Assembly (NCBI GenBank): GCA_977017575.1
Contig: CDRNVI010000024.1
Coordinates: 248,001 to 312,000 of the forward strand
Reading direction: 5' to 3'
DNA from: Paramoeba atlantica
Lineage: Eukaryota > Protista > Discosea
DNA: 64,000 bases
Shown here: one piece after another, positions 1 through 64,000 of the stretch
Position numbering within the stretch: the first letter of the stretch is position 1
Layout of the letters: every line of letters starts with the position of its first letter
The notes under the pieces: generated by a model
Databases searched by the model: none
What the model was told of the DNA's origin: nothing
The model's input: the letters and a program-made list of their open reading frames with translations, nothing else
Program-made: the position numbers and the translations under genes

Positions 1-1842
1 CGACTTACGTTCCATATTCAAGGAGGACGATGTCAGAGGGACTTTTGCGTCTTTCGTGGCTTCCCTCTCAGTTTCACACGATTTACTGCAGCAAGCATCG
101 GAAGTGCACCGGTACCTCCAGTTCAACTCTGGGTCTCGACGAAGAGAAGACACAGGGCGCTTTATCTTATGAATAAAACATTGGCCGACGTTCGGACGCG
201 GATGTTCCGATTTACGTTCACTCGTCGAGGGGGATGATGATAAAGAGCTATTCGCTTCTTTCGCAGTATTAGTCTCAGTCTCGCCCGCCTCCTGAGTAGT
301 TCGATGTTCACGTGAGGTGCAGGTCTGACCCTTCCGACACCTGAAGAGGAGCTTCTCACCCTTTTTAAGGGTTTCTTCCGTTTTTCCCCACATAGTAGTC
401 AAATATTCAACACGTCTCAATCGTTTGTGTACAAAACACAGTTCCCTTTCGCATTCGTTCTTTTTCAATTGAGATTCTGTCTCTTGGCGATGTGCCGATT
501 TAGGTTCGCTCTTCAAAGAGGGTGATGAAGAAAATGAGATATCCACTTCTTTCGTGTTTTTTTTCTCAGTTTCGCACGATTTACTGCAGCAAGCGTCGGA
601 CGTGCACCGGTACCTCCAGTTCAACTCTGGGTCTCGACGAAGAGAAGACACGGGGCGCTTTATCTTATGAATAAAACATTGGCCGACATTCGGACGCGGA
701 TGTTCCGATTTACGTTCACTCGTCAAAGAGGACGATGAAGCAGGGATATTAGCTTCCTTCGCACTATTCGTCTCAGTCTCGCCCGCCTCCCGGGTAGTTC
801 GATGTTCACGTGAGGTGCAGGTCTGACCCTTCCGACACCTGAAGAGGAGTTTCTCACCTTTTTTAAGGGTTTCTTCCGTTTTTCCCCACATAGTGGTCAA
901 ATATTCAACACGTCTCAATCGTTTGTGTACAAAACACAGTTCCCTTTCACATTCGTTCTTTTTCAATTGAGGTTGAGTCTCTATACGACTCGGTGCCTCT
1001 ACACGATTTGGTGTCAGGAGGTTAGTCTCCCTGTCCAGCCCAGTACAGTTGAATCCCTTTCGACACCTCATGTCATATTTCTTCCTTAATGTGCCACTTG
1101 CCTTGTCATCGTGTGGGGTAAAACGAATGAAGCATTCCACGTCCATTTCATCTTGTGATGAGGAATCTTTCGGTGCGGTAGTGCTTTTCTGAATAGCCCC
1201 GTTTTGAGAACATGCTTTGTCGATCTCATAGTGTCCCTTCTGACTATTTTTGCAAACATCGTTCCTTTCTATGCTTTGTGGCCTATTTTGAGGAAAGTCG
1301 GAAGAAGAATTCTCCTCCTTTCGTACTTCTTTACCATTCGGCAGGGATATCTCATCGAAACTTACATCTGTACGCTCTGCACGGTTCCACTCCTTTTCTC
1401 TTTGATTTACTTCTGGGCCAATCACAGGTCCGTTTTTTTCGTTAATTCTATATTTATGTTTCGCCTCTATGTTGGAGATAAACCGTCGAGAGGAGTGAGT
1501 AGGAGAGGGAGGCGCACGGATGTTATGATTCGTGTGATACGCGCAGGGCTGATCTGGACTGCAGCAGTGCACGTTCGCCAGTACCCGATGCAGGGCATGA
1601 TGCATCGAGCCGTGAATAATACACCACTGGCTGATGCCTGTAGTGTAGAGCAGAGGCATATAGCGTGGGGCGATGGAGGTGAAGGGACTGAGTATTTTGG
1701 TTCTCCCGGAGCGGTAGGCATGGGCCGCTTGAGAGTAGCGGGCTCGAGTAGACTCCAGTGTTCTTCTGGAGGTTAGGAAAAGGTTATCCACGATTTGTAG
1801 GCCTCTGCTGGGTGCGCTTCGTGTAACGGAAAAGTTGGACAT
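1..1842 (-). CDS. Repeat protein with CxxH...Cx5C putative zinc fingers; 3'-partial, runs off the window, >=614 aa
   Basis: Manual translation shows no stop from ATG at 1842 (in-frame TAA at 1846-1848 upstream) to position 1. It begins MSNFSVTRSAPSRG and contains WCIIHG..CSPDQPC, 2x LCFVHKRLRRVEYL..FRCRKGQTC and 2x QCFIHKIKRPVSSL..YRCTSDACC. Absent from the ORF track, probably because it has no stop in the window. Confidence 0.8.
   Translation of the reverse strand, partial: MSNFSVTRSAPSRGLQIVDNLFLTSRRTLESTRARYSQAAHAYRSGRTKILSPFTSIAPRYMPLLYTTGISQWCIIHGSMHHALHRVLANVHCCSPDQPCAYHTNHNIRAPPSPTHSSRRFISNIEAKHKYRINEKNGPVIGPEVNQREKEWNRAERTDVSFDEISLPNGKEVRKEENSSSDFPQNRPQSIERNDVCKNSQKGHYEIDKACSQNGAIQKSTTAPKDSSSQDEMDVECFIRFTPHDDKASGTLRKKYDMRCRKGFNCTGLDRETNLLTPNRVEAPSRIETQPQLKKNECERELCFVHKRLRRVEYLTTMWGKTEETLKKGEKLLFRCRKGQTCTSREHRTTREAGETETNSAKEANIPASSSSLTSERKSEHPRPNVGQCFIHKIKRPVSSLRRDPELNWRYRCTSDACCSKSCETEKKNTKEVDISFSSSPSLKSEPKSAHRQETESQLKKNECERELCFVHKRLRRVEYLTTMWGKTEETLKKGEKLLFRCRKGQTCTSREHRTTQEAGETETNTAKEANSSLSSSPSTSERKSEHPRPNVGQCFIHKIKRPVSSLRRDPELNWRYRCTSDACCSKSCETEREATKDAKVPLTSSSLNMERKS
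66..971. repeat. 498-bp (166-codon) near-identical tandem duplication inside the CDS
   Basis: GGTACC at 111 and 609, and CAATTGAG ending 473 and 971, share a constant offset of 498, a multiple of 3. Confidence 0.9.
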
Positions 1843-2208
1843 CGGTTAGAGAAGGAGAACCTATATTATAGTACAGGATTGAGTGTGTGGCAACCTTCAA
1901 CCAATTCGTGAGCTAAAAAGTGATCCACAGAAATACACATTGTACATTGGAGAGAGTTCCTACAGTCTGCCTAAGATAAAATGTAACAGTTGTTTAGTAT
2001 GCAAGGTTTGGTTTATGTATAACGCAGTTGTAGTGTAAAGTTACATCATTCCAAAAGATTTAATGAAAGCTAATCCCGCAATGTGTTGAACTCATACATC
2101 TACTGTAGAAGTAATCCTTTTTATATGTAAATGATCTACATGTGCAAAAGATCTTGTACGGAGGCGCTCGCAGAAGTTTGTACGAAGCGTTCACAACACC
2201 ACATGTGT

Positions 2209-3126
2209 TTATTCCGGTCGCAACAGCTCGCGTAGCCGAATAATCTTATCTCTTTTCTCTGATGGTATTTGCTGTAGCTGTGCGTCCGTTAGTGACTGAA
2301 TCTTTTCCCGTTGTTTTGGGGTCATCCCCTTCAGGAGAGCACGTTCAGCACTATTTGTGTGATCGGGTGGATGAACTAACTTCTCCTTTTTCATAGGAGG
2401 GGGTCCAGTTCCTTTTTCACTTTCTGCCCGTTCTCTCCCCTCACTGGTGTGCATCGTAACAGTTGTACTCAGTACAAGATTCTCTCTTTTATCTCGATTC
2501 TGTTCCCTCTCCCTCCCGGCTGTGTTTCCTACCGAGAGTTGCACAAACGCTTCTTCCGGCCACCCATTTTCCGGAACGCTCGAGGGGTGCATATTTTCCA
2601 TCACACACAGCACAGCATAAGCAAGTGCCGGATTCTCCTGAAATAAGGAAGTCGCTAATTGCGGCTGTTCTCTGGCCAGACTCCTTAGCTGTGCAACGCT
2701 CTCCAGCACTTGCTCTTGTGGAAGTTGTGATAAACATTGGAGAATGGGATCAATTTTATTTGAATTAATTTTATTCGATGGAGATGCAAATCCTTTGAGC
2801 GGTCTACCCCACAGAGAGGGAAGGGAAGCAGAAGAATAAGAAGACGATCGACGGGAGGCTAACGAAGAACGATGTGAGATTTCCACACGAAGAGGCTTGC
2901 CGTTAATCACTCGATTTTGAAGTCCCTGCTGCGCGCAGGCCGCAGAGGTTCCGTCGGTGTACTCACAAAATCCGTACCCGAGCAACTCGCCGTCGGGGTT
3001 CTTTTTAAGGTGAAGCCGTTTGACGGGTCCGAATTCCTGGAAGGCACGGAGAAGTAGAGATTCCGGGGTGGAGGGGGTGAAGTTGTTAAAGAAGAGAGTG
3101 GCAGGGGAGGAAGAGGGTGTGTCCAT
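2209..3126 (-). CDS. CSTF2: Cleavage stimulation factor 64 kDa subunit / Rna15 homologue
   Basis: N-terminal RRM (LGYGFCEY), hinge-like segment (LAREQPQLATSLFQENPALAYA) and C-terminal SLTDAQLQQIPSEKRDKIIRLR typical of CstF64/Rna15. Confidence 0.85.
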   Translation of the reverse strand: MDTPSSSPATLFFNNFTPSTPESLLLRAFQEFGPVKRLHLKKNPDGELLGYGFCEYTDGTSAACAQQGLQNRVINGKPLRVEISHRSSLASRRSSSYSSASLPSLWGRPLKGFASPSNKINSNKIDPILQCLSQLPQEQVLESVAQLRSLAREQPQLATSLFQENPALAYAVLCVMENMHPSSVPENGWPEEAFVQLSVGNTAGREREQNRDKRENLVLSTTVTMHTSEGRERAESEKGTGPPPMKKEKLVHPPDHTNSAERALLKGMTPKQREKIQSLTDAQLQQIPSEKRDKIIRLRELLRPE

Positions 3127-3503
3127 GGGGGAGATTACAGGAAATAAGGTAGGAATGAGACTCAGTGATTTTGTCTTCTAACGAAAATAATTCGGAGGCA
3201 CACAACGAAAAGCCGAAAAGTAAATCATTTTTTCTCCTTACAATGTTTTTCCCTTGTCTTCTGATAAATTTTTCTTTAACGTGGATCTCGTATGATGTAT
3301 CGCCTGTGTTTCTACATAACGTACAAGGAAAGAAAAAGGAATGATTTGGGATAATCAATGTGCATTTTTTTCGTTTTGTTGCATCATTAGTCAGTGGTTC
3401 ATCGAGACTAACTCTTAAGCTGAAAATAGTAACGCACAGCATCATAAAAAGAAAATGCAATAAGGACAGCGCGCACAGGTGCATGTAATCTTCTTTTCAA
3501 CAA

Positions 3504-4523
3504 CTATGAAAGCTCATAGTGGTACCCGAACATCTTTTTCATGCCCTCCCAGAAAACGTTCATCCACCCTTGTGAGATCCTTTCTTTTTCCATGAACGGA
3601 AATTCACTGTGTTCGAATTCCATCACAGTTTTCCCTTCCTCCCCCTCCTTCTCCTTTAACCTAATATGGACCATTGAATCCGGTGAGATCGGGTCCCAGG
3701 ATTTCATACGGAGTTGCATTTTCACATTACACGGGGAGGTTGCCTCTATGATTTTACCGGTCATCGCGCCATCCAGAAGAGACACCTCACCCCCGGGCTG
3801 GGGATCAATACGACAAGGCGCTCGGGTATAGGCACTCACTCTGCGCTGCTCCGTGAGACATTCATAAACCTCTGTCGGGCTACATTGCCACACTAAATGC
3901 ATTTTGAGTGAAGTAGAATTTGGGAGCTTCTCCTCTTTCGATGGTTCGCCTCCTTTAGCTTCACTGGTCGTTGATTTTGCGGCTTCGCACGTTGCACGAT
4001 TCGTCGACGACCGTGTTGGTAGATTTTGCACACCCATTAGATCGTTACGAATGATCTGTTTCAGCATTTCGCGCAGACAAGGGACGGCTTCTTTTCGTAC
4101 AAAGGAAAGGATGTCGTCTTCTGCGTCTCCACCAGAGGATTCCGCTTTCGTGACGCGGATTTCGTGTTCCTCTTCAAAATTTTGTGTGTCGCAATCGACA
4201 ATTTTGAATCTACCCTTCAAGAGTTCATTGTCGTCTGATTTCGATTTTACACTCCAGCTGAGTTCAAAATTCATTTCAAAGAAACAAATTGGCTTTCCTT
4301 TCCGGCTCGCGACCGTAACCTCACCGTTAAATGCGGTTAACTCATGAGCCTGTACCACATAGCTATCCGACGCACAGAGCTCCCTATCTTTGAACTGTTG
4401 AGCGAGGTGTTCCTTCCAGTGCATTGTCTTGTCACGTTGCTCCCAGTGCCACTCATTTACGTTGGCGCCATCCGTTCGGTCAGCAACAATCCAGCGAGGG
4501 TCTGCGTCACCCAGGCGTGCCAT
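3504..4523 (-). CDS. AHSA1: Activator of Hsp90 ATPase (Aha1)
   Basis: Start reset to MARLGDADPRWIV. Has ANVNEWHWEQRD, SRKGKPICFF and a C-terminal AHSA1 domain (SPTEVYECLT...GW..FW). Confidence 0.92.
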   Translation of the reverse strand: MARLGDADPRWIVADRTDGANVNEWHWEQRDKTMHWKEHLAQQFKDRELCASDSYVVQAHELTAFNGEVTVASRKGKPICFFEMNFELSWSVKSKSDDNELLKGRFKIVDCDTQNFEEEHEIRVTKAESSGGDAEDDILSFVRKEAVPCLREMLKQIIRNDLMGVQNLPTRSSTNRATCEAAKSTTSEAKGGEPSKEEKLPNSTSLKMHLVWQCSPTEVYECLTEQRRVSAYTRAPCRIDPQPGGEVSLLDGAMTGKIIEATSPCNVKMQLRMKSWDPISPDSMVHIRLKEKEGEEGKTVMEFEHSEFPFMEKERISQGWMNVFWEGMKKMFGYHYELS

Positions 4524-4803
4524 CGAAGGAACTAAGAAAACAGAAATATGCACTTGATCAGAAAATTGGTACACCGTGTATTAAAGCCGTAGTTTTACTT
4601 GAGAAGAAAAATTGCTATTGGTGAACGTAAAACTGGTAAAATGAAAAACAAAAAAATAGTCTATACCAAAGCGAAAAGCGTTGACCCGGATCTTACTCAT
4701 TTTTTAGCTTTAGTTTACATGATTTTGTAGCACTCTATCTGTACTTAATATTAGCTTCACTCCATTGTGCGTACAAAAAGAGTGCAACCCCGGTTTATTC
4801 CCT

Positions 4804-6021
4804 TTACTCCCCCTCCTGTTCTTCCACTCTAGAAGTCTGACACTCCACCCCTGGCCGGCACCTCCACCCGGTCTCCCTTTTTTCCAAATTATTCTCACTG
4901 CGCTCCTTCCCATGGACCACACAGACCTGTCGCACCGTAATCCGTGGATTCGAGACCTTACATTCCTGAGGAGCAACACAGTGCCACGTGTTACTCACCT
5001 CCTCATACCGTAAATAGTCCTTTCGTCGTTGTTTCTTGTGGGTCGTACACAGCTCGGTGTCTTCTGCTTTGGTGAGGTCACTGGAGTGAGTCTTCCCCTC
5101 CCCGTTCCCCTCCCCCCCTCCTCCCCCCACCCCCGGGAGTCGACAGGTGAGCCCCTGCCGGCACACATAGGTGTTGGAATCCTCATCGAAGTTCAAGTGA
5201 CTCACCCATCGTGATTTCCCGTGCACGGCACAGGTTTGCTTCACTTTGGCTAACCCGATCGGGTCGTGCTCTCTTTTGTTTTCCGCATTTCTTTGTTGCT
5301 GAAACACCAAACAGGCGTTTTCCGGTTTACAGTTCCATTGCTGCTTTTCGTTGTTAAACTCCAAGTAGTGTTCGTGTCGGATGCGGTCGTGGAGCGCACA
5401 GAGCTGCTGGGGGATGCGGGAGAGGCGTTTGTGGGGGGTATCGACCAGACAGGCGTTCCCGGGTTTACATTTCCATGTGTTGGATACGGCACAGTGGGTC
5501 ATTTTGTCCGCAATGCGCTCTTTGCCGTGGAGCGCGCAGACACGGCGGGAGATCGGGGGGGTGGGGTGGGGCATATTTTTTTGTGTATTTGATGATGAGG
5601 ATGAGGATGCTGATTCTGTTATCGGAGATTCGGCGTCAGATTCGGCTAAATTTGCATTTTCGTGTTCTTCTTCCTCTTCTTCTCCATTTTCGTATTCCTG
5701 TTCTTCATTTTCATCTTCTTGTGGCTGAGCAGCAGTGCGGGATGTGGCATAAAAAGAATTTTGGGTGTGGAGAAGAGGAAAGGGGGTTGTGGTGAAATGA
5801 GCTCTGCGAGTAGCATTTGAAAAGAGAAGAAAGGATGAAATGGGGTAAATGTTTCGGAGGGCATGAGGTGGAGAAATGGTCGGAGACTGTGTCGTAAGGA
5901 GAGCATGGTCTCGGACCAAAGCATTTACACTCAGGGAGCTATGTTTTGGACAATGAACTCGTTTTGTGCAACGGGGGAGCCACGCTCTTGACGGAGGTGT
6001 GAAACGGCTGAGTAAAACCAT
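4804..6021 (-). CDS. Protein with five CxxH...Cx5C putative zinc fingers, an acidic linker and a presequence-like N-terminus
   Basis: First ATG at 6021 (the track start is TTG). Five motifs, e.g. CALHGKERIADKM..WKCKPGNAC and CVVHGKERSENNL..WRCRPGVEC. Confidence 0.8.
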   Translation of the reverse strand: MVLLSRFTPPSRAWLPRCTKRVHCPKHSSLSVNALVRDHALLTTQSPTISPPHALRNIYPISSFLLFSNATRRAHFTTTPFPLLHTQNSFYATSRTAAQPQEDENEEQEYENGEEEEEEHENANLAESDAESPITESASSSSSSNTQKNMPHPTPPISRRVCALHGKERIADKMTHCAVSNTWKCKPGNACLVDTPHKRLSRIPQQLCALHDRIRHEHYLEFNNEKQQWNCKPENACLVFQQQRNAENKREHDPIGLAKVKQTCAVHGKSRWVSHLNFDEDSNTYVCRQGLTCRLPGVGGGGGEGNGEGKTHSSDLTKAEDTELCTTHKKQRRKDYLRYEEVSNTWHCVAPQECKVSNPRITVRQVCVVHGKERSENNLEKRETGWRCRPGVECQTSRVEEQEGE

Positions 6022-6167
6022 GGGAAGAGTGAAAAAAAAGGATGTCAATGATTTTAGAACGTCGTATAATAACGGGTGTTTACAATTTATGCTTGGCTTA
6101 GTATAATCATGTTCAATAATTCGATTGAAATTACGAACATCACGACTACACTAAGAGTTCAAGATCC

Positions 6168-6497
6168 CTAGGACGGGTCTCTTACTTCCTCGTCGGTTGT
6201 GGAAGGTACCACTCGGTAATTTTTTCGACGAAACACAAGAGCGTTGCCCGTGTATGTTGTTCTCCATCGTGTAGGGGGAATGGCCGCTGGCCGTATTTCT
6301 GTTTCTATATCAGGTAAAGAGGTGAGAAAATTACACTCATCATTATATTCTACATCGGTGGGATCATAGCTTCGATCGAGACGGTATCGAAAATTCGTAC
6401 CCTTCTGGCGGATTGTAGATTCAAACACCGGAGACGGATGAAAAGCACTGAGCAGAGTGGATGCACCGAGTGGACGGGTGTGAACAACTCTCCTCAT
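6168..6497 (-). CDS. Small hypothetical protein, possibly mitochondrial
   Basis: ATG at 6497, same strand as neighbours, Arg-rich N-terminus (MRRVVHTRPLG). No family recognised. Confidence 0.5.
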   Translation of the reverse strand: MRRVVHTRPLGASTLLSAFHPSPVFESTIRQKGTNFRYRLDRSYDPTDVEYNDECNFLTSLPDIETEIRPAAIPPTRWRTTYTGNALVFRRKNYRVVPSTTDEEVRDPS

Positions 6498-6720
6498 TGA
6501 CAGTATCACGTAAGAATGTGTATCTTAAAAACGAAATTAAAATGTTTTTTAAAGTAGGTAAACATATCGAAGCAAGAGCCCTCCTTTTAGAGACGACACC
6601 ACGTTCGCTAATCTTACACTTTTTCTTTTTCAACAAAAATACCAGTATGTACCGAGCATTCCGCGAAAAGTGCTCCAACTTCCCGCCAACTGAAACCCCC
6701 CCACCTGCCTCCCCACCCCC

Positions 6721-8211
6721 TCATTTCTTCTTCGTCCTCGCATCCAGCACCCTCATCCTCAACCTCTCCACACTACTCTCCATCCCCGAGGTGTCCCCAA
6801 ACACCGCCAGCGTCGGGGTGGCCTCAATCATCTCCCCGCACACGCCCCGAATCCCCCCGAGCGTCACGGCGCGAACCCTCTCCGCCGCCTCCTCGAACCC
6901 CACCACCGAGGAGAACAGCAGCAGCCCGCGGCCGCACTCCTCCAGCTGCCCCAGCACCGTGTCGTTCACCAGGAACATCTGACTCAGCAGCAGCTGTTTC
7001 GCCATCTCCACGTGGTACTCACTGATGCGCTGGCCGACGGTGGCGAGTTGCTCCACCAGCACTCTTAGCAGGTGTTGGTTAAACGCGTGGGGGGCACTGC
7101 CGTAGAGCCCGAAGAGACCGGCGTCGGTGTAGGCCGCGGTGACGCACTCCACCCCCGCGACCCAGGGCTCCCGGGCGACCACCTCGCGGTAGAGCTTCGT
7201 CAGCATCCCCTTCCCCGGGCCCCCGCTGCTGAAGCTCTGGCCCCCCCCGAGCAGGCACTGGGCGACGGCCAGGGTGAAGTAGCGGGGGTGGGCGTAGGTG
7301 GGGGCGGGGTAGAAGAGACCGAGGTGGGTGTGGCTCTTCTCGGCGAACTTGTCCACGGACTCCGGGGGGAGGGTGTTGTGGGCCATGGCAATGCCCCCGT
7401 GGTAGGGGGAGGGGGGGGGTGCGGCCGTTTTCGTGGCGTTCTCGCCTTTTTGAGCGGCCAAGGGAGAGAAAGACGCGGAGGTATCCCCGACCTCTCCCGC
7501 CTTCTCCCCCTTCCCCGTGGGCTCACCAAACACAAAACACTTCTCCACATCCGCTACAAACGCGTTGTGGTCCGAGACCCCGGACCCGACCACGGTCATC
7601 CCCCCCGGGCTGACCCACTCCTTCGCAAAGTCGGCCAAAACGTTGGGGGTGATTTTCTCTAAGTCGCTGATTTCAAACAGCGCATTTCGCCCCAGCAGCT
7701 TCCCCCCAAACGCGGCCTGGTGCAACAGTTCAAAACACTGCCCGGTGGGGTCACGGGCGCGTGCGGGGATGGTTTGCGCGACGGACTGCTTGACATGTTC
7801 CAGAACCTCCGGGTCTTGGAAACTGGGAAAGACCAGGGCGCTGGAGAGGAGCTCAATCGCCTGGGGGGTGTAGTACCCCGGGCACTGCACGACGTAACTC
7901 ACACACTCGCGGTGGTTGTTGATGGCGAGCGAGTTCCCCATAAAGCTGAGGTCCTCCGCGAGGTCGCCGGAGGGTATTTTGCGGTTCGAGTGGAAGAAGT
8001 ATTTGTCGAAGAGGGCGCTGCACCCGGTGGTGGGGTCGCGCTCGCAGCGCACCCCCATTTTGAGGAAGACCCCGACGGCGCTGAGGGCGCGGGTGTCGTC
8101 GTAGGAGAGCACGCGGAGGCCGTTGGGGAGGGTGGTGAGGGATTTGGGGAAGTGGGGAGGGGGGCGGGGAGGGGGTAGAGCACGGCGTAAAAAGGTGGAA
8201 CGAAGGGACAT
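6721..8211 (-). CDS. PMPCA: Mitochondrial processing peptidase alpha subunit (M16 family)
   Basis: Glycine-rich loop LGGGQSFSSGGPGKGMLTKLY, N-terminal TTLPNGLRV, no HxxEH zinc motif (non-catalytic subunit). Confidence 0.93.
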   Translation of the reverse strand: MSLRSTFLRRALPPPRPPPHFPKSLTTLPNGLRVLSYDDTRALSAVGVFLKMGVRCERDPTTGCSALFDKYFFHSNRKIPSGDLAEDLSFMGNSLAINNHRECVSYVVQCPGYYTPQAIELLSSALVFPSFQDPEVLEHVKQSVAQTIPARARDPTGQCFELLHQAAFGGKLLGRNALFEISDLEKITPNVLADFAKEWVSPGGMTVVGSGVSDHNAFVADVEKCFVFGEPTGKGEKAGEVGDTSASFSPLAAQKGENATKTAAPPPSPYHGGIAMAHNTLPPESVDKFAEKSHTHLGLFYPAPTYAHPRYFTLAVAQCLLGGGQSFSSGGPGKGMLTKLYREVVAREPWVAGVECVTAAYTDAGLFGLYGSAPHAFNQHLLRVLVEQLATVGQRISEYHVEMAKQLLLSQMFLVNDTVLGQLEECGRGLLLFSSVVGFEEAAERVRAVTLGGIRGVCGEMIEATPTLAVFGDTSGMESSVERLRMRVLDARTKKK

Positions 8212-8654
8212 GGAGGGGGGAACGAAGGGGGAAATGTGATTTTTGGGGTGCTTTGGGGGGTAGAAAAGGGAAGAAGGGTGGGATAGGTGTTGTTGAAAGA
8301 AAACGAAGAGGACGGTTACACGGATTGATTAGAAAATGACACGCTCAACATGTAGGATACATGTATAAAAGGTTTTGTGGAAGACTAAACCCCTCGACCT
8401 CGGAATGTAAAAAACAAATCGGCCCCATAACTCCTATTGGGTCATGAACTGCACCTTTCTAAAGCACCCTTGTGTTAAAACACACCCTGTCCTGTCTCTT
8501 CATCCAACCACACTCTATGTGGCAACAAAAAACGTTTTCAAAATTGACAACTACCGTTATCGCACAGCAATGGACACCCAATTTGACAATGCACGCATTA
8601 AACGTAAAAAATTAAAATAACTTTCTTTTTATCCTCTCTACTCGATCCCCCCTT

Positions 8655-9344
8655 TCACTCCATCCTCCCTTCTCCTATCCCACTGGAAACCCTACACTGG
8701 GACGCGGGGTGACACCTCCAGCACTGCTCCGAGGCGAGATAGACCAAGTTCGCCTCACTCCGTACCTTACGGTGCAGTGCACACATAAACGACCGGCTCG
8801 GACCAGGAGGAGGAGGCGGAGGGTGCGCATGAGGTCCACGAGAACCCGAGGACCCATACCCCCCATAGGAGCTCGAATACGAGCCGGAGTACGAGCCCCC
8901 TGTACCCCCATAGGTACGCGGCCGGTACCCCCCCGTAGACTTACACACACTCTCCGGGCGGCAGCGCCAGGTCCCGGCATAGTGGTCTTGTACCAAATTG
9001 CACACACTACGCTCTTTTCCGTGCAGGGAACACCTGAAGACCCCGTCCATGGTGTAATCTTTTGCCTTCTTTTCCGTTTCATGACGACTTTCGTTATTCT
9101 TTTCATCGTTCTCCTCCTCATCGCCCTCTCGCCCGGTACTCGCGTGTCTCTTTCTTTGCTGTTCCCCCGGTGGGGTTTTACACAGGTGCTCCTCGGCACA
9201 GCGATACCCCCCGAGGTGGTGATCGAACCGAAGCACCTCGGGGTTACGGACCTTGTCGTGAATCATGCAACGCTCTCGACGAAGGGAGGGGGGAGGGGAG
9301 ACGGGGGACCAGGAGGTGTGGGGAGCGTCCGGGTGAGAGGACAT
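8655..9344 (-). CDS. Protein with three CxxH...Cx5C putative zinc fingers and a Ser/Gly/Tyr low-complexity segment
   Basis: CMIHDKVR..YRCAEEHLC, CSLHGKER..WRCRPESVC and CALHRKVR..WRCHPASQC, plus YGGTGGSYSGSYSSSYGGYGS. Confidence 0.8.
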   Translation of the reverse strand: MSSHPDAPHTSWSPVSPPPSLRRERCMIHDKVRNPEVLRFDHHLGGYRCAEEHLCKTPPGEQQRKRHASTGREGDEEENDEKNNESRHETEKKAKDYTMDGVFRCSLHGKERSVCNLVQDHYAGTWRCRPESVCKSTGGYRPRTYGGTGGSYSGSYSSSYGGYGSSGSRGPHAHPPPPPPGPSRSFMCALHRKVRSEANLVYLASEQCWRCHPASQCRVSSGIGEGRME

Positions 9345-9470
9345 GGGAAAATAGAGGGGGTGAGGGGGTGGGGAGGGGAGGGAAGGGACTTAAGAAGAGA
9401 GAAAAGATGAGCCTGGGCGTTAAATTGGGTGAAGGAAGAGATAAAAAAGGAGGAGGTAAAATAAGGAAAT
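9345..9470 (-). promoter_or_regulatory. Pyrimidine-rich tract upstream of the start codon (putative trans-splicing signal)
   Basis: The plus strand is almost purely A/G here, so the coding strand is polypyrimidine. Similar tracts precede 3126 and 8211. Confidence 0.45.
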
Positions 9471-9483
9471 ACATTACGGAATA

Positions 9484-10836
9484 TAAACCCCCCGTCACGA
9501 TAAGTGACCATAGGCTAACTTTTGGTATATAAAGCCGTTTTAGCTAATTCTTGTTGCATTTTGCAGATCTCAGGCCCTAATATCTTGGGGTCACACACTT
9601 GGTACAAATTCTGAACACCTACACCTAGGGGGGGTCGCCTACCATTTTTTCACTTTTTCGCCATTTTTCTCAATACAAGCTTTCAGTCGCTTATTGAAGC
9701 TAAGAACCATATGATCCATAACCTCAGTAGGAATCTTGCTCCATGCATTCTTTACGCAATGGATAAGTGATTCGGTATTAGAAGGCAATTGCTCATCAAC
9801 AAGTTCTTACATCATAGACCACACATTCTCTATGGGATTAAGGTCGGGTGAATTGTGGGGCCACGTTTCGATGAAGCTTATTCCTGAATTCAAAAAATAC
9901 TGCTTAGTGGCCTTCGCTGTGTGAGCAGTGGCCCCATCTTGTTGAAAAATACGGTTAGAAGGTAGTGTTACACTTTTGAGCGTTTCTACGTAGGTTTTAC
10001 TATTTATATTCGAAACAGGGAGGATGCGCAAGCATTTCCACCCGACCCCAATCGCTCCCCAAACGTGAAACTTTTGGTGCCCAGCGTACTTTTTGTCTTG
10101 TGGATGGTTTTCCATTTGGACGTACCCACTGATTTCGCCTTGAGTCATTGGTGTCAAATATCTTTTCATCACTAAATATTACTTCTCCAGAGTGGCGCTT
10201 CCCTCTTAGCCATTTTTTACAAAACTTTACCCTTTTAATCATTTGTTTTTCAAATAAGCCTTGAGAAAGAGAACGCGCTTGGTAGTTCCATGCCAATTCT
10301 TTAAGATCCCTTTGCACAGTTCTTCTCCCCATTTTTATTCCTTTCCTGGCAAGTACAGCTACAATACGTCTGGGACTATTGTTCTTTGGTACCCCCCTTG
10401 CATCTGTATCCTGCAAGGCATTCTCAATTTCACATCTTCGTTTTTTCACCTCCGGACTTTCAGATTTCGGGGTGGAAGCCTCATAAGTCACAATTGGTTC
10501 TGCCAAGTAAGATCTCACAATTCGGCGACTAACATTAAATTCTTTTGCTAGTTTTCGCTTAGAAACACCGTCTTCGTGACGCAAACGAAGTATAAGCTTC
10601 CCTGCTTGCGTTAAACCCCCTTTAGGTAGGGAGAGTTTTCTTCTTCTCATAAAAAAACTGTTTTTCAAGAAATCGATATTTTCAATTTTTTTAAAAATTT
10701 AGTTTCTCTAGGACAGAAAATAATAGCGGGAAACTGCAGAACGCGAAATTCTACACGAAACTATGGTATGTATACCCCCATACCCCACTCAACACAGATT
10801 TTAGCCTATGGTCACTTATTCGTGACGGGGGGTTTA
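9484..10836 (-). mobile_element. Tc1/mariner-IS630 element with ~36-bp TIRs and a disrupted transposase
   Basis: TIR TAAACCCCCCGTCACGA(A)TAAGTGACCATAGGCTAA at 9484-9518 and inverted at 10801-10836. Transposase from ATG 10650 has FSDEK, QQDGATAH and SPDLNPIENVW, a 1-bp insertion near 10069 and a premature TAA at 9807-9809. Confidence 0.9.
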
Positions 10837-11176
10837 TTATAGGAACTGTCCCTCGTTTGTACTGAAGCAGGGGAAGCGTTTCACCCCCTTCACCCCTTCC
10901 CGACTCACTCCCCTGGAGCAAGAGTGTTTCCACCTCTCAGCTTTTCTTCTACAATGATTACCTTTCCGAGCAGGCCATGCTTCACGATGGCCTCTCTTGA
11001 GAACCACTCGACGTGTCCGTTGCTACTGGCATTCCCGGCTCTCTGCAGCGACCTGGCGGTCACCCGACTCTGTCGCAGCTCTCTCCACCCGTTTACCACC
11101 AACAAGCCCAAACCCTCTCGTATTCAATCTCCTCGCAAACAAAAGTGCATGGTGAAACCCTCCCCTCTTCACCCTT

Positions 11177-12727
11177 TCACCCCTCCCTCCCCCCTCCCCT
11201 CCCCAGCAACGCCCCCAGTGCCCCCAAATACCCATTATGCCGCGCGAAACACGCCCGTACCCCACTCCCCTCCCCCCAGTACGCCATCCCCTGACTCAGC
11301 CCCTGCCACACCACCACGTTGTTATGCACGAAACCCCCGGTGAAGTACACATTATCGATTTTCTCCAACCGACTGTGTAAATACGCCAGCTGCGTAATGT
11401 TCCCACACACCATCGTGAGCAGACTACGGACGTAGTCCGAGCGTGTGGGGGAGGAACCGGGGGAAGAGCCCGCTACCCCCTCCCCCATCTCCCCCCTCCA
11501 CCTGCTCCCCACAGCAATCTTACCAAAGCTCGAGGCTAAGGTATGGGGTTTTAAATTCCCGGGAAGACTCCAGGGGGATTCATCATGGTTCCTCTTCTTA
11601 TCCTCATGGTTCCTCTTCTTATCCTCATGGTTCCTATTCTTATCCCCATGATTCCTCTTCTTATCCCCATAATTCCTCTTCTTATCCTCAGGGTTCTTCT
11701 TCCCATCCCCACGAGGCCGCTCCCCCCAGCCGTAGATATCCCCGACGGCCAGGTCCACCCTCGCGGGCTCCGCGGGGGCCCGGTCCCCGTCGTTCTGCAG
11801 GTCGAGCTGGTCCCAGGTGCGGGCCCCGGTGAGCAGCTGGCACAGCCCCCAGAACGTGCCGCCCCCGATCGCGGACCCGGAGAGGCGGGCGAAGTCCCCG
11901 TGGGCCGCGGAGGCGCATTTGAGAATGGAGACCCCGGAGCCGATGTGGATGAGGAGGTAGGGCCAGGGGGAGGACGGGGAGGATGAAGAGTACGCTCTAC
12001 CCGAAGAAGAAGAGTACGCTCTACCCGAAGAAGAAGAAGAAGAAGAGTATGCTCTACTCGAAGGAGAGTACGCTCTACTCGAAGAAGAAGAGTACTCCCT
12101 ACTCGAGGAAGAAGAGGAAGAAGAGGAAGCGTTCAAACTTTGAAGGGAAAAGGTTTTGGAGAAGGGGTTTGAATCCACAGGGGACGCCGAGGGGGAAGCC
12201 GGGGGGGAATCTTTAGGGGGGTGATGGGATGTACGCTGTGTTGGGGGGGGTACGGTGTAGTGAAAGATCTCCCCGGGAAAGGTTTTGAGTAAAAAATTAA
12301 GACCGCGGAGGATCGAGTGCATTTCGGGGTGGAGCTGGAGTGTGATGGAGAGGGTGTTGTGGATGAGGGGGGCGTATTTGTAGGCCCCGCCTCCCGTGCC
12401 GGGGATGTGGGAGACGTCGTGGAATTTTTCTTGTACATTGGAGTTCTTGATAAAGGAGATAAACGCGGGCACTTTTTCTACAGGAAATTTAATAAACCGC
12501 AGATAGCCCGTAAAATTTTCGCGTGTGGTAGGAAAGTTCACCAGTTCGGCCGGCACAAAGAAATGAAGTTTCCGCCCAAGTTCAAAGCCAACAGTGGAGA
12601 CATTTTCGGTGGTGCAGTACTCAGGTAGTTTCGGTGCGTTGGGTGGCTGAAAGAATACCATCTTACAACATGAACCACCGATATCGACAGCGCACGGAGC
12701 GCAAAACTTTTCGGAAGAAGTCTCCAC
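11177..12727 (-). CDS. PANK: Type II pantothenate kinase (Fumble family) with low-complexity insertions; non-AUG start
   Basis: Motifs AVDIGGS, GTGGGAYKY, IGSGVSIL, IGGGTFWGL, VGDIYG, ASSFGK, FTGGF, GYLGALGA. Codon 12727-12725 is GTG. Confidence 0.92.
   Translation of the reverse strand: METSSEKFCAPCAVDIGGSCCKMVFFQPPNAPKLPEYCTTENVSTVGFELGRKLHFFVPAELVNFPTTRENFTGYLRFIKFPVEKVPAFISFIKNSNVQEKFHDVSHIPGTGGGAYKYAPLIHNTLSITLQLHPEMHSILRGLNFLLKTFPGEIFHYTVPPPTQRTSHHPPKDSPPASPSASPVDSNPFSKTFSLQSLNASSSSSSSSSREYSSSSSRAYSPSSRAYSSSSSSSGRAYSSSSGRAYSSSSPSSPWPYLLIHIGSGVSILKCASAAHGDFARLSGSAIGGGTFWGLCQLLTGARTWDQLDLQNDGDRAPAEPARVDLAVGDIYGWGERPRGDGKKNPEDKKRNYGDKKRNHGDKNRNHEDKKRNHEDKKRNHDESPWSLPGNLKPHTLASSFGKIAVGSRWRGEMGEGVAGSSPGSSPTRSDYVRSLLTMVCGNITQLAYLHSRLEKIDNVYFTGGFVHNNVVVWQGLSQGMAYWGEGSGVRACFARHNGYLGALGALLGRGGGREG
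11585..11690. repeat. 21-bp coding tandem repeat, about 5 copies, encoding (E/G)DKKRNH
   Basis: Recurring CCTCTTCTTATCC(T/C)CAT unit on the plus strand. Confidence 0.85.
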
Positions 12728-13093
12728 TGAATCAGGTCGCGGAGCACTACCCCTCTACAAGATTCTCAACGCACTACGGCGATAATGATATAGAAAACAA
12801 ACGTAAAATTAACTACTCGAATGGTTTGCGTTCGCTGTTTTTTTAAAGGAAAAGGAAAACTTGTCTATGCAATAAAAGGATCTGTACCTCCTCCACACGT
12901 TACGTACGTATATGTACCCTTGTAGAACCCTTTTATGTTCATTAGCAAACAGGGTAGAACAGTTCAGCACTACTGTTGCAGTGCTACTGTAACATACAAG
13001 TAAAAAACACGGCATACTATTCTTTGCCATGGCAAGTTCTGTACGTTAGAATTATGGTTCTGTTAGGAGGTTCATTAAGATTTATCTCAGTGT

Positions 13094-14233
13094 TTACATT
13101 AGGATTTGTGGTTCTGACACAGATTGCGCCACACATTTATGCGGGAGAATAACACAACCATTCAGGTAAAGCTCATCTTTCACTGTAACATCCGCAGCAA
13201 AGACACACCCAGAAACCAGTCGGCACCATCGTCCTACGTTGTTCTCCCAGCCAATAATGCTGGAAGACACGTAAGAACAATCACCAATGTGAGCGTTTCG
13301 GAAAATTGCAGACGACTCAATACGAACCCCTTTTCCAATGTTACATCCGGCCGCAATGGTAACATAGGGACCTATCACACTGTCCTCACCAATAGATACC
13401 GACGAGTCAATGAAACAAGGCGGAATAATTGTGTAGGGGTCCTTCTGCGAGCTGCGTACTCTGGAAAGAGGCTCACAGTGCTCCGTGATATGCCCCACGT
13501 TTTGAGTCTCATTTTGAACGTAGTCCAGGTACATTTTCATACCACACAAATAGTCCGTTGGCTTCCCAATATCCATCCAAAACCCAGCCAATGGAAATGA
13601 ATACAACCTTCCTTCGCGTGCTATCTCAGGAAACGTTTCTCTCTCTATGGATGTATTTTTAATGGGAATGCGATCTACAACCCCTCCTTGAAGCAAGTAT
13701 ATGCCCGCATTGATTTCATTACCCACGAACTCTGTTGGCTTTTCTACAAACCGCTTAACTTTACCCGACCCCGGTTCATTGACCACAACTCCGTATTGAT
13801 TCCAGTTCTCAACCCGCTTCACTAGAATCGTCGCCTCAGCTTTGCGGTTATAGTGGAAGCTTAGCATTTCTCTTAGTGGAAATTTGCATATCACGTCACT
13901 GTTCAGAACAAAAATGGGCTCCTTGCCGTCAGTACAAAGAAACCCATGAAACTTTGCTAGCGCCAATGGACCTGCCGTACCCATAGGATACTTTTCTACA
14001 GAAAAAATAATTTGCACATTCAGTCGCTCAGACCAGACACCAATCGTCTTCTCAATTTCATCGGATTGGTAGGATAAAGCAAGAATGATCACGGTGACTC
14101 CTGCATCACGTAATGCAATCATTTGGTGAACCAGAATTGGAAGATTGCAAAAAGGTACGAGCGGCTTAGCCAGAGTTAATGTCAAGGGACGTAGTCGAGT
14201 GCCGTACCCTCCAACCAGTATTAATGCTTTCAT
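13094..14233 (-). CDS. GMPPB: Mannose-1-phosphate guanylyltransferase (GDP-mannose pyrophosphorylase)
   Basis: Start reset to MKALILVGGYGTRLRPLTL. Has PMGTAGPL, FVEKP, INAGIY, WMDIGKP and C-terminal hexapeptide repeats. Confidence 0.95.
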   Translation of the reverse strand: MKALILVGGYGTRLRPLTLTLAKPLVPFCNLPILVHQMIALRDAGVTVIILALSYQSDEIEKTIGVWSERLNVQIIFSVEKYPMGTAGPLALAKFHGFLCTDGKEPIFVLNSDVICKFPLREMLSFHYNRKAEATILVKRVENWNQYGVVVNEPGSGKVKRFVEKPTEFVGNEINAGIYLLQGGVVDRIPIKNTSIERETFPEIAREGRLYSFPLAGFWMDIGKPTDYLCGMKMYLDYVQNETQNVGHITEHCEPLSRVRSSQKDPYTIIPPCFIDSSVSIGEDSVIGPYVTIAAGCNIGKGVRIESSAIFRNAHIGDCSYVSSSIIGWENNVGRWCRLVSGCVFAADVTVKDELYLNGCVILPHKCVAQSVSEPQILM

Positions 14234-14494
14234 CCAAAAAAGAACTAGACAAACAACTTTAAAACTAAAAGCAAGAAAAGTAGTACCGTGCATAACACGC
14301 CTTACTTCGGTAACTACGTTTGCGTTGTCTATTATCGCGGTGGTTGTACCCCTCTAGCTTCGAGTCGAGGGCTTTGATTATTGAAAGAAAGTAGCGAACA
14401 TAATGAAAAGCAAAAGAGTAACACGCTACAACTCCCAAAAATAAAACGAAAATAGATTTTGACTGATCTTTTCCCTTTTTTGCCCTTTCTGCGC

Positions 14495-14945
14495 ATAAGA
14501 GAGCGTCCAGATTTCGTCAACACTCTCACCAGGCATGGATATTGGGAGCGCGACTTGAATGGAGGAGCACAACATAGCGGCTATTTGCTCAGTTCAGTGG
14601 AGGAAAAAAAAGCCGCTGTGTAATTCTTCGGAAGTTGGGGGACAAGAAATTGGCAATTGTAGTCGAGGAGGTCACTTGTGCTCTGCAACGGTTCCAAGCT
14701 TTCAGCATCACGTACGACAATGGAACCGAGTTCGCGAAACACGAGCTAGTGAAGACAGCCCCTTCGTTGGGCTGTCAATCATTCTTTTGCAAGCCCTACG
14801 CAAATTGGGAGAAAGGCGGCGTTGAACATTTCAATGGTCTTGTCCGTGATTTCTACTTTAAGCGAACAGTTTTCACCCACATCACGCGAACTGCGCTTGA
14901 TGCGACATCTTCAGCCATCAACGAACGATCTGGAAAGCAGTTCGC
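14495..14945 (+). pseudogene. IS30-family transposase catalytic-domain remnant, frameshifted
   Basis: IRERPDFV..GYWERDL..(frameshift)..RKSRCVILRKL..SITYDNGTEFAKH..FFCKPYANWEKGGVEHFNGLVRDF..INER matches the IS30 DDE core by eye. Confidence 0.8.
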
Positions 14946-15254
14946 CCGTGGAATTGATCGCAATCATCAAGGCTCTCGCCCCCTCGATGTTTCGTCCTTC
15001 TATTCTGATGGACAGCTCTCAGGATTCGCATTAGATTTTTAGAGAAAAAGTGGTACCTCAAAACGGGCCGCAACAAATACAGAAGAGAAGCGGAGTGGGC
15101 ACAACGGATGTGCTCAATCACGAGCGGTGGAAGATTATTCGAAGAGCAACAAGCAAGGATATAACCAGCTGAAACAGCATTTGTAGAATACCAAGGTGAA
15201 AAGGGAATATTTTTGTACCAACTCTTCCGACTGACTGAACACGATTTTTCAGTT

Positions 15255-15700
15255 TGAAAACCGAAAACCCATTCTCGCTTGATTATGAATGCAAAAGATG
15301 TCAGTGTGCTTGCACGGAGACCTCCAGATATTGCATTACCCACGAAGGAACAAATTCATAGGGAAATACTAGGTCTAGCGTGCTACATCACGGCAGATCT
15401 CAGGCACCGGTTTTACCAGTTGCCCATCTTTGATGCTTTTTCTAGAACTATGAATCTGTGGTTGGAGAATTCAGCCTAGGTACCAACCGTTTTGCCGATG
15501 GGACATTCTTGGTCTGCTTCAATTGCACACCGCATGTGTTGGAGTGTCGTTTATTTAAAACGGGATGTAGACAGGTTAAGCCTAGGGGAAAAAACGAACG
15601 CAACCGGATGATCCCAATATAATGCATTTGAAGGATACCAATGGAAGAATCACAGGTCTCATTATAGTATACTACGACAATACACTAGCAATCAGCTATA
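15255..15700 (+). pseudogene. Degenerate reverse transcriptase of DIRS/VIPER/TATE-like retroelements
   Basis: KPKTHSRLIMN..ITADLRHRFYQLPI..*VPTVLPMGHSWS..(frameshift)..IIVYYDN at 15670-15681. RT motifs are in the right order, with a YxDN variant. Confidence 0.6.
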
Positions 15701-15976
15701 AGTCCCCCCCTCGAAATTTGAAAAACTGTTCTGTTTTTTATCATCTTTTTTTTGAACGTGTAGAGAATTTTACATAGGTGCGTTTCCGGCTGTTTAAACT
15801 GGTTTTTCTCGACTCATTGGACACTGTGCAAGTTTACCCTCTGTGGATGGCACAGGATGGCACGAAATGGCACAGGATGGCACGGCGAGTCTAGTTTTAG
15901 GAATCTTCATCCTCCTAAGTAGATCTTTAGAAAACAAAATATAGAATGTAACATGAAGCTATTGCATTGGTGTTTG

Positions 15977-16028
15977 TCTTGCCACTCCGCCACCTCCGCT
16001 CTAGAGCGGAGGTGGCGGAGTGGCAAGA
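15977..16028. repeat. Perfect 52-bp palindrome
   Basis: TCTTGCCACTCCGCCACCTCCGCTCTAGAGCGGAGGTGGCGGAGTGGCAAGA equals its reverse complement. Confidence 0.95.
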
Positions 16029-16380
16029 ATTCAAAGTTTGAAGCACATGGTGCTCAGACGGCGAGTTCAAACCCGCTCATCGCAATATTCCCGGCGGCCT
16101 CACTCTAAGAGGCTGGGCTGATAACCGACTAGGCCCAGTACTCGGAGGACCGTCCCGGACCCTCCCCTCGGGGAACCAGCTCCCTTACCCGGCTTACACC
16201 TCTTGGGTAAGCCGTGTTGACGTACAGTTCGTCGACGCAGTGTGTTGGTAACAGCACGTTGGTGCCGCCTTGGACAAGCGGAAACTGGTAGAGCGGCCTC
16301 GGAACTTCCAAATCTGTCTGTGAAGGGTCTGGCTTGCCAGTGACCATCCGGAGCAATCCGGAATGATTTGGATTTTTTTT
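15978..16380 (+). mobile_element. SINE-like structured insertion (403 bp) with 12-bp TSD, 5' palindrome and 3' T8 tail
   Basis: ATTGGTGTTTGT at 15966-15977 and 16381-16392, with many hairpins inside and a terminal TTTTTTTT. Confidence 0.6.
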
Positions 16381-16496
16381 ATTGGTGTTTGTAAATTGTT
16401 TCTACTGAGTATGAATGGCTTCTTCGTTTATAAGCGCGTTTTAAACTGAGATTTTAAAAATGAGGGTAGTAGGTTTCATTTCTTCAAAACATTGAC

Positions 16497-17288
16497 ATGG
16501 CTGAAAGCGTTCGGGCTGGAGGTGACGTTATCCCTGCTCTGTTCTGCGTTCAATGTGAAAAGGTTACACCGTTCACGCTATGTTCTCCACGACGGTGCTT
16601 GTATTGCGAAACACCGATTCAGAGTAACACTGAATCAAGTGTGGAAGTAGAGCAATGTGCCAACTGCGATTATGCAAACGTGCCGATTCTGGCCAAAATA
16701 TGTCCTCGCTGCTCCTCGTCGAAAGACCTCGAGCAAATGTCACGATCACAGAAAGAAAAACTTGTTTCCTGTGGGACGGATCCAGCCAAAGCGCAATACG
16801 TATGTTGCTTGTACGTTAAGCACACTTTCCTAGGGAGGCGTCTTGTCGCCAAAGACATTGTGCAAATTCTTGTTCAAATAAATGCCTGCTCTCGAAACGA
16901 CGAGTACGAAAAATTTATGCGCTCCGCACGTCTTCTTTCAACTCAATACTTCAAGGTGGCATTACATCCCAAAGACGTACGCCCCACTGGTATACTTCTG
17001 CGGAACATGTGGGCCTCCTACACGCGCTCAAGTATTGATCAACGTAAGGACGAGCGCGACAGACTCTATAAGGTCTTGACAGAGAAGGTTCATTTTGCCA
17101 ACCCGCATGCAAGCACCCGCAAACGCTCCCTCGGAAAGCTGAGCTCCATTGACTACGACGTCGATGATCTGAATCCAGAAGAGACCTGGGAAAAACTTGT
17201 GGAACTCGGAGTAGCTTCGATCAAGGCAAATTTTGTTGTTCAGGTAAAGCGGTCTCGAGAACCGAACCTCGTTGAAATCATTGAATGA
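16497..17288 (+). CDS. Hypothetical protein with four N-terminal CxxC pairs (double zinc ribbon), probably element-borne
   Basis: CVQC, CLYC, CANC, CPRC. On the plus strand, against the host gene orientation, and directly upstream of a transposase. Confidence 0.5.
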   Translation: MAESVRAGGDVIPALFCVQCEKVTPFTLCSPRRCLYCETPIQSNTESSVEVEQCANCDYANVPILAKICPRCSSSKDLEQMSRSQKEKLVSCGTDPAKAQYVCCLYVKHTFLGRRLVAKDIVQILVQINACSRNDEYEKFMRSARLLSTQYFKVALHPKDVRPTGILLRNMWASYTRSSIDQRKDERDRLYKVLTEKVHFANPHASTRKRSLGKLSSIDYDVDDLNPEETWEKLVELGVASIKANFVVQVKRSREPNLVEIIE

Positions 17289-17502
17289 GAAGTGTTTAGT
17301 ATGCAGGCCAAAGTGGCTCATGTAAAGTAAAAGTTCAAGTAAAAGTATTTCGTGCAAGTCAAAGTTAATTGTATTACTCTATTTCTCATACGCAACAAAT
17401 ATACATGTATGATATTAAACTATTAAAGATCAACTACTAACGTTGCAACATTGCTACTTAATGGTATTTAGCAATTTTATCAAATACGACTAGTACGTCT
17501 TA

Positions 17503-18643
17503 ATGTCATCTAACCTTGGGGAGTTGACTGACTGTGGGCTCACACTTGCTTCGTTTCACCATTTAATTTATCAATGCGGTTTCGATCGCGATGTAGTAGA
17601 CGCCTCGTTTACGTGGTTCTACAACGGTGCTAGATGGTCTTCTGCCGCCAAGTTTATGTCAAAAAGGGGTTGGTCGATCCGATCCTGTAAGGATACAATT
17701 CCCAATTTTTTTTATGAACTTTACACAAAGCTGAGTGAGAAATGGCTTCTGAACCCCAGCGACGAGATGTTAAACCATCCGAACAATACAACCTTTGGTT
17801 TCTGGCCGCCGGATGTAAAGGTGTTGATAGACACTGTTCCCATCTACATGTATGTGGATGCAAGACCTGGGTGTTATAACCCAAAGTACCGAGGAACACG
17901 TACTCAAAGCTATGGTAGGGCGCACGTTGACAGGGTACGTTTGTTTTTTTGGGGATGGCTTGTATTGTGGCGCTTCATCTGATTCTGTCATTCAGGATTG
18001 TGGTGTACTTCGCTTTGTTTCTTCTCGCGGAATTAGAGCTTTGGCAGATGGAGGATTTTACGAATGTCAAAGAATCATAACTCCACACGCCAAAACGCAT
18101 ATATGGCCTTCTTTGCAGGCGAACAAGCCTATTTCTGATTACGTTCGCGAAGCAGATGTAAAACTTGCGTACAATGAGTCCTTATCTCATTTTCGCGCTC
18201 GTGTCGAGAATATTTTCAGCCGCTCTTGCACAGGCAGGTGGTTAGCATTCCGAAATTGGACTAAATTTTCAGATTCTCTTTTGTACTATAGTTTTGCATA
18301 TCGTTTGATAATTCATAATCTGGAGGTGTATTTACGTCAAGAGTGGGGAGGTAAATATTCTCCTTTTACACCGGAACGAGTCCGAATTCTAGAATGTAAA
18401 GTAAAGGAGCATAAAGCACAATCTTCCCGCTACTCTAATCCTCTCATGCAAAAAAAGCGAGGTCGTAGTGATGAAGAATTGAAACAAACTAACTTAGACC
18501 GTTTCATTGTTTATGATAAGAATTGTGCGGAAATAACGGCTTCTTCTGATTCTCTTCAACAGACAATCCTCGAGTCAGATCCAATATATGAACTCCCATT
18601 ATTGAACTTCCCATTACCCCTCCCCGGCTCACTCTTTAAGTGA
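17503..18643 (+). mobile_element. PIF/Harbinger-ISL2EU-like (DDE_Tnp_4 type) transposase with one frameshift
   Basis: LIDTVPI..YNPKYRG/HVLKAMVG..LADGGF..YNESLSHFRARVENIF. Removing one A at about 17895 joins ORFs 17503 and 17852. Confidence 0.7.
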
Positions 18644-18652
18644 GCTTTTTTC

Positions 18653-18830
18653 CCTTGAGACTTCCCCTTGAGTACCGCTGTGCGTGACTCTGCCTCGTGT
18701 TATCGTTCCAAATGCCCCTTGGTGCGACATCCGTTGTGGGCGGATCATGTGCCGATGATATCGACCGTCGCATTAAGGGGAATATCTCTGCGCCAATGAG
18801 CGTATGATAAACAAGGTCCACCCGTGAGGG
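18653..18830 (-). pseudogene. pogo-like (DDE_1) transposase remnant
   Basis: DIPLNATVDIIGT*..TKGH..AVLKGK. A 53-bp stretch (18653-18705) is shared with 40642-40694. Confidence 0.45.
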
Positions 18831-19104
18831 TGTTCATGCATATATTGGATTTGCACAAATTTTCCACGATTGCTGGCCTGATTATAGGTGTCGTTGAGAT
18901 CTTTGTAGGAGGCATTGACCGGGATTGCGGATGACCGAGAAGATTAGTTGATATATTGTGTGATGTGTTAGGATGGGTGCAGATTTAAATTGCGGTGCCG
19001 CAGATTTTCAGACGTTAATGAACATGCCATCCTGCCTATTTATCGGTGGAGTCCGATTTTGCGAGTCAGACTGCCTGGTGACAGAGTTATTGTAACGCAA
19101 ATAA

Positions 19105-19206
19105 GCCCCAGTTCCCTTCTCGGGAACCGGGGCCTTCAAGCGAACTTAGAGTTCGAAGCTTCTCATACCAACAAGGTACAGAAACTGTATCTTTATCGTT
19201 AAAGTT
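19105..19206 (-). ncRNA. SL: Spliced leader RNA gene, copy 1 (exon 19206-19169; 3' end approximate)
   Basis: AACTTTAACGATAAAGATACAGTTTCTGTACCTTGTTG|GTATGAGAAGCT has the AACT cap start, the ACAGTTTCTGTAC core and the TTG/GTATGAGAAGCT donor of kinetoplastid SL RNAs, followed by two stem-loops. Confidence 0.92.
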
Positions 19207-19299
19207 AACAAGGGCTTTACCAACCACCAGAGCTCATTGTTCGCTTTTGTCAAACTGATGAACTTGTTGTTCCACGAGTCTTAGCCCAAAATGCAACCT

Positions 19300-19380
19300 G
19301 GAAACTTGTCTAGTGGCAGGGCGTGCTTTTCTGAGACTGACGAACCAAACTCCTGGTTCGATTCCCGCCCCGTCAATTTT
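19300..19380 (+). promoter_or_regulatory. Pseudo-tRNA Pol III unit (A box, B box, T4) divergent from SL copy 1; repeated at 19597-19677
   Basis: TGTCTAGTGG at 19307-19316, GGTTCGATTCC at 19355-19365, TTTT at 19377-19380. No intact cloverleaf. Confidence 0.6.
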
Positions 19381-19401
19381 CGCTTATTGTAACGCAAATA
19401 A

Positions 19402-19503
19402 GCCCCAGTTCCCTTCTCGGGAACCGGGGCCTTCAAGCGAACTTAGAGTTCGAAGCTTCTCATACCAACAAGGTACAGAAACTGTATCTTTATCGTTAAA
19501 GTT
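19402..19503 (-). ncRNA. SL: Spliced leader RNA gene, copy 2 (exon 19503-19466)
   Basis: Same sequence as copy 1, offset 297. Confidence 0.92.
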
Positions 19504-19682
19504 AACAAGGGCTTTACCAACCACCAGAGCTCATTGTTCGCTTTTGTCAAACTGATGAACTTGTTGTTCCACGAGTCTTAGCCCAAAATGCAACCTGGAA
19601 ACTTGTCTAGTGGCAGGGCGTGCTTTTCTGAGACTGACGAACCAAACTCCTGGTTCGATTCCCGCCCCGTCAATTTTCGCAA

Positions 19683-19760
19683 CACGTGGCAAACTGTAGC
19701 CATGTGCTGAATGTCAAAACACTTGCACGGAGGTTCGATCCTCAGCCCGTGTGACCTTTT
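19683..19760 (+). ncRNA. tRNA-like or vault-RNA-like small Pol III element
   Basis: Stems ACACG/CGTGT, TGGC/GCCA, GTGC/GCAC and GAGG-TTCGAT-CCTC, then TTTT. No canonical 7-nt anticodon loop. Confidence 0.35.
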
Positions 19761-19892
19761 CGAATGATAAAAACCCCGGAAGCCACTGCGCTAGCGTAAA
19801 CATGGTGAGTAGCGCCTCTGTGGGACACTCAGGATGAGGCAGATTGTCGTGGAAAATATTTCTTTCATAGTGGGGATTTCACAAGTCACGCC

Positions 19893-20011
19893 GGGTACGA
19901 CCATACTACGGTGAAAACACCACATCCCGTTCGCTTTGTGAAGTTAAGCACCGTCAGGCTCAGTTAGTACTGAGGTGAGCGATCGCTCGGGAACCCTGAG
20001 TGTTGTACTCT
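19893..20011 (+). rRNA. 5S: 5S ribosomal RNA
   Basis: GGGTACGACCATACT..GAAGTTAAGC..GTTAGTACTG..GTGTTGTACTC, about 119 nt, followed by a T6 terminator at 20011-20016. The 5' end is euglenozoan-type. Confidence 0.97.
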
Positions 20012-20610
20012 TTTTAAATGCAAGAGGAATCAGGTGGTGAGGTTTCGACGACCTTTCACGACGTTTCACGAGATTTTCTTCAATGTCGTCTTTGCCTCTC
20101 TCACCTCAAGGGCCTAGTTGCGTTTCGAATCGGCATTGACTCCTCGGGACGCTGTGATTTTTACGTACGGCTTTATAATACAGGGCGCATAGATGCCTTT
20201 GTATGTATGAATGTATGTAAAACAGGCGGTTACCCTTGTTCAATGATGTCGCCTCCCCTGAGAAAGCAGGGAAACTTGGAGGAAAGTGCCTGGTCGCTGA
20301 ACGGTCGATACTCTGTGGAGTATCGATATGGCATAGGTGCCTTTACATCCCCATACTCCCCGTCAGGAAGTGCGGTGCCACGCTACTGGAGCAGGTGGTG
20401 GGATGGATGTAACGTCTGCAAACCAAGGAAGCGGAATCCTCTGGCATCGAGAGGTGTCACCTTGCTGCTGCGGTGTATCGAACAGATAGCCTAACACACG
20501 TAAGCTCCCATCTAAGGAAGATTTCCGTTTACTGATCGACCCACAACGCATTCGGAGGTTTTCCCCCGCAGACAAAGGTGTGGTCAGAAGCGTTCCGCGT
20601 ATTCGAAGCC

Positions 20611-21603
20611 GGGGCACCCGCACCCTTATCTGTCATAGAAACTCGCACCCTTATCTGTCATAATGCACCCTTATCTGTCATACTGCACCCTTATCTGTCA
20701 TAATGCACCCTTATCTGTCATACTGCACCCTTATCTGTCATAATGCACCCTTATCTGTCATACTGCACCCTTATCTGTCATATAAGCCGCACCCTTATCT
20801 GTCATACTGCACCCTTATCTGTCATAATACATTTTTTGTTAATTTTCTGTGAATGACGGTGGAAGGTAGAGTCAGCACACGCATCGACTCAACTCATCGG
20901 TCGCATATCGCATTGTTATATCTCTGTCATTCTTTTTCGCGTCTACAGCTCCGGTTTTTTCTCTCTTTATGATATCTAGACCTTGTCGTATCTGGGATTT
21001 CCGTGGTTTGTCTCGGTGTCGCCCAATACAACTGAGCATCACCTAGGGCTTCGCAAATTGCTTCCCACGAACTCAGCGTCACACTTTGACGTGACTCATT
21101 GGCCCGGCCGGCCCCTCCGTGCGTTCGGCCTCTCATTTCCCCCAAAACAACTACCACCTTCCCCCCATTTATCAGGGGTCGCTCGCGCGACCGCAGCTAA
21201 ATAGGGGGGGAAGGTGGTAGTTGTGGGGTATGGAGGCCTCTCGCAACTCCGGGGCCTCACCGGGACCACAATTGAGGCTACCTATTTTTTACGTTAACTG
21301 TGTAGCAAAATTGTAAATTTTTGGAAGGGGTTGAATTTTTTTTTAGGGGTTGAAATCATTTTTAGGCCTTGAAATTTTTTTTAAGGGGTCGACTTTTTTT
21401 AATCGGTTTATGGCAGATAAGGGTGCGGCTTATATGACAGATAAGGGTGCGGCTTATATGACAGATAAGGGTGCAGTATGACAGATAAGGGTGCAGTATG
21501 ACAGATAAGGGTGCATTATGACAGATAAGGGTGCATTTATGACAGATAAGGGTGCGAGTGGGCGGTCGTACGCATCGGTGAAATATTCCGAGCCTTCGGC
21601 CCC
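20611..21603. mobile_element. Non-coding foldback/MITE-like element with inverted arrays of a ~20-bp unit
   Basis: Ten copies of GCACCCTTATCTGTCAT at 20620-20826 and seven inverted copies at 21411-21555. Confidence 0.75.
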
Positions 21604-23580
21604 TGGCAAACGCCTTCGGTTCCGTCCCACATGAAATAATTATCACAGTACTAAAAAGGGCTCATATCGACCCAGTTATTATCCATTACCTCCGAAAGCT
21701 CTATGAGAATGCAGAAATACAGCTCAAGCTGGAATCCGGACTTACAGAACCAATCAACGTACATATTGGAGTACTCCAGGGCGACACGCTTTCACCAATT
21801 TTATTTAACCTTGTGATGGAAACCATAATACGTTACGTTCGCAAGGCACGCCCCACTTTCGGGTACCATGACGGCCAGGACTCTCATTTCTGCAAAGCGT
21901 TTGCCGACGACGTGACTTTCCTTACGCAAACTCCGACGCAAGCACAAGAAGTCTCTGAAATCTTCGAAACTGCGCTCTCTTCCCTACTTATGAAGCCTAA
22001 CACCTCAAAATGTCGCGTCTACTGCTTGGGACAAAGCACACACCGTGGATTCACTACGCTCTCTCCTAAGCTTGTCCTTCGTAGCGAGGAGATCCCGCAT
22101 ATAGCTCACAAGGGTACGAAGTTCTTGGGTATGATATTGTCAACCGGAAGAAGCACACCCCGAGTGGTCTTTGATGAAATGCGGAAAAGGTTACGTACAA
22201 TGATGACCCGCATCGACCAGAGCAAGCACGCGATACATGCACGTATGTGGATGTACGAAAATGCGGTGTTATCCAGAATGCGCTATCTTCTCACTGTACA
22301 TGACGGGCTTACACTCAATCTCATCAAAAGACTACAGAAAACGTGCAGCCGCTTCCTGCGAAAATGGGTCAACCTTGCAGCATACGCACACCCCGACCAG
22401 CTCTACATCAAAAATGGGGGATGGGGACTAACATCAATGACCCAACTCTGGCGCGAATGCACCGTCTCCTGTCTTGCGACTCTCCAGTCTTCTTCGGATA
22501 TAGTCACACAACACGTATTAGAAGGGCGCATGGAATGGGAGAAAACTCTTGACTCCGCACACCACCACAGACCCGCTATCCTCGCAGCCGACCGACTTCA
22601 TGACAAACAGAGCACCAGAGCTTGGGTCCGCCGATACACCGAAAACGAGCTGATAGCTGAGTATCGTCGCCGCGCTCCCGTCGCAGCTAAATGGTTTAGT
22701 GAGGAGACAGATGCTGAGTTAGCTGAGGATTTTGCGCGAGCTCTGCACAATATACATGGAAAAGAACTCTCTCGGTTTACCTCGATGGTCATGACCAGTT
22801 ACGCCCCGCCGAGCCTATCTAACTCACGTGCATGGGGGAAGGCTGATGGACACGTCATCTGTCCGATCTGTCGTGAAAGGAAGCAAACCTTACGACATGT
22901 CCTAACCAGCTGTACAACATCTCTCTTACAAGGCCGTTATACATACCGACACAATATGATTTTGAAGGTCCTACTAGACACGCTTCGAAGTTGTGGTCAC
23001 ATACGAGCAATGTCTTTTGATCTACCTGGCAACCCCTCCGAGGAGCACCCACCATCATGGCTAGCAAACTTTAGCACACTACGACCAGATGGGTGGATTC
23101 TCCTAGAAGATGGCTCAGAATACATCATTGAACTCACCTCCCCGTGGGAAGAAAATTTTGATCAAGCCCGCGAACGAAAGCGCGCAAAGTACGAGGAGAT
23201 TTTGCGCTACCGACAGGCAACAAACGTACGCACGAGCCTCATAACATTTGAGGTCGGAGCTCGGGGCAAACTTAGCGATAGTACGCTCGATCTTTCCTGG
23301 GTATTCCCAAAAGATCATAAACACCACGTTCGCAAAATGCGTGAAAACTTTGCCCTTACTGCACTTCAGGCTTCATTTAGGCTATATACTATGCGACAGA
23401 ACCCCACCTGGAACCCACCACAAACAGCTTGAGTAGGAAAATCTCTTTCGGAACAAGATCCTGATCTTTGCGAGGACTATCCGGAGTGAAAATCTCTAGT
23501 GTACAGGGACCTGGTGAGCGGGTCCGTTAGCTCACGGACCGGGCTTGCTTGGCGCATGGAAAATGAAAATCAAAAAAAAA
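21603..23580 (+). mobile_element. 5'-truncated non-LTR retrotransposon of the RLE class (HERO/NeSL/R2-like); ORF 21603-23432, 3' UTR and A9 tail
   Basis: Open frame from LANAFGSVPH through GVLQGDTLSPILF, FADD, CCHC finger (CPIC..HVLTSC), GRYTYRHN, RPD and IIELTSPWEE. Poly(A) at 23572-23580. Confidence 0.9.
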
Positions 23581-23699
23581 TCTTGGGTGTTCCACAAAAG
23601 TCCTTGACTTGTGCAAAAGTCCTTGACTTGTGCAAGTCCTTGACTTACAAACGGAAGCAAAAATCGTGCAATTATTGTACGTGTGCTTCTCTCTAGATA

Positions 23700-23811
23700 C
23701 GTGGGAAGCAATTTGCGAAGCCCAACTACCTTGATAACAAATTCTAGTACCCATTCGTGGGAAGCAATTTGCGAAGCCCAACTACCTTGATAACAAATTT
23801 TAGTACCCATT
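23700..23811. repeat. 56-bp tandem repeat x2, preceded by a ~19-bp tandem AAGTCCTTGACTTGTGC at 23596-23646
   Basis: Direct inspection. The first ~24 bp also occur inverted at about 21044-21068. Confidence 0.85.
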
Positions 23812-24146
23812 TTGGCCGCGCGGAGACCCCCGCGTGAGCGGGGGTGCGCGCGGCCGCGAAACGGCGAGGGCCCGCGTGAGCGGGCCTGAGCCGTACCCCG
23901 CGTAGGATTCCCCTGTTTTTTTTTGATATCTTTAAGAACGTTGAGTATGTTTTCATATCATGTTTACTTGGGTTTTTTCCGCTCATTCTTAAGGTTGGCC
24001 TTGTTTTTCCCTCATGTAAACATACGTAAACGAATTTTTACGAATTTCGTAAAAATCATTGGAATAATAATTAACGGAATATTTCCTTCCCAAAAAAATA
24101 TTCCGTTAATTATTATTATTGCTAATAAGTACTTTCACGGTAATAA

Positions 24147-24765
24147 CAATAATAATAAAAACAAGCAATCCAGACCCAATCCATTCGCGCGTTCCGGACC
24201 GGGTCTTTCGACCTCTCCTTTTTCTTTCGACCTCTCCTTTTTTTTTTTGAATTATTTGTTCACTGTTGAACTCGTAGTAGTTACGAATACGTCACAAATA
24301 ATAAGTTTTTTTTAAACGTACCACAATAATATGAAATAGGCCTTCAATAAATCCGGATAATATAATGTTGTATAATGTAGAAAGTACAAAGTGAAAGGGG
24401 TATACCCTTCCATGCCCCGCAGCCACCAACCCGCTCACACGTCATACATACCCGAACACTGGTTCCTGGACAATATCCTGCTCAAATTCACCTCCACTAA
24501 AACTTTTTTTTTCCAATAAATAGGGGTGGAGAAGTATAAAACGCGGCATTGCCTCTATATTTTTACCCAGTAGACGAACCAAGTAGGTCCATTGGGGGGG
24601 GTATATGATTTGTAAACAAGCAATCAAATTAGCAATTTCACATGTTGTAGCCCAAAACTAGTAATTCAACCTGCCTTAAGTTATTTATGATTTTGATAAC
24701 AATAATAATAAAAAGAAGCAATTCATGCCCAATCCATTCGCGCGTTCCGGACCGGGTCTTTCGAC
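24147..24765. repeat. ~65-bp direct repeat pair (about 24147-24212 and 24702-24765)
   Basis: AATAATAATAAAAA..CCCAATCCATTCGCGCGTTCCGGACCGGGTCTTTCGACC occurs twice. Confidence 0.8.
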
Positions 24766-25180
24766 CACTCCTCGGCCTGACTTGTGAACCCTTCCCTTGT
24801 TATATGGGAGGGCGCAGGCGCGGGCTTGTGCCGACAGCGGCACGGTCGCGAAACAGGGTGCTGGCCGACGGGGAGGAAGTTTTAGTTCCCGACCCATGTC
24901 CTACCTCACTTGGAGTACCTAGCCCGTGAGGGCTAGGCGTGAGCATAGACCCTGTCGGCATCGACCAGCATCCAGGCCAGCCATCTATGAGGGCGCAAAC
25001 GTGGGTCTGTGCTGACTGCCGTCCGGTCAGGAAACTCGTTTACTCCCCCAAGCAAGAAAACAAGGGAGAAGGCGTTTAACCATCATGCGGGCCTGAAGGC
25101 GCATGAGGGTCACGTTTAACTCCGTGAAGATTCTGCTCGTCGCCCCCCCTTCTGTCAATAACCCGCACGAGGCATGGGCA

Positions 25181-25315
25181 CGTCGCCGAGAACTGTTTTC
25201 TCATTTTGCGGAAGACAAGAAAGAAGATTCCGAAGACGAAGAAACTTTTGAAAACATTCCAGAAGATTTAGACAATCAATTATCTATTGGATTTGACGCT
25301 TTCTGCTATTCTTAA
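25181..25315 (+). pseudogene. C-terminal remnant of a pogo-like transposase
   Basis: RRRELFSHFAED..IPEDLDNQLSIGFD aligns with RRRDLFSYVAED..MPEELDSQLQIGID at 52250-52372. Confidence 0.55.
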
Positions 25316-25768
25316 GTATTTCTTAATTTGATCCAAAATATGTGATTTAATTCCATATCAGCGGGCTACAATTCGTTCTTTCAATACAATCATGTATAAA
25401 CCCAAGTTATGCATGGTACGCAGTTTGTGCTGACTCTAAGAAGTGTAATTGAGTCGTTAAGCCTTTATTATTGCTCCATTACAAAGATAGAGAATTGAAC
25501 TTAATAATACGTCTTGAAGCATAGTTTTATTGTTTTTTCTCCCCCTACAAAACAAAGCAATGGTAAAACTTCGATCACAAGCGCGATCTCAGTCGTCACA
25601 GGATGGATGGTCACTCTCGGAAAGGAATGCTGGACTGCGGTAGACAGAAGCTACACTAGGTCATTAATAATGATAATGATAACAACAATCTCAAAAAAAA
25701 TATCAATCTTGAGGATTATCATTATCATTATTAATGACAGGGGGAGTATTGAGCGGTCTGTTATTATT

Positions 25769-26086
25769 CTAAATTCCATGATGAAGCAATTCCCATATTC
25801 CTTGATCTAATGGGCACCTGTTACTCGAGGATAACCAACGATTTATACAATGCGCATGGAAAACGTGGTTACATTTTCCCCACGCTGGCACGCAGCGCGA
25901 GGTGAAGTCTATATTCGGTTTACAAATTGGACAAAGCTCATAAATCTCAGTCTTGCATATGCAGCATTCTTCGTATTCATTGCACCATTCCCACAAGGCT
26001 ACTGGGGAACACCCTAAAAGCTGTACATCTGTGAAGCATAATGAAGTCTGTACCTTACATGACAGAGCCCCCTCTGCAACGACCAT
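25769..26086 (-). CDS. RBX1: RING-H2 cullin subunit RBX1/ROC1-like
   Basis: VALWEW..CCICK..C..C..AWGKCNHVFHAHCINRWL..RCPLDQ.IWE. Confidence 0.85.
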   Translation of the reverse strand: MVVAEGALSCKVQTSLCFTDVQLLGCSPVALWEWCNEYEECCICKTEIYELCPICKPNIDFTSRCVPAWGKCNHVFHAHCINRWLSSSNRCPLDQGIWELLHHGI

Positions 26087-26699
26087 GCAAAAAATAAATA
26101 CGATGTCTTAAAGCAATTCGTAAAATTAAGGAAATGCTGACTTATTACAGTCTAGATATTGGTTTTCCCCCAGGCCACAGAGGAATTTGTAGCCATAGGA
26201 AGGAATTTGTATAATACCCCCCCTATCCTACCGTTGCCCCGGTAGCCCCCACCCTATTAGCGTTGCTTTTGAAGAGAATGAATCCTGCGAAGAGGCAATT
26301 TTTTTTCATAATTTTAATTGAATTTTTGTGGTATCATATTCATAAATTCAAATAGGAAATTATCATCCTCGAAACCCAGGCTAAAGTGGACGAGGGAGAT
26401 ACCAGTAGTACATGTGCGGCAGTTTCCCACAGGAAAAACGGCATCTACACCTCTGTATGCGCCTGTATGTTCCCATGCCATAAGGGAGATACAGTTTACA
26501 AAATCTCACATGTTTTTATATTTCGAATGTCCTCCAAGGGTTACTGCCTTGACAGAGGATCTGCTGCATTTTGATCTCCAGGTTTGATCTCCAGGTATTT
26601 TGATCCACCAGAGATCCAATGAAAAACCATATAGCATCTTCAGATTTCAAATTCGTTTAATTATATTACGCGCCTCCAAAGAACTGCTGTATCCGTTGA

Positions 26700-26860
26700 T
26701 TACTGAGGTTTTCGCTGGCGAGCAATCCGTTGCAACAACAAACTTTGCGACCTCATCCATTCTCTTATCTTCTGTGGGTTTCCTTCGTCTTCCTTGGTGC
26801 AGAGTAGGACCGCGCGCTCAAAACGCCACGGGAAGTCCTCTGAAGACTTTTTACGAATTT
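26700..26860 (-). pseudogene. Possible pogo N-terminal (Brinker-like HTH) remnant
   Basis: IRKKSSEDFPWRF..PQKIREWMRSQSLL; weak resemblance only. Confidence 0.25.
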
Positions 26861-27683
26861 TAGCACCGCCGCAGATGAAAGTTACCTTTATAATAGCTCC
26901 CCTTTACAATACTCCCCTTTATAATACATGTAGCTCTGTAAGTACATATCCTCCAATTGAGGTCATATAATTTTTAGAATGTTACCGTTTTCTGCTGTTT
27001 CTTATTAGCGGGACATACCACATCCGTGCTCTTGTGCCCCACGTTTCCACCTCTTTCGTAACAATACGTCTTGTTTTTGCACTCGGTTTTCTAGCACTTC
27101 CCTGCGCTCTATTTTGAAAAATAGAAAAAATGAAAGAAAAATAGCGCGTACTGTGAACACCCTTCAATACGGACAGATTTTTGGACTGTCCGTATTAAAG
27201 GGGGGAGTGCTAAGGATGAGAAAATGACTCTATTTTTACGAAAAAAACGAAAACAAAATTGGCACCGCTTCGCGGAGCCTGTTTCTTTTGATGAAATTGT
27301 TGAAAGGGGGTGATTTGTAGTGGAGACAAAAATCACATGCACAATAAAAAGAACTGCAGGATAAAGAAACGTTTCCTTCAGGAAGTGAGAGCGACTTTTG
27401 TTTGCGAAAAACTGTGTAGTTCTTCTAGATCTGTTGAATTTCGAAGGAATTAGGTCAAAAGCTCACACGGTGTGCTCTGGAGCCTGGGGGGCCAAGAGCT
27501 GGACTGTACACCCGCATCAGGTGTTAAAACACGAAAATCAAGTTGTGGGCAAACATTCCCAACTTTCTTGCTCTTATTCTGCCCGATTTAGCGTTTTGTA
27601 GTAAAACAATATTAAGAGTCGTTCCGTTTCTTGTTAAATGTGATAGTTGTGTGCTTTTTCTGACGCATGCACGATGTTTGATG

Positions 27684-29138
27684 CTACCCTGTAAGCTGGA
27701 CATTAGATATCACACGTTCAGTGCCGTACGCTGCTAGCAAAGTAAATATGAGGATGCATCCCACGCTGAGTACTATGCTGGGTACTATAATCGTGTGCTC
27801 AGCATTAATTTCCTTCCATTCATGGATATTTAACTCCCCGAATATTTGCTCGAAAGCAGAGGTAGCCATTCCGAAATCTAGAGCGTCGCTTCGGTGTTCC
27901 AAGCGCGGTTTGAACAGCACAGCAGTTGTAATGCAAACAGTGTTTTGGAGATCAGTGTATGTGCACAGGAAGCTCGCGGAGGTCATATTACTCGAAGCTG
28001 TATAACCCCATATAACTGTCTCAGGTAGGAATGGACACTGTTCAATGAGATCTTGCTCATAAGCAAGCTTGCACAGCTCCTTTGGGGAATAGTATACAAT
28101 CCCTAGTCCCTGAGCATTTTGTCCAATGGCAGAGAAGGCTTCGTGCGTACTATATGTTTCTACGGGATGGCGCATCCGGAGGCCGTCAGTAAAAATATGC
28201 GACGTGTCGTCAACGAAAAGTCCCCTCACCAGTCGCGATAAGTCTAGAACTGAAGAAAACAGCATACCCTCTGCAAATATCGCAGGATGTACAGGAGATA
28301 TTTCTGTGCCGTCAAAAGCTACATCGCGTACTCTACGTGTAGTGTACGCCCATTCCTTCGCAAATTCTCCGCTAGGAGCTACAAAAAATGTTTCTTTCAT
28401 CCCCATAGAATCAAGAACGATGTGCTGTACATAACCTTTTAATCCAGGATCAGTTATACCGAAGTTATACGTTTTGGATTTCTCACGAATGAATTGATCC
28501 AGGTAGTAGGCTAATAGCGCAGTGTTTATTCTTGCGCGGTGGTACATTCCTCGATAATCTGGATTCCAGATCTCGTTCTTCAAAGATTTGCTCCACCATG
28601 ACTTGAATAAATAACTGGTCATAAAGTCGTAAAAATTCACGTGCAATGATTCAGACTGATTAGCCTTGCCTATCCATGCTGCTTGATCAAATGACTCATG
28701 TTCAATGAATCCCGATGTGTGTTGCATCAGATGTTGAGCGGATATTGCACTTAGCTCGTTGCATCTCCGTGGAACGTATTTCGGATCGAGGGATCCAGTT
28801 ATATTAAGATGTCCTTCAGCATGCAGGCGGCAAGCTACAGTACAAACTAATATCTCTGATATAGAATTAACTCGGAGTGCATGATCAATGCTGAGTTCAA
28901 TGTTTTCATGTTCTGGTATGGATCCAGTTGAGCATGTATATTCCCACACCGTTCCACCTTTATCTTGGACATGAATCGCTGAAGCAGATAAATCAGTATG
29001 TCGTTGGGATAGTCGCTCGAATGTCTTGTAAAAGTGACTATTCGCACTAACTGCTTTGATGTCCGAAAGAGCACCGAGAAAATTAAACCAGAAAATTAAG
29101 CCCGCTAACTTTCGAAACGTGTACCTATGATCGCACAT
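27684..29138 (-). CDS. Beta-lactamase/serine-hydrolase (S12)-like membrane protein
   Basis: NSISEIL, HLMQHTSG, LDSMGMKETFF, GMLFSSVLDLSRL. N-terminal hydrophobic signal and C-terminal TM helix. Confidence 0.65.
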   Translation of the reverse strand: MCDHRYTFRKLAGLIFWFNFLGALSDIKAVSANSHFYKTFERLSQRHTDLSASAIHVQDKGGTVWEYTCSTGSIPEHENIELSIDHALRVNSISEILVCTVACRLHAEGHLNITGSLDPKYVPRRCNELSAISAQHLMQHTSGFIEHESFDQAAWIGKANQSESLHVNFYDFMTSYLFKSWWSKSLKNEIWNPDYRGMYHRARINTALLAYYLDQFIREKSKTYNFGITDPGLKGYVQHIVLDSMGMKETFFVAPSGEFAKEWAYTTRRVRDVAFDGTEISPVHPAIFAEGMLFSSVLDLSRLVRGLFVDDTSHIFTDGLRMRHPVETYSTHEAFSAIGQNAQGLGIVYYSPKELCKLAYEQDLIEQCPFLPETVIWGYTASSNMTSASFLCTYTDLQNTVCITTAVLFKPRLEHRSDALDFGMATSAFEQIFGELNIHEWKEINAEHTIIVPSIVLSVGCILIFTLLAAYGTERVISNVQLTG

Positions 29139-29586
29139 TGTAAGAAAATCGTAGAAAATGTCGTAGAGCCTACTAAAAGAATCGATCAGGGCATGTTGTT
29201 ATCATGCCATGATAAAATACTATAGCATAATACATGGCATGGACTATACTACCCGTACAATGCACAAGCTATCATACTCCAAATCTTTCCACTTACTTTC
29301 CTTACTGCCTAATGTTAATTTTTCGAGGGAATAAGAGATATTTTTAATTGCTTTAGATAGAACTGGAAACTATTTGGGGGCCAAAGTCCACGCAAGCGAT
29401 TCGCGAACTTTCCGAGGGATTCATCTTTGGAGGTCGGTTCTAAGCTATAGAATCTAAAGATATAGAATCTAAAGAATCTATAGTATGTCTTTGGAGGGTG
29501 GTTCTAAGACCACAATGATAACAAATTATTGGCAATACATTATTCGAAAACCCATAGTTCACCATTCGCAACCTGCATTTTTACCA

Positions 29587-32500
29587 CTATAGCCATGGCA
29601 TCCACCAAAAATACATTTTGGAGAGATTATCAACATTGCATGAACTTCCTATCAACTTTTGAACGACCCCTTCAACATTGAGTGAGTGAGTACATGCTTC
29701 ACCATACAGATCTGGATAGCCCATAAACCTTCTGTCGACACGACGCAACATATGACGTGAATCCATTCGATCGTGTGAATGTTTCACTGCTCGAGACCAC
29801 TCTACAAGAGGGTCGTGTATGAAGGACTCCAGGATGCCCATAAGAGTATCTCGATTGTCCTGCTGCAACCGCAATGTGAGTTCACATGATCTCCTAAACA
29901 CGCCCTCGACACCTGTGATTCCCATCGCGTCTACCATATTGGGAGTGAGTCGAAATCGCACTCTCTCCGGCACCTCCAGCGTCTCACCTTTGTCGAACAG
30001 GCATGCAAAGTCAACATGCAAACATTCCCCTGTTACCTGATCAAGCATCAAATTCTCACCATGTCGGTCGCCCAGTCCCACAATATGACCAACCATCGAA
30101 AACGTGGCTGCGCATCGTGTAAACGCAAGTCGAGCAGAGAACCAGTGACCAGGGTCCAAAAAAGTCAGCATAAACCACTTGTGTAATAAGGGCGGAAAGT
30201 TTGGTAGAACGTCCTCCGTGTATAATCGATACACGGAACGGGATGCAGATTCCGCTCTATCTTTAAGAGCCTTTAACTGGTTTGTCGAGAGTCCTAACCC
30301 CTCTCTTTGATACATGGCATCCGCAGCAGCACGGAGGGTAACAAGCTTATTCACCCACTCTATAATACCACAATCGTCGCTCACAGGTAAAACTGCGAAC
30401 GTACGTACGTGAATTCGTCGGCGACGTAATTGAGCATTCTTTTTTGTCAACCTATTTATCATGCTGCTGTACTCCATCATTCTAGAATCTTTTCGGGTTT
30501 CATCTCGAGCCTTACATAGAAAATGATATGTATACCCATTGCTCCCCTTCAAAGCAATTCGCTTCGGCTTTTGTAGAGACATTATTACTTGAATATCTTC
30601 GCATATTCCTTGTATCGTCACTTCCTGCGGAAAACATTCTATGCAGGTAATGTTTTCTTGTACCTGCTGTTTCCGGTCATATGAAGAATATGAATTTCTA
30701 GACGGAGTGCCAAAGTCAGTAATAGTTGTTGGTAATCTTATACTCAACATTTCTTGTGTGGGAAGGAGTACCTCAGTTGGGAATTTTACATTGAAGCCTG
30801 ATATCTTCCGAAGCGGAACCGTCCGCTCAGCGCGACCGGAAATAGGCTGTGAAGCTATTGATATGAGCCCTCGCACAAGTTCACCCATTTTTCCTATAAG
30901 TCCCTTCAAAGCAATACTTTTTCTGGATACTTCATCAAGGACCTCTCGCACAACTTTCGCGCGCTTAAGTCCCTCGGAGCCATTGGTAGAGTTCGTGACA
31001 AAATAAATATACCACAAGGAGGGTCTCGGATATGCCATCAAGCAATGCATTAAAATTTGTTTTATTCGAAGCACAGAGTCCGCATTTCGATGACCAACTC
31101 GCGAAACAAGTTGCGAAATGGCAGTCATAAAGACGTAGGGCGGGACGCTGGCTATGATAGCGTCTACTTCTTTATGTAACACGAGCAAGATTTTCTCAGC
31201 TAAGGCAGCGTTCCTCTTTTGGTTCGTTCCAAGGCGGGAAACGTGCATGTCTAGTAATGACGTCGCATCTAGCCACCTTGACAAAAATTTTGGCAGTGTG
31301 CGATACACTGTGGAATGTCCACAGCCGAGAGCCTGACCGTATACAGATAAAATCCGAGGTAGAAATTTTTCTATGAGGAGAAGATGACTCTTTTCAACTT
31401 CCTCTATTGATGCTCCAGAAACACTGTGCTTGGCTTCAAGCTGTGCGCGTGCATTCGCGTATATATTCTCAAGAAAGTCTCCCAATTCGGCGTATGACTT
31501 CTCAGTGGCGCTATGTTCGATCAAGTTGTCGAAAAGAGATTGAATTTCAGAAGGTGTCTTTTGATTAGTCAAAATGTTCCATTGAAGAGTTTTTAACATC
31601 CACTTAGATTTTAATTCAGATGAGACGTTTGGGTCCGGTGAATGCTTCCTTGTTGTATTTTCTAGGAGGGAAAGGGCTCTCAGCTGCTCACCTTGGTGAA
31701 ATAGTATTTTGGCGTGCAATAGAGAAAATCGTTCTTTGTTTTTTAGTGAGGAAAATTCTGCCTGCATTATCGCAGCCAATGCGGATGGGCACATATCGAA
31801 TTTTCTTAGGACTTGCGAATACTCAGCCCACGTGTCCGCAGCATCCTCGTATCGCGCCAACATGTTACATATAGTGCGATGAAGCGAAGACACAACTTCT
31901 AGAGAAGGGGGTGTCGGGTCTACGGTGTTTCTCCCAATAGCAAAATAATTAATCAAAATATCACTTCTTACATCTCTTTTGCCTAAAGAGGCTTCCTTTA
32001 TTTCGTGAGCAACGAATTCCAAATCACCAAGAGAATGTAACTGTAGAAGTAGGGGATAGCTTCTTTCATAGGATTCGTTTGATGCAGCAGCTAGGGACGG
32101 TATCAGCTCTTTCCGAGTTCTATTAACTTCCGAGTGCACAGAATTTAGAAAACATTGTTTTTCTTGCGTTTGTTGAGATCGAAGGGAGAGGTGCATGGAT
32201 GATAAGACTTTCCCTACTCCAATGTCATACGTATGCGCAGAATTATCGATGGGAATACACTCCCATTGTGAAAGCCTCCAAGCTCCTTGCACCGAATAAT
32301 CTTTAATTAAAGTATTGTTTCTTGAATCGTGAGAAGATCGAGAAAATGATTCTGCAAGTGATCTCATGATCTGTAATTGGCCCAAGTTCTTCAGACTTTT
32401 TAATACTGATAGTTGATATTCGGGGTTAGTAGGATCCTGTTGCAAGCAAAGTTCGCTATTTCGTAAGGATTCATTCCAAAGACCCTGCGTCTCATTGTCT

Positions 32501-35500
32501 AAAATGTTATCTTTTTCGTAAATCAACTCCTTCAGTACTGTCACTCCCGAAGCACTGTCGGGCTCCGACAATTCTGCGTATATACTTTGCAGCAGAACCA
32601 AGTCTTCCGGTGCACACACGCCACTGCCGAATATGGGAAATAAAGAAGTATTATCCAAAGCTAAAGGTTTCGAAACCTCGTTTCTTGTGTGCAATTCGGC
32701 ATACCGGAGGGAGCGGGCAAAAGCTCCCACAGTATATGCAGCTTTGATGCAAAGTTTCATTGGGATACATTTTCTAAAATCTGACACACGTCTCAGATGC
32801 ACATTTGTTGTATTAGTAGTGGCGGAGTCTTCCGGACCCTTACTACGACGAGATTCTGCTCTAATGTATCCGCGCTGCTGATCACACCACTTATCGAGTC
32901 CATCTAGCAATGAAAAAACAAATTGTGTATGCTCCGCAGCAATCCTCGAATTTTCCAAAATGGCAAGTATCTCAGTTGCTATTCCTGATCTGTCTTCATC
33001 AGTTCCCAATAAAAGGAGGCAATGAACGACATATGGAATAGCAAAAGCGCTTAATTTTACGTCGCGTTTGGCCACGTTTCTTAAGGCTTGAAACACACCC
33101 GCCTGAAGATTTTCAGCTCTCGAACTGATGTTCGTGTACCATAATCTTACCCAATTACTGTAGCTCATATCCCTAGTATATTCCGGAACTTTGCGGTCTC
33201 GAATTAGCATGACCTTAACCTCATAGCTGGTGTGTACAAAACCCTGTATTACTTCCTTTACATGAGTCGGCAACGTGTTCCACCAGGCGCTCTTGCCCTC
33301 GTGAAGATCCTTCAAAAGTATTTTTCGATCCTCGCAGCACGTACGAATTAATGTTTGAATCGCAAAGGCAGCCCTATCGTGCATTTTCGTATCTGAAACT
33401 GTATGTAGCGAGCAAATCAAAAAATGTTCGATCGTATAGGCAGCGAACACTTTCCAGCTCAATAAATTTTCTATGATAGTCGCTTTCTCTTCCCCTAAAT
33501 GCGGGGACAAAAGGCTGGGAGCGATGGCTCCAATATATCCAAGACACGCGGCAGCGTGCTGTGCTATGGACGTGTGATCCCGGACAGCCACGAGAAGCTC
33601 TCGCTGAAAGCCTTCTAATTTTGAAGGAGAAATTTTTCGTATCGCACCAATGTGCATAGATAAAAACAACCTCATTTTTTTGATGTACAGAAAACGGCAT
33701 TTGAGTGAATCGCTTTTGAGTGCTTCTGTGCAGAATCTAAATCGTCGCTGAAGGCTCACCGGGTCAAGTGATTCAGGTGAACTTTTTTTCTCATGTAAAT
33801 TTGTCTTGCGAAAAGCATCGTATTCAGGAAAAAAGTCCTCTGTTTCGCGCAAAATATCTGCATTCCTTTCCGACAAAATGGATTGGAGGATCTCAAGTAG
33901 ATTTTTTCTATAGGGCGCGTCTTCTAAACATGTTCTGGCTCCAGCAAATTCGAACGTCTCCACCAAAAGTTCGCGCCAATGTATTTTCATGTAGCTTTCG
34001 GGTAGAGTTCGCATGAAATCTCTCCAAAATACAACAAGCTCAGGATAAAAACTTTCCAAGAATTCGGAAGGATTCAAAAGGCGAATCTTTTGTGCAACAA
34101 TAACGATTCGCTCTCCTAGTATATGTATTAATATTCGAAGAGCATTGATCCCGCTTCTTAAATCATATGTACTATGTCCTTCGCGAAGAACTTCTGTATT
34201 TTCTTTACCGACCTGAAGCCTCCCACAAACAATGTCGAGCAAACCGAAAATATGACTTGCGACAAATTCACGAATTGAGAGAGAAACGGTCTCTGTATCC
34301 CCGATAGGATTCCATCGAGATTCCAAACGTTTTATGTTCATGTCACATGTCTTGAGTTTGAGCAGCTTTGCAATACTAAGTGTAGTAGTGCGCAGTGTAG
34401 TCTTAAGTTCTTGATCATGTATTTCCGAAGATGACATAAGAATTTTTTGGGTGATCTGTTTCTCGTTTCTCTCAAAATAATGTGAACCTGTTCTACCTTT
34501 CAGAATGTCTTCAACAAAAAACGCGAGCATGCTCGCATTTTTGGCATAATCAGAAAATTCACTTACCAGCAGAGCAGCAGCTATCGCAGCGAACTCTTTT
34601 TCGCAAATTTCTGATACAGGAATGTTTATGCGCTTGCAAAAGTAATCCAGCAACTCTACGTCCCTTTGTGAAATTAATATCGGAATCAAAGCATGGGCGG
34701 ACTCAGCAAGCAACTCTGGTAAGTCTTTCTCTAAAACTGTCTCTAAAACGTATTCTACATCCGTAGACTGCTTGTCTTTCCACGAATCACGTAAAAGCGA
34801 CAATAAACCTTGCGGAGACCGCATGCATAAGTGAAATATTGAAGATTTGTGCTGTTCAGCAATCGAACGGAGCGCCTCGAAGCTCTTAAACCGCGGCACC
34901 CCGCATGTGCGAGCAGCAAGACGAATGAAATAATCTATAACTGAGGAAGTAGATCTCCTGCTCTGTCCAGCTGCACATTTGACTAGCAATGGGAATAAAA
35001 AGCTTCGTTCTTCGCATTGCCCAGCAACAGAAAAAATGTCTTCCAACACATTTTCAAAGTCTATATCATGTGATTCCATGCACATAATACACGATACTGC
35101 TGCGTCACGAATTTTTTTATCAGCGTGCTTCAGGAACGGGAATACAGATGCGTACGATGACCAAAACTTACTACCCCACTTCCTGTACAAACGTTTCGCA
35201 AAGTTTAAGAAACACTCTATTATAGTTAAGTCTTCGTACTCTATTTCACTCGCAATTGAAATAAAAAATCTCGCCAAGTTACAATCATGCTCTTCTGACT
35301 CCCCATAGCTCATACTGATCGATGAATATTCAGTTGCTTTTCTGCAGGTATTCAACTGAGCGTCCTCGGCAGCCTTACTTCCATCAGTGGTAAAGAAATT
35401 TATTGAACACGTCGGGCATCCTACACATTGCACCAAACTTTGGAGGAAATCCACTTTCACATCGACAACTTGAATTTTGTACCATTTCGTAAATGCGTCG

Positions 35501-38139
35501 GTCGAAAGTAATTTATGGCGAAGGGCACTCACTAGGAATCTAATATTCCTTCTGGGATGCTCAAAACAAAAATTAAGAATTCGTGAGACATCCTTTTTTT
35601 GCTTTAGAGTAATACATGTACTCACTCTTATCCCTTGAATTACCATCCAATTATTCTCGTCTGCTGTCGATTTTTCGATTTCGCACAAAGAAAGCAAGAA
35701 ATTGATCATATCTAATGCGAAATTAGAGCATGTGCTCGCATTTTCCCCTGATCGTATACGTTTGTGCGGAGATTTTCCATAAAATGGTTTTTCTCGTGCG
35801 AGCAAAATCTCACAAAAATACCAAGCTGCGTCAAACAATCGATATCCGTCGGAGTGAGTAATAAACATTTGAAGATGCTTCATAATATGGTTTAAGGGAA
35901 CAGTGGAATCCTCCGGAAAGTTTTCCGGCTCCGATTGCATGCATATACTTGCATAAGTAGCGAATGAACCCAAGAGTACGGGAATACATGACTCGTCATT
36001 TGATAACTCCGAGTTTTTCCATGATTCGCCTCTCTGAAGAATTGTCCGTATGGTGGCTCGCATTTCTTCATCATCTGTCAGGGATCGCATGTAGCACCAC
36101 TGATGCGCATGAAAAAAACAGTGCAGATAGCAATCAAAGAGGGATTTAGAGGTTCTCCATACAACCTCGACCGACGGCATGTGCACCAGTGATGTGAGAA
36201 GGACTCTGCAAAAAAAATAATTGTTGCGAGGCGAATTGTCGAATTTTGCACCAGATAATAAGCTAAACGTTTCACAGTTCCCATGACCACTAGGTAATAC
36301 AAGCATGAAAATTTCTTCAAGAAGAGGAGCTGTGTAAGCTAATATGCTCTCAGAGAACAAGACTGACCAATACCCTTCATGGGTATGAATCCATTCTAAA
36401 AAATCCAGCAAACATGCACTTTGACGGTTAGTCGAATCGGACACTGACTCAGAACTCCTATGCTGAAATATTGAGGTTCTCGTCTTTTCAAACAATGAAA
36501 CCAGCAACTGTACATTGGCTTTGATGAAATCACTGTAGAAAATATTATTCGATTCCGCTGGAGTACGCTTTATTTCTGCGCCAGGCTCTTGGATACAACT
36601 TTTCACTGAATCGTGGTCCGCAGTATCTCTTTCAATCGAGATAGACGAAGAAAACGAGGTTTCACTTATCGCGCAGCGAATCGAAGAAAGAGTTGCTTGT
36701 ACAATTTCCAGAAAGTGTGAGACGCAAATCACATGCTTTTGGAGGCAGCAGTCAATTATTGAAGCTGCTGCGCTTTCGGTCTGCAAGAGCTTTAATAAAA
36801 TTGAGATCATTTCTGCAGGACACAAAATCAAAATGCCTCTTTCAATAGATTCTTCTACAATATTTTTAATCAACTCAAATCTTGATTTTCTCTCCTCCAC
36901 GAAACGCTCGTTCCTAAGGCACAATAGGCTTGTTCGTCGAATTTGGGCATCCAGGTAAGCCTGTTGATATACGCCTTCGAGATAGTTCGGAATATATTTT
37001 CGAAAGAAAGTCGAGGTTATCTCCAAGGAACGCTCATTGGTTCGTAACAAGATCTCGACAACGACGGAAACTAGAGTTTCTTGATAACGACGCTGATTTA
37101 AAAAAGATTGAGGTAGGCTTAACAAGGCCTCCAACAAGTGGTAAATTTCCGTGCTACCCAGCCGAACAAAAAGAATTCCTGTGTGTGGTGCGGTAAGAAG
37201 TGATCGCAAAAGTCTAAGAACTATGTAAGCATGTTGTGGTGTTTTGGAACAGCATTCGCTTCCCCATGCCGGCCTTACATTCCGAAGCATGTCGATGATT
37301 TCTTCTCTAGAAACAACAGGAATCTTTGTGGGTTTTGCGAGTCGTTCATTCCATTGCTCTATGGTTTTCATTACTGAAAAAAGAAAGTCGGGTAGATGCT
37401 CTTTGTTCCTTGAGCGCTCCCCGATATAAATTGAAGCATTTCGCGAAACAGGTTTAGCTATCACGTCTTTAGATGGGCGGGAAGTATGCTGATAGTCCTT
37501 GTCCTGTTTGCTTATTTGGCTTGCGTTGTTCTCTGTAGTTGGGTACATCTGCTTTGCTACGATATTTTGATCTGGAGACAAGGCTCCGACACGAGGGACC
37601 AGGGGCACAACGGGATCAAGTTCATCTTCTTGTGGGCTCTTCGAGTAAATATCAGACGCCCTATTTCGTTTCTTATCTATGCTGCCGACCGTCTCCTGCA
37701 TATCAGAATTAAAGGAATCCCGTCCAGTAGTCGATATTAGCCTTGTATTCCTGGATGGGTTATGTATCACAGGTGCAGCTGATAATGCACTGCCAGTATT
37801 CTCGTAGGTTGCTTTTCGAGCTATAGTCTTTCTTGACTCATAAGTGGAAGCAGTGTCTTTCTTTCCCTCGCTGGTTGGATAAGGATGCTTGAATGAAACG
37901 ATAGGTTGACAGGGGTGGTTTACATTCGTAGTGGAAAATACATTACGCGGTTGCGCCATGCTTGAGGTCTCCTTGCGGGATTTTAAGGAAGAGTTGTGAG
38001 CTGGAATATTTGCTGCACCTGGGACCAGTTTGGGTGCATGGGATTTTTCTGAAATATTTTTCACTGAGTCATCCGCCCAGAGTTTAGGGAAATCGTTTGG
38101 CAGCGCAGCTCTGGGTGCAGGCGTATGTGATTTAGACAT
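29587..38139 (-). CDS. ATR: ATR/Mec1 PIKK-family kinase, 2850 aa
   Basis: FAT region, kinase motifs SLQKPKRI, RKDSRMME, GLGDRHGENL, HVDFACLF and VPERVRFRLT, FATC end NLSKMYFWWMPWL. Confidence 0.93.
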   Translation of the reverse strand: MSKSHTPAPRAALPNDFPKLWADDSVKNISEKSHAPKLVPGAANIPAHNSSLKSRKETSSMAQPRNVFSTTNVNHPCQPIVSFKHPYPTSEGKKDTASTYESRKTIARKATYENTGSALSAAPVIHNPSRNTRLISTTGRDSFNSDMQETVGSIDKKRNRASDIYSKSPQEDELDPVVPLVPRVGALSPDQNIVAKQMYPTTENNASQISKQDKDYQHTSRPSKDVIAKPVSRNASIYIGERSRNKEHLPDFLFSVMKTIEQWNERLAKPTKIPVVSREEIIDMLRNVRPAWGSECCSKTPQHAYIVLRLLRSLLTAPHTGILFVRLGSTEIYHLLEALLSLPQSFLNQRRYQETLVSVVVEILLRTNERSLEITSTFFRKYIPNYLEGVYQQAYLDAQIRRTSLLCLRNERFVEERKSRFELIKNIVEESIERGILILCPAEMISILLKLLQTESAAASIIDCCLQKHVICVSHFLEIVQATLSSIRCAISETSFSSSISIERDTADHDSVKSCIQEPGAEIKRTPAESNNIFYSDFIKANVQLLVSLFEKTRTSIFQHRSSESVSDSTNRQSACLLDFLEWIHTHEGYWSVLFSESILAYTAPLLEEIFMLVLPSGHGNCETFSLLSGAKFDNSPRNNYFFCRVLLTSLVHMPSVEVVWRTSKSLFDCYLHCFFHAHQWCYMRSLTDDEEMRATIRTILQRGESWKNSELSNDESCIPVLLGSFATYASICMQSEPENFPEDSTVPLNHIMKHLQMFITHSDGYRLFDAAWYFCEILLAREKPFYGKSPHKRIRSGENASTCSNFALDMINFLLSLCEIEKSTADENNWMVIQGIRVSTCITLKQKKDVSRILNFCFEHPRRNIRFLVSALRHKLLSTDAFTKWYKIQVVDVKVDFLQSLVQCVGCPTCSINFFTTDGSKAAEDAQLNTCRKATEYSSISMSYGESEEHDCNLARFFISIASEIEYEDLTIIECFLNFAKRLYRKWGSKFWSSYASVFPFLKHADKKIRDAAVSCIMCMESHDIDFENVLEDIFSVAGQCEERSFLFPLLVKCAAGQSRRSTSSVIDYFIRLAARTCGVPRFKSFEALRSIAEQHKSSIFHLCMRSPQGLLSLLRDSWKDKQSTDVEYVLETVLEKDLPELLAESAHALIPILISQRDVELLDYFCKRINIPVSEICEKEFAAIAAALLVSEFSDYAKNASMLAFFVEDILKGRTGSHYFERNEKQITQKILMSSSEIHDQELKTTLRTTTLSIAKLLKLKTCDMNIKRLESRWNPIGDTETVSLSIREFVASHIFGLLDIVCGRLQVGKENTEVLREGHSTYDLRSGINALRILIHILGERIVIVAQKIRLLNPSEFLESFYPELVVFWRDFMRTLPESYMKIHWRELLVETFEFAGARTCLEDAPYRKNLLEILQSILSERNADILRETEDFFPEYDAFRKTNLHEKKSSPESLDPVSLQRRFRFCTEALKSDSLKCRFLYIKKMRLFLSMHIGAIRKISPSKLEGFQRELLVAVRDHTSIAQHAAACLGYIGAIAPSLLSPHLGEEKATIIENLLSWKVFAAYTIEHFLICSLHTVSDTKMHDRAAFAIQTLIRTCCEDRKILLKDLHEGKSAWWNTLPTHVKEVIQGFVHTSYEVKVMLIRDRKVPEYTRDMSYSNWVRLWYTNISSRAENLQAGVFQALRNVAKRDVKLSAFAIPYVVHCLLLLGTDEDRSGIATEILAILENSRIAAEHTQFVFSLLDGLDKWCDQQRGYIRAESRRSKGPEDSATTNTTNVHLRRVSDFRKCIPMKLCIKAAYTVGAFARSLRYAELHTRNEVSKPLALDNTSLFPIFGSGVCAPEDLVLLQSIYAELSEPDSASGVTVLKELIYEKDNILDNETQGLWNESLRNSELCLQQDPTNPEYQLSVLKSLKNLGQLQIMRSLAESFSRSSHDSRNNTLIKDYSVQGAWRLSQWECIPIDNSAHTYDIGVGKVLSSMHLSLRSQQTQEKQCFLNSVHSEVNRTRKELIPSLAAASNESYERSYPLLLQLHSLGDLEFVAHEIKEASLGKRDVRSDILINYFAIGRNTVDPTPPSLEVVSSLHRTICNMLARYEDAADTWAEYSQVLRKFDMCPSALAAIMQAEFSSLKNKERFSLLHAKILFHQGEQLRALSLLENTTRKHSPDPNVSSELKSKWMLKTLQWNILTNQKTPSEIQSLFDNLIEHSATEKSYAELGDFLENIYANARAQLEAKHSVSGASIEEVEKSHLLLIEKFLPRILSVYGQALGCGHSTVYRTLPKFLSRWLDATSLLDMHVSRLGTNQKRNAALAEKILLVLHKEVDAIIASVPPYVFMTAISQLVSRVGHRNADSVLRIKQILMHCLMAYPRPSLWYIYFVTNSTNGSEGLKRAKVVREVLDEVSRKSIALKGLIGKMGELVRGLISIASQPISGRAERTVPLRKISGFNVKFPTEVLLPTQEMLSIRLPTTITDFGTPSRNSYSSYDRKQQVQENITCIECFPQEVTIQGICEDIQVIMSLQKPKRIALKGSNGYTYHFLCKARDETRKDSRMMEYSSMINRLTKKNAQLRRRRIHVRTFAVLPVSDDCGIIEWVNKLVTLRAAADAMYQREGLGLSTNQLKALKDRAESASRSVYRLYTEDVLPNFPPLLHKWFMLTFLDPGHWFSARLAFTRCAATFSMVGHIVGLGDRHGENLMLDQVTGECLHVDFACLFDKGETLEVPERVRFRLTPNMVDAMGITGVEGVFRRSCELTLRLQQDNRDTLMGILESFIHDPLVEWSRAVKHSHDRMDSRHMLRRVDRRFMGYPDLYGEACTHSLNVEGVVQKLIGSSCNVDNLSKMYFWWMPWL

Positions 38140-38336
38140 AATCTAACAAAAAGATATAGTATAAATTTGTTGTGCTAGGCACTTTAATGCTATACGTTTA
38201 TGCTGGTATACTGATGACATCAAGTGCATGAAGTTTCCTTTACTCTGTTTATGTAAGCCACATTTCCGGTTAGTTATATACCCCCCCCGGTGTGTTATCA
38301 AGATATACAATGTAGGTACTATACCCCCCCTACTTA

Positions 38337-40318
38337 GAGGGTTGAAACCTATGAAAGGCAAAAGCTGGCAAAACCCGCATATTCCTCATTGAGGTGGCGA
38401 AGATAGTACTTTGTCAAAATTAGTGAAGAACATACTTGGTCTTCATCGTGCGCTGCAAAACATTTTTTGCGCCACAAAAAATGAAAATTGTGAAAAAAAT
38501 ATTTTTCTAAATAAACCCCCAGAAAGGGTAGCCGAGGTCTTGGCGCACATTTTCCACCCGCGTACTCGGGGACGACTCCCCCTGGTATCAACAGGACGGG
38601 GCCGCCAAGTTCGGTTTTTTCTGAAAAGAAAATTGAAAAAGTCAACTTGGTGAAAAACTTGGCTTAAAAAACAGTTTTTCAAAATCATATCACTTGTAGT
38701 AGTTTGAGAGTTTGAGACTTATACAGTCAGCAAAAAAACTTATATATAGTCAGCAAAAAAACCGTTCGAATGTTTCGTTTTTATTTCTTTTGTATAGAGC
38801 TATTGATTAAATATCACCGTTGCGCTGGTAATGTGTGCTAGTAGTGTAGGCATGAGTGTCACCTAATAGTACCCGTAGATAGCTCACCTCAGTTCGTTCT
38901 ACCAAAGAAATAAGAATGAATATAAAAAAGTTTAGCATTCGAAAGGTTTTTTTGCTACCTATTATAGAGAAAATCTTGTCCCAAAAAATAGATGAAACGT
39001 AATCGCCCAAGAGAGATTATGCCCCTAAAATTAGTATTTAGTATTCCCCCCACGAGCCTTCAGCACTGCCTTCATACGGGCAGGCATACTGTCCACCTGG
39101 GCACACATACTGAGGGTGGTATGTTCGCCCATTCCATTTTTACCCTCTCCCACAACTCTCGGACCCCGCTTGGTGGATCATCGTGCGCTGCAAGGCGCCG
39201 CTTGAGTTCCCCCCAAACGTTTTCGATTGGATTTAAGTCAGGGGACTGCGGGGGCCACCGCATGACTTCAAACCCGGTACCCCGGAGGTGCCGTTGCGCA
39301 CAATGGCTTGTGTGCTTGGGGTCATTATCTTGTTGGAAGATGACCATTGGGGGGTCTAGACCCATAGTTTCGATGGAGGGGGCAAGATTCTCTTCAAGAA
39401 TCTCGACGTACTGTGTGGCGTTCAGGTTCCCTTGAACTAGACGCACATGCCCCACACCGCTTCGGGACATGCACGCCCAAATCATGATGTGCCCCCCTCC
39501 GTACTTTACCGTGGGAATTACCCCTTTTTCACCCAGTTCCTCCCCCGGGGTCCCCCATGTCCAAAGAATTCCCCCCGTTTCAAAGCGCGAGATCTTCGTC
39601 TCGTCCGACCATACAACTGGAGCCCAGTCGTGCACTGTCCAGTGCTCATGGGCCGTGGCAAAGTCCATCCGAAGCTTGCGATGGCGCTTGGACAGGTAGG
39701 GCTTGCGGACACGCTTTCTACCTTTGTGTCCGAAGCGGTGCATCGAAACTCGGATAGACTGAGGAACAACATCAGCAACGCCCTTGCGGCGCAGCTGAGA
39801 TGATACCTCTCGCGCAGAATTTCCGGAGAACACAAGTCGTCGCACACGGCGTGTGCACGGCTCGGAAAGCTTTCGAGGGCGTCCACCCTGCATCCTGAGA
39901 GTATCAGGCCTTTCTTTCTTTAATATCATAGAAATTGTTGAGATACTTAAATTTACAGTATCAGAGATGGACCTCATAGACACACCGCTGTCGTAGAGCT
40001 CTGCAATTTGTTTCCTTACGTAACGTGGTGTGGGCCTCATATAGAGTGCAAAATGTAACAGTGTAAGATAAACAATGTAATAGTGTAAGATAAACTCTAT
40101 AACCTAAAATTCTTCTTACCTAAAATTCTTATTTTCTATGAGGCCCACACCACGCTGAGTTCTGGCGGATGACTCAGTGTACTAGCTTTCTACGACGTTG
40201 TTTTCACAAGATACCCCTTCTTGAAGCCGTGACACGTCTCCCAAAATGACGCCCCCAAAAGTAGGTGTCCTGGCAAAACCTGGCAAAACCCGGCAAAAAT
40301 TAACAGGTTTCAACCCTC
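38337..40318. mobile_element. Element with 14-bp TIRs (GAGGGTTGAAACCT) and TTA TSD, PIF/Harbinger/Tourist-like, enclosing a Tc1 transposase
   Basis: TTA|GAGGGTTGAAACCT at 38334-38350 and AGGTTTCAACCCTC|TTA at 40305-40321. Confidence 0.6.
39031..40040 (-). mobile_element. Tc1-type DD34E transposase with one frameshift near the C-terminus
   Basis: WSDETK, QQDNDPKH-(34)-SPDLNPIENVW. After a shift near 39100 it reads VDSMPARMKAVLKARGGNTKY*. A Tc1-like end TA|CAGTCAGCAAAAAAA lies at 38722. Confidence 0.9.
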
Positions 40319-40449
40319 TTAATTGTCACCGCTTTTTGGAGAAAAGGGGCAAATAACTAGGGGGGTTGGATGTGTGACGAAAAACTAGGGGGGGGCGTTC
40401 GGTAGATGACAAATAACTAGGGGGTTGGTGTCGTTGGGCGCGATCAAAA

Positions 40450-40830
40450 TATAAACATTTTGGGTGCAGACAAAATACTTTCTTTGGACCAGTTTTCTGA
40501 ATAATACCCTCGTTTCCTCTTGTACATTCGAAAAATAGAGAGCCTAACTGCGCAGTCCCTTTCAAAACTTTGTGTATTCAATCCTTCTGCGACGTACGAA
40601 GAGTGACTCATTTCCCTTGTGTGGTATACCTGGTGGGTATACCTTGAGACTTCCCCTTGAGGACCACTGGGTGTGGCTCTGCCTCGTCTTATCGCGAGGC
40701 AGCGGTCGGTTGCAGTGCGCCCGTCCGGCTCCATAAAGAGAGGCGAGTTGCCTGGACCTCTCTACCGACAGAGTCCATGGGACAAAAAGCCGTGGGACGA
40801 GGGATGTATGTTACTGTAAGTGTTGCGGGC
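40450..40830 (-). pseudogene. pogo-like transposase remnant
   Basis: CLAI..HPVVLKGK across frameshifts; shares 53 bp with 18653-18705. Confidence 0.4.
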
Positions 40831-41155
40831 CAGAAGAACATACCCCCCGGTATGTTATCCAATGTATAGGTATGTTAACCGGGAATGTGGTTTATTATAG
40901 AAAAAATAATAGGAAAAATATTCTGCAATATTTGGGTTCGAGACCCGATCCTCGACGCTACTCTAGAAGGGGGCATCTTTTTTGCAAATGTTTATTCTTC
41001 GAAATTCAGCCCAGGGAAGTAATAGACTGTTGCTGCGACGATTTTCCGCTCATCCAAGGAGAGGCTTTAATGTGCTATGGGATCACACGTCCGCTTCTGG
41101 TGAGGTTCAATAGTTCCGGAGTAGCCCCCATATCCGACAAATACCACCCTCCATA

Positions 41156-42733
41156 CAGTGATGGGCAACGATATGTACCCCCCCCTACAGGTCTTGTATT
41201 TTGTCCGGTTTTGGAGATATTTGGTGTACCACCGTTTTTCGACCCAATCGTTCCGAATCCGAGGTCCTTTTCACTCGTGGAAAGCTGGTTCATATCGAAA
41301 CCTCGAAAAAATGAGGAAAAAAACATGATTTTTCCAGAACACCCATATTGGGTCATTTTTTTTCTTTTTTTCGCTTTTAGATGACGAAACGACATCGTCC
41401 CGCGTGTCTTCCTTCACAACGCGTACGTCGTGAGATGCGCACGGCTTTAATAGTCGATTATCAGCGTCTAAAGACATACAAAGCGGTCGCTAGGCTACAT
41501 AAACTTAGCCCACGGACGGTAAGATACTGGGTTACCCACTTTGAAAACAGAGGTCACGTCGAAACCCCTCCGAGAAAAAGTAGAAACCCTAAGCTTACCA
41601 TTAGATACCGTAAAGCTTGCGTTGCTACATGCAAGCTAATAGAAAAAGACACTGATGAGGGGTGTCCTACCTTTACGGAGATACACCGACAGGTGTCTCA
41701 ATCTCACAGTGTATCTTTGAGAACCATGCGACGAGCCCTTTTTCTAGAGGGCCATGGACGCCTGCGCAAGGCTAAAAACCTTGGTCTTACTCGACGCCAC
41801 ATCCAACTGCGTCTTGAATATGTAAACAACATGCTCATGTGGAGCGACGCCGATTACCTGAACATTGTTTTTACGGATGAAAAATTATTCAATTGCGCCG
41901 TGAGTTCAACGAACGACTTTTACGTCGGTCGCATAAAAGCTCCACGCCTAAGGCAATCTGACCGCCGCAGAAAGCCTTTCGGTGGAAAGGGTATCATGGT
42001 GTGGATGGGCTATAGTTATAACTATGGCCTCTTCTACCATGTGTACAATGGTGCAGGTGGTGCATCAATTGACGCTGCAGCCATCTTGGGGGCGTACGAG
42101 GAGAGTGGTTTCGTTAATTTTTTTCGCACTCATCGTCGTGCCATCCTTCAAATGGATAATGCCCCTACCCACTCTACCGTAAAGAAAAAGTATGAAAGAC
42201 GCCGTCTAGACTTCCCCCCGTTATCACCCGATCTTAACCGGTCGAAACCGTGTGGGCGAATATGGATCGGTACATTAAGGACGTTTTGAAACCTAGAAAT
42301 CAAACCCAACTCAGGGAATCAATCCGAGAAACTTTTTCTTTCTTCCAACGTGATTCAGAAAAATTGCTCAAAAATATTTTTAGAAACTATCGAAAGCGTC
42401 TTTTGGCTGTTAAGAAGGCGAAGGGTCACTTAACGAAATACTAACGATCAACTTCCTGTTTGTTTCCATCCGTTATACGTGGTATTCAAGTCTCAATTTT
42501 ACGAAAAATATCCAAAAAATTATCTCAAAATTCGTGTTCACGTACATTTTGGCCCCTACCTGGCTAGGGGGGGTAGGGGGTCGCTCGAGTGAAAAGGACC
42601 TCGGATTCGGAACGATTGGGTCGAAAAACGGTGGTATACCAAATATCTCCAAAATCGGACAAAATACAAGACCTGTAGGGGGGAGGTACATATCGCTGCC
42701 CTAACGGGTACATATCGTTGCCCTAACGGGGTG
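41156..42733 (+). mobile_element. Tc1/mariner element with ~115-bp TIRs; transposase 41381-42444 with a 1-bp deletion
   Basis: TA|CAGTG left end. Inverted repeats 41163-41277 and 42586-42701. FTDEK, QMDNAPTH, SPDLN(P)VETVW and AKGHLTKY*. Confidence 0.9.
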
Positions 42734-42754
42734 TATTTTTACAACTGCAAATGA

Positions 42755-43459
42755 TCATGTTGTGAATAATTCGATATTACTGATTACGATTGGCAGCTCA
42801 GCAATCGCCACTCTAGGCACGTAGCCCTCGTTGCGTGGAGAAATTACGCTCAGCAGCACAACCGAAGTATTTATCGGCTGAAGACCTGTAAATTCGAGCA
42901 TATTCGTCACGTGTTCGCTCTGTTGATCAACAGAATCTCTCTTCCATATCAGGCCTATTTCCCCGAAGTCACGACAAAATTTTAACTGCTGAGATACAGA
43001 AAAATTATGCACTACACCGCATATTGCAGCATACTCTTTTCTACGCTCAGCTACTCCGGAGAGCAATGGTACCATCTTTTCTCCGTTCCGTGTGTAGAAA
43101 ACATTTTCAAACGAATTATGGACGGAAAGACACATCTCTGTTTCAAACGCGCTCAGAAGCAGAGATAGAAAAGGATCCTTGATTATATTTAGGTGTTTCA
43201 GCTTTTCTGAAAAAACTTCGACGAATGTTTCTGGAAATGCCGATGAATACGAATTTGGCAAGGAATTTGAATTCATTGTTATTAATGCACGTATTATTAG
43301 AATATGAAATCTTAAATTGTGAGCAAAGAAGAAATAAAATCTACTTTGCTCTAATATGGCTTTATCCTCACAATGCTTTTTACATGTTGTACATGTATTG
43401 CTGTACTCCACAAAATAGGTCCAAAGGAGGGATTCAACTGGAAGATACTTCAATGACAT
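42755..43459 (-). CDS. Hypothetical protein
   Basis: 234-aa ATG ORF in the polycistron orientation; no family recognised. Confidence 0.5.
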   Translation of the reverse strand: MSLKYLPVESLLWTYFVEYSNTCTTCKKHCEDKAILEQSRFYFFFAHNLRFHILIIRALITMNSNSLPNSYSSAFPETFVEVFSEKLKHLNIIKDPFLSLLLSAFETEMCLSVHNSFENVFYTRNGEKMVPLLSGVAERRKEYAAICGVVHNFSVSQQLKFCRDFGEIGLIWKRDSVDQQSEHVTNMLEFTGLQPINTSVVLLSVISPRNEGYVPRVAIAELPIVISNIELFTT

Positions 43460-43504
43460 CCGTACATGATCTTCGCGACGCGGACGTTATAGTTGCTCCG
43501 GTCA

Positions 43505-44638
43505 TTAGCCATCCGCGGAGCAATTCCGCGAATCCGTTCTGACTAGCTTCGTCGGAACGAATTTTAACGGAGAACAATTGTCTGTCCTGCAAAACTTCTG
43601 AAACACATCATTTGACAGATTATTTCCGTTTATATGGATTATCGTTCCTTTTTCTAGCATTTGTAGTTTCTTCATCTTCGCTGCAAGCTTATACCCCATT
43701 GGATCAGTCATTCCTATGCAACTAAGGTCCAATATACGCAAATGAGAAAAGAAATGCAGATTCGGTACCATGATTTCAAGCATACTTTGATCGCCAAGAT
43801 CGTTTCCTCCAAGGTCAAGAGAGCGCAAGGAATAGCACTGATACACCCCTTTTGCAAGAACGGTCATGCCTGATACTTGAATACGATTTACACTCAGGTT
43901 TAATTCAGAAAGTTGGCATGCGGGTGAACCCAAATATGCAGCAAGGGATACGCAAGCGTCATTTCCAAAGTGGCAGTCACCCAAACTAAGTAGGCGCAGC
44001 GGCGTTGATTGACGTGACAAGCATTCACAAAGTATTCGTACGCCTTCATTACCAATCGGATTGTAGTCTAGAGTGAGCTCTTCGATAGTTTGCGGAATGC
44101 TTCTTAAAATTTTCGACAAAGATACGAGACCTTTCGCGGTTATAAAATTTGTAACAAGGTTAAGACTCACCAGATTAGGGAGTATGTTTTCCTCGAGGAC
44201 CAAGAGTCCTTCGTCGCCAATCATATTTTCGTTCAGAGACAACTTTTGAAGAGATTTGCGGCAGTGTTGCGCTAGCATAGAAAATAAAATACGAGCTCCC
44301 CTAGGTAATAACTTATTATCACGTATATCGAGCTCTCGCAAATTTGGAAGTAAAGCCAACCATTGGGGGAGTATATCTCGCGCTTGATCCGGACCCCATC
44401 GATTTCCCCCAATGTCAAGAACTAAAACATTCTCCATCAACTTACGTCTGTCTCCAAGCAAGTTTACGTGGGTCGAACAGTGTTCAGGTTGCATGCAACT
44501 TGTATAGCTCAGACACAACGATATAGGCTGTCCGCTTAGAGTCTTTTCGTATTCATCGCAGTCAAAGGTGGAAGGATCTGACGATAAAAAAGACTCACCT
44601 ATTTCTAACATCGGCGACAGTTGCAGGTTTTGCGTCAT
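43505..44638 (-). CDS. Leucine-rich repeat protein (RNase-inhibitor-like LRR)
   Basis: Repeated LxxLxLxxNxIGxxG units. Confidence 0.85.
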   Translation of the reverse strand: MTQNLQLSPMLEIGESFLSSDPSTFDCDEYEKTLSGQPISLCLSYTSCMQPEHCSTHVNLLGDRRKLMENVLVLDIGGNRWGPDQARDILPQWLALLPNLRELDIRDNKLLPRGARILFSMLAQHCRKSLQKLSLNENMIGDEGLLVLEENILPNLVSLNLVTNFITAKGLVSLSKILRSIPQTIEELTLDYNPIGNEGVRILCECLSRQSTPLRLLSLGDCHFGNDACVSLAAYLGSPACQLSELNLSVNRIQVSGMTVLAKGVYQCYSLRSLDLGGNDLGDQSMLEIMVPNLHFFSHLRILDLSCIGMTDPMGYKLAAKMKKLQMLEKGTIIHINGNNLSNDVFQKFCRTDNCSPLKFVPTKLVRTDSRNCSADG

Positions 44639-45042
44639 GCATATACATGTATGGGTAAACTTAGTGAATCGTTGTGCAAGATATCAGGACAATATAATCA
44701 CTCATTTTAGTGTCCGCGTTCGAGACTAATATTACTCAAAGTGTCATGTAATGTAAAAAGGCAGCGCATCTGCATCCTACGAATAAGTCTTCCTGCTATG
44801 TGACGTTCATTTCTGAACCACTTTCCATATCATGCTACTTGCCAAATTTCATTGTGTATTGAAAATAGTCATGGCATTGCAATGGTCTGTCATGAGCCTT
44901 CACAACGAATCACAAACAACAAAATTCTAACTCAGTGTACATTTTGCAAATATTTTTCACTTTTAACCGTCTCAAAGTGCGATTGAACATACTTGTGAAA
45001 AAACAAATATCATGCTTTTGTTGTATCCAGCGGCACTTTCCA

Positions 45043-46530
45043 TTACGCAAAGAAGAGGTCGATCTCGCGCAGCATGATTTGAAGCTCATAGGCAAACGTG
45101 GACAGCGGTCCATCCTCTCCAATCATCGGCGGAAGGTTTCCAATCCACCGAAACGGGTTCACCAGACTGAGCTTCACCCGCTCCTCAAAGCCATCCCCAA
45201 ACCTCTCCTCCTTCACCCGTATCGCGGCCACAAACTGCGCATACATCCGGCTCGTACAAACATACGATATGAAATTCGGATCCTCCATGGCCTGCCGCTT
45301 CATCTCCGCCGCACTCATACCAAAAATCTTACTCGCGTGCTCATCAAACACCGTAACCCAGTTTTGACTTGTCCCATCACTAATCATCAGCGCCACCAAA
45401 TACCGTGGCTCCGAGACACTGTACGTCTTGTCACACTTCTCACACCGCAGTGCCGTCTCCATCCCCACCGGAATCAGCTTCTTGTGACACGTCGGGCACG
45501 CGTCGTACATTAAGCTATCCGCCTTAATGTGCGTAATCGTGGCCCGCACGTGGATGTAGTCCGGTTTCTCCCCCCTCCCCAGCCCCAGCCGGGGGATCTC
45601 CTCGAGCGTGTTGCGGTACTGCACCGGCCCACGCGAGCTCGAGGTGCCGTCGGAGAGCGACAGGTTGGGGACCTGGATGACACCGTCACAGCTGCGGAAC
45701 CACTGCCGGAGGGTCTGGATGTGGGACTCCGGGGGGGAGCGCTCGAGGGTGGAGCTGTGGCCGAGGGAGAGGGTGAGCTCCCCGTTGAACTCCGAGAGCC
45801 GGGCGGACTTGATCCCGATGACCGCACCGACGGGGAGATCCCAGTTGGTGGCGAGAATGTCCCAGACGACGACGTCGATTTGAGCGGTCTGGTCCGCCAG
45901 GGAGATGTTGCGTTTGATCAGGGATTGGCCGATTTTGGTGGTAATGGTTTGGGGGTTTTGAATCGCGGTGATGAGACCGATGACGTCAAGGGTGCTGCCT
46001 TTTTCTTTGCCTTTCAAGGAGCCGATGGGGACGAAGTTGAACACTTTGAGGGGGAGAACCTTGTTGAGTGCATCTGACGCACGGACGGAGGTGATTTCAG
46101 TGTCTTTGTCAAAGGAGAGCTCGTACTCACAATTGACTGCGGAAAATTTTTTGTTTGCTGTCTTAATTTGACCTTTCGAAAAGGTGTACACATTGCCCTC
46201 CACCAGGGTTTCGTAAAACTTGTCCACACCCTCTTGAAACACTGTCGCACGTATCGGCCCACTTTGGTCGACTAGGGTCATGGAGAAGAGCTTTCCCTGG
46301 CTGCGGGCATTGGACCACGTTCGGACAGGGGACTTATCTGTGACACGAGCTTTGATGACCCATCGGCCGCCAATGTAGGGAGAAAGTGATTCAATGGGTT
46401 GTATGTTCATGCTGTCTCCACCTGACGCGGTGGGATTCACACCAGCCTTTTTATTGGGGCAGTTGATGGGAGTGTGACCTGTTTGGCGACAGAACATACA
46501 CGTACCCGCGGATGAGCCCTGGTACTGCAT
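45043..46530 (-). CDS. RPA1: Replication protein A large subunit lacking RPA70N, with an N-terminal CCHC zinc knuckle
   Basis: IQPIESLSPY..WVIKARVTDKSPVRTWSNARSQGKLFSM, DBD-B, and DBD-C with CPTC..CEKC. N-terminal CMFCRQTGHTPINC. Confidence 0.93.
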   Translation of the reverse strand: MQYQGSSAGTCMFCRQTGHTPINCPNKKAGVNPTASGGDSMNIQPIESLSPYIGGRWVIKARVTDKSPVRTWSNARSQGKLFSMTLVDQSGPIRATVFQEGVDKFYETLVEGNVYTFSKGQIKTANKKFSAVNCEYELSFDKDTEITSVRASDALNKVLPLKVFNFVPIGSLKGKEKGSTLDVIGLITAIQNPQTITTKIGQSLIKRNISLADQTAQIDVVVWDILATNWDLPVGAVIGIKSARLSEFNGELTLSLGHSSTLERSPPESHIQTLRQWFRSCDGVIQVPNLSLSDGTSSSRGPVQYRNTLEEIPRLGLGRGEKPDYIHVRATITHIKADSLMYDACPTCHKKLIPVGMETALRCEKCDKTYSVSEPRYLVALMISDGTSQNWVTVFDEHASKIFGMSAAEMKRQAMEDPNFISYVCTSRMYAQFVAAIRVKEERFGDGFEERVKLSLVNPFRWIGNLPPMIGEDGPLSTFAYELQIMLREIDLFFA

Positions 46531-46914
46531 GTTGCGAGGAATCTAAATGTGTAAAGATAAGACTACAATCAAAAAAAAGCTTTTTCGTAATATGAAAATG
46601 TATTCGTAGTTGTACTGGTGTTTCACAATAAATGAATCGTGAATAAACGGGTAATCACTATAAATCATACCAAACATAAAACAATGGTCTGCGACTAATT
46701 AATAATGAAAACGTTGAAAGTAAATAATGAAAACTTTGAAACGTAAACAATGTAAACATTGAATTACAAGGATATGGCAAGACATAGATATGCAAGTAAA
46801 AAATAGTTGCTAATTGGAATCCAAGCAAGAGATAGTGATCGATTTTTGAACTGAATAACATAATTATTGCACGAGCAAATACCCTCCACTTCGAAAGCGG
46901 GTGTCCATCTGGTA

Positions 46915-49488
46915 TTAAAAATACTTCGCTCTGATGCTCCTCAGAGCATCGAAAATTATACTGCTTTCATGATTTCCATTAAGTACACCATGGATTTCCT
47001 GCAACACTTCCCGTTGTACTGTTTCTGGTCTTCCTTTCATAGAATCGCATGATTGAGGAATGTTAGAGGATGCTTGTTCCCCACGGAGATCACGCTCTTC
47101 TTTCTGTGTTAGAAGAGTTCTGGCTTCGGTAAGAACCTCTTCTGGAAAGCCTAGCGTGGCTGCCAGATCAAGTCCATAGTGTGATTTTGGGCATGATCCA
47201 TCGACGAGTACATGAGTAAACCGTAATCCATTTGGGGTTGCATGTACAACGAAGTGTTGTACTTGTACTTGATAATACAAATTGGCGAGTGATACGAGCT
47301 CGGTGTAATGTGTAGTCATAAGTGATAAAACTCGCTGTTCTGCAAGATAGGATGCAATAGCGAACGCTATGGCACCACCGTCGTGATGGTTCGTACTGCG
47401 CCCCACTTCATCAATAAGCACTAAACTAGATTGTGTGCTGCACTGCAGGATATGTGCAATCTCTATCATTTCTTGCGCAAATGTGCTTGCATCGTTTTCA
47501 ATACTATCATCACACCCCATGCGGGAGCAAATCCTGTCTGAATTCGGAATAACTGCCTCTTCCGCGGGTAACATGCTTCCAATACAAGCGAGAACACAGA
47601 GCTGCCCTGCTTGCTGCAAGTAACATGTCTTTCCTGACATGTTCGCTCCGCAAATTAATGAAAATGATTTGTCGGCCAAAGACAAATTCACATCGTTGTA
47701 TTGCACCTCTCTTCTGTTCATGGCGCCTATATGGGATACCATTGTGGGAGATTTTCCTTTGCGAATTCGAAGCTCTTGTTTTTCAAATTGGGGACGGCAT
47801 ACAAGGATCCCCCAACCAACAGCAGCTTGAGCGAGTGAACAAAGAAAGTCGAGAAGTGAAAGAGCGTCTATCACTTTAAAAAGTATGGAGCTGTTTGCTC
47901 GTATTTCCTTGCTTATGTCTTCAGCAATCAAATCTGCAGCATTCACTATTTTCCGTGTAAGATTGTCACTGTACAGATTGTGCGACATCATCTCTCTCGT
48001 AGTACATGATATTCTTTTCTTCCTTCTGTGCTGTCGAAGAAAAACGTGATCTGGCACTCTTGCGGCATCTAAAACTTCCAAAGACCAATGAAAACCATCA
48101 TTTTGAGCGTGCGCTACTCGTAGGCTTGGTATTGAATACTTTTCCTGTAAACGAGAGCACTCTTCAAGCATGCGAGTCATCACTACAGAAAATTCACGCC
48201 GTGCGTCATCCAATTCAGGATTCAAATTTTCACGTAAACAGAAGTAATTTTGAGCGCATCGAAACGTGCCGGATCCTTCCTCAGAGAACACGTTGTCCGT
48301 TTCAGATAATGTAGGTTCAAAAAAGTCGTCAAGTTTTTGGGAAAATTCTCGTAGATGTGTTGAATCGCAGGCTTGTCGTATATTGCTTAAAAGCTCATTC
48401 GCATCTACAGCACTAAGTAAGACTTTGCTAACCCGTTCTACAAGCATCATCGACTTTCGAATTGCGTTGGTCCTGCCAAGTTTCTGTGATGTATACTTCC
48501 GGTCTGTATTCGTTGGTTGTAAAGTAAAGAACGCAACAAGGCGATCGAGATCTTGCACATTATTCAGAATCGATACGACCTCGTTTCGCACAGCCTGTGT
48601 GTGCATCAAATATTGCACCGCTCCGGTGCGCAGCTCTAAGGTTCGAATGTCTACTATAGGTTGAACAATCGACGCATACAAAAATCTCCTGCCCATCTGT
48701 GTTCTTGTGTGATCGATAGCATCCGCAAGACATATCTCATCGGGATCTACCGCAAGCTCATTGCTTTGCGAAAAGTTCTGCTTAGAGCGCGGACCAACGG
48801 AACGATTGCTAGTCGAAGTTTCTGCAATATTCGTGCGACGTTGGGGTAATAACTGCAGAGCTTGCATTGTGCTGCGACTAAGCTCCATGTATTTCTCACG
48901 CCGATGATACTCAACACGCAACGTACCCGGAATAAATCGTATCTTGTGTAGCTCCGTAAGATAGCGCAACACAGCGGCTAGTGAAGCAAGGCACAAATAT
49001 TTGTCCTTTGCATCGATATACACAGAGCTCTCAGGGGAGAGATAACACAGACCGTCCGAGTCGCTAAATAACTTTCTAGCCACGGCAACAAATTCGACAT
49101 CATGAAACCACACTCTCAAAGTGGTCAAGAAAGAACTCTCCACGCATGTCGAAGGTATAAGAATTTCTTGCACGGAGCATGCAGACAGCTGTTGCAGAGT
49201 TCCTGAGAATGAGGAGTCGTCCAGCATCTGTGTGATGACAAAATGCATAGTGCGTGTGTAGCATTTCGCCAAGCCTACTTCTCGTGCACGATTATAAATG
49301 AGTCCCACAACGCACGGGTCTTCGTTAATGTGTTTTTGAATTTCTACCAGTGGGGTGATCACGGAGGCATGTGTTCGCGGAGATGTAAGCAGTCCACTTT
49401 CATCAAGAACAGTTTTAATGCCGAAGTTCGTCGTATCCGAACGCGAGGAAGAAACGTTTCGATCTGAAAATATTGGATCATAGCCCAT
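46915..49488 (-). CDS. MSH4: MutS homologue, most like meiotic MSH4
   Basis: GANMSGKT, DDSIENDASTFAQEM, LIDEVGRST, TTHYTEL; no MutS-I mismatch domain. First ATG at 49488. Confidence 0.75.
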   Translation of the reverse strand: MGYDPIFSDRNVSSSRSDTTNFGIKTVLDESGLLTSPRTHASVITPLVEIQKHINEDPCVVGLIYNRAREVGLAKCYTRTMHFVITQMLDDSSFSGTLQQLSACSVQEILIPSTCVESSFLTTLRVWFHDVEFVAVARKLFSDSDGLCYLSPESSVYIDAKDKYLCLASLAAVLRYLTELHKIRFIPGTLRVEYHRREKYMELSRSTMQALQLLPQRRTNIAETSTSNRSVGPRSKQNFSQSNELAVDPDEICLADAIDHTRTQMGRRFLYASIVQPIVDIRTLELRTGAVQYLMHTQAVRNEVVSILNNVQDLDRLVAFFTLQPTNTDRKYTSQKLGRTNAIRKSMMLVERVSKVLLSAVDANELLSNIRQACDSTHLREFSQKLDDFFEPTLSETDNVFSEEGSGTFRCAQNYFCLRENLNPELDDARREFSVVMTRMLEECSRLQEKYSIPSLRVAHAQNDGFHWSLEVLDAARVPDHVFLRQHRRKKRISCTTREMMSHNLYSDNLTRKIVNAADLIAEDISKEIRANSSILFKVIDALSLLDFLCSLAQAAVGWGILVCRPQFEKQELRIRKGKSPTMVSHIGAMNRREVQYNDVNLSLADKSFSLICGANMSGKTCYLQQAGQLCVLACIGSMLPAEEAVIPNSDRICSRMGCDDSIENDASTFAQEMIEIAHILQCSTQSSLVLIDEVGRSTNHHDGGAIAFAIASYLAEQRVLSLMTTHYTELVSLANLYYQVQVQHFVVHATPNGLRFTHVLVDGSCPKSHYGLDLAATLGFPEEVLTEARTLLTQKEERDLRGEQASSNIPQSCDSMKGRPETVQREVLQEIHGVLNGNHESSIIFDALRSIRAKYF

Positions 49489-49752
49489 TTCACAATTTTC
49501 CACGGAAATGAATAACTAAAGAATAACTAAATGACACTATACCAATGACAAAGGCACACAAGATCGTCCATAATCCTTTCGATGACTGTATTATCCCCAT
49601 TTATGGCATTTTACAAAGACTCATCATTTTTTTCTCAGAAATATAAGAATATCGGTTTTACTGCGATACGTAGTGCACGTCTTTACTGTAAAGAGAAAAT
49701 CAATTTTTTGAAGCGGGAGATTCTTTTTGCTGACCTATTGGTTAGAATTGGT

Positions 49753-50508
49753 TCAAGGGTACAGAAGATCGTAATGTCCAGGACGATATAGTAAATTGAG
49801 GACCGTTGGCACGCCCTCAGGAACAACGTAGCTGTTAAGTGTGGGGGAATTGTCTGCATAAACAATACGGATGCCGACTCCGATGCTTTTGCAAAGAGCA
49901 AGTATTTGAACATGATCAAAATCGCGTCCCGGAATATTTACTTCATTCTGGCAAAATACGTCCATTGTAATTTCTTCCGGAAGGAACACTTCATAATTTT
50001 GAGTGTGGGTCAACAAATATTCTGATGTCAGATATCTGAAAAACTGTACTATGTAATTTCCTACAGAAGATCGAAAAAAGTGCTCAAGAGTGGATACGCT
50101 TTCTTCTTCACGTGCTATACGACTAAATAAATTATAAGTCGCTTCATAGAAGTCGAGAAAATATTCGCCATGCCTTGCAAGTATTGAATCTCGCACATTT
50201 TCAATATTCTGAACTACATGTAAGGCCAAACTCTTTGACTTGGGCGCATTCAGTATCTGATATTCTGCCAGGCCGAAAGCAAAACATCGGGGAAAGCAAT
50301 CTCCATCCCCACGAATCGGCCGCCATTTTGCATAGCTGTTTCTCAAACTCTTTACATTTTTGCTCACGAAATTTTCACTTGTGTATTCGATCTCTAGTGA
50401 TTCAAGCGATTGCAGATCGCCCACAGGTTCCCGTTTGCTAAATTCGTTATACAGAGCTTCATTTTCCGATAGTTGTGTCGTTTGTTCATCACTGTTTTCC
50501 TCCTTCAT
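49753..50508 (-). CDS. OTUB1: Otubain deubiquitinase (peptidase C65)
   Basis: WRPIRGDGDCF..AF and LLYRPGHYDLLY. First ATG at 50508. Confidence 0.9.
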   Translation of the reverse strand: MKEENSDEQTTQLSENEALYNEFSKREPVGDLQSLESLEIEYTSENFVSKNVKSLRNSYAKWRPIRGDGDCFPRCFAFGLAEYQILNAPKSKSLALHVVQNIENVRDSILARHGEYFLDFYEATYNLFSRIAREEESVSTLEHFFRSSVGNYIVQFFRYLTSEYLLTHTQNYEVFLPEEITMDVFCQNEVNIPGRDFDHVQILALCKSIGVGIRIVYADNSPTLNSYVVPEGVPTVLNLLYRPGHYDLLYP

Positions 50509-51021
50509 GCGATCACTGAAGGTATTTTTCAAAGAGAAAAGGTGTTTAAAAATGCTGTCTTTGATTTAGAGTCTCCGTAAATTTTTGTGCATTAAAACTA
50601 AAGGGGGGTTCATCTGTTATTAACAACCGTCTATTAATAACAATAGGTTATTGTTTACAATAACCTATCCAAAATCCGCATCTAAAATCCCATTGTAATG
50701 GGGGGCCCACCCCGCTCTCCCGTGGGACCCTGATCGAGCACATCGCGGCGGCCGCCAATATTCCCAAAATTTCTCAGCGGACGACGGGAGAGGGGGGGGC
50801 ATCGGAGGTGGGAGGGTGTCTTCCATCACACGAAACAAGCAATCCACCACGACAACCCAGGGCGCTCCAGTTGAGGAGCGAGGACAAGCCCCTTCCCCCG
50901 AAAACTTAGCAGAGCTCCTTGGGAGGGGGTCCTTACGTAAACTATATGGAGATATACACTCCAATACCCGGCTTGGAAGGAATACACTGCCAGTGTATGC
51001 CATGATTTTATAAACAAGTCA

Positions 51022-52372
51022 GTGGAGGGCAAGGTCGAGAAGGCCTGGAACCTCCACCTCGCCGTTAAACGTTTCCTTTTTCTCCCCGAGGACAAGCTGT
51101 CGCAACGCCAGCTAGCGCGCGAACTCAGAATGCGTGCCCATCTAGAGGGTTCGGAGGCCTTGGCTCCATCCCCGAGTCAGGCCAGCGGTCCCCCGTGGTC
51201 TGTCAAAAACTGGAGCCAATATACTCCCTTTCTCATTAATTTTTATAAATGGATTTCGAGTTATAAAAATTTAGTTTATGCGGGATCATTAAGTTTTATA
51301 AATCAGAAATTAATTGAACGCTATTTCTTAATCTTTTTCTAAACCAAAGAATTGTTTCTTTTATTCTACTTAAGATGTATTATTTTGTGAACGTGGATGG
51401 ACGCCCCTCGAAGAAATTTCAGAAAAGCGCAAATGGTTGATTTCTATGCTGGAGGCAGATGGTGAGAAAATACAAACTTTATTTAGTAATTTATGGGAAG
51501 ACTATCTCCGTTCAGCACGTGCTGTCATGTTTAGTGCAGGAGAAAGTATGATGGAGGGAATACATGGCCAATGCTTTATAGAACACTCAAAGGAAACTTT
51601 GAGAAAGTAGGAAACTTTGAGAAAGTATGATGGAGGGGATACATGGCCAATACTTTATAGAACACTCAAAGGAAACTTTGAGTTAAACTCCTTTATAGAA
51701 CACTCAAGGGGTTCAGTACCAGACAGAAAACCACTACGTTTCAACCAATGCTCTTTTGGAATATATTGATCGTGTTGTTCAGCCTTACTACATTAAAGTC
51801 ACTGAAGAGCTGAAAATTATCGGAAAACCCTTATTTCTTCTCTTAGATTGCTGCAGTGTACATGTTTCTCGCACGACCAACGAACAGATAATTTCTCAGT
51901 GTTGCTCAGGGGGGAAGTATTTTTGGTTGCGATTGGTTTATGTTCCAGCGGGGTGCACTTCGCTTTATCAACCTTGTGATGTTGGGTTTTTTAATCGACT
52001 GAAACCAAAGATCGCACGATGTCAATACTGCAGTATTGCAGACAGCAACGCCAAAAAGGAGAACGCATAGGCACTGCTAAGGCCTTGGGCGCTAAAATTG
52101 CGAAAGGGCAACTCTTAGAATGTGTCGAGAAGGCGTACAAGGATATGGATGATCCGCTTTTCAAAAATGCAACAATATCTGCATGGGCCAAATGCGGAAT
52201 CACGACCGAAACTCTTAAAGATTCAACTAATTCTTTCGAAGCCCAGACTCGTCGACGTGATTTATTCTCCTATGTGGCGGAAGATGCAGATGAGTCAGAG
52301 CATGAGGATGCTCTGACTATGCCTGAAGAACTTGACTCACAGCTTCAGATAGGTATTGATATTCGTTTATAG
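51022..52372 (+). pseudogene. Decayed pogo-like (DDE_1) transposase
   Basis: EADGEKIQTL, FLLLDCCSVH and VPAGCTSLYQPCDVGFFNRLK in fragmented frames, with an internal ~64-bp duplication at about 51540-51680. Confidence 0.7.
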
Positions 52373-52880
52373 TACATTACCTCTATGTGATTTCTTTTGC
52401 TTATTTGACTCTCAGCTTCAGATATTGATTCATGAAAAAATGCTCATGTAGGGGAAAAGACAATCTTTTTGGGGGGGATTTTCTTTCTGAGATGATGATA
52501 CTGATTTTTGTAAAACGCGATTCGCTGAAAAAAATCTGCATGGGGAAGCATGGCCGGGACCTACTCGCGGTCTTCCCTGGCACTACCATCTTACAGATCG
52601 TACTAGCGCCGACCTTTTGGAATAGCGGTCATTTATACGGGATCATTAATTTTTATAATTATAATTATAATTATAATTATAACTCACTTTTTGTTATAAT
52701 TTATAATTTATAAAAATTAAGAGAGGGAGAGTATTTTATTTGACAGGTAATCATTTTCCCGAAAATTGAATTTGTGCTGTGTTAATATTGTCAAAGGATT
52801 GTTATGTGTAACTGAGTTTTCATGAAGTTCCTTCATGTTCAAAGGTTCATGTGAGGGGCTGCGGATGACGTAAAGCGCTG

Positions 52881-52925
52881 TTTCGCGGTGTTTCGCGCTG
52901 TTTCACGCTGTTTCGCGGCGTTTCA
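52881..52925. repeat. 10-bp tandem repeat (GCGCTGTTTC-like) x4-5
   Basis: Direct inspection; probably a subterminal repeat of a DNA transposon. Confidence 0.7.
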
Positions 52926-54518
52926 ACACTAGGTAAGTCAAAAAGGAAATAAGTAGCTATTTTTTATTTGAAATAACCTATGAATGAAAGCAGAGTAGGC
53001 ACTCGAGGGGGGCAAAGTTTGGGAGTATACCGCGGTGATCTCCATGCATAAAAAAGATTAAAATATTAATGTACTATACAGTTCAAAACTGATCTTCAGC
53101 ACTCATTCGCAAATATTAAAAAAGTTGAACACATTTCAAATACTGTGACCCCCTTTAACGTAGAATAATGCGTCTTGTCTCTATGATAGGGGGGTTTGGG
53201 GGGAGTGTATATTAAAGGCGGGTTAAAGTACTGTACTTAGTGCTGATCTTCTCCACTTTACACTTTCGCACTTCGTATTCCTTTTTTCGCCCCATAGCGT
53301 TTTACTCGAGCTCGGGAAATCGAAAGACCCTGCCCGATAGGCCCTTTGCAGGGCTTTCCACTTGGTCACTTTCCACTTGGCTGCTTTCAGCGCTTGCTTC
53401 GAGGGAAGTGGAAGCTTTCATCCTTTTTTGGCGCCATGCTGCGCAAGCGCGAGACCGTTGTCCCGTGATCGAGCGCCACAAGCTCTCGACAAAGTCTCCC
53501 ACCTTGCCTTTTCGTCGCGGAGCATATAATGGTTGCTCCTCAAGGTAGCTTTACATGTCTTGGGCAACTTCACCCAGAAAGTACAGTTCACGTGGACGCA
53601 CATCGAGTAGGAGATGTCCTCGGTGCTGTAACAGGAAAAGAACTGTGCGACGAAGAATAGAGGAGCCAACAGGAACATTACCAATGCTCCTCTTTCCCAC
53701 AGAAAAACATTCCAGGGCCCTGTTTACCCGTTCCATGATGCTTGTCACCTTCTCACCAAGCTCTTCAGGAGAAATCTGGAGGATTAGCTTATCAAACACA
53801 GTTACGCGTTTCGTGAAAACCTTTTTCGTCGAGCTAACGACGAGCTCAATGATGATATCATTGAGCTCGTCGTTTGATTGATATCATCTTCTGCCACCTC
53901 GTCGTCTTCAAATTCACGAAGGATCGTTTTCTTTAAAGATTTGTTGTCCTCTGCGTCCATATCCTACAGAAGGAATATTGTACTAAAAAGAATGCTAAAA
54001 AATGTGAAAAATAAAAATATTCGTGTCGACATCTATTCGTATGGTGTAGTAAGCTGTAGTTATTTTATTCGTGCCGACATCTACTCGTATGGTGTAGTTA
54101 TCTTATTAAACTTAAATACGATCATATTTCTATTCAGACAACTCCTTCTTCTTCTTACCTTTACCTGGCTTCTTTGGGTTATACGGCACATGATGAATGT
54201 GCTCCTTAAGAAACTGGGTGGGAGTGTCTGGGAGCGCCTGAGAGCCGCACCTTATCCTTTTTGTACGCCACCAATGCCAAGCAGACCAATGTAGTACATC
54301 CTGGGCGGTCCATTGAGTATTCCAATCATTGAAATATAAGTTGAAACGTCATGAGTATGAGTGGAAACGTTTTAAAGAGTCACGAAAAGGTTTTTTTGAA
54401 CAGAAAAAAATGGATTTCAACCTACATTTATAGTGCCGGTTACCAGAAAGGAAGTTCATATAAAGAAGTCCGACTTGTACTCAATATCACCATAGTATGA
54501 TACACTGACCATCGTCTA

Positions 54519-56477
54519 TTAATATTTTGACGTGATAGATGGGCGGTACGCTTCTCGTCGCGACTGCATCAAGGCAACGTCGCCTCCTTCGGTGCCATTG
54601 GCAATGTGTTTAAAGCTCCGATTGAATGGTCCGTGACGCGCGCAGCCAAATTTCGCACTCCCTTTCTTGACTCCGGCAAGATGCCCACGTCGGGCCTCCC
54701 AGGCCCTATACGCCTCTCGGTCCTGTTTCTTTTCCGTCTGACGAGGAGGGACACCTTTGTGAAACTCTACCGTCCTTGGGTGAAACGGAGGAGCAAATGT
54801 TCCGCTCGTTTTGAGATACGTCTTCTCTAAATGGGGCGCTACGGCTCTCCGAAGAATAATTCGAACAAACTTACGCGTCATCTTATTTCGTCGTTTTTTG
54901 ATCCATTGCTTAACGGTGGGTTTGTAGTAACCCCACCAGTTGCTCACATTTGTAAGAGGCAAATTTCGAAAAAGGAGATTCTTTAGCGCGCCGACGATCG
55001 TTCTTTGCCGAGATGTAAATAGAGAAATAACCGCTGCAGGTCTTCCACATTGACCAGTGCGTCCGGCGCGTTGTAAATACAGTGCGCTATGATTAGGCAT
55101 CGTGTAGTTTATAACGACATTCACACCCCCGTCTAAGCCTCGAGACATAATGTCAGACGTACAAAGAATATTTACATCCCCTTTTAGCCATTTTTCATAC
55201 GTTTCGGCACGTTCTTTTAGTGGTAAACGTGCATGAAATTGTGCCACAGGATAGCCTCGGCCTTGTAACCTATAAAAGATACCGATCGTAGTTTTGATGT
55301 CGCTGCTAAAAATCAGGATTCTCTTTTTATTCGTGTCCTGGACACTTGTTTTGGAGCCAGTACCCGTGCTACTTGTTCGAGACGTGCTCCCAATAGGGGC
55401 TAATGATTTCTGTTCGCTGGATTGGGGAACGCTTGAGAGCTGACTTATGGGTGCATTACGTTGCTGTGGTCTGTAACCACACCGACGTAATATATACGCC
55501 AGCCAATCCAGTTTGTAATTTTCGCGTCTCATTTCGATAAATCGGTGACGCGTGTTGGCTGCTGGGCGATGAAGGTCCGATGAGACAAGACGTGGCATTT
55601 TGGGAAACGATTTGTCGAGAAATCGAGTCAGGGATTCTGTGACGACTGAGCTTACCAACACGATCTGTGTGTTTACTTCCCAGAGCCATTGATAGATGTT
55701 TCTATCCCGAATTCGATTAAGAATCCGTTGTGCGGTGTAGTCATGGGCATAAGATATAAGGGTATCTGCCTCGTCCACAACGACATGGCGAATGTCATCG
55801 AGAAACAGCCTACGATTCTCTATCCGGGTACTCAATATTGCAGGAGTGGTAATAAGTACATCCATAAGCCGATGTGAGGACTGACGTAGGCGATTCCAGT
55901 GATGGCCAGAGCGTTTCATTCCCATAAACGTTACGGATTTAAGCCCAGTTGCGTTGTCAAATTCTTTACACCACCGAGAAATCTGTCTGCATAATTCTTG
56001 TGTGGGAACCAAGATAATTGCTCTTGGACGACACTCTCGTGTGGGAACTTTGTATATGTCCCGATCCTTCTGCATGCAAAGGTACATAGGAAGAAGATAG
56101 GACATCGTCTTACCAGTTCCGGAGGCGGCCGCTACGAGTACGCTAGTTCTCTGAAGTAAAGTAGGAAGGGTAAGCTTTTGTATTTGAGATGGGGTGGTAA
56201 TCCCGAATTCTTTCTCAAGCATTACACGAATTGCTTTAGGAACGTGATACTGCTCAAACGTTTCGTAAATAGGGGCCGGATGTGTGATCTCTCGCTTCGC
56301 CTCATTTCGATTTTGTGTGCTTCTGAGTACTTCCCATGGTAGCATGTGTCCTCCGCGAGTGGCATCGTTCGATGAAAAAACATCCCCATAAACCTTTCTC
56401 GCGGCGCGGACGGCTATGGTTCGAGTCTTATGTAGCCATACACGGTTACTCGGGGATAATGTATTTGGAAAAACCAT
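54519..56477 (-). CDS. DEAD-box RNA helicase, probably mitochondrial
   Basis: PSQIQ, AASGTGKT, VPTQEL, VVDEAD, SRGLD, QRAGRTG, with Arg/Lys-rich N- and C-terminal extensions. Confidence 0.88.
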   Translation of the reverse strand: MVFPNTLSPSNRVWLHKTRTIAVRAARKVYGDVFSSNDATRGGHMLPWEVLRSTQNRNEAKREITHPAPIYETFEQYHVPKAIRVMLEKEFGITTPSQIQKLTLPTLLQRTSVLVAAASGTGKTMSYLLPMYLCMQKDRDIYKVPTRECRPRAIILVPTQELCRQISRWCKEFDNATGLKSVTFMGMKRSGHHWNRLRQSSHRLMDVLITTPAILSTRIENRRLFLDDIRHVVVDEADTLISYAHDYTAQRILNRIRDRNIYQWLWEVNTQIVLVSSVVTESLTRFLDKSFPKMPRLVSSDLHRPAANTRHRFIEMRRENYKLDWLAYILRRCGYRPQQRNAPISQLSSVPQSSEQKSLAPIGSTSRTSSTGTGSKTSVQDTNKKRILIFSSDIKTTIGIFYRLQGRGYPVAQFHARLPLKERAETYEKWLKGDVNILCTSDIMSRGLDGGVNVVINYTMPNHSALYLQRAGRTGQCGRPAAVISLFTSRQRTIVGALKNLLFRNLPLTNVSNWWGYYKPTVKQWIKKRRNKMTRKFVRIILRRAVAPHLEKTYLKTSGTFAPPFHPRTVEFHKGVPPRQTEKKQDREAYRAWEARRGHLAGVKKGSAKFGCARHGPFNRSFKHIANGTEGGDVALMQSRREAYRPSITSKY

Positions 56478-56945
56478 TGCAAAAAGGAGAAAATAGTAGA
56501 GGTACGACGAAAGTAAGAGGGTTATTTTCTTTTTTGAGCGTAGATTCTTTTTTTACACTTCTTTTACTCTCAAAGGAAACTTCAATATGATGAGTGTCAG
56601 CTATAAAGCAATTTTAATCTGTATATCAACATTTCCTGCATCCTTGACGAAAGTGTAAGTATTGAAGTGTAAGTATTAAAGGAGACAAGCGTTCTCAAAC
56701 ATTCATGAAATTGGAGGATCTGTCTCGGGAAAACGGTCCGCTCCGCCTTTCTGCTTCCATCGCAAGCGGAACGTTCAAGACATAGCCGAAATGGTACGGT
56801 ACAAAACTTACCTCAATCGAACAGAATAGTAATATGACTTGATAAGGGTAAATGCAGCTGTTTACAACTGTAAGCTTTAATCTTGGAATTAAGGGATGGC
56901 GTAACTTCGCTGCAATCAGTGACGTAATACCACCGACACGACTCT

Positions 56946-57971
56946 CTAAAACGGACGCCCCAGAGAGGACGGGACATAGTTATGTGTGCGAAATCTGTGC
57001 TTTTGTACGCTATCCATCTCGTCATACGTCTTCTCCCGAATCTCTCCTTGCAAACGAAAACTACGATTCATGGCCCTGCGCTGGATACGGTCATCCACGC
57101 CTGAAACCGCCGACGCACTGTTCGGCTCATTGTCGTCCTCCACATGACTCTCCAGCGTAAGCGCCTGCACGTCCTCAACCGTGTGCTGTAGCAGTACACT
57201 ATGGGGGTTGCTCAAATCCACCGCCTGGTCCAGTTCAAGTTGTTCTGTCAGGAACGGCAACTCAGGTATTCCTTGAAGCTTTCCCACATTCGGGTGAAAT
57301 GGCACACATTGGACGGCTTGGCGATACACCCAGTTCCCCTCCCCTCGGGTAACGTATTCTGTGGGAAACGCCAGTGCGCAGAGGCTAGACTCGTTGCAGT
57401 CAAAACCCTCAAGAGTGGGAGAATCAAGCAATCGTTGGCCTGTGTCCGAAATCTGCAGGTCAAGCTTGCCGACTCCATTCTGTCCGTCGCACTTTGCTAC
57501 GTAGTGGTCATATTTTTCCTCTTTTTCGTTGAATTTGGCGTCGATTCCCACGGCTGCGTCAAACAGCGGCAACCCATAGACGACTCGGGGAATTCGACAA
57601 TGGTACCAACTCTTCAGGAAAGTACCAAACTGCCATGAGCTTCGACACCAAAACACCCTGTCCTGGACGAGACAACGGTAGTTGATGCAATTGTAGCTCG
57701 GGGGATCAATGAGTTTTTGAAGCCGCGTGCGGTGTAGCGGTTCACAAACGGACAGGACGACACTCACGAAACCGAGCTGCTCGCCCGTTTCTCGTGTGAA
57801 GACATCACAACAGTAACGCTGGTGAAAGAATTTTTCCAAATATTTTGGAGGCACTGCATAGGTCACAATGGCATGGTGTTTGGAGTGAAATCGGGATTGA
57901 ATAAATTCCGTGCCTCGCTCCAGTGGGGGCAGTGCGGCGTAGTCCAGGGCGCATCGTATGACGGATTTCAT
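56946..57971 (-). CDS. Conserved-looking hypothetical protein, possibly DUF2071-like
   Basis: First ATG at 57971. VTYAVPP..GFVSVV..INYR; family resemblance tentative. Confidence 0.55.
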   Translation of the reverse strand: MKSVIRCALDYAALPPLERGTEFIQSRFHSKHHAIVTYAVPPKYLEKFFHQRYCCDVFTRETGEQLGFVSVVLSVCEPLHRTRLQKLIDPPSYNCINYRCLVQDRVFWCRSSWQFGTFLKSWYHCRIPRVVYGLPLFDAAVGIDAKFNEKEEKYDHYVAKCDGQNGVGKLDLQISDTGQRLLDSPTLEGFDCNESSLCALAFPTEYVTRGEGNWVYRQAVQCVPFHPNVGKLQGIPELPFLTEQLELDQAVDLSNPHSVLLQHTVEDVQALTLESHVEDDNEPNSASAVSGVDDRIQRRAMNRSFRLQGEIREKTYDEMDSVQKHRFRTHNYVPSSLGRPF

Positions 57972-58265
57972 TAAATGACAAGGAGCGCTGTCATCAAATA
58001 TCAAGAAAAATCTTTCTACAATTTTTTTAGGACTTCGAATAAATGTATTTCTCCGAAAAACAAATTAGGCGATTGGTTTACAGGCTAGAAGTGAAAAAGA
58101 AACTCTTGATTTGAAATGACGGCTGATGAATGACAACATTTTATTTCACATGAGGAAAAAAGAGAAGTGAAACTGGCTTCGTCCTGCCGTTCCTGAAGCT
58201 CGTATTTGTATAAACAAAAACGGTATTTGAAATACCGCAGAATATGACGAATAGTCTTCTGTGCG

Positions 58266-59084
58266 TCAGGAGTTCTCTAAATATGAGTAAAGTGAAAGGA
58301 AAGAACGCGTTGTCAGGTGTGTCATAATCGTCTTTTTTATCCCATCCGGGAGCCACCAAGGGGGTTCGACATCCGCGCACGAAGTCATCGTAAGTTCTGT
58401 TCCAAGAATGTCATCTCGCTTACTACCGCATATTCGATATTCTTGGTAAAATATTTGAGCCATAATGTCGTGCGACTCGTGGATATTCCATTCCAAATCC
58501 GGAGTACGATTCTTAAATTGAACACAATAGCCAGAAAGGCCATTTGATGCATGCTCAGCGCAAGTGGGTTTCGTTTTGGGATTACTCTCTGCCTCCGAAA
58601 GAATTTTCTTCGCATCGGGGAATTCATTCGACAAACATGAAATAAACCGTTCGTAGCAGAATATTCGAGAATGAAATCCAATGGATCCGACATGAGGTAA
58701 CCCCACACGATGGCAAAAAATGGGAGTTCGATCGCGTGGTGATATAAAAGACTTTGTGTCGTACATGCCCATTGACTGCTCTAACGTTTCAGAATCGGAA
58801 TTTGTCCATTTCACGTCGTCACAGCCCACTCGGCGAAACATGCGATAATTAATGTCCCAGGCCAATCGAGAAGATATATCGCACATAGCTTTCAGAACAT
58901 GTTCCGGAGAAGTGTCGGGGAAGAAACACACGCAGCGAACGAATGGATAGGACAAGCGTTCTCCGGGTGGTGTCCACTTCTCTTTACTTCGGTAAACGCG
59001 TAAGTAACTATCACGTATGTGATTGGGAAGCGATACATTGCGCAACACTTCCCAATAATGGTCAGCAAAGTTCGGTTGAATCAT
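58266..59084 (-). CDS. START/SRPBCC-domain protein
   Basis: SPEHVLKAMCDISSRLAWDINY and the R.F..ER pattern. First ATG at 59084. Confidence 0.55.
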   Translation of the reverse strand: MIQPNFADHYWEVLRNVSLPNHIRDSYLRVYRSKEKWTPPGERLSYPFVRCVCFFPDTSPEHVLKAMCDISSRLAWDINYRMFRRVGCDDVKWTNSDSETLEQSMGMYDTKSFISPRDRTPIFCHRVGLPHVGSIGFHSRIFCYERFISCLSNEFPDAKKILSEAESNPKTKPTCAEHASNGLSGYCVQFKNRTPDLEWNIHESHDIMAQIFYQEYRICGSKRDDILGTELTMTSCADVEPPWWLPDGIKKTIMTHLTTRSFLSLYSYLENS

Positions 59085-59591
59085 AAATTGTGCCAAACGA
59101 TCTTCAGAAATTTCAGAGGCAGGATTTTATGTCTTGGGCGGACTGATTTATCGATCGCAGTGTATGATACTTCTAAAAGGAATTACATGACACGGATACA
59201 CGCTTGACCCTAGGTCGAGATAGCACTTCATAAACGAACAATGTTTGATTCAGTGGTCTAAAACGTCTCCCGAACATTGCTATCACACAATAAGAATGTC
59301 TCCGAAAACTAAGTTGATTAGAGAAGATGATATTACAGGCAAAGTATAGTATACAAGTTCAATTTTTAGCTGATTTTTCGTAGTTTTAGCACAATATCGC
59401 CCACGAAACCTATACGAACATTTTATGTTCGCTCTCATGTCTCTAATAATATTTAATTGGCACTCTTTTTTGAAACCCCCAGGACTTCGGTAATGCGAAT
59501 TAACCAGATTTTGACACATCCACAATTATTGGCATATTGTCAATATGTTTATCATATATCGATGCCCTCATCGGAAAAAATAACTAGTTTT

Positions 59592-60731
59592 CTACTCCAC
59601 TTTTGCTTTGTAAAGCGGCAAAGTCACGAATAGTGTTGGATCATTTTCGCGAGGAACCCTTATAGGCGATAAGCGTAGTGCACCATCTGTAGACTCCTTT
59701 CTAAGAAACTCGGATGTGTCTAAGGAAGAATCCCTCCACCGCTCCAACACTGGAATGAGCATTCGCAGTGTTTGATCGTAATTCACATGAACATTGCTAA
59801 CAGCTTCGAAATTGGGTATATTTCTATCAATGCTTGCCCCATTTTTCGGCTTTCGAAGAGTTGAAAGCCAACCTTGCGCTGTTAGGCTTAGGCGGGAGTT
59901 TGGAACGTGATTATCCATCACAATAGGATACCGGTAATCTGGGACCAAAATGCAATGAGTGTGAGGCTCCACTACGGGGGCATTCTCAATCATCATTGTA
60001 TCTTCTAGCAAGCGCCCAAGCTGGGCTAAGTCTTTGCGATACCACCTTTTAGGGCTGATTTGAAACCATGCAGAATCGCGAGCAATAATGTGATCGAACA
60101 CAGCTTCAGGCAGTTTCGTTGCGCGAAGAATATTTCTTACGCACTCATTTGCATAACCGGGCGTTCCAGCTGTCCAAAGAACAACTTCAAAATTCTCTGA
60201 CACATACTGGAGAAATTGAGCAAGGTAAGGGCGATGAATATGAATGTACGACCTGTCTCTAAATTTGTGAAAACTGATGTCGTCGGGGGACACGTTCGCA
60301 TCGGAAGCATTTCCCACAAGCATTTCATCCATGTCTAAGACTAAGGTACGCCGAAATTGTGTATCTTTCTTTTTCGGAGGTATTAAAATTCTTTTCCCTG
60401 AGTCTGTGTATTGGGGGAAATATTTAGTGTAAGCATGCTCCCAGGCAGCACCCCCGTACGACCTTTGTTGCCACAAGCTTAGTGAGATGGTTGTAATTCC
60501 TATTCCGGTCACGACCCTGTGCAGACTTAAGGATCCGCGTGAAATGGATCGCATGGAGTTGTTTGTAATGTTTAGAAGGTTTTCAGCTTTTGACCAACCT
60601 TGGTGAAAATATGTAGACATGAAGTCTGTATTTCTACGTCGCCAAAGATGGGTGATATCAAGTTTTAGATCTCGTGCCTTAGAACTAAGAAGCTCAAGAA
60701 TGCGCAAACGGGATGCTCTTGAGCTTGTCAT
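59592..60731 (-). CDS. NIF/FCP1-family HAD domain protein (TIM50-like)
   Basis: TLVLDMDEMLV, RPYLAQFL..FEVVLWTAG..YA, KDLAQLGR. Basic presequence-like N-terminus plus a hydrophobic segment. Confidence 0.75.
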   Translation of the reverse strand: MTSSRASRLRILELLSSKARDLKLDITHLWRRRNTDFMSTYFHQGWSKAENLLNITNNSMRSISRGSLSLHRVVTGIGITTISLSLWQQRSYGGAAWEHAYTKYFPQYTDSGKRILIPPKKKDTQFRRTLVLDMDEMLVGNASDANVSPDDISFHKFRDRSYIHIHRPYLAQFLQYVSENFEVVLWTAGTPGYANECVRNILRATKLPEAVFDHIIARDSAWFQISPKRWYRKDLAQLGRLLEDTMMIENAPVVEPHTHCILVPDYRYPIVMDNHVPNSRLSLTAQGWLSTLRKPKNGASIDRNIPNFEAVSNVHVNYDQTLRMLIPVLERWRDSSLDTSEFLRKESTDGALRLSPIRVPRENDPTLFVTLPLYKAKVE

Positions 60732-60908
60732 TCTACGAAATATTTAAGCAGAGACAAAAGCTTAAAAAACAACATATACCTCGAAAAAGAATTACGTGAA
60801 ACTGAGCAGTACGTTATATCGTAAGAGTATACAGTAGTTCTTTTTCGTACCTTCATTGAATACACGATAGCGCACATTTGTGAAAGAAATTTCAAGAAGT
60901 TGTCATTT

Positions 60909-61559
60909 TTACTTCCTGAAGTAGTCGCTCGCGTACCGACAGCAGACAATAGCCACCATACTTAACAACACGAATTCTTCTCGCGAGAATCTTCTCCGAT
61001 GGTGAACAGCACGTTTAATGCATGCTGGTTCCGCCGACTCTTGCAGGGAGAGACTAATGGAATGTGTCTCAGGAGAATGGGCCGCGTATTTGATTCCTCC
61101 AAGTTCTAGTAACCTGCGAGAGGCCACCCAGGAGGGCTCGTTGTGGTTCTTATCACTCAAGTATATCACCTCACAAATTCCACTTTGTATAATCAGCTTA
61201 GCACACTCGTTGCAGGGAAACAGAGTACAGTAAATAACACAGCCGCGCAACTCCATGTTGGAGTTCATAATCGCGTTCAGCTCTGCATGACATACATAAG
61301 GATATTTCGTCTCAAGCATGGAATGTGTGACGGTCATCGGGGCGGATTCCTTGCGAGTTGGATCCTCCCGTCCCTTCCAGGGCAACACATCATCCGAGCA
61401 ACCCGTGGGAAATCCGTTGTACCCGATCCCAACGATACGTTGAGAGGCGTTGACGATACATGCCCCAACTTGACGGTTGGGATCTTTGGAGCGTTGCGCA
61501 GACAACAGTGCCACACTCATAAAGTAGTCATCAAAGGAGAGAAACTCTTTCCTTTTCAT
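60909..61559 (-). CDS. DCTD: dCMP deaminase
   Basis: YFMSVALLSAQRSKDPNRQVGACIV, GYNGFP, VCHAELNAI, FPCNECAKLIIQSGI. Confidence 0.92.
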   Translation of the reverse strand: MKRKEFLSFDDYFMSVALLSAQRSKDPNRQVGACIVNASQRIVGIGYNGFPTGCSDDVLPWKGREDPTRKESAPMTVTHSMLETKYPYVCHAELNAIMNSNMELRGCVIYCTLFPCNECAKLIIQSGICEVIYLSDKNHNEPSWVASRRLLELGGIKYAAHSPETHSISLSLQESAEPACIKRAVHHRRRFSREEFVLLSMVAIVCCRYASDYFRK

Positions 61560-61869
61560 GGAAATTTTATAAAATCGCGTGTTAGATAAACTAAAATTCA
61601 AGAACAATGATTGAAAGTTACTTCATTGCACCACAATCTTTCGTTAATTCCAATTTTGTATGGATTTACTGAATGGATGACACAAATACATGTAGCCGAT
61701 GACATACATGTAACGGTGGCTATACACACTTTCTAACCCGTCATGTACTGAGGTTCATGAGGTCGCAATATCACCCTCCATGTAGGTTTCGTCGTTGTAT
61801 ACACAGATATTAGCAGAAACGCCTTAATATACAGATACTAAAATAAAAACTCACTTGTTTTTTCAGTTT

Positions 61870-63759
61870 CTACAACTTTTTCCTCGCGATACGATGTAAT
61901 GCAAGAAATGCCAGTACACGCAACAGCACGAAAATCCCTGCCATTGACAAATACAGTACCCAATACTCGTTGACTCGGGTATCAAATCCGTATGAGCGAA
62001 TCACATCCGACCCTTTGTGAAACATACGCTCGCAGAGGCTTCCGTACTTCTCGATGTCACAGTCAATGTGATGCAGACTAGTAAATTCCAGACGCGACAT
62101 TGCGACAAAGGCATATCGCACAATACTAATCTTTTCTAGCCATAACCAGTAAGGGTCTAATCGTCCCGAACTCGCGAGTAGTCCCCCACTGAGTAGCATG
62201 GGTACAATTACAACAGGAACTACCGCAGAGGCGACATGGAAATTCGGGCAGCACGTACTCACTAACATGCCAAGACTTGTGCCACAGAGGTAGGAGAGTA
62301 CCATCGTACCACAGAGGGCAAAATATACCGTGGCTGTGGGACTGAGACCTGTGATAAGGTACACTATGGTGAACATGAGAACGGCAAGACCAATGTGGAA
62401 AGGGGTCTCAGCGATTCCTTTTCCCAGGAAGTACCACAACGGGGAGTACGCTCCTGCGTGTTGTTCACGAAGAAAAACAGCTTTTTCTTTGGAGATGGTA
62501 TTCACAACACCCATTGCTCCGGAGAACATCGTGAATGTAGTCAACATGAAGAGCAATCCCATGCGATCTTGTACCGAAGTCTGATCGGTTCCCAACTTCA
62601 TAAAGACCAGACCAATGATCAAACCGAATCCCATGGCTTGTACCATTTGCGCCGTCATAAAAAACCGGTCGCGTAGGAGATTGCGGTATGAACGTGTAGT
62701 GAGCTCGTACAGTTGTGTCATTGCGGTTGAAGTCTTGCTGCATTTCTCTACTAGCGTGGAACTAGGTGTATCGATAGCGGTTGCGGCAGAGAAAGTAGCT
62801 GTACATTTGTTTTTTTGAGGTTTTTGCGTCTTCACGTTTTCATCAACTCTTGTTGTGGATCCAGCGGATAAGTCGCTTTTCTTTCGATTCTGCCAGTCTA
62901 TTATCAGTTTTTCGCCTATGCTCTCATCTTGCATGAGTACCATAAAATAATCTGTTGGAGTATGATGATCCGGACATACAAATCCCAATGCTGCGAAATA
63001 CTGTATTGCGTGACGACATGGCCCATCATATATTACTTGTCCCTTCACGAGCAGAAGCAGGTCGTCAAATGTAGCAACAACATCAGCCGACGGTTGATGA
63101 ATCGTGCACACAACGGTGTGTCCGCTGCGTGCCAGATCATGTAAAAGTTGCATAACTGTTTCAGCTGTTACAGAGTCAAGCCCGCTGGTTGGTTCATCAA
63201 GCAATAAAATCTTGGGGTTCGTGATGAGTTCCACAGCGATGTTGGTGCGCTTACGTTCCCCTCCCGAGAGTCCTCGAACCAATCCTGGGGTCCCAATAAC
63301 GGTGTTCTTACAGTCTGAAAGCAAGAGTTGCTTTAATACCTCCTCCGTACGCGCTTTGGCACGCTCGGGTGACATTCCTGCTCGAACGCGAGCCGAGAAA
63401 TACAACTCTTCGAATGGAGTTGCAGTTTCGAACAGGATATCGTCTTGAGTTACGAAGGCAGCTAGGGAGCGATGTTTCGAAGTCCAGGGCTCTTGATCTA
63501 ACGAAATGTTACCAGACAGTACGTGATTTTGATCTGTACGTAACCGATCACTCAAAACATTCAAGAGGGTAGACTTCCCCGCCCCACTAGCGCCCATTAC
63601 GGCGAGCAATCGAAAAGGTCGAGCTGTACCGCTCACATTTATTAATATATTGCAAGGTGCTGTCTTCTTGTTTACTCTAACCGAGTAGTTCAAATGTTCC
63701 CAGGACAACACGACGCTTCCGGATTGCTTTGTCTCGTCTGGAGTATTAAATTCGGTCAT
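61870..63759 (-). CDS. ABCG (White-family) half transporter
   Basis: GASGAGKST, LSGGERKR, LLLDEPTSGLD and a C-terminal ABC2 membrane domain. Alternative upstream ATG at 63879. Confidence 0.93.
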   Translation of the reverse strand: MTEFNTPDETKQSGSVVLSWEHLNYSVRVNKKTAPCNILINVSGTARPFRLLAVMGASGAGKSTLLNVLSDRLRTDQNHVLSGNISLDQEPWTSKHRSLAAFVTQDDILFETATPFEELYFSARVRAGMSPERAKARTEEVLKQLLLSDCKNTVIGTPGLVRGLSGGERKRTNIAVELITNPKILLLDEPTSGLDSVTAETVMQLLHDLARSGHTVVCTIHQPSADVVATFDDLLLLVKGQVIYDGPCRHAIQYFAALGFVCPDHHTPTDYFMVLMQDESIGEKLIIDWQNRKKSDLSAGSTTRVDENVKTQKPQKNKCTATFSAATAIDTPSSTLVEKCSKTSTAMTQLYELTTRSYRNLLRDRFFMTAQMVQAMGFGLIIGLVFMKLGTDQTSVQDRMGLLFMLTTFTMFSGAMGVVNTISKEKAVFLREQHAGAYSPLWYFLGKGIAETPFHIGLAVLMFTIVYLITGLSPTATVYFALCGTMVLSYLCGTSLGMLVSTCCPNFHVASAVVPVVIVPMLLSGGLLASSGRLDPYWLWLEKISIVRYAFVAMSRLEFTSLHHIDCDIEKYGSLCERMFHKGSDVIRSYGFDTRVNEYWVLYLSMAGIFVLLRVLAFLALHRIARKKL

Positions 63760-64000
63760 GAGGTATACCTCTAGATAAGTAGTTTCCAGTGAAAACCGAA
63801 TGTACAAAGTAAAGAATGCTGTGACTAAAATATATTTTTTTTCATAAAAAGAGTGTAACAAATCTTTTTTACAATGCATCTCAACAATCTACAGGCTACG
63901 CGTTGTGATCACTAAACGTATCAGCTCAGATAGATACAAGTATAAAGATAAATACAGGTATAAACCTAGGGACATGATAAGTCACCCCCCTCTAAAATTT

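Follow-up and report, generated by a model that had tools for sequence, protein, structure and literature searches.

A repeated CHCC module, predicted to bind zinc and probably RNA, in proteins of dinoflagellates and of an early-branching relative of trypanosomes

Several families of small zinc-binding modules are close in composition or layout to the one described here. The CCCH fingers (C-x8-C-x5-C-x3-H; PF00642 and kin) are small RNA-binding units with a 3Cys:1His ligand set and a C-x5-C element, whereas the RanBP2/ZRANB2-type ribbons (PF00641; W-x-C-x2-C-x3-N-x6-C-x2-C) use four cysteines in two x2 knuckles. The latter are all-beta zinc modules of about 30 residues that form tandem arrays on flexible linkers in RNA-binding proteins and carry an aromatic residue two positions before a ligand cysteine. 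The zinc ribbon of human TFIIB (PF08271), with the ligands C-x2-H ... C-x2-C and a beta-hairpin architecture, is found as a single copy in transcription factors, and Pfam zf-CHCC (PF10276, NDUFS6-type) is a mitochondrial family, present once in a subunit of complex I. CCHC knuckles and zinc ribbons can bind single-stranded DNA or proteins as well. Kinetoplastids and dinoflagellates alike depend on spliced-leader trans-splicing, control their genes posttranscriptionally, and heavily edit or process organellar RNA.

The window, which is the whole 64-kb stretch of DNA analyzed here, belongs to the genome of an early-branching relative of trypanosomes. It contains three genes (g1, g2, and g3), all on the minus strand, that together encode 13 copies (5, 5, and 3) of a module of about 30 residues with the pattern C-x2-H-x3-R-x4-[LM]-loop-[WYF]-x-C-x5-C, termed the CHCC module below. 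Translation of the open reading frames and a regular-expression scan confirmed the copy numbers and gene positions given in a preliminary description of the sequence:

1..1842, minus strand: g1, CHCC-repeat protein; the part in the window is 614 of 659 codons, cut by the window edge
1543..1623, minus strand: g1 module 1, degenerate (CIIHG...); C-x2-H and C-x5-C kept, R and L absent
817..936, minus strand: g1 module 2, regular-expression match with a long, 17-residue loop
586..678, minus strand: g1 module 3, regular-expression match
319..438, minus strand: g1 module 4, duplicate of g1 module 2
88..180, minus strand: g1 module 5, duplicate of g1 module 3
4804..6021, minus strand: g2, 405-residue protein with five CHCC modules
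5449..5538, minus strand: g2 module 1, with M replacing L
5311..5400, minus strand: g2 module 2, regular-expression match
5143..5232, minus strand: g2 module 3, regular-expression match
4960..5049, minus strand: g2 module 4, regular-expression match
4840..4923, minus strand: g2 module 5, regular-expression match
8655..9344, minus strand: g3, 229-residue protein with three CHCC modules
9180..9269, minus strand: g3 module 1, regular-expression match
8943..9032, minus strand: g3 module 2, regular-expression match; the sequence used for the single-module AF2 model
8694..8783, minus strand: g3 module 3, regular-expression match

Eleven of the 13 copies match the strict pattern with L (four in g1, four in g2, and three in g3, in the translated minus-strand open reading frames); one, the first of g2, has M instead, which is the usual variation within the family, and one is degenerate. 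The degenerate copy is the first of g1 (WCIIHG), already recorded in the preliminary description as a partial fit. A six-frame translation of the window gave no motif match outside the copies in g1 to g3. In 5,000 composition-preserving shuffles of each of the three proteins, the strict motif occurred 0 times and the loose motif had a mean of about 0.05 per protein. The modules hold all 11 cysteines of g3, 16 of the 18 in g2, and 18 of the 27 in g1. The full g1 open reading frame (659 residues; L020:793-2772:-) has a sixth good module beyond the window start and additionally one decayed copy without the His, and a recent 498-nt tandem duplication in this gene comprises a two-module unit whose copies are 92% identical. 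In g2, an acid-poor region (residues 1 to 95) and an acidic tract (100 to 130) precede the five modules; in g3, one linker is acidic and another is S/Y/G-rich and then Pro-rich. The earlier remarks on acid-poor N termini in two of the proteins and on an SYG-rich segment in the third agree with the sequences of g1, g2, and g3.

In keeping with the preliminary description, which could not name the family of the module, no Pfam finger model matched g1 to g3 (hmmscan at E ≤ 10), and none fell on the CHCC modules of four paralogues (E ≤ 0.01) or of 151 relatives (E ≤ 0.001). Although zf-CHCC resembles the module in name and ligand composition, it is an unrelated sequence family, and PF10276 gave no match in g1 to g3, the four paralogues, or the 151 relatives (of 401) at these same thresholds. 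CCCH fingers share the small size, ligand set, and C-x5-C element but place the His last rather than second; the CHCC module is longer and beta-rich and has an HGKxR signature missing from CCCH fingers. The CCCH spacing (C-x7-9-C-x4-5-C-x3-H) was absent from g1 to g3 by regular expression, and Pfam CCCH models did not score on the CHCC modules themselves, the CCCH matches in relatives falling outside them. The CCHC knuckle (PF00098; C-x2-C-x4-H-x4-C) was likewise absent from the modules of g1 to g3. RanBP2 ribbons are similar in length, all-beta character, tandem arrangement, flexible linkers, placement of the aromatic residue, and zinc binding (predicted in the CHCC module), but differ from the C-x2-H ... 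C-x5-C arrangement with its invariant Arg, and PF00641 had no hmmscan match in g1 to g3. The TFIIB ribbon shares the ligand order C, H, C, C, the C-x2-H first knuckle, and the beta-hairpin architecture (predicted in the CHCC module); it differs in its C-x2-C second pair and in being single rather than arrayed, with no PF08271 match and insignificant fold searches. The two-zinc LIM, PHD, and C1 domains were rejected as assignments, as the module has four conserved ligands and these domains have eight.

Eight CHCC-module paralogues were found per haplotype in this genome, six of which lie in an 81-kb span of a single contig, so that the lineage expansion proposed earlier appears as a local expansion here. 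Family growth in this genome probably proceeded by local gene duplication and, in g1, by the tandem duplication of modules. A profile built from 21 modules of seven paralogues recovered 401 representative proteins, 218 of them at E ≤ 1e-10; counted as clusters at 50% identity, the carriers number at least 401. The best 150 of the 401 matches were examined, names were sought for about 30, and taxon labels, taken from EukProt, MMETSP, and NCBI names, cover about 8 of the 401. Those labeled include the prokinetoplastids Apiculatamorpha and Papus and the dinoflagellates Polykrikos, Crypthecodinium, Polarella, and Pelagodinium. The genome analyzed here is that of neither Apiculatamorpha spiralis nor Papus ankaliazontas, as identity to them reaches only 30 to 37%. 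With many dinoflagellate members, the module is not specific to kinetoplastids. The sharing of the module between kinetoplastids and dinoflagellates could reflect ancient inheritance or transfer. Many of the 401 relatives derive from transcriptomes; the dinoflagellate spliced leader was absent from the 5' ends of six transcript contigs among the matches. Carriers are named in databases as "unnamed protein product" or after an accompanying CCCH finger alone, and searches of the literature on CHCC in trypanosomes and dinoflagellates and on prokinetoplastid zinc fingers found nothing relevant to the module. The module is widespread, with hundreds of copies, and constitutes an undescribed family that lacks a Pfam model, a solved structure, and a description in the literature searched.

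Relatives were recovered by a full HMM scan and by a word search with a canonical query. A word search with g2 returned no homologue, and one with a 60-protein alignment returned a single match that was itself a member of the alignment; these blanks arise because the method requires shared 5-mers and not because relatives are absent. An ESM Atlas search with g3 gave no usable match.

The five residues C, H, R, C, and C do not vary among the 21 modules from the seven paralogues, and modules of g2 and g3 keep these five residues at only 26 to 42% identity. Among 582 modules in the best 150 of the 401 relatives, 574 have R at H+4, 536 have L or M, and 537 keep the C-x5-C spacing; the Cys and His of these modules were set by the search pattern, and their count is uninformative for Cys/His conservation. 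The family-wide consensus is C-S-[VIL]-H-G-K-x-R-[ST]-x3-[LM]-x5-G-x-[WYF]-x-C-x-P-G-x-E-C-K, with G two residues ahead of the aromatic in 95%, K at H+2 in 84%, and K/R directly after the last Cys in 67%. An AF2 model of a single module had four strands at a pLDDT of 87.9, and in the model of g2 all five modules had an identical strand pattern at a pLDDT of 93 to 97, with the linkers and residues 1 to 155 disordered (pLDDT below 55). The invariant residues and the confident models bear out the earlier view of a discrete folded unit. The module is predicted to fold by itself as a mini-domain with four strands, of zinc-ribbon or knuckle type, and the modules would be threaded like beads on disordered, low-complexity linkers.

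When the module profile was run against PDB sequences, only noise emerged (granulin, E of 0.13; P2X receptors, E of about 1), Foldseek with the module and the g2 model gave nothing significant (best E of 0.43, a LIM domain), and VIA-align against 48,161 chains likewise gave nothing significant (best Z of 3.2). The weak top neighbors are mostly small zinc-binding domains (LIM, CHFR Cys-rich, C1, PHD, and RIM/rabphilin fingers) and include eL24-type ribosomal proteins. Because all of these matches are insignificant, "zinc-ribbon-like" is purely descriptive. Each module has three Cys and one His, and the odd number of cysteines makes metal binding likelier than disulfides. The module is probably zinc binding, and each copy most likely coordinates a single zinc ion with its Cys-His-Cys-Cys set.

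Evidence for the function of the module comes from the proteins in which it is found. Among the 151 relatives listed, about 18 contain zf-CCCH fingers, 2 RanBP2, 2 CCHC, 1 KH, and 1 dsrm (dsRBD) domains, and about 85% are without a recognized partner domain. One relative consists of two KH domains and three CHCC modules, a Polarella protein has CHCC and CCCH in alternation, an arrangement frequent in dinoflagellate proteins, and RS-rich and G-rich linkers also occur. Given its recurrence beside known RNA-binding domains, the module is likely to be a new finger that binds RNA, in agreement with the earlier suggestion of a nucleic-acid-binding unit and with RNA as its most likely ligand. The aromatic residue would combine with the conserved Lys, Arg, and C-terminal Lys in a surface for contact with single-stranded nucleic acid, most likely RNA; the partner domains suggest that arrays would engage an RNA one module at a time, reading or coating it.

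Organellar RNA processing, suggested for these genes in the preliminary description, is a possibility for part of the family. Presequence-like N termini are found in g1, g2, and two further paralogues (the L031 and L032 genes) but not in g3 or most relatives. In g1 this region is acid poor, although acidic residues occur at positions 19 and 30; in g2, 7 of the first 40 residues are K/R and no acidic residue precedes position 38, which is also where the first one lies in the neighboring MPP-alpha, a genuine mitochondrial protein. A related genome encodes an orthologue of g2 (P0025) that is syntenic, after MPP-alpha and before CstF64, and has no acidic residue before residue 74. The MPP-alpha proteins are 57% identical while P0025 and g2 are only 28% identical, the identities clustering at motif positions. 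A syntenic orthologue with a presequence-like N terminus in both genomes makes a mitochondrial role plausible for some paralogues. It is possible that g1, g2, and the two other paralogues act on mitochondrial RNA, which is the least secure step in the proposed mechanism. By their CCCH, RS, and KH partners, g3 and most relatives look nucleocytoplasmic, and for g3 and an RG/RS-type paralogue a nuclear or cytoplasmic site of action is probable. The further proposal that the module is a dedicated kinetoplastid/dinoflagellate RNA-recognition unit and that the four paralogues with presequence-like N termini encode new mitochondrial RNA-processing or editing factors is doubtful.

The same N termini would suit modules that bind DNA, for example single-stranded DNA of the kinetoplast or nucleus, in the manner of chromatin fingers or of UMSBP, which acts at minicircle origins through CCHC knuckles; a conserved basic surface would serve for either nucleic acid. 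CCHC knuckles are fused to CHCC modules in the Apiculatamorpha protein P0021 (E of 6.7e-11) and in paralogue L033, where the knuckle lies 20 residues ahead of the module (E of 0.0045, below the cutoff). Most partners are nevertheless RNA specific (CCCH, KH, dsrm, RanBP2, and RS and GY/RGG-like tracts), and no DNA-binding domain co-occurs in the relatives listed, which makes DNA binding rather unlikely. Slightly less likely again are protein-protein or ubiquitin/peptide-binding zinc domains (LIM, NZF, or PHD-like) that act as scaffolds of RNP granules without touching RNA: the low-complexity linkers are typical of such scaffolds and LIM, PHD, C1, and RIM/rabphilin fingers are among the structural neighbors, but those matches are all statistically insignificant, and the conserved K, R, K, and aromatic residues and the partner domains indicate nucleic acid.

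Doubts about the metal or about the genes themselves carry less weight. CDGSH 2Fe-2S domains have a 3Cys:1His ligand set, and some paralogues may be mitochondrial, so a CDGSH/mitoNEET-like iron-sulfur cluster could be imagined in place of zinc; no CDGSH or Fe-S Pfam model matched above noise (LRV_FeS, E of 0.53; Fer2_3, E of 0.021; both well short of the cutoff), however, and the module is similar to zinc fingers in its spacing and in its predicted beta-knuckle fold. The odd cysteine number argues against disulfides, as do the intracellular location of the partner domains and the lack of signal peptides, and either substitute for zinc is very improbable. That the open reading frames are nonfunctional and the motif a by-product of repeated DNA might be suggested by the g1 duplication and the blank g2 word search, but is scarcely credible given five invariant residues in such divergent modules, the syntenic g2 orthologue, and 401 relatives, many of them transcribed. 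The allelic copies are also intact and the ligand residues free of substitutions; 8 synonymous and 14 nonsynonymous allelic differences over g1 to g3 are too few for dN/dS. The three are real genes of an undescribed repeat-protein family. The preferred reading, with a probability of roughly 0.6, is that this family consists of arrays of predicted zinc-binding, RNA-binding modules, of which the subset with presequences may be mitochondrial.

Defining the CHCC module would provide an annotation for hundreds of protist proteins and a candidate modular RNA reader for two groups in which gene expression is almost wholly posttranscriptional. In kinetoplastids, it singles out a few candidates for new nucleic-acid-binding proteins of the mitochondrion.

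The three minus-strand genes g1, g2 and g3 encode proteins built on repeats of a module of about 30 residues, the CHCC module, in which three cysteines and a histidine are the putative zinc ligands. The earlier count of these modules was upheld by translation and a regular-expression scan: 11 copies across the three proteins follow the strict pattern C-x2-H-x3-R-x4-L-loop-[WYF]-x-C-x5-C, module 1 of g2 has M in place of L, and module 1 of g1 is a degenerate copy without the R and L. Six-frame translation of the 64 kb gave no further motif match, and the strict pattern did not occur in 5000 shuffles of each protein. The window edge cuts the end of g1; its complete open reading frame (L020:793-2772, minus strand) encodes 659 amino acids and gains a sixth good module, plus one decayed copy without the His. 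Within g1, a 498-nt unit of two modules is present as a tandem duplicate with 92% identity.

Six genes in a single same-strand run fill the first 9.4 kb of the window, as follows in 5' to 3' order.

9344-8655, minus strand: g3, first in the run
8211-6721, minus strand: mitochondrial processing peptidase alpha (MPP-alpha), with Peptidase_M16 and M16_C domains
6021-4804, minus strand: g2, third in the run
4574-3504, minus strand: AHA1, fourth in the run
3126-2209, minus strand: CstF64-like protein with RRM and hinge domains, fifth in the run
1842 to beyond the window start, minus strand: g1, last in the run
19893-20011, plus strand: 5S rRNA gene (Rfam, 99 bits), outside the run

The 5S rRNA gene adjoins two copies of a spliced-leader-like 19-mer (19169-19187 and 19466-19484, minus strand), which has two mismatches to the 3' half of the kinetoplastid spliced leader and of which no copy is expected by chance; this arrangement suggests a linked spliced leader-5S unit. 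A kinetoplastid origin of the DNA fits both the spliced-leader-like sequence and the same-strand, intron-free gene layout. Upstream of g3, a Tc1/mariner-type transposase relic (9807-10668, minus strand) lies in two overlapping frames, one with HTH_Tnp_Tc3_2-like N-terminal matches and the other with a DDE-like C-terminal part. It is followed by a pantothenate kinase-like open reading frame (11177-12727, minus strand) with Ser-rich inserts and low-complexity repeat inserts of the KRNHxDKK type. A 495-amino-acid open reading frame at 45046-46530 (minus strand) opens with a CCHC-knuckle-like motif (C-x2-C-x4-H-x4-C) that falls in the first 25 residues.

In the 45.7-Mb assembly, the module profile gave 40 matches, which are paired, since contigs C11, C44 and C7 mirror C24, C66 and C65. 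C11 represents the other allele or haplotype of this part of C24: its alleles of g1 to g3 (L001, L004 and L019) are 98.9 to 99.7% identical to window positions 1-9344, with no substitution at a ligand. The assembly is thus partly diploid, and family counts are to be halved. Each haplotype has eight CHCC genes, six of them inside 81 kb of C24; those other than g1, g2 and g3 are the following.

L031, 9 kb before the window: three modules
L032: four modules
L033: a CCHC knuckle, then one module
L034:1742-3703, minus strand (contig C66): three modules, then about 300 residues of SPPRGW, RG and RS-type repeats forming an SR- or RGG-like tail
L049:1-1677, minus strand (contig C24, about 35 kb before the window): module loops interrupted by very long inserts

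In one module of L049, about 250 residues rich in Thr and Pro separate the C-x2-H half from the C-x5-C half; evidently, the loop can become extremely long. All 21 modules compared, which come from seven genes, keep C, H, R, C and C, whereas overall identity to the first module ranges from 21 to 42%.

A contig from a related organism (L047, ENA) carries, in order, AHA1, a P-type ATPase, MPP-alpha, a short open reading frame, a protein with four CHCC modules (P0025) and a CstF64-like gene. MPP-alpha is 57% identical between this contig and the window. P0025, which we take as the orthologue of g2, is just 28% identical to it, with the matching residues clustered at motif positions, and both proteins start with a long acid-poor stretch, which leads through an acidic tract into the array of modules. 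The motif is conserved, and the linkers change fast. The 20-kb stretch of L047 has one CHCC gene versus three in the window, so g1 and g3 are later, local additions. In another protist, a 1.39-Mb ENA contig (L048) contains two CHCC-family genes 2 kb apart (7302-7994 and 10001-11155, plus strand), whose neighbors, all on the same strand, encode an RNB exonuclease, importin-alpha, an MRP-L46-like protein and a PIF1 helicase.

Scored against 1.84 billion representative proteins, the 21-module profile gave 401 matches at E ≤ 1e-3, of which 218 reach E ≤ 1e-10 and 25 reach E ≤ 1e-30; almost every match has 2 to 12 modules. The few that carry taxon labels come from the prokinetoplastids Apiculatamorpha spiralis and Papus ankaliazontas and from the dinoflagellates Polykrikos kofoidii, Crypthecodinium cohnii, Polarella glacialis and Pelagodinium bei; the remaining matches are MMETSP, JGI, Logan and ENA sequences. 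At an identity of just 30 to 37%, the window's DNA comes from neither of these two prokinetoplastids. The best 150 of the 401 matches contain 582 modules, in which Arg follows at His+4 in 574, Leu or Met occupies the hydrophobic position in 536, W, Y or F the aromatic position in 428, the C-x5-C spacing is kept in 537, and the loop has 6 to 8 residues in 495. In its canonical form the module reads C-S-[VIL]-H-G-K-x-R-[ST]-x3-[LM]-x5-G-x-[WYF]-x-C-x-P-G-x-E-C-K.

The preliminary description had held that the spacing fits none of the C2H2, CCCH, CCHC-knuckle and RanBP2 fingers. In g1 to g3, in four tested paralogues and in 151 relatives, the module lies outside every Pfam match. Among known finger types, the RanBP2 zinc ribbon, the CCCH finger and the TFIIB-type ribbon come closest. 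The RanBP2 ribbon resembles the module in size, in its RNA role and in forming arrays but has another ligand pattern; the CCCH finger shares the ligand set and the C-x5-C element, whereas its ligand order is opposite; and the TFIIB-type ribbon agrees with the module in ligand order (C, H, C, C). Neither HMM matches nor spacing place the module in any of these families or in Pfam zf-CHCC, which is unrelated despite its name. Literature searches found the module nowhere described, and a Polarella member is labeled "unnamed protein product" or "C3H1-type domain-containing protein" in NCBI and UniRef. We rate the module as a new family of probable zinc fingers.

AlphaFold2, given a 38-residue module and the 21-module alignment, predicted four short strands (mean pLDDT, 87.9). 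In this model the first Cys closes strand 1, K-x-R lies within strand 2, L/M precedes strand 3, and the aromatic-x-Cys closes strand 4. The g2 model, built with a 60-protein alignment, has five units of the same strand pattern (pLDDT, 93 to 97), with linkers of low confidence between them and a low-confidence stretch of 155 residues in front. The module profile matched no PDB sequence, Foldseek returned nothing at E ≤ 1e-3 (best, a LIM domain at 0.43), and an exhaustive VIA-align search reached a top Z of only 3.2; among its weak best matches, small zinc-binding domains and ribosomal zinc-ribbon-like proteins predominate. These matches would suit a zinc knuckle or a zinc ribbon but establish neither.

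CCCH fingers stand beside CHCC modules in about 18 of the 151 relatives, often in one-to-one alternation in dinoflagellate proteins. RanBP2 fingers and CCHC knuckles each occur in two relatives; KH and dsRBD each occur in one; and an additional protein combines two KH domains with three CHCC modules. Apart from these main partners, AIP3, HVO_2753_ZBP and zf-ChsH2 each matched a single protein. The linkers are RS-rich, G/Y/S-rich or G/M-rich, and each canonical module has three conserved basic residues and one aromatic. These features are typical of RNA-binding proteins, and we therefore favor a zinc-dependent, modular role in single-stranded RNA binding. The motif, its conservation, its spread and its partner domains are observed, the fold is predicted, and zinc binding, RNA binding and localization are inferred.

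A role in organellar RNA processing, as proposed earlier, is a fair hypothesis for the subset with acid-poor N termini, such as g2 and P0025, but not for the whole family, since g3, L033, L034 and the dinoflagellate proteins lack an organellar look. The first acidic residue of g2 is at position 38, with seven K/R in the first 40 residues, a profile equal to that of the adjacent MPP-alpha, which is certainly mitochondrial; among the 27 long open reading frames of the window, just 5 have no acidic residue before position 30. P0025 has none before position 74, and the N termini of the Apiculatamorpha and Papus proteins and of L031 and L032 resemble that of g2. That of g1 is less clear-cut, with acidic residues at 19 and 30. 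The CHCC family is of interest because it is broad and, going by the few labeled among the 401 matches, so far confined to two lineages with unusual RNA biology.

Follow-up and report, generated by a model that had tools for sequence, protein, structure and literature searches.

Which promoter, and which polymerase, makes spliced leader (SL) RNA at a locus where each SL RNA gene lies beside a divergent, tRNA-like element with A and B boxes? In kinetoplastids, SL transcription is the textbook case of a defined Pol II promoter; capping and cap4 formation are thought to be tied to it. To our knowledge, the SL RNA gene is a Pol II gene in every trypanosomatid that has been studied; its promoter works through tSNAPc, TRF4, TFIIA and TFIIB, and termination takes place at a T-run. 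For trypanosomatid U2, U6, U3 and 7SL, PMC4950102, citing Nakaar 1994, describes a divergent upstream tRNA or tRNA-like sequence acting as an extragenic A/B-box Pol III promoter. A sequence-only reading of the window (the whole 64-kb stretch of DNA analyzed here) had claimed this snRNA-type architecture for SL RNA.

A Functional SL RNA Gene in an SL/5S Repeat

The features on which the analysis rests are as follows.

19100..19206, minus strand: SL RNA gene copy 1 (sequence, fold, mRNA contigs, retro-copies)
19397..19503, minus strand: second copy of the SL RNA gene, with the same sequence as the first (TRF, mRNA contigs)
19090..19101, again 19387-19398, minus strand: 3′ flank motif TTTGCGTTACAA, immediately following the last stem-loop of SL
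19207..19294, no strand: spacer from SL +1 to the pseudo-tRNA start, with no block kept in position relative to the related locus L051
19295..19380, plus strand: pseudo-tRNA 1, with A box 19306-19316, B box 19355-19365 and T4 19377-19380
19592..19677, plus strand: pseudo-tRNA 2, identical to the first, with A box 19603-19613, B box 19652-19662 and T4 19674-19677
19681..19768, plus strand: a further tRNA-like element, distinct from the first, lying between the SL unit and 5S (sequence, fold), with the B-box-like GGTTCGATCC followed by T4
19893..20011, plus strand: 5S rRNA gene of the same 2.55-kb repeat (Rfam RF00001, 99.2 bits)

TRF reported a perfect dimer at 19087-19680 (period 297, 2.0 copies, 100% match). 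The minus strand of each 297-bp unit carries one kinetoplastid-type SL RNA gene, and the two units are identical. The RNA starts at 19206 and 19503, with AACTTTAACG as its first bases. The exon occupies 19169-19206 in copy 1 and is followed by a splice donor between 19169 and 19168 (19466 and 19465 in copy 2) that reads TTG/GTATGAGAAG, the intron beginning with GTATGAGAAG at 19168. The kinetoplastid exon core and GU donor (…CAGTTTCTGTAC…TTG/GTATGAGAAGC) are present, in an exon of 38 nt as against the usual ~39, and a pattern made from this core and donor also retrieved the SL loci of other kinetoplastids in a metagenome scan. The RNA is predicted to fold into three stem-loops at -46.8 kcal/mol (z -7.0), far better than shuffles. 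The canonical Sm site (RAU3-6GR) is absent between stem-loops II and III. The window SL sequence is unlike prokinetoplastid SL, and an Rfam search of the window and the locus returned 5S rRNA only, with no match to an SL or tRNA family.

Contigs from four public runs of the same organism (X1, X2, X4 and X8) fuse 19169-19206 or 19466-19503 to many unrelated sequences; these are Logan contigs, not reads, which give junctions and not RNA ends, strand or levels. The exon is thus trans-spliced onto mRNAs and the gene is functional. Its 3′ end could be placed from retro-copies of the RNA (L044-L048, on C6, C83, C87 and C25), which run from +3 to GGGGCTTA(TT) and continue into A-runs. Because they stop there, the 3′ end of SL RNA is put at ~19100-19102, inside TTATTT.

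Full-length copies of the unit, 99-100% identical to it, number at least 34 and lie on six contigs (C107, C97, C74, C11, C3 and C24) of the 45.7-Mb assembly, in which the window is C24:248001-312000. On C107 and C97 these form arrays with a 2.55-kb period, with further copies and arrays on C74, C11 and C3, and the flanks of the SL dimer in the window are part of the same 2.55-kb repeat. SL and 5S share one unit, a linkage also described for bodonids and other euglenozoans (Santana 2001, quoted in PMC7859406). The host of the repeat is a kinetoplastid of the free-living type, and SL/5S linkage of this kind is typical of bodonids (PMC7859406).

The window locus sits between mobile-element remnants. 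An ORF with a DDE_Tnp_4 match (17852-18643, plus strand) overlaps the start of the SL/5S unit (18607) by its last 37 bases, and an ORF that weakly matches reverse transcriptase (RVT_1; 21813-23432, plus strand) lies just outside the 2.55-kb unit. Within the unit, a 20-bp repeat, GCACCCTTATCTGTCATAAT, forms two inverted arrays (20620-20828 and 21407-21556) that bracket ~580 bp. The tRNA-like element at 19681-19768 has an 8-bp 5′ hairpin and received no ARAGORN or Rfam call. A partial SL unit elsewhere in the genome (L043, C41:280663-280877) ends exactly at the exon/intron boundary, equivalent to window position 19169; it retains the exon, spacer, tRNA-like element and 5S side and is without the intron.

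A Divergent Pseudo-tRNA Accompanies Every SL RNA Gene

The pseudo-tRNA begins 88 bp beyond the SL start on the opposite strand, so that the two diverge. The first base of its A box, TTGTCTAGTGG, is at 19306, or -100 from SL +1; the A-box string of the sequence-only reading, TGTCTAGTGG, starts at 19307 (+101). A perfect B box, GGTTCGATTCC, follows at -149 (19355-19365) and a T4 at -171 (19377-19380). Only the two sites of the dimer match the perfect B box in the 64-kb window, where 0.03 matches are expected.

At the element, neither ARAGORN with default settings nor Rfam, even at E<=10, called a tRNA. At 80% of its threshold, ARAGORN reported a degenerate "tRNA-Ser" at 19306-19377. Since a call is obtained only at this lowered threshold, the element is described here as a pseudo-tRNA without an intact cloverleaf. 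The sequence-only reading had described each unit as an SL start followed on the opposite strand by an A box, a perfect B box and T4, with no intact cloverleaf; this layout proved correct in every detail and is identical in both units, and the default ARAGORN and Rfam results agree with the missing cloverleaf. That reading had also stated that it would be refuted by boxes absent from the main SL array; the A/B-box module is in fact carried by every array copy of the SL gene (at least 34).

The SL Layout Recurs at U6, U2 and 7SL in This Genome

Upstream of each of the assembly's kinetoplastid genes for U6, U2 and 7SL, a real tRNA gene lies on the opposite strand. Relative to each RNA start, the first base of the A box is positioned as follows.

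U6: divergent tRNA-Arg, A box at -97
U2: divergent tRNA-Cys, A box at -100/-101
7SL: divergent tRNA-Lys, A box at about -103
SL (window): divergent pseudo-tRNA, A box at -100
SL (relative L051): divergent pseudo-tRNA, A box at -101

For 7SL, the A box is at -114 from the start given by Rfam; a retro-copy (L037, C50) puts the RNA start 11 nt earlier, which gives about -103. The distance at the SL gene falls within the narrow range of the other three. The architectural part of the sequence-only interpretation, that the SL gene is built like an snRNA gene with an extragenic A/B promoter, therefore stands: the module is in all array copies, lies at the same distance as in U6, U2 and 7SL, and is kept in L051.

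In trypanosomatid snRNA genes, box A lies ~104 bp from the gene in an almost invariant position, and degenerate tRNA-like sequences can supply the boxes and are transcribed (PMC4950102). The U2 promoter of L. major (a tRNA-like sequence plus tRNA-Ala) is a close parallel in this respect, as a degenerate tRNA-like element there supplies boxes and yields a small transcript (PMC4950102). The window SL gene resembles the trypanosomatid snRNA and 7SL promoters in having a divergent tRNA-derived element, an A box ~100 bp from +1 and a tolerance of degeneracy; it differs from them in that the gene driven is SL RNA, there is no T-run, and the module has been multiplied with its gene in tandem arrays. 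Judged from the sequence, the layout is a form of the extragenic A/B-box promoter of trypanosomatids, here placed at an SL gene, and would be new for SL. The literature searched contained no description of A/B boxes upstream of any SL gene, or of the window SL sequence.

The main rival explanation is that Pol II makes SL RNA from a conventional tSNAPc-type promoter in the 90-bp spacer; the pseudo-tRNA would then be an independent Pol III neighbor, or a decaying tRNA that rides with the repeat as 5S does. In its favor, trypanosomatid SL genes are Pol II genes (PMC1888695; PMC7920299). Against it, the A-box distance equals that of U6, U2 and 7SL, an agreement for which chance offers roughly 10 positions among the 2 x 2556 of the repeat. 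We consider this rival unlikely.

Kinetoplastid U1, U4, U5 and U3 were not located; the Rfam U4 and ACEA_U3 searches of the genome were silent, and so were their controls, which makes these searches uninformative. Canonical full-length U6 (C148, C163), U2 (C169) and U1 (C143, C240) genes without upstream tRNAs are found at AT-rich loci of 37-40% GC (L031, L032, L039, L077 and L078). They differ from their kinetoplastid counterparts elsewhere in the assembly, in which a second eukaryote, for example prey or a contaminant, is probably present. The Rfam U1 matches are 161-nt canonical genes on AT-rich contigs (37% GC) that probably belong to this second eukaryote, and could not serve for comparison.

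A Relative with a Diverged Spacer Retains the Boxes and Their Spacing

The metagenome scan with the conserved SL core yielded five loci. One of these, L051, is a contig of 1.79 kb whose ends close into an SL/5S repeat with a unit of ~1.74 kb, a further case of SL and 5S in one unit as in the 2.55-kb repeat here. Its SL exon is identical to that of the window and its intron is similar. Stem-loop III carries a compensatory U-A to G-C change relative to the window; the 3′ end GGGGCTTATTTGCGTTACAA and the 3′ flank motif are kept, and the single-stranded stretch of the Sm region is AUUGGAAAG. A B-box-bearing element is present at the place equivalent to 19681-19768, on the opposite strand.

The spacers of the window and L051 are 45% identical and unalignable, and in this one relative no 6-mer is common to the two at matching positions. 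The tRNA-like element of L051 is 57% identical to that of the window and has a different predicted fold. Despite this divergence, the A box of L051 (TGGTCTACTGG) lies at -101 and its B box at -152, and a T5 is present. The sequence-only reading had proposed conservation of the box spacing in relatives as a check, and on L051 the outcome was favorable. Since boxes, terminator and distance are kept while the spacer and the tRNA-like fold diverge, selection appears to act on the boxes and their spacing and not on the spacer or the RNA product. At this level of comparison, the pattern is the signature expected of a promoter element. Against the promoter reading, L051 is one relative only, and the layout may have been inherited without function.

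The same comparison bears on Pol II transcription from the spacer. The elements of the trypanosomatid tSNAPc-type promoter lie at about -60 and at -30 to -40, and the two spacers share no 6-mer at a matching position there or elsewhere. Such elements evolve fast and differ in sequence between genera, so an unconserved spacer is no proof against a Pol II promoter. Harder to reconcile with it is the A-box distance, which is kept within 1 bp in L051 despite the unalignable spacer. A Pol II promoter in the spacer leaves the -100/-101 match and its conservation unexplained.

Three further loci from the scan (L050, L053 and L054) are SL/5S loci of other kinetoplastids. No A/B boxes were found upstream of SL in any of them (within ~113 nt for L053 and within 240-260 nt for L050 and L054); the descriptions examined of bodonid and euglenozoan SL/5S repeats likewise report no tRNA-like promoter module. 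All three loci end in T8-T13, and two of them, L053 and L054, have a U5-6 Sm site. A natural comparison set is thus available, in which the window lineage has boxes and no T-run and the other bodonid-type SL loci have a T-run and no boxes.

Partial word matches occur in marine and microbial-mat metagenomes. The SL pattern retrieved nothing from bacterial or archaeal genome contigs or from viral contigs. The 20-mer GGGGCTTATTTGCGTTACAA in one bacterial MAG was rejected, as it lies inside coding-like sequence and about one chance match is expected.

Indirect Evidence that the Pseudo-tRNA Itself Is Transcribed

A solo copy of the pseudo-tRNA on C54 (L042:1001-1086) matches the window exactly from 19295 to the T4; it then passes into SINE-like sequence and A12, and the whole is flanked by a 41-nt direct repeat. 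These features are consistent with a retroposed Pol III transcript that started 11 nt before the A box and ended in the T-run. On this indirect evidence, the pseudo-tRNA itself may be transcribed.

The retro-copies of SL RNA, 7SL RNA and the SL-linked tRNA-like element are chimeric, joined through A-runs to dispersed repeats that are either tandem units of AAGACCATCGTTTTTTAT or a tRNA-Ser/Leu-like SINE head, GGCGGAGTGGCAA. Such chimeras mark the ends of these RNAs and suggest that a template-switching reverse transcriptase is, or recently was, active.

Transcription of the element would suit a second alternative, according to which the tRNA-like RNA is itself selected, for example as a partner of the SL RNP in the manner of the tRNA-like RNA of the trypanosomatid SRP, or the tDNA serves as a chromatin boundary and so maintains an open array; in both cases the spacing would be incidental. 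The tRNA-like sequences beside L. major U2 are transcribed (PMC4950102). Neither version agrees well with L051, whose sequence diverges outside the boxes and whose predicted fold is different, and an incidental spacing fails to explain the -100/-101 match. We regard this alternative as very improbable.

SL and U2 RNA Genes Lack a T-Run and Share a 3′ Flank Motif

Canonical Pol III termination needs a T-run. No T4 occurs anywhere within the SL gene of the window or of L051, and there is no T-run downstream for hundreds of bases; the first T4 downstream of SL +1 is at +751 in copy 1 and +213 in copy 2, and only TTATTT is nearby. This agrees with the caveat in the sequence-only reading that TTATTT is the sole terminator-like signal downstream, as there is no T4 inside or just after the gene. 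The absence of internal U-runs fits transcription by Pol III, which such runs would stop; in a gene of 107 nt the absence of T4 is by itself not significant. A hairpin at the unit junction (CTTATT…AATAAG) was tried as a terminator and dropped, because it is not kept in L051.

The missing T-run is an argument against Pol III for SL and one in favor of Pol II. It is not an easy observation for Pol II either, since the T-run with which the Pol II SL genes of other kinetoplastids end is also missing. The U2 genes of the same genome put it in perspective. Both (L040 and L041; C56:311086-311245 and C79:79914-80073) are without a 3′ T-run, with the first T4 at +189 or +191, whereas U6 ends in T6 and 7SL in T5. 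U2 has a canonical tRNA promoter and also lacks a T-run, so the missing terminator is no stronger an objection to Pol III at SL than at U2. Termination of U2 in this genome is unusual, whatever the polymerase. U2 of L. major ends in a T6 tract (PMC4950102); U2 and SL genes without a T-run are therefore a peculiarity of the window lineage.

The U2 genes also share the 3′ flank motif of SL, in the form TCTGCGTTACTA, and the common SL/U2 consensus is [T/C]TGCGTTAC[A/T]A, placed immediately behind the last stem-loop. The shared motif was noticed by eye and after the fact in two gene families, and its chance probability is only roughly put at p about 0.003. A search for an A box followed after 140-280 nt by TGCGTTAC found the two U2 loci only and no further tRNA-linked gene. 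Other matches of the 12-mer 3′ motif in the genome were considered as snRNA genes and rejected, being members of a dispersed repeat family or coding-like DNA. A dispersed family of >330 bp that contains TTTGCGTTACTA (L059-L062, L066, L070-L074) is found on many contigs and is unrelated to snRNA genes; the excess of the 12-mer TTTGCGTTACTA in the genome is due to it.

These 3′ ends are what a third alternative would account for. In a hybrid promoter, the boxes would be needed through TFIIIC and TFIIIB, with Pol II or a mixture of polymerases on the SL side, and U2 and SL would form a T-run-independent class with a 3′-box-like signal. SL and U2 do share TGCGTTAC and lack T-runs, which U6 and 7SL have. 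In the literature, Brf1 and Tau95 give a weak ChIP signal on the Pol II SL loci of Leishmania and T. brucei, and a hybrid mechanism is for that reason still to be considered. The literature examined held no Pol II gene driven by tRNA boxes, and the trypanosomatid snRNAs of this layout are all reported as Pol III transcripts (PMC4950102). A hybrid promoter is in our view improbable, if less so than selection on the tRNA-like RNA or a chromatin boundary.

SNAP50 and the Candidate Polymerase

SNAP50 was examined as a possible discriminator between polymerases. In T. brucei, SNAP50 serves the Pol II SL promoter. An intact SNAPC3-domain protein of 456 aa, the SNAP50 homolog, is encoded on the kinetoplastid contigs C49 and C29; a SNAPC1 search of the genome found nothing, but that search was without matches anywhere. 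The intact homolog is a weak argument against Pol III for SL, favors a Pol II promoter in the spacer, and would equally be retained with a hybrid promoter. In L. major, SNAP50 is also located on tRNA and snRNA promoters and at strand-switch regions (PMC2679053), so its retention discriminates little. SNAP50 was accordingly set aside as present and not decisive.

Compared with the trypanosomatid SL genes, the window gene has a homologous RNA, the exon core CAGTTTCTGTAC...TTG/GTATGAGAAGC, three stem-loops, a tandem arrangement and a SNAP50 homolog encoded in the genome. Unlike them, it has an A/B-box pseudo-tRNA at -100 and no spacer element kept in position in L051; nor does it have a downstream T-run or a U-tract in the single-stranded stretch of its Sm region (CUUGAAGG), and its exon is 38 nt long. 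With respect to U2 of L. major and its T6 tract, the difference extends to both U2 and SL of this genome.

In full, these data are best explained if the pseudo-tRNA serves the SL RNA gene as its extragenic promoter module, a reading that we judge to have an even chance of being right. TFIIIC would bind the A and B boxes of the pseudo-tRNA and position TFIIIB in the ~90-bp spacer. Initiation would then proceed in both directions, giving an 86-nt tRNA-like RNA that ends at T4 (U4) and, ~100 bp from the A box, SL RNA. The 3′ end of SL RNA would form without a T-run, at the TTATTT/TGCGTTAC element common to U2. Dependence of SL synthesis on the A/B boxes is the part of this scheme that we think rather probable. 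Because trypanosomatid U2, U6 and 7SL work through such a layout, Pol III is the likeliest polymerase for SL RNA, with a chance that we put just short of even. The complete proposal, that SL RNA is made by Pol III from the pseudo-tRNA promoter and ended by a T-run-independent TGCGTTAC signal shared with U2, is put forward as tentative.

Implications for SL RNA Synthesis in Kinetoplastids

An SL gene built like an snRNA gene makes several questions testable: an evolutionary switch of the SL polymerase, m7G capping of a Pol III or hybrid transcript, the need for tSNAPc, and the termination of Sm-class RNAs without T-runs. If the proposal is true, SL caps would be formed independently of Pol II, and Kinetoplastea would hold two solutions to SL transcription, the Pol II promoter of trypanosomatids being just one of them. 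SL RNA supplies the capped 5′ end of every mRNA, and in this organism it may be made differently than in trypanosomes.
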